A stretch of 20,273 nucleotides of DNA from Acidobacteriota bacterium (lineage in GTDB: Bacteria; Acidobacteriota; Thermoanaerobaculia; UBA5066). The stretch lies in assembly GCA_016789625.1 (NCBI GenBank), contig JAEUQS010000195.1, positions 1-20,273 on the forward strand, written 5' to 3'. A program made the position numbers and the translations under genes. The notes under the pieces were generated by a model, which was not told where the DNA came from, made no database searches, and saw only the letters and a program-made list of their open reading frames with translations. Shown here in pieces: positions 1-20,273 of the stretch. Position 1 is the first letter of the stretch, and each line of letters opens with the position of its first letter.

Positions 1-363
1 GCGATCGCCGAGCTGGGCCTCGCCAAGGCTCTCTTCGCGCTCTCGCGCGAGGAGGAGGGCCTCGTCGCGGCGCGCCGCGCCCTCGTGAAGCAGCAGACGT
101 ACAAGGAGGTGCGTCTGCTGCTCGCCGAGCGCTACCTCCTCGCGATGAAGCCGCTCCCGGCCGCGGCCGAGCTGGCCCGCGCGGTGCGTGGCACGCCGAA
201 GGACCCCGAGGCCGCCACGCGTCTCTTCGACCTCGCCCTCACGCACCCGGAGGCGCGGGGACACGCGCGCATGGTGCTGCCTCTCGTGAGGAAGGTGTTC
301 GGGAAGGTGCCCGCGGACGCGTCGCTCGGTTACGCGCTCGCCCGTTTCGAGGAGCTGCCGTGA
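1..363 (+). CDS. Hypothetical protein, C-terminal fragment. The gene starts upstream of the window and the protein is mostly alpha-helical, possibly TPR-like.
   Basis: Frame 1 is open from base 1 to the TGA at 361-363 and has strong GC3 bias (gcg atc gcc gag ctg ggc...). The stop overlaps the GTG start of the next gene (GTGA at 360-363). Confidence 0.5.
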   Translation, partial: AIAELGLAKALFALSREEEGLVAARRALVKQQTYKEVRLLLAERYLLAMKPLPAAAELARAVRGTPKDPEAATRLFDLALTHPEARGHARMVLPLVRKVFGKVPADASLGYALARFEELP

Positions 364-2159
364 ACGGCCTGTCACGTCGGGTCGCGCTGGCGGTCCGAAT
401 GGACCGCCTGAGGCAGTCCTACGGGACTGCCCTCGCTCTCTTCGTGCTGGCCGTGCTGCCGTTCCTGGGCACGTTCGGGTTCGACTACACGTTCGACGAC
501 CGGCTCGTCATCGAGAACAACCCGCGGCTGGCCTCACCCTCCGAGCTTCCGGCGCTCCTCACGACGCAGCTCTTCGAAGGGCAGCGGCAGACGGCGAACT
601 ACCGGCCGTTCCTGCTCCTCACGTTCGCGGTGCAAACCTGGATCCACGGCCCGGACCCCGGTCTCTACCGCGTCGTCAACGTGCTGCTTCACGGCCTCAC
701 GACGGTGCTCGTCGCGGCGTGGCTCCTCGCGATCGCGGTGCCGCGAAGAAGCGCGCTCGCGGCCGCAGCCGTCTTCGCCGTGATCCCCATTCACGTCGAG
801 GCCGTCACGTCGCTCGTGGGGCGCGCGGAGGTCCTCGCGGCGGCGCTCGTCCTCCTCGGAGCGATCCTCTTTCGGCGGGCCGTCTCGGGGGAGCGCCTCC
901 GGGTGGGGCCCTATCTCGCGTGCCTCGCGGCGCTCACGCTCGCCGCCTTCAGCAAGGAGAGCGCGATCGTGGCTCCGGGCCTTCTCGGTCTGGGGGAGGC
1001 GTTTCAGGCGTTCGAGCGCAACGAGCGGATCAGGAGGCGGATCCTGCCGTGGCTCGGCACGCTCCTGCCGTTCGTGCTCCTCCTCGCCGTGCGGGCCGCG
1101 GTGCTCGGGGGCGTCGTGAACACGTCGACGACGCGCATCACGGAGATCGAGAACCCGCTCGTCACGATGAGCGCGCCGCTCCGGATCCTGAACGCCGCGA
1201 ATCTCCTCTTCATGTATCCGGCCAAGACGCTCGTGCCCGTCCACATGGCGGCCGACCACTCGGCGCACGCGCTCCCGCTGGCGACGAGCGCCTCGTCCCC
1301 TCGCGCGTGGGGGGGCGCCGCGGCCCTGACGGTTCTCCTCGCGGTGTCCGTCGCGCTCTTTCGAAAGGGCCGCGCCCTGCCGCTCTTCGGCGTGCTGCTC
1401 TTCCTCGGAACGCTCTTCCCGCTCTCGAACTTTCCGGCCGTCGTCGGGCCGCCGTACGCCGATCGCCTGGCCTACGTCCCCTCGATCGGCATCCTCGTCG
1501 CCGCGCTGGCGCTGTTCGTGCCCCAGCGCATCCAGGACGGGTGGGCGGCGCCGCTCCTTCTCTCGGGCGCCCTCGTGCTCTTCGCGTCCCTCACCGTGGA
1601 CCGGAACCTCGTGTGGCAGAACGATCTGACGCTCTTTTCCGACATGGTCGCGAAGCGGCCCGGGAACGCCAAGGCGCGGTTCGCGCTCGGCTCGGTGCTG
1701 GACCGGCTGGGCCGTAGAGAGGAAGCCCGCGTCGAGACCGAGACGGCGCTCCGGCTCTATCCGCGCTTCCCCGAAGCTCTCACGCTGCTCGGGAAGATCC
1801 TCTGGGAGGGCGGGGATCCGCGCGCGGGAAACGAGCTCTACCGGCAGGCCCGGCTGCTCTCGCCGCAGGACGAGCCCGCGAACTGGGGCTTCGCGAAGAC
1901 CCTCGAGGCCGCGGGTGAGCTCGAGGCTGCGGGGCGGGCCTGGGACGAGGCCGAAAGGGCCGTGCCGGCTTCGTACGCGATCGCGTTCCACAGGGCCCTC
2001 TTCCTCGCGATGGCCGGGCGGCTCGAGGAGTCCGACCGGGCCTGGGATCGGGCGATCGCGCTCGCGCCGCGGGGAGGCAGGGACCTTCCGGCGAGGGAGC
2101 AGGCGAAGGTGCGCGACCGGCTCAGGGCGCGGCCGGCGGAGGGCCCGCAGGCCCGGTGA
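360..2159 (+). CDS. Polytopic membrane protein with a C-terminal TPR-repeat domain, PMT/TMTC-like (GT-C fold, DUF1736-type) putative glycosyltransferase.
   Basis: 599-aa ORF with a GTG start. The N-terminal ~400 aa contain many hydrophobic helices and an F-D-D-R-L-V-I-E-N-N motif in the first loop. The C-terminal ~180 aa form TPR-like helical repeats (AKARFALGSVLDRLGRREEA..., YPRFPEALTLLGKIL...). An alternative ATG lies at 399. Confidence 0.6.
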   Translation: MNGLSRRVALAVRMDRLRQSYGTALALFVLAVLPFLGTFGFDYTFDDRLVIENNPRLASPSELPALLTTQLFEGQRQTANYRPFLLLTFAVQTWIHGPDPGLYRVVNVLLHGLTTVLVAAWLLAIAVPRRSALAAAAVFAVIPIHVEAVTSLVGRAEVLAAALVLLGAILFRRAVSGERLRVGPYLACLAALTLAAFSKESAIVAPGLLGLGEAFQAFERNERIRRRILPWLGTLLPFVLLLAVRAAVLGGVVNTSTTRITEIENPLVTMSAPLRILNAANLLFMYPAKTLVPVHMAADHSAHALPLATSASSPRAWGGAAALTVLLAVSVALFRKGRALPLFGVLLFLGTLFPLSNFPAVVGPPYADRLAYVPSIGILVAALALFVPQRIQDGWAAPLLLSGALVLFASLTVDRNLVWQNDLTLFSDMVAKRPGNAKARFALGSVLDRLGRREEARVETETALRLYPRFPEALTLLGKILWEGGDPRAGNELYRQARLLSPQDEPANWGFAKTLEAAGELEAAGRAWDEAERAVPASYAIAFHRALFLAMAGRLEESDRAWDRAIALAPRGGRDLPAREQAKVRDRLRARPAEGPQAR

Positions 2160-2700
2160 TCGCCGGGCGGGGCCGGCTCGCGCGCATCCGCCTCACGAGC
2201 GCGAGGACGATCACGTACGTCAGGATGCCCGCGAGGAACGAAAGGGCGAACATCCCGACGGCCCACTGAAGGCTCACGGCGCGCACCGACGGGCCGGCGG
2301 TGCGCCAGAACTCGAGCTTCATCAGGTCTTTCCAGGGCAGCTGCGCCAGGGCCTCGCGTTCGGCGCGGAGGATCATGCGGCCCAGGGGGATCGCCACGGC
2401 GCTCACCGGCGCGAACGTGAGCGGGTTGACGACCAGCGTGCCGAGAAGGACGTCCAGCTTGTTGAGGCGCAGAAGGAACGCGAGCCCGAGCGCCATCCAG
2501 GTGTGGAAGCCGAACAGCGGCGTGAACGCGATGGCGACGCCGAGCGCGAACGAGGCCGCGACCACCTCGGGCGAAGACGACTGTCCGAGGGTTTCCCGGA
2601 TCCGGGCCCGCAGCTTCGCGATCACGCCTCCGGCCCCGACCTTCGGTTCCTTCGCCAGGGGCTTCTCCGGAGGGATGTGAGGATCGGGCGAAGAGCTCAT
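2122..2700 (-). CDS. DUF2062-family small membrane protein.
   Basis: ATG at 2700-2698 on the minus strand, giving 192 aa. The motif GVAIAFTPLFGFHTWMALGLAFLLRLN and the following hydrophobic segments match the DUF2062 pattern. This start overlaps the thiL stop (ATGA). The longer 587-aa ORF in this frame is rejected because its N-terminal part overlaps thiL, which is in another frame. Confidence 0.7.
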   Translation of the reverse strand: MSSSPDPHIPPEKPLAKEPKVGAGGVIAKLRARIRETLGQSSSPEVVAASFALGVAIAFTPLFGFHTWMALGLAFLLRLNKLDVLLGTLVVNPLTFAPVSAVAIPLGRMILRAEREALAQLPWKDLMKLEFWRTAGPSVRAVSLQWAVGMFALSFLAGILTYVIVLALVRRMRASRPRPAITGPAGPPPAAP

Positions 2701-3781
2701 CGCGGCTTGCGGGTCCTCGCGGCGGGATCCGGCTCTCCGGACTCGAAGTGGTCGAACCCTGCGTCGGGCAGGGGTTCCGTGCGCGCGCCCCCGCGCACCA
2801 CGACGGAGGAGCCGGGCGTCATCTCGCCGATGGCCCGAAGGGCGAAGCGGGCCGCGAGCCGCTCCACGGCAGCGAGCCTTTTCTTCGGCACCGTGAAGAG
2901 GAGACCGAAGTCCTCTCCGCCGAAGAGCGCCGCCGCGCGTGGCTCGAGCGCGATGCCCGCGGGCAGCTCCTCGAGGGTGGAGTCGACGGGGAGGCGGGCC
3001 AGGTCCACGGCCGCACCGCAGCCCGAAGCGCGGCAGAGGCGGTGGAGGTCGCGAGCGAGCCCGTCGGAGAGGTCCATCGCGGCCGACGCGACGGGCGCGG
3101 TGTCGCCCTCGGCGAGAGCCTGTCCGAGCTCGACCATGGGTCGCGGGCTCGTCTGGTGCCGGATCAGGCGAACCAGGTCGGCGGCGGGTGGGGCCACGAG
3201 CCGCCGGCCCGCCGGGTTGGTGAGCGTTCCGCTCGAAGAAACCCGATATCCCGCTTCGAGGAGCGCGAGGCCCCCGGCTGCGGCGCCCAGCGTTCCCGAG
3301 ACGAAGAGGACGTCGCCGGCCGAGGCCCCGCTCCGGGTGAGGACGCGCAGGCCCGCGGGACGCCCGACGGCGGTCACCGAAAGAAACGCCGTTGCCGAGG
3401 ACGTGAGGTCTCCGCCCACGATCGCGACCTGGTACTCGGCCGCGATCTCCCCGAAGCCGTCCAGGATCCCCTCGAGGAAAGCCGGCGGGGTCGCGCGCGG
3501 AAGACCCAGCGTGAGGAGCGCGAAGGCAGGCGCCGCGCCCATGGCCGCGAGGTCCGAGAGGCTGGCGGCCAGCGCCTTGCGGCCGAGAGCGTGCGGATCG
3601 GAAGTCGCGCGGAAGTCCACGTCCTCGACGAGCGTGTCGGTCGTGAGCACCGCGTCGCCCCCGAGGCGCACCACGGCGGCGTCGTCGCCGACCCCGATCC
3701 GCACGTCGCGCCGCCGGGTCGCGAAGCGCGTCGCGATCAGCTCGAGGAGCGCGGCCTCGCTGGGGAGCGTGGGCTTGGATC

Positions 3782-3785
<4 letters not shown>
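2697..3785 (-). CDS. thiL: Thiamine-monophosphate kinase (ThiL, PurM-like AIR-synthase-related fold).
   Basis: 362 aa. The N-terminal GVGDDAAVV...TTDTLVEDVDF motif and the C-terminal Gly-rich ATP-binding region are typical of ThiL. The start ATG overlaps the lon stop (ATGA at 3782-3785). Confidence 0.8.
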
Positions 3786-6219
<2,434 letters not shown>

Positions 6220-6223
<4 letters not shown>

Positions 6224-6645
6224 TTCGCCTTCGGAGCGCTCTTCGTCGAGCGTATGGGGATGTGCTTCTTGGGTGGCGAGCGGCGGGGCACGAGGAGCGT
6301 GAGGAGACCGTCGGAGTAGGACGCCTCGGCGCCTTCCGGCTCGGGATCCTCGGGCAGCTCGAGGGATCTCTCGAACGGGCCCGCGATGCGCTCGACCCTC
6401 AGGAAGCGGCCGCCCTTGGCCTCCGTGATGCGGCGCTCGCCGCGCACGGTCACGACGCGGCCGGAGACCTCCACGGAGAGCCGGGACGCATCGGCGCCCG
6501 GAATCTCGTACACGAGGCGGAAGACCTTGCCGTCGTCCACGACGTCGAGGGGCGGCAGCACCGACGGCGGCTCGTCCTCTCCGGGGCCCGAGGAACGCGT
6601 GAGGAAAACGAACGGGGCCCGCACGGGCTTTCTGGATGCCGGCAT
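6220..6645 (-). CDS. Hsp20/alpha-crystallin family small heat-shock protein.
   Basis: 141 aa. The alpha-crystallin domain runs from PPLDVVDDGKVFRLVYEIPGADASRLSVEVSGRVVTVRGERR... to ...EASYSDGLLTLLVPRR. A GAGGA Shine-Dalgarno lies 6 nt upstream, inside the nrdR 3' end. The stop overlaps the lon ATG (ATGA). Confidence 0.8.
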
Positions 6646-6646
6646 G

Positions 6647-7123
6647 TCACGTCCTCGTCGCGGGAACCTGAGCCTTGCCCAGGAGGTGCTTCAGCTCGTC
6701 CACGAAGTCGCCCAGGTCCTCGAACCGCCGATACACCGATGCGAAGCGCACGTACGCCACCTGGTCGAGATCCTTGAGCCTCTCCATCACGCGGTTTCCG
6801 ATCTCCTGCGTGCCCATCTCGCGGGTCTCGCTGGCGTGGATGGCCGACTCGATCTCCTCGGTGACGCGCTCGAGATCGCCCGTCGTGACCGGCCGCTTCT
6901 CGCAGGCCCTCACGAGCCCGCGCATCAGCTTCTGGCGGTCGAACGCCTCGCGCCGGCCGTCCTTCTTGACGACCATGACCGGGATCTCCTCGACCGTCTC
7001 GTACGAGGTGAAGCGCCGCGTGCACGCTCCGCACTCCCGCCGCCTGCGGATGACCGCCCCCTCGCGGCTCTCTCTCGAGTCCACGACCCGGTCCTCGGAC
7101 GAGCCGCAAAAGGGACAACGCAC
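6647..7123 (-). CDS. nrdR: Transcriptional repressor NrdR (zinc ribbon plus ATP-cone).
   Basis: 158 aa with a GTG start. MRCPFCGSSEDRVVDSRESREGAVIRRRRECGACTRRFTSYE is the CxxC...CxxC zinc ribbon, followed by the ATP-cone VVKKDGRREAFDRQKLMRGLVRACEKRPV. The stop lies 1 nt before the hsp20 ATG. Confidence 0.85.
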   Translation of the reverse strand: MRCPFCGSSEDRVVDSRESREGAVIRRRRECGACTRRFTSYETVEEIPVMVVKKDGRREAFDRQKLMRGLVRACEKRPVTTGDLERVTEEIESAIHASETREMGTQEIGNRVMERLKDLDQVAYVRFASVYRRFEDLGDFVDELKHLLGKAQVPATRT

Positions 7124-7133
7124 GGGCCGTAGC

Positions 7134-8186
7134 TTACGCGGTCGGGCCGGCGTTTCCGCCCGCCTCGCCGGTCTTCCCGCCGCCTTCGTTCGCGAGCTTC
7201 CCGAGGCTGAGCCCGGTGGCGACGAGGCACACGAGGCCGATCAGCGTCACGGGGACGAACGAGATCGCGTGGGACACGAGAGCCATGGCCGCGGCGACGT
7301 TGCGGTCCACGCCGTAGAACGCGGTGAGCGCGTAGGTGATCGCGGCGTGGTAGCCGCCCACTCCTCCCGGGGTCGGGATCGCGAGCCCGAGGACCGACCA
7401 GGTGAGCACGAAGAACGCCACGGGAAAGGGCTGGTCGATCCCGAACGCCCGGAGCGAGGCATAGACCTGCACGCAGAGGACGAGCCACAGGAAGATCGAC
7501 GCCGAGGCGATCACGAGCGCGTCCCTCGCCGAGTGGACGCCGCCCATGCCCGAGAGAAACGCCTGCGCGAGGGATTCGAACCGGGGCTGGATCCGTCTCG
7601 GGACGAATCGCAGGAAGATGCCCAGACGCTCGGGCTTGCGAGCCAGGAACACGGCCACGGCGAGCCCCACGATCGCGACGGCGCCGACGAGAAAAGCCGA
7701 GCCCCGGAGCTTCGCGAACCGGGAGGCCTCGGCCTCCCCGAGGCCCGAGGGAACCCAGCCGAGCGCGTAGACCACGAAGAGGAGGATCACGGAGAGGAGA
7801 TCCAGGAGGCGCTCGAACGCCACCGAGGCGAGCACCGGCGCGAACGGGAGCTTGAGGCGGTCCGCGAGGACGTAGGGCCTCACGACCTCGCCGGCCCGGG
7901 CCGGGAGCAGCGTGGACGCCGCGAACCCGATGGTCGTCGCGACGTTCGCGTCGCGCTGCGGAACGCGCCCCACCGACTGCAGGAGCACCGTCCACCGCCA
8001 GGAGCGAAAGGGCAGCGTCGCCACCGAAATGAAGAGCGCCAGCGCGAGCCAGCCCGCATGCGCCTCTCCGATCGCCCGGCCGACGGCGGCGAAGTCCAGC
8101 GAGCGGAAGAAGAAGAAGAGGAGCAGTGCCGCGAGCGAGAGGGAGATCGCGACTTTGAGGGCTCGCGACCTGCGGGGATTCGTCAC
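7134..8186 (-). CDS. Lysylphosphatidylglycerol-synthase-TM (flippase-like, UPF0104) domain membrane protein.
   Basis: 350 aa with a GTG start. A basic N-terminus is followed by about 8 hydrophobic helices with the typical Pro/Gly pattern (...LLPARAGEVVRPYVLA..., ...TPGGVGGYHAAITYALT...) and a Gly-rich C-terminus. It is the first gene of the minus-strand block. Confidence 0.7.
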   Translation of the reverse strand: MTNPRRSRALKVAISLSLAALLLFFFFRSLDFAAVGRAIGEAHAGWLALALFISVATLPFRSWRWTVLLQSVGRVPQRDANVATTIGFAASTLLPARAGEVVRPYVLADRLKLPFAPVLASVAFERLLDLLSVILLFVVYALGWVPSGLGEAEASRFAKLRGSAFLVGAVAIVGLAVAVFLARKPERLGIFLRFVPRRIQPRFESLAQAFLSGMGGVHSARDALVIASASIFLWLVLCVQVYASLRAFGIDQPFPVAFFVLTWSVLGLAIPTPGGVGGYHAAITYALTAFYGVDRNVAAAMALVSHAISFVPVTLIGLVCLVATGLSLGKLANEGGGKTGEAGGNAGPTA

Positions 8187-8208
8187 CCTCGGATGTTAGC
8201 CTGAGGTC

Positions 8209-9177
8209 ATGCGCGTGTTCTTCGATCCCGTGGCGCTCCGGCACGACACGGGACCCCATCATCCCGAGAACAAGGAGCGCCTCGCGGCCTGCGTCGCCGG
8301 GCTCGAGAACGCGGGTGCCGAGGTGTCGGCCCCGGAATCGCCGGCCCGCACGCTCGCCTCGGTGGAAAAGGTGCATGCGCCGGGCTACGTGCGGCGCCTT
8401 TCGGGCACCTGCGCCATGTCGCCTCCCCAGGCGCGGGACCGCACGTTCAGCCTCTTCGATTCCCCCGACAACCCCATTTCCCGCGCCACGTTCCTGGCCT
8501 CCCTCCGTACCGCGGGCCTGGGTCTCGCCGCGGTGGATTCGGTGCTCGCGGGCGGTGGGCCGGTTTTCGTCTCGATGCGGCCGCCGGGCCACCACGCCCT
8601 CGCCGAGGAGGCCATGGGGTTCTGCTTCCTCAACGGAGTCGCGATCGCCGCGCGGGATCTCGTGGAGAGCGCGGGGGCGACCAGGGTCCTGATCGCCGAT
8701 TTCGACGTGCATCACGGAAACGGCACCCAGGACATCTTCTGGGAGGACGGACGGGTCGCCTACCTCTCCGTCCACCGGTCGCCTTTCTACCCGTATTCGG
8801 GGGCCGTCGACGAAGAGGGAGAGGGCAAGGGGCGCGGGACGACACGCAACGTCCCGATCCACGGAGGCGCCTCCGAGGAGACCTACGTCGGAGGGTTCGT
8901 GGCGGCGCTCGAGTCGCTCTCCGAGCGGTTCCGGCCCGAGTTCGTGCTCGTGAGCGCAGGCTTCGACGCCCACCGCTCGGACCCCCTCGGCGGCATGCAC
9001 GTGACCGAGCACGGGTTCTTCGAGATGACCCGGCGCCTCCGTGACGTGGCCGACGTTTTCGCGGGCGGACGCGTGGTGTCTTTCCTGGAAGGCGGCTACG
9101 ACCCGGAGGCCCTGGCGGCCTCTGCCGTGGCGCATCTGAGGGCGCTGCAAGGGCTTCCCGAGAGGGCCTCCGATTGA
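8209..9177 (+). CDS. Histone-deacetylase-family (arginase/deacetylase fold) enzyme; AcuC/acetylpolyamine amidohydrolase-like.
   Basis: 322 aa. It carries the HDAC signature motifs RPPGHHA (catalytic His pair), DFDVHHGNGTQ (metal ligands), SAGFDAH and EGGY. The N-terminus reads MRVFFDP...HPE. Confidence 0.85.
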   Translation: MRVFFDPVALRHDTGPHHPENKERLAACVAGLENAGAEVSAPESPARTLASVEKVHAPGYVRRLSGTCAMSPPQARDRTFSLFDSPDNPISRATFLASLRTAGLGLAAVDSVLAGGGPVFVSMRPPGHHALAEEAMGFCFLNGVAIAARDLVESAGATRVLIADFDVHHGNGTQDIFWEDGRVAYLSVHRSPFYPYSGAVDEEGEGKGRGTTRNVPIHGGASEETYVGGFVAALESLSERFRPEFVLVSAGFDAHRSDPLGGMHVTEHGFFEMTRRLRDVADVFAGGRVVSFLEGGYDPEALAASAVAHLRALQGLPERASD

Positions 9178-9203
9178 CTTTCCTTTTCAGGGGCCTCTAA
9201 AAT
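9174..9203 (+). promoter_or_regulatory. Sigma70-like promoter (TTGACT-N18-TAAAAT) for the Ig-repeat gene.
   Basis: The -35 TTGACT lies at 9174-9179, overlapping the HDAC stop, and the -10 TAAAAT at 9198-9203. The local sequence is AT-rich in a 70% GC genome. Downstream is a strong Shine-Dalgarno, GGAGGA at 9246-9251, 6 nt before the ATG at 9258. Confidence 0.4.
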
Positions 9204-9257
9204 CTGTGCGTAGCCATCCCTAGAAAAAGCTCTTCGTGGACCCATGGAGGATTTCTG

Positions 9258-10907
9258 ATGAAGCTCAAGGCTCTGCTCCTCCCGGCGATCGTCGCGGGCC
9301 TCGCAAGCTCTCCCGATGCCATTGCGCAGTGCCCCGCTCAGAACCTCGGAACCATCGAGAGCCCGGCGCCGAACGCGCTGGTCTCGGGTTTCGTACGCGT
9401 GACGGGGTTCGCGGTGAACGGGAATCTGATCTCGAACGTCGATCTCTTCATCGACGGGCAGGCGGATACGAACCGCGTGACCGCACCCGGGGGGGCGAAC
9501 ATCAACCTGCCCAGACCCGACGTGACGCAGGCCCTGCCGCAGTATCAGGGCTCGCCCGGCAGGCATCCCGGCTACGAGATGTCGTTCAAGGCGGCGAACT
9601 ACGCCAACGGAACGCATACCGTGAACGTGCGCATCACCGACGTCACGGGCTGCTCGTACTTCCTCGAGCCGCGCACCGTGCGGGTGGACAACGCCCGCAA
9701 CCAGCCGCCGTTCGGTAACGTGGACCTCCCGCTGCCCGATTCCTCGGTGGGCGACACGGGCGTCATCCACATCGCGGGCTGGGCGCTCGACGACCGGCGC
9801 ATCGATCACGTCGAGGTCTACGTCGACGACCTCCAGGAGCGCCAGGCCGTCACCGGCATTCACCGTGCCGACGTCGCCGCGTACTACCCGGACACGACGG
9901 CCTCCATCATCTCGGGCTTCGTCGCGAACCTCGATTCCACGCGGCTCACGAACGGCGTGCATCACATCCGGGTCATGGCCGTCGACGACCAGGGCCAGAA
10001 GGGCCTCCTGGGCGTCCGCCGCATCCAGGTCTTCAACAACTCGGCCAACCTCGCGCCGTTCGGCGTCGTCGAGTTCCCCCTCCTCAACGCCACGTGGTTC
10101 GGCAACTGCTTCGACCCCGTCGGCGGCCCGTCGGGCGGCGACATCGTCGATCCGCGCTTCCTCATGTTCGTCACGGGCTGGGCGCTCGACACGTCGGTCC
10201 AGACGGAGCGGGGCGGCCTCTCGCACGTGTACCTCGAGATCGACGGCGTGACCATCAAGGACACGCGCATCAACTGCCATCGCGAGTTCCTCCTCAACAA
10301 CCAGCCCATCGACTGCTACGGGTTCTACCGGCCCGATGTCGAGGTCATCTACCCCGGCTTCCAGCAGGCTCCGAACGCGGGCTTCCACTTCGCGGTCGAC
10401 GTCGGCTACCTCCTCACCCAGAGGGGCTTCCGCGAGGGTGGCCACATCCTCCAGGTCAAGGCCGCCGACAAGGAAGACCAGATCCGCCTCCTCCGTGAGA
10501 TCCCCATCACCATGGAGTGCGCCACGGGCAACCTCGACCCGTCGCCGCTCGGCTTCGTCGACGATCCGTACAACTACAAGTTCGTCAACGGCATCTTCCC
10601 GGTCCTCGGCTGGGCGCTCGACCTCGACAACGTCGTCCAGGTGCGCGTCCTGATCGACGGCGTCCGCCAGATCGACGCCGTGCGCAACGTGGACTACGCC
10701 GAGTTCGGTCTCGCGAGCCCCGACGTCGCGGCCGTGTATCCCGCCTACCCGCAGCGCTCCAACGCCCGGTGGCGGTTCTATCTCGACACCACGAAGATCT
10801 CCAACAGCGAGCACGATCTCCTCGTCGAGGTTCTCGACGGCCGCGGCAACGTCCGCTCGGCGGGCACCCGCCGCTTCCTCGTCGACAACAACAACCTCGT
10901 CCGGTAA
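9258..10907 (+). CDS. Secreted protein made of four tandem bacterial Ig-like (Big_7-like) domains and no recognizable catalytic domain.
   Basis: 549 aa. The signal peptide is MKLKALLLPAIVAGLASSPDAIAQ. Four repeats of about 115-160 aa share the pattern [FL]G-x-[VI]-[DE]-x-P...G...GWALD...V-x-V-x-IDG...R-x-DV...YP...NG-x-H-x-[LI]-x-V-x-A-x-D-x-x-G...R-x-x-V-x-N. GC3 is high, and the gene has its own promoter, Shine-Dalgarno and terminator. Confidence 0.75.
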   Translation: MKLKALLLPAIVAGLASSPDAIAQCPAQNLGTIESPAPNALVSGFVRVTGFAVNGNLISNVDLFIDGQADTNRVTAPGGANINLPRPDVTQALPQYQGSPGRHPGYEMSFKAANYANGTHTVNVRITDVTGCSYFLEPRTVRVDNARNQPPFGNVDLPLPDSSVGDTGVIHIAGWALDDRRIDHVEVYVDDLQERQAVTGIHRADVAAYYPDTTASIISGFVANLDSTRLTNGVHHIRVMAVDDQGQKGLLGVRRIQVFNNSANLAPFGVVEFPLLNATWFGNCFDPVGGPSGGDIVDPRFLMFVTGWALDTSVQTERGGLSHVYLEIDGVTIKDTRINCHREFLLNNQPIDCYGFYRPDVEVIYPGFQQAPNAGFHFAVDVGYLLTQRGFREGGHILQVKAADKEDQIRLLREIPITMECATGNLDPSPLGFVDDPYNYKFVNGIFPVLGWALDLDNVVQVRVLIDGVRQIDAVRNVDYAEFGLASPDVAAVYPAYPQRSNARWRFYLDTTKISNSEHDLLVEVLDGRGNVRSAGTRRFLVDNNNLVR

Positions 10908-10933
10908 GTCCGAGGAACGCCGCTCCGGTCCTT

Positions 10934-10966
10934 CGGCCCCGCGAAAGCGGGGCCGAGTGCTTTTTT
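10934..10966 (+). terminator. Rho-independent terminator: a 9-bp GC stem, GAAA tetraloop and T6 run.
   Basis: cggccccgc-gaaa-gcggggccg (10934-10955) is followed by agtgcTTTTTT (T-run at 10961-10966). The TAA stop of the convergent TetR gene lies inside the T-run at 10965-10967. Confidence 0.7.
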
Positions 10967-11681
10967 ACGCCGTCTGGCGGCGTGCGGCCTTGCGAGGCGG
11001 CCGCGCCCGGGATACGGGCGGCCGCGCCCGGGACCCGGCCGGCTGGCGGATCGTTGCCTTCTTCCCGCCACCGTCGCGCAGGAGCCCCCGGCGGAGGATG
11101 TCGGCGATCTCGCCCAGCACCGCGTCGGTGTTCTTGCCGAAGTGGTGCGGCACGTTGAAGAGCACCTCGACCGCGAAGTAGTTCAGGAAGATGCGGCTCG
11201 TGAGCATGATGGCCGAGAGCGCCGAGATGCCCGGCTGGAGCTTCTTCTCGAGCTCGAGCGCGGGGTTCTTCGAAAGGAAGGCCTCGAAGCGCTCGGCCAT
11301 GCTCGCGTAGAACTTGCGAATGTGCTCGCCGTCGAACTCCACGACGTCGACGTAGATGAGCGCGACGTGAGGCCGGTACCGAGTGACGCTCTCCCGAGCG
11401 GCGAGGCCCAGAGCCTCGAGGTCGTCGGGAAAAGCGCCCGCGGCGAGCGCGGCGTTCATGGGGTAGTCGGGGCTCGAGATGGCCTCCCAGTACTGGTCGA
11501 GGAGCGTGCGGAACAGCGTCTCCTTGTCGGGGTAGTGGTGGTAGACGCTGCCCGTGGAGACGCCCGCGGCCTCGGCGATATCGCGCATGCTCGTCGCCCG
11601 GTAGCCCTGATGCGAGAAGAGCGCGAGCGCCGCGCTCTCGATCGCGCTCCGCGCCCGGCGGGTTCTCTCGTCCTGCTGCAC
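10965..11681 (-). CDS. TetR/AcrR-family transcriptional regulator with a basic Pro/Arg-rich C-terminal tail.
   Basis: HTH region RTRRARSAIESAALALFSHQGYRATSMRDIAEAAGVSTGSVYHHYPDKETLF. The start is uncertain: either GTG at 11681 (MQQDERTRRAR...) or TTG at 11717. The longer ORF running to 11948 overlaps the upstream gene and has poor GC3, so it is rejected. Confidence 0.7.
   Translation of the reverse strand: MQQDERTRRARSAIESAALALFSHQGYRATSMRDIAEAAGVSTGSVYHHYPDKETLFRTLLDQYWEAISSPDYPMNAALAAGAFPDDLEALGLAARESVTRYRPHVALIYVDVVEFDGEHIRKFYASMAERFEAFLSKNPALELEKKLQPGISALSAIMLTSRIFLNYFAVEVLFNVPHHFGKNTDAVLGEIADILRRGLLRDGGGKKATIRQPAGSRARPPVSRARPPRKAARRQTA
10996..11037. repeat. Tandem 21-bp direct repeat (2 copies) within the TetR 3' coding tail.
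   Basis: ggcggccgcgcccgggatacg and ggcggccgcgcccgggacccg are 19/21 identical. On the minus strand they encode duplicated SRARPP(V/R) units in the basic, Pro-rich C-terminal tail. Confidence 0.5.
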
Positions 11682-11737
11682 GGTGAGGAAGCTACGCGCG
11701 ACGGCAACCTGCGTCAACGCGGCAGACGCATCAGCAC

Positions 11738-12133
11738 TCAGTAGATGCCGACGGGCCGGGAGGCATCGTAGGTCTCCGTGAGATCCAGGTTCACGAGCAG
11801 GGTCTCCTTCGAGCTCGCCGGGATCTGCACCACCCAGTCGCCGCGCTCGTTGCGCAGCTCCGAGGCGAAGAGCTTTCTCTTCGAGCGGACGGTGAAGACC
11901 TCCCAGAAAACCATGCCGAACTGAAGTACCGGCGGTCGAAAGCACCACGCTCCCACGCGCGTCCCGACGTCGACCGGGATCTCGGCGACCGTCAGTCTCT
12001 GGAATCCCAGACGCACGGCGTGCTCCTCGAAGCTCTGCACCAGGTCTTCCGGCAGCTCGTGGCGGCCCCGCTTCACGTTGCGCCCCAGGAGGAGATCCGA
12101 AAGCGCGGCCAGGGCCTCGACGTGCTCGTTCAC
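11738..12133 (-). CDS. Hypothetical small protein (~131 aa) upstream of the TetR gene and probably co-transcribed with it.
   Basis: The ORF is open to 12208, but GC3 bias begins only at the GTG at 12133 (MNEHVEALAALSDLLL...), which is preceded by GGGAG. It has no recognizable family signature. Confidence 0.5.
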   Translation of the reverse strand: MNEHVEALAALSDLLLGRNVKRGRHELPEDLVQSFEEHAVRLGFQRLTVAEIPVDVGTRVGAWCFRPPVLQFGMVFWEVFTVRSKRKLFASELRNERGDWVVQIPASSKETLLVNLDLTETYDASRPVGIY

Positions 12134-12155
12134 GCTCCCGACTCTACGCCCTAGG

Positions 12156-12196
12156 GCGATCCGAAGGATCGCTTTAGGCAGTCCTGCCGGACTGCC
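12156..12196. promoter_or_regulatory. Two perfect palindromes (candidate TetR operators) in the divergent intergenic region.
   Basis: gcgatcc-gaa-ggatcgc (12156-12172, 7-3-7) and ggcagtcc-tgcc-ggactgcc (12177-12196, 8-4-8) sit between the minus-strand hypothetical/TetR operon (start 12133) and the plus-strand GT51 gene (start 12215). Confidence 0.4.
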
Positions 12197-12214
12197 AGCT
12201 CGTACCATGGGCCG

Positions 12215-13993
12215 ATGCCTTCAGCAGATGAGGCTCCGCGGATTCCCCGAAGCCGCCGGCGCGCCGCCCTGGTTGCCATCGGGGCGATCCTGGTGCTGCT
12301 GTTGGGCCTCTTCGGACCTCCCTTCGCGGCACGCCGTGTGGGGGATCGGCTGAAGTCCGAGGCGGCGCGCCGGGGCGTGGCTCTGACGTTCTCCCGCGCG
12401 CGCTTCGCGTGGCCCGGCGCGTTCGTGCTCGAGGATCTCGCCGCGCGAAAGGGCGAGCTTCGCCTCGAGGCCCGGAGCCTCGGAGTGGTACTCGCTTTCG
12501 GCGGGCGCGATCCGCTCGGGTGGGTCTCTGCGCTCGACGTGAGCGGCGGGCGCGTTCTCCATGCGCGTGGTTTCTCCGTGGATCTCGCGGACGGCCGCAC
12601 CGAGCTGCCCGTGCTCACCCGCGAGTTCGCAGTGCTGACGCGCGAGGGGGCAGGCAGCCTTCATCTCCGCGCCGTTCCCGGAGGCGCCGAGCTGTCGTTG
12701 AAATCGCTCGACGCGCCGCGCTGGGGAACCGTGAAGAAGGCTGGCCGGCCGTTCCTCGTGCCGGGACGTCTGCACGGAGTTCTCCGTGCCACGCGCGTGG
12801 TGCCTGGTGGAGACGTCTACGAGATGCGCGTTCACGTTCATGCGAAGGGCCTGCGTCTGCCGTCTCTCGGCGAGGAGGCCGGGCTCGGAGCGCCGGTGAA
12901 CCTGGAGGTCTCGGCGGAGGCGCTCGTGGACCTCCCGCTACGGAGGCTCGTCGTGAGGTGCTGGCAGGCGGAGGGGCAGGGGCTGGAGGCCCGCGGCACC
13001 GCGCTCCTCTTCGTGACGGAAGGCGACGCGATCGTGGACCTCGACCTGCATGTGCCCGAGGTGCGCTTGAAAGAGCTCCTCTCGGCGTCGGGAGCGCCGC
13101 CGCCCGACGCGCTGGCCGGCAGCAGCGACCTCGGCAGCCTGAAGCTCGACTACCGGCTCTCGGGGCACCTCAAGGATCCGCAGTCGCTGCTCGTGGAGGA
13201 CGACCTGCGCTTCCGCTCTCCCGAGGAGCTTCCGCCGGCGCTCCTGGCCCTGCGGGGTCCGTTCGTCCACCGCGTGACGTACCCGGACTGCGTGGTCGAC
13301 ATCGACCTTCGCGACGGGGCTCCCGGGTTCGTGCCCCTCGTGCGCGTTCCACCTCTCTTCGTGAGGGCGCTGACGATCTCGGAGGACGCGGGCTTCTTCT
13401 CCCACGAAGGCCTCGACCTCCGCGAGCTGCCCGTCGCGCTCGCGACGAACTGGATCCGTGGCGAGTCCGCGCGCGGCGGCTCGACGATCTCGCAGCAGCT
13501 CGCGAAGAACCTCTTCCTCTCGCGCGAGAAGACCGTCGCGCGAAAGGTGCGCGAGGCCGCGCTCACGCTGCTCCTCGAATCCGCGCTCACCAAGGAGCGC
13601 ATCCTCGAGATCTACCTCAACGTGATCGAGTGGGGCCCCAAGGTCCACGGGCTCGGCCCTGCGTGCCGCTTCTACTTCGGCAAGCCGCCGGAGGCGCTCA
13701 CGCCCAAGGAAATGGCGTTCCTCGTGTCCCTCATTCCGGGGCCCGTGAAGTACCAGTCCTCGATTGCCGGGGGCACGCTCCGCCCGGGCTTCGCGCGGCT
13801 CGTCGTGAACGTGCTCGCGAAGCTTCGCTCCGTGGATGCCCTGACCGAGGAGGAATACCTGGCGGCGCGGGACGAGGAGCTGGGACTCTTCGGCAGAGTC
13901 CCGGCTCCGAAGCCCGCGCCCGTGGAAGCTGTCGAGCCGGTCGAGTCTCCTACGCCTTCACCGGAGTCAGAACCCTCTCGATCGCGGCCCTGA
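12215..13993 (+). CDS. Peptidoglycan glycosyltransferase (GT51 transglycosylase domain) with an N-terminal TM anchor and a ~370-aa N-terminal domain of unknown function.
   Basis: 592 aa. The C-terminal region carries the GT51 motifs EDAGFFSHEGLD, GGSTISQQLAKNLFL, RKVREAALTLLLE and YLNVIEWG. The N-terminus has a TM anchor, RRRAALVAIGAILVLLLGLFGPPF. The low-complexity tail PAPKPAPVEAVEPVESPTPSPESEPS is Pro/Glu-rich. Confidence 0.8.
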   Translation: MPSADEAPRIPRSRRRAALVAIGAILVLLLGLFGPPFAARRVGDRLKSEAARRGVALTFSRARFAWPGAFVLEDLAARKGELRLEARSLGVVLAFGGRDPLGWVSALDVSGGRVLHARGFSVDLADGRTELPVLTREFAVLTREGAGSLHLRAVPGGAELSLKSLDAPRWGTVKKAGRPFLVPGRLHGVLRATRVVPGGDVYEMRVHVHAKGLRLPSLGEEAGLGAPVNLEVSAEALVDLPLRRLVVRCWQAEGQGLEARGTALLFVTEGDAIVDLDLHVPEVRLKELLSASGAPPPDALAGSSDLGSLKLDYRLSGHLKDPQSLLVEDDLRFRSPEELPPALLALRGPFVHRVTYPDCVVDIDLRDGAPGFVPLVRVPPLFVRALTISEDAGFFSHEGLDLRELPVALATNWIRGESARGGSTISQQLAKNLFLSREKTVARKVREAALTLLLESALTKERILEIYLNVIEWGPKVHGLGPACRFYFGKPPEALTPKEMAFLVSLIPGPVKYQSSIAGGTLRPGFARLVVNVLAKLRSVDALTEEEYLAARDEELGLFGRVPAPKPAPVEAVEPVESPTPSPESEPSRSRP

Positions 13994-15263
13994 CGCGGGG
14001 CAGCCCGTCGGCGATCTCCTGGAGCGTCACGGCGCCCACGGAGAGGCGGAACCAGCCCGTGTCCTCGCGGAGCCCGAAGGCCTGGAACGGCACGATCGCG
14101 AACCCGGCCTCGTCGAGAAGGAGCCTGCGGATCTGGTCGTTCCTCGTGATGGTCTCGCCGTTCCAGGTGCGGCCGAAGAGATCGAAGCGCGCGGAGAGGT
14201 AGATCGCGCCCTGCGGAGCGACCGTCTCGACGGGCAGCCCGGCGGTGCGCATGGCCGCGAAGCCCGACGCGAGGGCGTCCAGCCGGGCCTGCACGCCTTC
14301 CTTGACCTTCGACTGGAACGCGCCGCGCACGTCGGGGGCGTCGAGGAGCTTCGCCGTCGCGAGCTGCTCGGCCTTGGGCGCCCACGCGCCCACGTGGCCG
14401 AGGATGTCGGCCATGCGGCGGCGCATCGCGGGCGGCATCACGCCCCAGCCGACGCGCAGACCGGTGGCGCAGAACGCCTTCGAGATCGCGTCGAGGAGGA
14501 CGACGTACGGCGCCGACTCGGGCACGAGGCCCACGGGTGTCACGTGGCGGGCCGAGCCGAACGTCAGGGTCCAGTAGACCTGATCCCACACGAAGTAGAG
14601 CGGCCGCGCGCCCGAGGCCTCGCGCCGCCTGTTCTCCTCCACCACGAGAAGCGTGATCTTGCGGACCTCTTCCGGGTCCATCACGGTGCCGCAGGGGTTG
14701 AGAGGGGAATTGAGGCTGAGGAGCCGAGCCTCGCCGAGGTGGGGCGCGAGCTGCTCGGCGGTGGGGAAGAAGTTCGAATCCGCGCCCACGGGGATCTCGA
14801 TGGCCCGCGCGCCCGAGAGGTACGCGTAGTGGTTGTTGTTCCAGGACGGCACGGGATACACGACGACGTCGCCCCGGTCGACGAGCGTGGTGTAGGCGCC
14901 GTAGAGCATGGGGCGCGCGCCGCCGGTGACGAGGATCGAGTCGACGGGATACAGGATCCCGAGCTCCTGCTCGTAGTAGCGCACGATGGCTTCCCGCAGA
15001 GGCAGCACGCCGTCCGAAGGCGGATAGTTCGTCTGGCCTTCCTGGAGCGCGTCCCGCGTCCAGCCGAGGAGCTCCTCGGGAATGGGGAACGACGCGGGGT
15101 CGAAGTCGCCGACGGTGAGGTTCAGCACCGCGGCGCCCTTGGCCTTCATCGCGCGGACTTCGGCCGCGATCTTGAGGATCTCCGAACCGACGACGCCACG
15201 GGCCAGGGTCGAGAGACCGGCGTCGGCGCGATCGGGGCTTGCGAAGAATGCGTTCATGTCCAT
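13950..15263 (-). CDS. PLP-dependent class I/II aminotransferase (aspartate/aromatic aminotransferase-like).
   Basis: The PLP-lysine lies in the motif ISKAFCATGLRVGW, and the fold-type I pattern (VTGGARPMLY..., NSPLNPCG) is present. The start is taken as ATG 15263 (MDMNAF...) because the upstream part of the 473-aa ORF has poor GC3. It overlaps the GT51 gene 3' end convergently by 44 bp. Confidence 0.8.
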   Translation of the reverse strand: MDMNAFFASPDRADAGLSTLARGVVGSEILKIAAEVRAMKAKGAAVLNLTVGDFDPASFPIPEELLGWTRDALQEGQTNYPPSDGVLPLREAIVRYYEQELGILYPVDSILVTGGARPMLYGAYTTLVDRGDVVVYPVPSWNNNHYAYLSGARAIEIPVGADSNFFPTAEQLAPHLGEARLLSLNSPLNPCGTVMDPEEVRKITLLVVEENRRREASGARPLYFVWDQVYWTLTFGSARHVTPVGLVPESAPYVVLLDAISKAFCATGLRVGWGVMPPAMRRRMADILGHVGAWAPKAEQLATAKLLDAPDVRGAFQSKVKEGVQARLDALASGFAAMRTAGLPVETVAPQGAIYLSARFDLFGRTWNGETITRNDQIRRLLLDEAGFAIVPFQAFGLREDTGWFRLSVGAVTLQEIADGLPRVRAAIERVLTPVKA

Positions 15264-15322
15264 AACGGCGGCGGAGTGTATCGGACCGATCGGGAAAAAG
15301 AAGGAAAGTGAAGGGCCCTCCC

Positions 15323-15350
15323 TTGACAAACTCCGATTGCGGACTATGTT
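15323..15350 (+). promoter_or_regulatory. Sigma70-like promoter, TTGACA-N16-TATGTT.
   Basis: A consensus -35 TTGACA lies at 15323-15328 and a -10 TATGTT at 15345-15350, in a locally AT-rich stretch (~50% GC). It points away from the aminotransferase gene and toward the sORF and terminator. Confidence 0.4.
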
Positions 15351-15369
15351 GGTTGGCTCGGTGATTGCC

Positions 15370-15462
15370 ATGAAACAGCGAACCCAATATCGGATTCTCC
15401 CGGTCGCGGAACACGCAGCTCCGGCTGTGCTGTGCGACTTCCCCTGGGAGAACGTCTTCTAA
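15370..15462 (+). other. Candidate small ORF (30 aa, MKQRTQYRILPVAEHAAPAVLCDFPWENVF), or alternatively a small RNA, lying between the promoter and the terminator.
   Basis: It is the only in-frame ATG downstream of the predicted transcription start. It has TAA at 15460-15462, a weak GGTGA Shine-Dalgarno-like element, and a terminator 30 nt downstream. Its coding status is unproven. Confidence 0.2.
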
Positions 15463-15491
15463 GTCGCTCGGATTCTGCCGGCTCTCTGCTG

Positions 15492-15532
15492 GCCCTCCGA
15501 GCTCCTGAAGCTCGGAGGGCTTTTTCGTTTTC
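15492..15532 (+). terminator. Strong Rho-independent terminator (12-bp perfect stem, 5-nt loop, T-rich tail).
   Basis: gccctccgagct-cctga-agctcggagggc (15492-15520) is followed by TTTTTcgTTTTc (15521-15532). Confidence 0.7.
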
Positions 15533-15817
15533 TCCTCAACCTTGCCGCGGCTCCGCCCGTTCCGGGCTTCGCACCCGAAAGGAGGAATGGTGTCCTTCCC
15601 TGTGCCGGGTGTGCGCGGGGCAACAGACGCCTCGAACAGTCACGACATCACAGTCGATCCCACCGGGCCGGCGGCGCCGGCGGTCTCTGACCGCACGGCG
15701 TTCCGCGCACGGGTTCTGACGAAGGTGGAATCGAGATCGCGAGACGAGGCGCCCGGGGTGGGCGCGAAGCGTCGCGGCGCAGCGGCCTTTGGGGCGGGTT
15801 CGACTCCCGTCGTCTCC

Positions 15818-15890
15818 GTGCGGGTAGCTCAATTGGCAGAGCACTGGACCAAGGATCCAGATGTAGCGGGTTCGAGTCCCGCCCCACCAC
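15818..15890 (+). tRNA. tRNA-like element, possibly a tRNA pseudogene or remnant.
   Basis: A canonical D-arm (TA-GCTC-AATTGGCA-GAGC), a 5-bp anticodon stem CTGGA/TCCAG with loop CCAAGGA, and a T-arm GCGGG-TTCGAGT-CCCGC are all readable. The acceptor stem, however, pairs only 3/7 in my hand fold, and position 33 is C, which is non-canonical. A second T-arm-like copy (GCGGGTTCGACTCCCGTC) lies at 15794-15811. Confidence 0.4.
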
Positions 15891-16270
15891 AACCGCCTGA
15901 AAAGCGGCACGGTTTCATCGAACCTCCGGAAGGCGTCATCGCACGAGCTCCCTCCCGCAGAGCATCCCGGGTCTCTGCGCATGGGAACGGCGTGGGCGGC
16001 CTTGCAGACGCGACGGCAACGGTCACGACCTGTTGGGGCTCCGCCCCTTCGGGCCTCCGCACCTGGCAGGACAGCACGGCTCTCCTGCGACAGACGGACC
16101 GCGACACCGCGTCTCCGCTCGCTCCGCCGGGCAGTCCGGAAGGACTGCCTCAGGCGATCCATTCGGATCGCACGGGCGACGCGACGGCGGCCTTCCGGAG
16201 GTTCCCCTCACGGCCCCATCCGCAACCACCCAACGGTCCGCGAAAGTGTCGCGGAGAAAAGGAGAGGCCC

Positions 16271-17383
16271 ATGTACACGCTCTTCCTTCAGAGGGTGCGC
16301 GTGCGGTCCGATCAGCGCGCGTTCGTTTTCCGGTTCGGAGAGCTGACGCGCCTTCTCGGGCCCGGCGCGCACGTTCTGCCCGGCTCGCTCTTCGGCGTGC
16401 GCGTCGATACCGTCGACGTTCGCGAGGTGGCGCTCACGCGTCCGTTCCTCGATGCGGCCGTCCGCAAGGGCGTCCTCGGCACCGAGGCGCGGATCCTGGA
16501 TCTCGCCGACCACGAGCGCGCTCTCGTGTGGGTGGACGGCCGCTTCCACGCCGTCCTCCGGCCCGGCCTCCACGTTCTCTGGACGGTGCTCCACGACGTG
16601 GTGGTCGAGCGGGTGGACGCGCGGGGCCTGCGGCTCGAGTCGAGCGCCATCGCTTCGATCCTCGCGTCGCCGTCGGCGCGCGAGGCTCTCGACGTCTACG
16701 CGGTCGAGGCCGGCCAGATGGGGCTTCTCTTCCGCGACGGGGCGCTCGCGGCGTCGCTCGGCTCCGGAACGTACGCGTTCTGGAAGGGCACCGGCCGCTA
16801 CCGGCTCGTCGTGGTGGACCTCAAGGAGCAGGTGCTCGACGTCAACGGCCAGGAGATCATGACCGCCGACAAGGTCACCCTCCGGCTGAATGCCGTCGTC
16901 ACGTATCGCGTCACCGACGCCCTCACGGCCGTGATGGCGGTGGACGACGTGAAGCAGGCCCTCTATCGCGAGGCGCAGCTCGCGCTTCGCGAGGCGATCG
17001 GCACGCGCGAGCTGGACGTTCTTCTCGCCGAGAAGGACGGCATCTCTCGCGTGCTCGCCGAGAGGGTTTCCGCGAAGGCCCGGGATTTCGGGGTCGTGGT
17101 GACCGGCCTCGGCATCCGCGACGTCGTGCTCCCCGGCGAGATGAAGGACCTCCTCAACAGGGTCACGGAGGCGAGGAAGGCGTCCGAGGCGGCGCTCATC
17201 ACGCGGCGTGAGGAGACGGCGGCGATGCGCATGCAGGCCAACACGGCGAAGCTCCTCGAGGGCAACCCCACGCTCATGCGGCTGCGCGAGCTGGAGGTTC
17301 TCGAGAAGGTTGCCGCCAGGGCGAAGCTCAGCGTCGTGCTCGGCGAGAAGGGTCTCGCCGATACCGTGGTCCGGATCGTCTGA
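16271..17383 (+). CDS. SPFH/band-7 (stomatin/prohibitin/HflC-like) domain protein with no N-terminal TM helix.
   Basis: 371 aa. A strong Shine-Dalgarno, AAAAGGAGAGG, lies 4 nt before the ATG at 16271. The SPFH core and C-terminal coiled coil are present (NGQEIMTADKVTLRLNAVVTYRV..., EARKASEAALITRREETAAMRMQANTAK...). The 613-aa ORF from 15542 is rejected as an N-terminal read-through across the tRNA-like region. Confidence 0.85.
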   Translation: MYTLFLQRVRVRSDQRAFVFRFGELTRLLGPGAHVLPGSLFGVRVDTVDVREVALTRPFLDAAVRKGVLGTEARILDLADHERALVWVDGRFHAVLRPGLHVLWTVLHDVVVERVDARGLRLESSAIASILASPSAREALDVYAVEAGQMGLLFRDGALAASLGSGTYAFWKGTGRYRLVVVDLKEQVLDVNGQEIMTADKVTLRLNAVVTYRVTDALTAVMAVDDVKQALYREAQLALREAIGTRELDVLLAEKDGISRVLAERVSAKARDFGVVVTGLGIRDVVLPGEMKDLLNRVTEARKASEAALITRREETAAMRMQANTAKLLEGNPTLMRLRELEVLEKVAARAKLSVVLGEKGLADTVVRIV

Positions 17384-17385
17384 GC

Positions 17386-17417
17386 GCCCGGCAGGCAGAG
17401 CCTGCCGGGCCTTTTTT
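17386..17417 (+). terminator. Rho-independent terminator (10-bp stem, 5-nt loop, T6).
   Basis: gcccggcagg-cagag-cctgccgggc is followed by cTTTTTT (17412-17417), immediately after the SPFH stop at 17381-17383. Confidence 0.7.
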
Positions 17418-17508
17418 CCCTCGAGGGATCGCGTAGGATTCCGGCACTGCTGGTGTGGCTCCGGGCGGTTCGCCCTCCGCACCTCAATCCGTTTCGAAGA
17501 GGTGCCCG

Positions 17509-18039
17509 ATGGGAACTCCGATCACCGCGAGGAACGTGGCCAGCGCCATCTCCGTCGCCTGGGCGAACGGCCTCAACTGCTATTCGTTCGCGGCCAAGTG
17601 CAACAACCCCGGGGGCGCGGGCGCCGTGGCGTGTGTCCCCGGAGCGCGGGCCGGGGCGCCCGTGACCTCGGCGGGCATCACGATCACGAACCTCTTCCAG
17701 GCCTGCGTGGCCGACGGCTTCGAGGACGTCTCGGGCGGAGCGCTCGGCATCGCGCACAAGATGAAGACGCTGCCGGTCTGCGGCCCGGGCGAATACCTCG
17801 TCGCCGTGTTCTACGACACGCGCCGCTCGTTTCACTTCGCGCGCCAGCTCGCCGACGGCACGGCGCAGGCGCGGGAGTGGGTGCACAAGCCCTCGGCGGC
17901 GCAGGACGCCCACAACATGCAGAGCGCCTACTTCCTGGGAACGGACATCAGCAACGTGCCGTGGCTTCCGACGTTCCAGTTCGTCGGGTATCTGAAGGCC
18001 CCGAATGCCGGCGTCACCGTCAATCGGGGCGCGTTCTGA
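17509..18039 (+). CDS. Hypothetical Cys-containing protein (176 aa), possibly secreted.
   Basis: ATG at 17509 is preceded by GAAGAGG. The weakly hydrophobic N-terminus ends in AWA. The motifs GLNCYSFA...VPGAR and the later His residues faintly resemble a papain/transglutaminase-like Cys-His arrangement, but there is no firm family assignment. Confidence 0.55.
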   Translation: MGTPITARNVASAISVAWANGLNCYSFAAKCNNPGGAGAVACVPGARAGAPVTSAGITITNLFQACVADGFEDVSGGALGIAHKMKTLPVCGPGEYLVAVFYDTRRSFHFARQLADGTAQAREWVHKPSAAQDAHNMQSAYFLGTDISNVPWLPTFQFVGYLKAPNAGVTVNRGAF

Positions 18040-18049
18040 CGGGGTCGTC

Positions 18050-18637
18050 TCAGAAGTCCTTCTCGGGAACGTAGGGCCGGCTCCAGAGAGCCACCTGGAG
18101 GAGCACGGACTTCACCCAGGCCTGGTGCATGCGCTCGACGTCCTCGGGCGCGTGGCCCTTTTTCGCGAGGAACGGCTTCAGCGTCGTGGTGATCGGGTAG
18201 ACGAAGAGCGGCATGTAGCGGTACGAGACGACGTCCACCGACGCGACGCCGTCCGTCCTGTTCTTCGCGGCGCGCGTGTGGCGGCGGCCGATCTCGTCCT
18301 GGTAGTCGAGCCAGGTCTGGTCGTAGCGGGCCTCGGCCGTGTCGAGGATCCACTGCGCGAAGCGCTTGCGCACCGCGGCGAGGTACGCCGCGTCGGGCTG
18401 GCCATCGGACTTGCGGCCGAAGAAATGCACGAGGTGCGGGTGCGACGCCACGAAGCCGTACCAGACGTCCAGGATCGCGTCGGTCTGGTCTGCCAGGATC
18501 CCTTTCGACATCCGGAGAGCCTTCTCGTCGTCGGCCGTGAACAGCACGGCCTTCTTCATGAGCTCGAGCTCGGCGGGTGTACTGGGGGAGCGGGGAACGG
18601 CGGCCGTTCCGTACGTGTATCCGGGGATCTTCTCCAT
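18050..18637 (-). CDS. Single-domain protoglobin (195 aa); an alternative upstream ATG at 18724 adds a 29-aa Sec-signal-like extension.
   Basis: It matches archaeal protoglobins along its full length in the hallmark segments KIPGYTYG, WYGFVASHPHL, YLAAVRKRFAQWILDT, YDQTWLDYQDEIGRRH (proximal His), YPITTTLKPFLAKKGHAPEDVERMHQAWVKSVLLQVALWSRPY. Its length equals the 195 aa of MaPgb/ApePgb-type proteins. The Shine-Dalgarno AAAGGAAAG precedes the ATG at 18637, and the upstream ATG at 18724 also has a GAAAGGAG Shine-Dalgarno. Confidence 0.8.
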   Translation of the reverse strand: MEKIPGYTYGTAAVPRSPSTPAELELMKKAVLFTADDEKALRMSKGILADQTDAILDVWYGFVASHPHLVHFFGRKSDGQPDAAYLAAVRKRFAQWILDTAEARYDQTWLDYQDEIGRRHTRAAKNRTDGVASVDVVSYRYMPLFVYPITTTLKPFLAKKGHAPEDVERMHQAWVKSVLLQVALWSRPYVPEKDF

Positions 18638-18797
18638 CGTCTTTCCTTTCGTCGGGGGAGCGGCCTCGAGGGCCAGAGACACGGGCAGCGAGGCGGCCAG
18701 TGCCGCAAGCGCGAAACGGTTCATGCAGGGAGCTCCTTTCGGGAGATCGGCGGGATCGAGCGGTTTCAGTACAGTCTTCGAAGTAGTTTGGACGGGA

Positions 18798-19490
18798 TCA
18801 GCCCGCTATCGAGGTGTCTTCCTCCTTTCCGTTTCCGCGGAAGCGATCGAAGACGGCCCGCGCTTCCGCCGCGGGCAGCGCGTCGTGATCGCCGCAGTCG
18901 AGCCTCAGATCGCGGCCGCCGAGCGGCGCGTCCACGTAGGCACAGTGGTGGGGGCGCGGCTCCCCAGGGTGCGCGCGGGGGCGGAAGAAGCGGCAGGTGA
19001 CACAGACCCGCGCCGGGGCGATGCGGCCCTCGGTCTGCAGGGTGTGAACCATGGTCACGAGGCTCACGAGGAAGACCTCCTGCTCCGCGGGCCGAAGGGC
19101 GTCGACGGCCGAAGCGAGGACATCGGGGGCCTCCGTGACGCGCCCCGCGAGCTTTCGCCCCTCGCGGGTCGGCACGAGCGCGACGGCGCGCGCGTCGTCG
19201 GGGGAAGCGGTCTTCTCGACGTAGCCCTTGGCGACGAGCGTCGAAACGGCCGCGCTGGCGGTCGCCGGCGTGACGGCCAGCTCTTCGGCCACCTGGGAGA
19301 GCCGCGCCGGCGCGCTCGCTCGCGCGAGGTGCGAGAGGATCTGCGCCTGGGTGGGGGATAGCCCTTCGGGACCCGCCGTCTGCCAGGCCTCGGCCTTGAG
19401 CGCGATCGCGAGGCGCGAGAGGCCGGAGCGGATGCGGGCCTTCAGGTCCGCTTCCCGGGGTTCGGGCTTTCTCCGGCGTCGGGCACTCAT
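18798..19490 (-). CDS. MarR-family transcriptional regulator with a C-terminal Cys/His-rich, putatively metal-binding extension.
   Basis: 230 aa from the ATG at 19490. The winged HTH is LSPTQAQILSHLARASAPARLSQVAEELAVTPATASAAVSTLVAKGYVEK...RAVALVPTREGRKL. The C-terminal 70 aa contain CVTC...HHC...C-G-D-H. The 457-aa ORF is rejected as a fusion with antisense sequence. Confidence 0.8.
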   Translation of the reverse strand: MSARRRRKPEPREADLKARIRSGLSRLAIALKAEAWQTAGPEGLSPTQAQILSHLARASAPARLSQVAEELAVTPATASAAVSTLVAKGYVEKTASPDDARAVALVPTREGRKLAGRVTEAPDVLASAVDALRPAEQEVFLVSLVTMVHTLQTEGRIAPARVCVTCRFFRPRAHPGEPRPHHCAYVDAPLGGRDLRLDCGDHDALPAAEARAVFDRFRGNGKEEDTSIAG

Positions 19491-19505
19491 AGTTAGGACT
19501 CCGAA

Positions 19506-19534
19506 ATAATGATCCCGGCCGGGGTCCTTGTCAA
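19506..19534 (-). promoter_or_regulatory. Sigma70-like promoter for the MarR gene (TTGACA-N17-CATTAT), with an 11-bp palindrome over the -35.
   Basis: The minus-strand -35 TTGACA lies at 19534-19529 and the -10 CATTAT at 19511-19506. A GGAG Shine-Dalgarno sits 9 nt before the ATG at 19490. The palindrome ccttgtcaagg at 19526-19536 overlaps the -35. Confidence 0.45.
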
Positions 19535-19537
19535 GGG

Positions 19538-20116
19538 TCAGCGCACGCGTGCGAGCACCACGACGGAGTAGCCCACGGCCGTGCGGCTGCCCACGTTCTG
19601 GTAGGCGTGCTTCTGGTCGCCCCGGAAAGCGACGACGTCGCCCGGCGTGAGCGTGAAGGACTCGCCCGAGACCGTGAGCCGGAGCGCGCCGCTCTCGCAT
19701 GCGAGGTACTCGCGGGTGCCGGCCGTGTGCGGGATTCCGGTGATCGTGGTCTGCGGCGGGAGCTCCATGCGGTCGAAGTCCATGCCGGGAATGGGGTCGG
19801 GCAGCAGTTTGCGCACGAGGCCGCCTCCCGGCCGCACCTTCTCGGGGAGCGCGCCCTTCGCGTAGTGCTTTGCCGCGGCACGGGGCTCGGCGAGGAGCTC
19901 CTCGACGGTGACCTGCAGCGCCGTCGCCGCGCCGAGGAGGACGTTCAGCGTAGGGTTGGCGCCGCCGGACTCGAGGTGGGCCCAGGTGGCACGGGGGAGC
20001 CCGGCCAGCTTCGAGACCTGGGCCTGCGTCATGCCGCGGGCCTCGCGGAGCTGACGCACGTTGCGGGCAAGGGCGACGGCGACGCCAGGGGCTTCCACGG
20101 GGCTGGTCTCGGCCAT
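19538..20116 (-). CDS. XRE-family HTH plus cupin domain transcriptional regulator.
   Basis: The HTH LARNVRQLREARGMTQAQVSKLAGLPRATWAHLESGGANPTLNVLLGAATALQV is followed by a C-terminal cupin beta-barrel (GIPHTAGTREYLACESGALRLTVSGESFTLTPGDVVAFRGDQKHAYQN). The ATG at 20116 is preferred; the TTG at 20140 is an alternative. Confidence 0.75.
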   Translation of the reverse strand: MAETSPVEAPGVAVALARNVRQLREARGMTQAQVSKLAGLPRATWAHLESGGANPTLNVLLGAATALQVTVEELLAEPRAAAKHYAKGALPEKVRPGGGLVRKLLPDPIPGMDFDRMELPPQTTITGIPHTAGTREYLACESGALRLTVSGESFTLTPGDVVAFRGDQKHAYQNVGSRTAVGYSVVVLARVR

Positions 20117-20134
20117 GACGACGGTTTGACCTCC

Positions 20135-20176
20135 TGCCAAGAGGTTGGCACGAGGGACGACAGGCTGTCACGAGGG
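20135..20176. promoter_or_regulatory. Inverted and direct repeats in the divergent XRE-cupin / SDR intergenic region.
   Basis: There is an inverted repeat tgccaa-gagg-ttggca (20135-20150), a direct repeat cacgaggg at 20149-20156 and again at 20169-20176 (20-bp spacing), and a palindrome gacag-g-ctgtc (~20159-20169). Confidence 0.35.
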
Positions 20177-20206
20177 TTCCATGTTGCGGGCTGGCAGGAG
20201 TCGACC

Positions 20207-20273
20207 ATGAACCTCGAACGACAGAACGTCCTCATCACCGGCGCGTCCCGCGGCCTCGGACGCGCCCTGGCTC
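20207..20273 (+). CDS. Short-chain dehydrogenase/reductase (SDR) family oxidoreductase, N-terminal fragment that continues past the window end.
   Basis: An AGGAG Shine-Dalgarno lies 7 nt before the ATG at 20207. The N-terminus MNLERQNVLITGASRGLGRALA carries the TGxxxGxG Rossmann motif. Confidence 0.6.
   Translation, partial: MNLERQNVLITGASRGLGRALA

Follow-up and report, generated by a model that had tools for sequence, protein, structure and literature searches.

A bacterial protoglobin gene with a candidate Sec signal peptide and an apparently widespread group of probably exported protoglobins

To our knowledge, bacterial globins are regarded as residents of the cytoplasm, and no physiological role has been established for the protoglobins (Pgbs) since they were discovered. 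A Pgb gene on a contig of an Acidobacteriota bacterium (JAEUQS010000195.1) raises the question of whether a globin of this family can be exported. The window analysed here is the whole stretch of 20,273 nucleotides of this contig, with a GC content of about 70% and ordinary chromosomal genes (Lon, NrdR, Hsp20, a ThiL-like protein, an aminotransferase and an SPFH protein). An earlier note, drawn from the letters of the sequence, had described the ORF as an archaeal-type single-domain Pgb, possibly with a Sec signal peptide if translated from an upstream ATG. The features discussed below are collected in Table 1.

Table 1. Features of the protoglobin locus, with positions in the window.
Feature	Position	Strand	Description	Basis
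Protoglobin precursor ORF	18050..18724	(-)	224 aa, stop codon included	ORF, PF11563 and PDB matches
Protoglobin core	18053..18637	(-)	195 aa	2VEB alignment, AF2 core, Foldseek
Shine-Dalgarno-like GAAAGGAG	18733..18740	(-)	8 nt 5' of the long-start ATG (18724-18722)	Read from sequence
Candidate Sec/SPase I signal peptide	18662..18724	(-)	Codons 1-21; n-region MNR, h-region FALAALAASLPVSLAL	
Internal SD-like GAAAGGAA (18650-18643) and in-frame ATG (18637-18635)	18635..18650	(-)	Start used by NCBI	
MarR-like regulator	18798..19490	(-)	230 aa; 73 nt 5' of the Pgb gene, same strand	
Sigma-70-like promoter match TTGACA-17-CATTAT	19506..19534	(-)	Upstream of the MarR-like gene; 10/12 consensus	Pattern match only

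The ORF encodes a genuine single-domain protoglobin. The Pfam profile PF11563 (Protoglobin) matches it over profile positions 3-156 of 158 with E 2e-33 and a score of 116.1 bits, where the cutoff is 25, and a PDB search retrieved the Pgbs of M. acetivorans (MaPgb, 2VEB; E 1.1e-75) and A. pernix (ApPgb, 7UTE; E 7.5e-58), so that the Pfam and archaeal comparisons called for in the earlier note all gave significant matches. The four motifs named there are present (EKIPGYTYG, WLDYQDEIGRRH, KPFLAKKGHAPED and LQVALWSRPY), and the core has indeed the length of the archaeal proteins, with residues 29-224 aligning from one end to the other with residues 2-195 of MaPgb and about 58% identity over the full 195-aa core. 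In the alignment to 2VEB, the proximal His149 (F8) falls on MaPgb His120, and Trp88 (B9), Tyr89 (B10), Phe122 (E11) and Phe174 (G8) fall on Trp60, Tyr61, Phe93 and Phe145; these residues, the IPGYTYG motif and the predicted fold are shared by MaPgb and ApPgb. Four of them (His149, Trp88, Tyr89 and Phe122) are invariant columns in our homologue alignment (A1), and the position of Phe174 is occupied by Leu in some homologues. An AlphaFold (AF2) model obtained with 17 homologues as input showed a pLDDT of 85-98 over the globin core and below 50 at residues 1-31, which lie outside the modelled fold, and the best Foldseek matches of this model were MaPgb structures (TM 0.91-0.92, rmsd 1.9 Å; TM 0.92 for 2VEB). 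A search of the protein against NCBIfam returned no family. The globin domain is immediately followed by the stop codon, which leaves no C-terminal transmitter domain, so the ORF is not a globin-coupled sensor; sensors such as HemAT, AfGcHK and GsGCS are members of the same S-globin lineage with a shared fold (TM ~0.8), but carry C-terminal output domains. Judging from the conserved pocket, the product should bind haem b and diatomic gases.

The framing of single-domain Pgbs as best known from Archaea, also given in the earlier note, calls for some adjustment. Our genome scan yielded at least 588 confirmed Pgb loci in many bacterial phyla and our protein search 4519 Pgb proteins at E<=1e-20, and reviews had already stated the occurrence of Pgbs in both bacteria and archaea (PMC7475203). 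There is thus nothing unusual in a bacterium having a Pgb of the "archaeal type", and the novelty of this locus is the proposed export, not the bacterial occurrence of the protein. Cytoplasmic forms make up the majority of the at least 588 loci, and in them IPGY is preceded by just 4-11 residues, without a hydrophobic presequence; those of Bryobacterales, Nitrospira and Chloroflexota (193-198 aa) show a core identity of 65-76% with the protein described here, and many of them have an upstream MarR-like gene.

MaPgb and ApPgb are likewise cytoplasmic and lack any presequence, whereas the acidobacterial gene, from a diderm host, has 29 additional N-terminal codons, which read MNRFALAALAASLPVSLALEAAPPTKGKT. 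The upstream ATG, its Shine-Dalgarno (SD) sequence and this extension were found just as they had been described, with AGGAG at a spacing of 8 in our SD scan (AAGGAG upstream of ATG 18724). The n-region Met-Asn-Arg has a single basic residue and a net charge of +1, and an uncharged h-region of 16 residues comes next, whose Kyte-Doolittle sum of 33.6 ranks near the top among 23 presequence forms. The -3/-1 rule is satisfied at SLA↓L and LEA↓A, and A-A↓P is out owing to the Pro at +1; the two candidate cleavage sites, SLA↓LEA or LEA↓APP, depart further from the canonical pattern than the AQA sites that relatives have. A lipoprotein processed by SPase II was discarded, as there is no lipobox and no Cys within residues 1-35. 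Altogether, the anatomy of this presequence fits a signal peptide design of the Sec/SPase I type, for which the main support comes from the comparison with relatives described below, and we consider it probable that the long form is translated from ATG 18724 and exported. The public annotation tells a different story: the NCBI protein of the same contig (MBL8112216.1, "protogloblin ApPgb") has 195 aa, whereas the Logan and JGI gene calls contribute 224-aa members to the same 90% cluster, which indicates that the NCBI entry uses the internal start.

A broader view came from 80 related species-level loci, among the matches listed, in which the in-frame upstream region was translated and candidate starts were scored. 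The scoring was a crude home-made heuristic rule, which random open ATG stretches pass at 7-8%. An ATG-started presequence was detected in 21 of the 80 loci, and one more locus is cut at the contig end, a recurrence that supports the n-region, h-region and SLA↓LEA architecture suggested earlier for this gene. The number of residues before IPGY is bimodal among the 80 loci, with 27-38 in the presequence loci versus 4-11 in the remaining ones. Nearly all 21 presequences have an SD, 5-9 nt upstream, and although they are mutually unrelated in sequence, each one shows a K/R n-region, a hydrophobic core of 11-20 residues and an A-x-A-type site, with AQA↓, SQA↓, ASA↓, VFA↓ and AMA↓ among the orthologues. 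Carriers occur in Acidobacteriota (Vicinamibacteria, Bryobacter), in Burkholderiales (Hydrogenophaga, Rhizobacter, Rubrivivax and others), in Ca. Nitrotoga, in Bacteroidota (Cyclobacteriaceae, Ohtaekwangia), in Myxococcota and in Bdellovibrionota. The GC content of these loci goes from 0.38 to 0.74, so the presequence is not an artefact of open frames in high-GC DNA. Moreover, an in-frame start between the presequence and IPGY is absent in all 16 non-acidobacterial carriers, and their entire product must consequently bear the presequence, a gene organization that predicts obligatory export of the whole protein in these organisms.

The same presequence design was found in 15 additional metagenomic homologues, and full-length forms are deposited in RefSeq for Hydrogenophaga sp. 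5NK40-0174 (WP_353395605.1, 221 aa) and Ca. Nitrotoga sp. M5 (WP_239255650.1, 226 aa). At the level of 50%-identity representatives the conserved family collapses to a few clusters plus many fragments, a set that informs about variants and not about the family-wide frequency of presequences; among these variants there are two lipobox versions, P0121 (...FLAAC) and P0133 (...LPGC), and a fusion of signal peptide, hydrolase and Pgb (P0167). One presequence call (L021; TTG start, no SD, 74 residues) was a false positive of the heuristic rule. A Cys residue is present in 35 of 58 forms without presequence versus none of 23 presequence forms (p 1e-6), but this apparent avoidance is confounded by phylogeny and was dropped as independent evidence of a periplasmic location, since close relatives without presequence are also Cys-free.

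The phylogenetic signal of the trait was analysed in a neighbour-joining tree of Pgb cores with 23 presequence forms and 100 bootstraps. The presequence forms fall in two groups, a large one with members of multiple phyla and a small Bryobacter one nested among Bryobacterales without presequence. For 19 of the 23 the nearest neighbour is another presequence form, a value reached by none of 2000 label permutations, and the proteobacterial, Bacteroidota and Bdellovibrionota subset is a clade with at most two non-presequence forms in 89 of 100 bootstraps. From this pattern, the presequence is read as a heritable and maintained trait, probably gained or lost more than once. Monophyly of all presequence forms including the gene described here found no bootstrap support: this gene joins the supported clade in only 4 of 100 bootstraps, and its presequence may thus be a separate, younger acquisition.

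The most serious competitor of an exported protein is an ordinary cytoplasmic Pgb, translated only from ATG 18637, with the upstream 29 codons as an untranslated, chance-open, Ala/Leu-rich leader of 70% GC. The internal start would yield exactly the canonical 195-aa Pgb of the NCBI entry, and an SD-like AAGGA of its own precedes it at a distance of 6 nt. In this regard, the earlier note had considered the upstream SD to be the better one, a judgement that stands as far as AAGGAG is the stronger sequence, although the internal start, with GAAAGGAA, is not clearly inferior. High-GC open frames also give hydrophobic peptides readily, with 7% of random open ATG stretches passing our rule. Other data argue against a silent leader, starting with the stronger SD at the upstream ATG. 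The closest genome locus among the matches listed, from an uncultured Holophagales MAG (L001; 97% protein identity), differs from this gene at three positions of the 29-codon extension, all of them third positions and all synonymous, whereas the non-coding DNA just upstream diverges faster, with 10 differences between -93 and -35 and none from -35 to the ATG. The GC3 of the extension is 0.76, between the 0.93 of the core and the 0.50 of the 90 nt upstream. Signal-peptide features occur in all 11 acidobacterial relatives with an open extension, despite unrelated sequences and an expectation of about 8%, and many low-GC relatives have a presequence and no internal start. On this balance, a purely cytoplasmic product seems unlikely to us.

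The internal start deserves attention by itself. In the codon usage of the contig, AAA makes up 8.7% of Lys and GGA 13.8% of Gly codons, which gives an AAA-GGA pair a probability of about 0.012, and the arrangement AAGGA-N4-9-ATG has no occurrence in 12.5 kb of other coding sequence of the contig. Of the 11 acidobacterial presequence forms, 10 retain the element (GAAAGGAA, AAAAAGGAA or GAGGAG, with ATG or GTG after it), whereas none of the 16 non-acidobacterial ones has it. In one relative (L005) it is read as E-R-K and not as K-G-K, that is, in another codon register, which indicates conservation at the nucleotide level. Moreover, it is identical to the ribosome-binding site in the 5'-UTR of sister genes without presequence (e.g., L010), and the acidobacterial genes thus give the impression of cytoplasmic Pgb genes that were lengthened at the 5' end, with ATG 18637 as the apparent ancestral start, retained within the new ORF either as a relic or as a working site. 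Given its conservation among acidobacterial relatives, a second, cytoplasmic isoform is conceivable, and a single mRNA might then give, by alternative initiation, both periplasmic and cytoplasmic protoglobins, a possibility that we regard as tentative.

Export itself could take other forms than that of a cleaved, soluble protein. If the N-terminus were an uncleaved signal-anchor, it would hold the globin on the periplasmic face of the inner membrane, a reading to which the weaker cleavage motif of this protein compared with its relatives, the Glu20 inside the c-region and the lipobox versions, as membrane-tethered extracytoplasmic variants of the family, lend some weight. We find it improbable, as the h-region has only about 16 residues, with small residues behind it at -3 and -1 like in cleaved peptides, and the canonical A-x-A sites of the orthologues come directly after their h-regions of 11-20 residues. 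Export of the folded holo-protein through Tat, a route often used by exported proteins with cofactors, haem included, and hinted at by an RR in the n-region of two homologues (P0041, SRRAAV, and P0026, ARRLTV), is highly improbable here, since the S/T-R-R-x-F-L-K motif is absent, the n-region has a single Arg (MNRFAL), and most orthologues show short n-regions with K, KK or a single R and likewise lack the motif.

For the preferred reading, a cleaved and Sec-exported Pgb, the following mechanism can be proposed. Translation from ATG 18724 would produce a precursor of 224 residues, whose first ~18-21 residues would act as a signal peptide of the Sec type. SecYEG would carry this precursor across the inner membrane in an unfolded state, and signal peptidase I would cut after SLA or LEA, leaving a mature protein of about 203-206 residues to fold in the periplasm of a diderm, Holophagales-like acidobacterium. 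In the absence of a twin-arginine motif, haem b would have to be acquired after export, presumably in the periplasm. A precedent for this route is the cytochrome b562 (CybC) of E. coli, which is exported by Sec as an apo-protein and acquires its non-covalent haem b in the periplasm, where it is soluble. The analogy concerns the export route, as cytochrome b562 is an electron carrier with an unrelated fold, a four-helix bundle, and not a gas-binding globin. No route for haem b delivery to an exported Pgb was identified in this contig. The mature protein would be an ordinary protoglobin, with His149 and a Trp/Tyr/Phe distal site, and should for this reason bind O2, NO or CO.

The genes found around the Pgb genes offer some hints about the function. 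The MarR-like protein encoded upstream matches Pfam MarR_2 (E 4e-14) and has a C-terminal Cys4His2 motif, C163-x2-C166 ... H181 H182 C183 ... C199, invariant among its homologues as C-x2-C ... H-H-C ... C (alignment A2), in a C-terminal part for which Pfam and PDB searches gave no match. In 35 of the 80 loci, from multiple phyla, a homologue of this regulator is encoded no more than 6 kb away from the Pgb gene, and in 33 it is upstream and on the same strand, mostly within ~350 nt; it also sits beside the Pgb gene in three of four additional metagenomic loci. The scan for sigma-70 consensus promoters, with 0.1 matches expected in shuffles, gave a match upstream of the regulator and none in the gap between the regulator and the Pgb gene. 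An imperfect palindrome at 19508-19529 overlaps the promoter-like site, likewise as a pattern match only. In the search for a shared operator, this palindrome and three copies of GATCCCG in the two regulatory regions were the only candidates, and GATCCCG is not enriched across the whole window. With this arrangement, the Pgb may be co-expressed with the adjacent MarR-like Cys4His2 regulator and is probably controlled by it.

In other phyla, the presequence loci show an AhpD-like peroxidase-related gene (TIGR01926) near the Pgb, in 10 loci, all of them with presequence forms, and a divergent RclR-like AraC regulator beside it, and a divergent HxlR/RrpB-like regulator occurs at 18 loci without presequence. 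Such gene neighbours suggest a link with redox or oxidant stress. The archaeal MaPgb shows nitrite-reductase and peroxynitrite-isomerase activities in vitro (PMC4020757), a chemistry with which such a neighbourhood would be compatible. By analogy, the mature protein should carry out reactive-nitrogen or reactive-oxygen chemistry of this kind, and its most likely role would be the periplasmic binding or scavenging of small reactive ligands; our confidence in any such specific physiological role is much lower than in the export of the protein.

How this family relates to previous reports of extracytoplasmic globins can be told briefly. A periplasmic location was once proposed for the Vitreoscilla haemoglobin (VHb), a protein without signal peptide for which the localization was likely an artefact (PMC3962134), whereas the Pgb described here encodes a signal peptide design. 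No paper was found in the full-text literature, where few subscription journals are covered and a prior mention is thus possible, describing a Pgb that has a signal peptide or resides in the periplasm. Papers that pair protoglobin with signal-peptide or periplasm terms, when spot-checked, merely had Pgbs in protein lists, and a broad review on globins mentions neither signal peptides nor the periplasm. Exported protoglobins apparently constitute, as far as the sequences allow us to say, a widespread and undescribed group.

For the annotation of these genes there is a practical lesson, as homology-guided start calling, like the one leading to the 195-aa NCBI entry, conceals the presequence. Cultured carriers such as Hydrogenophaga sp. 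5NK40-0174 and Ca. Nitrotoga are available for testing export, and the MarR-like Cys4His2 regulator linked to the Pgb gene may be a new redox or metal sensor. If the dual isoforms were real, the acidobacterial genes would illustrate how signal peptides arise through the 5' extension of a gene for a cytoplasmic haem protein. More generally, if our reading is true, a sizeable multi-phylum clade of Pgbs with canonical secretion signals would bring a b-haem globin able to bind gases into the periplasm. It is in this compartment that the cell first encounters nitrite, NO and oxidants, and that terminal oxidases and enzymes of the nitrogen cycle are at work. An exported Pgb would prompt the question by which route it receives its haem b, and would give testable hypotheses on the function of the protoglobins.

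Features around the protoglobin gene in the window (Table) were compared with L001, the Holophagales locus whose protoglobin is 97% identical. The convergent ORF, which encodes 194 aa, with 10 nt between its end and the stop codon of the protoglobin gene, has a high GC3 (0.89) and an L001 counterpart conserved at 98%, and it gave no Pfam or NCBIfam match. The tRNA-Leu(AAG) gene, further away, is flanked by aminotransferase and SPFH genes. L001 carries an additional ORF of 735 aa with a hydrophobic N-terminus, located between the XRE-cupin and MarR-like genes; its presence there and its lack in the window therefore represent an insertion or deletion at the strain level.

Coordinates of the features discussed
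Feature	Position	Strand	Remark
tRNA-Leu(AAG) gene	15817-15890	+	ARAGORN and Rfam
194-aa ORF	17455-18039	+	convergent with protoglobin gene
GATCCCG	18751-18757, 18793-18799	-	sequence repeat
MarR-family regulator	18798-19490	-	C-terminal C-x2-C...HHC...C (Cys4His2)
735-aa ORF	L001 2946-5153		corresponding window gap 19491-19537
Promoter-like site	19506-19534	-	sigma-70-like
Imperfect palindrome	19508-19529
GATCCCG, third copy	19511-19517	+	sequence repeat

In three homologues retrieved by the protein searches (P0130, P0146 and P0167, ~490-540 aa) the protoglobin domain is fused to an N-terminal alpha/beta-hydrolase-like domain, preceded in P0167 by a signal peptide as well. Another homologue, P0002, comes from a Logan contig of 975 bp and is nearly identical to the window protoglobin over its first ~90 residues, beyond which it changes to the 'STPELV...KTG(K/E)PD' subtype found in P0105; it is probably either an assembly chimera or a recombinant of two protoglobin subtypes.

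Other neighbours recur among the related loci. In 10 loci the protoglobin gene adjoins a gene, in the same orientation, for an AhpD-like 'peroxidase-related enzyme' (TIGR01926), a protein of ~180 aa with a CxxC motif and lacking a signal peptide; all of these loci (L020, L024, L029, L033, L048, L053, L057, L058, L063 and L077) encode a signal-peptide-bearing protoglobin. The same holds for seven of the eight loci with a divergent RclR-like AraC regulator. Upstream of the protoglobin gene, 18 loci (L012, L021, L023, L025, L027, L031, L036, L040, L041 and others) show a small divergent HxlR/RrpB-like regulator, and none of these protoglobins has a signal peptide.

The MarR-like regulator of the window has homologues close to the protoglobin gene in 35 of the 80 loci and across many phyla (L005, L008, L009, L016, L034, L057, L064, L065 and others), 33 of them upstream on the same strand. 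A divergently placed variant with a CxxC...C...CxxH motif occurs in L081-L083. Two copies of GATCCCG lie in the 73-nt gap between the MarR-like and protoglobin genes, and a third one, inverted, falls within the imperfect palindrome overlapping the promoter-like site. This heptamer may be an operator half-site; over the whole window it is not enriched (14 observed, 8.9 expected). The C-terminal Cys4His2 motif of the regulator is invariant and found no match in Pfam or PDB, and the protein is a candidate sensor of metal, Fe-S or redox.
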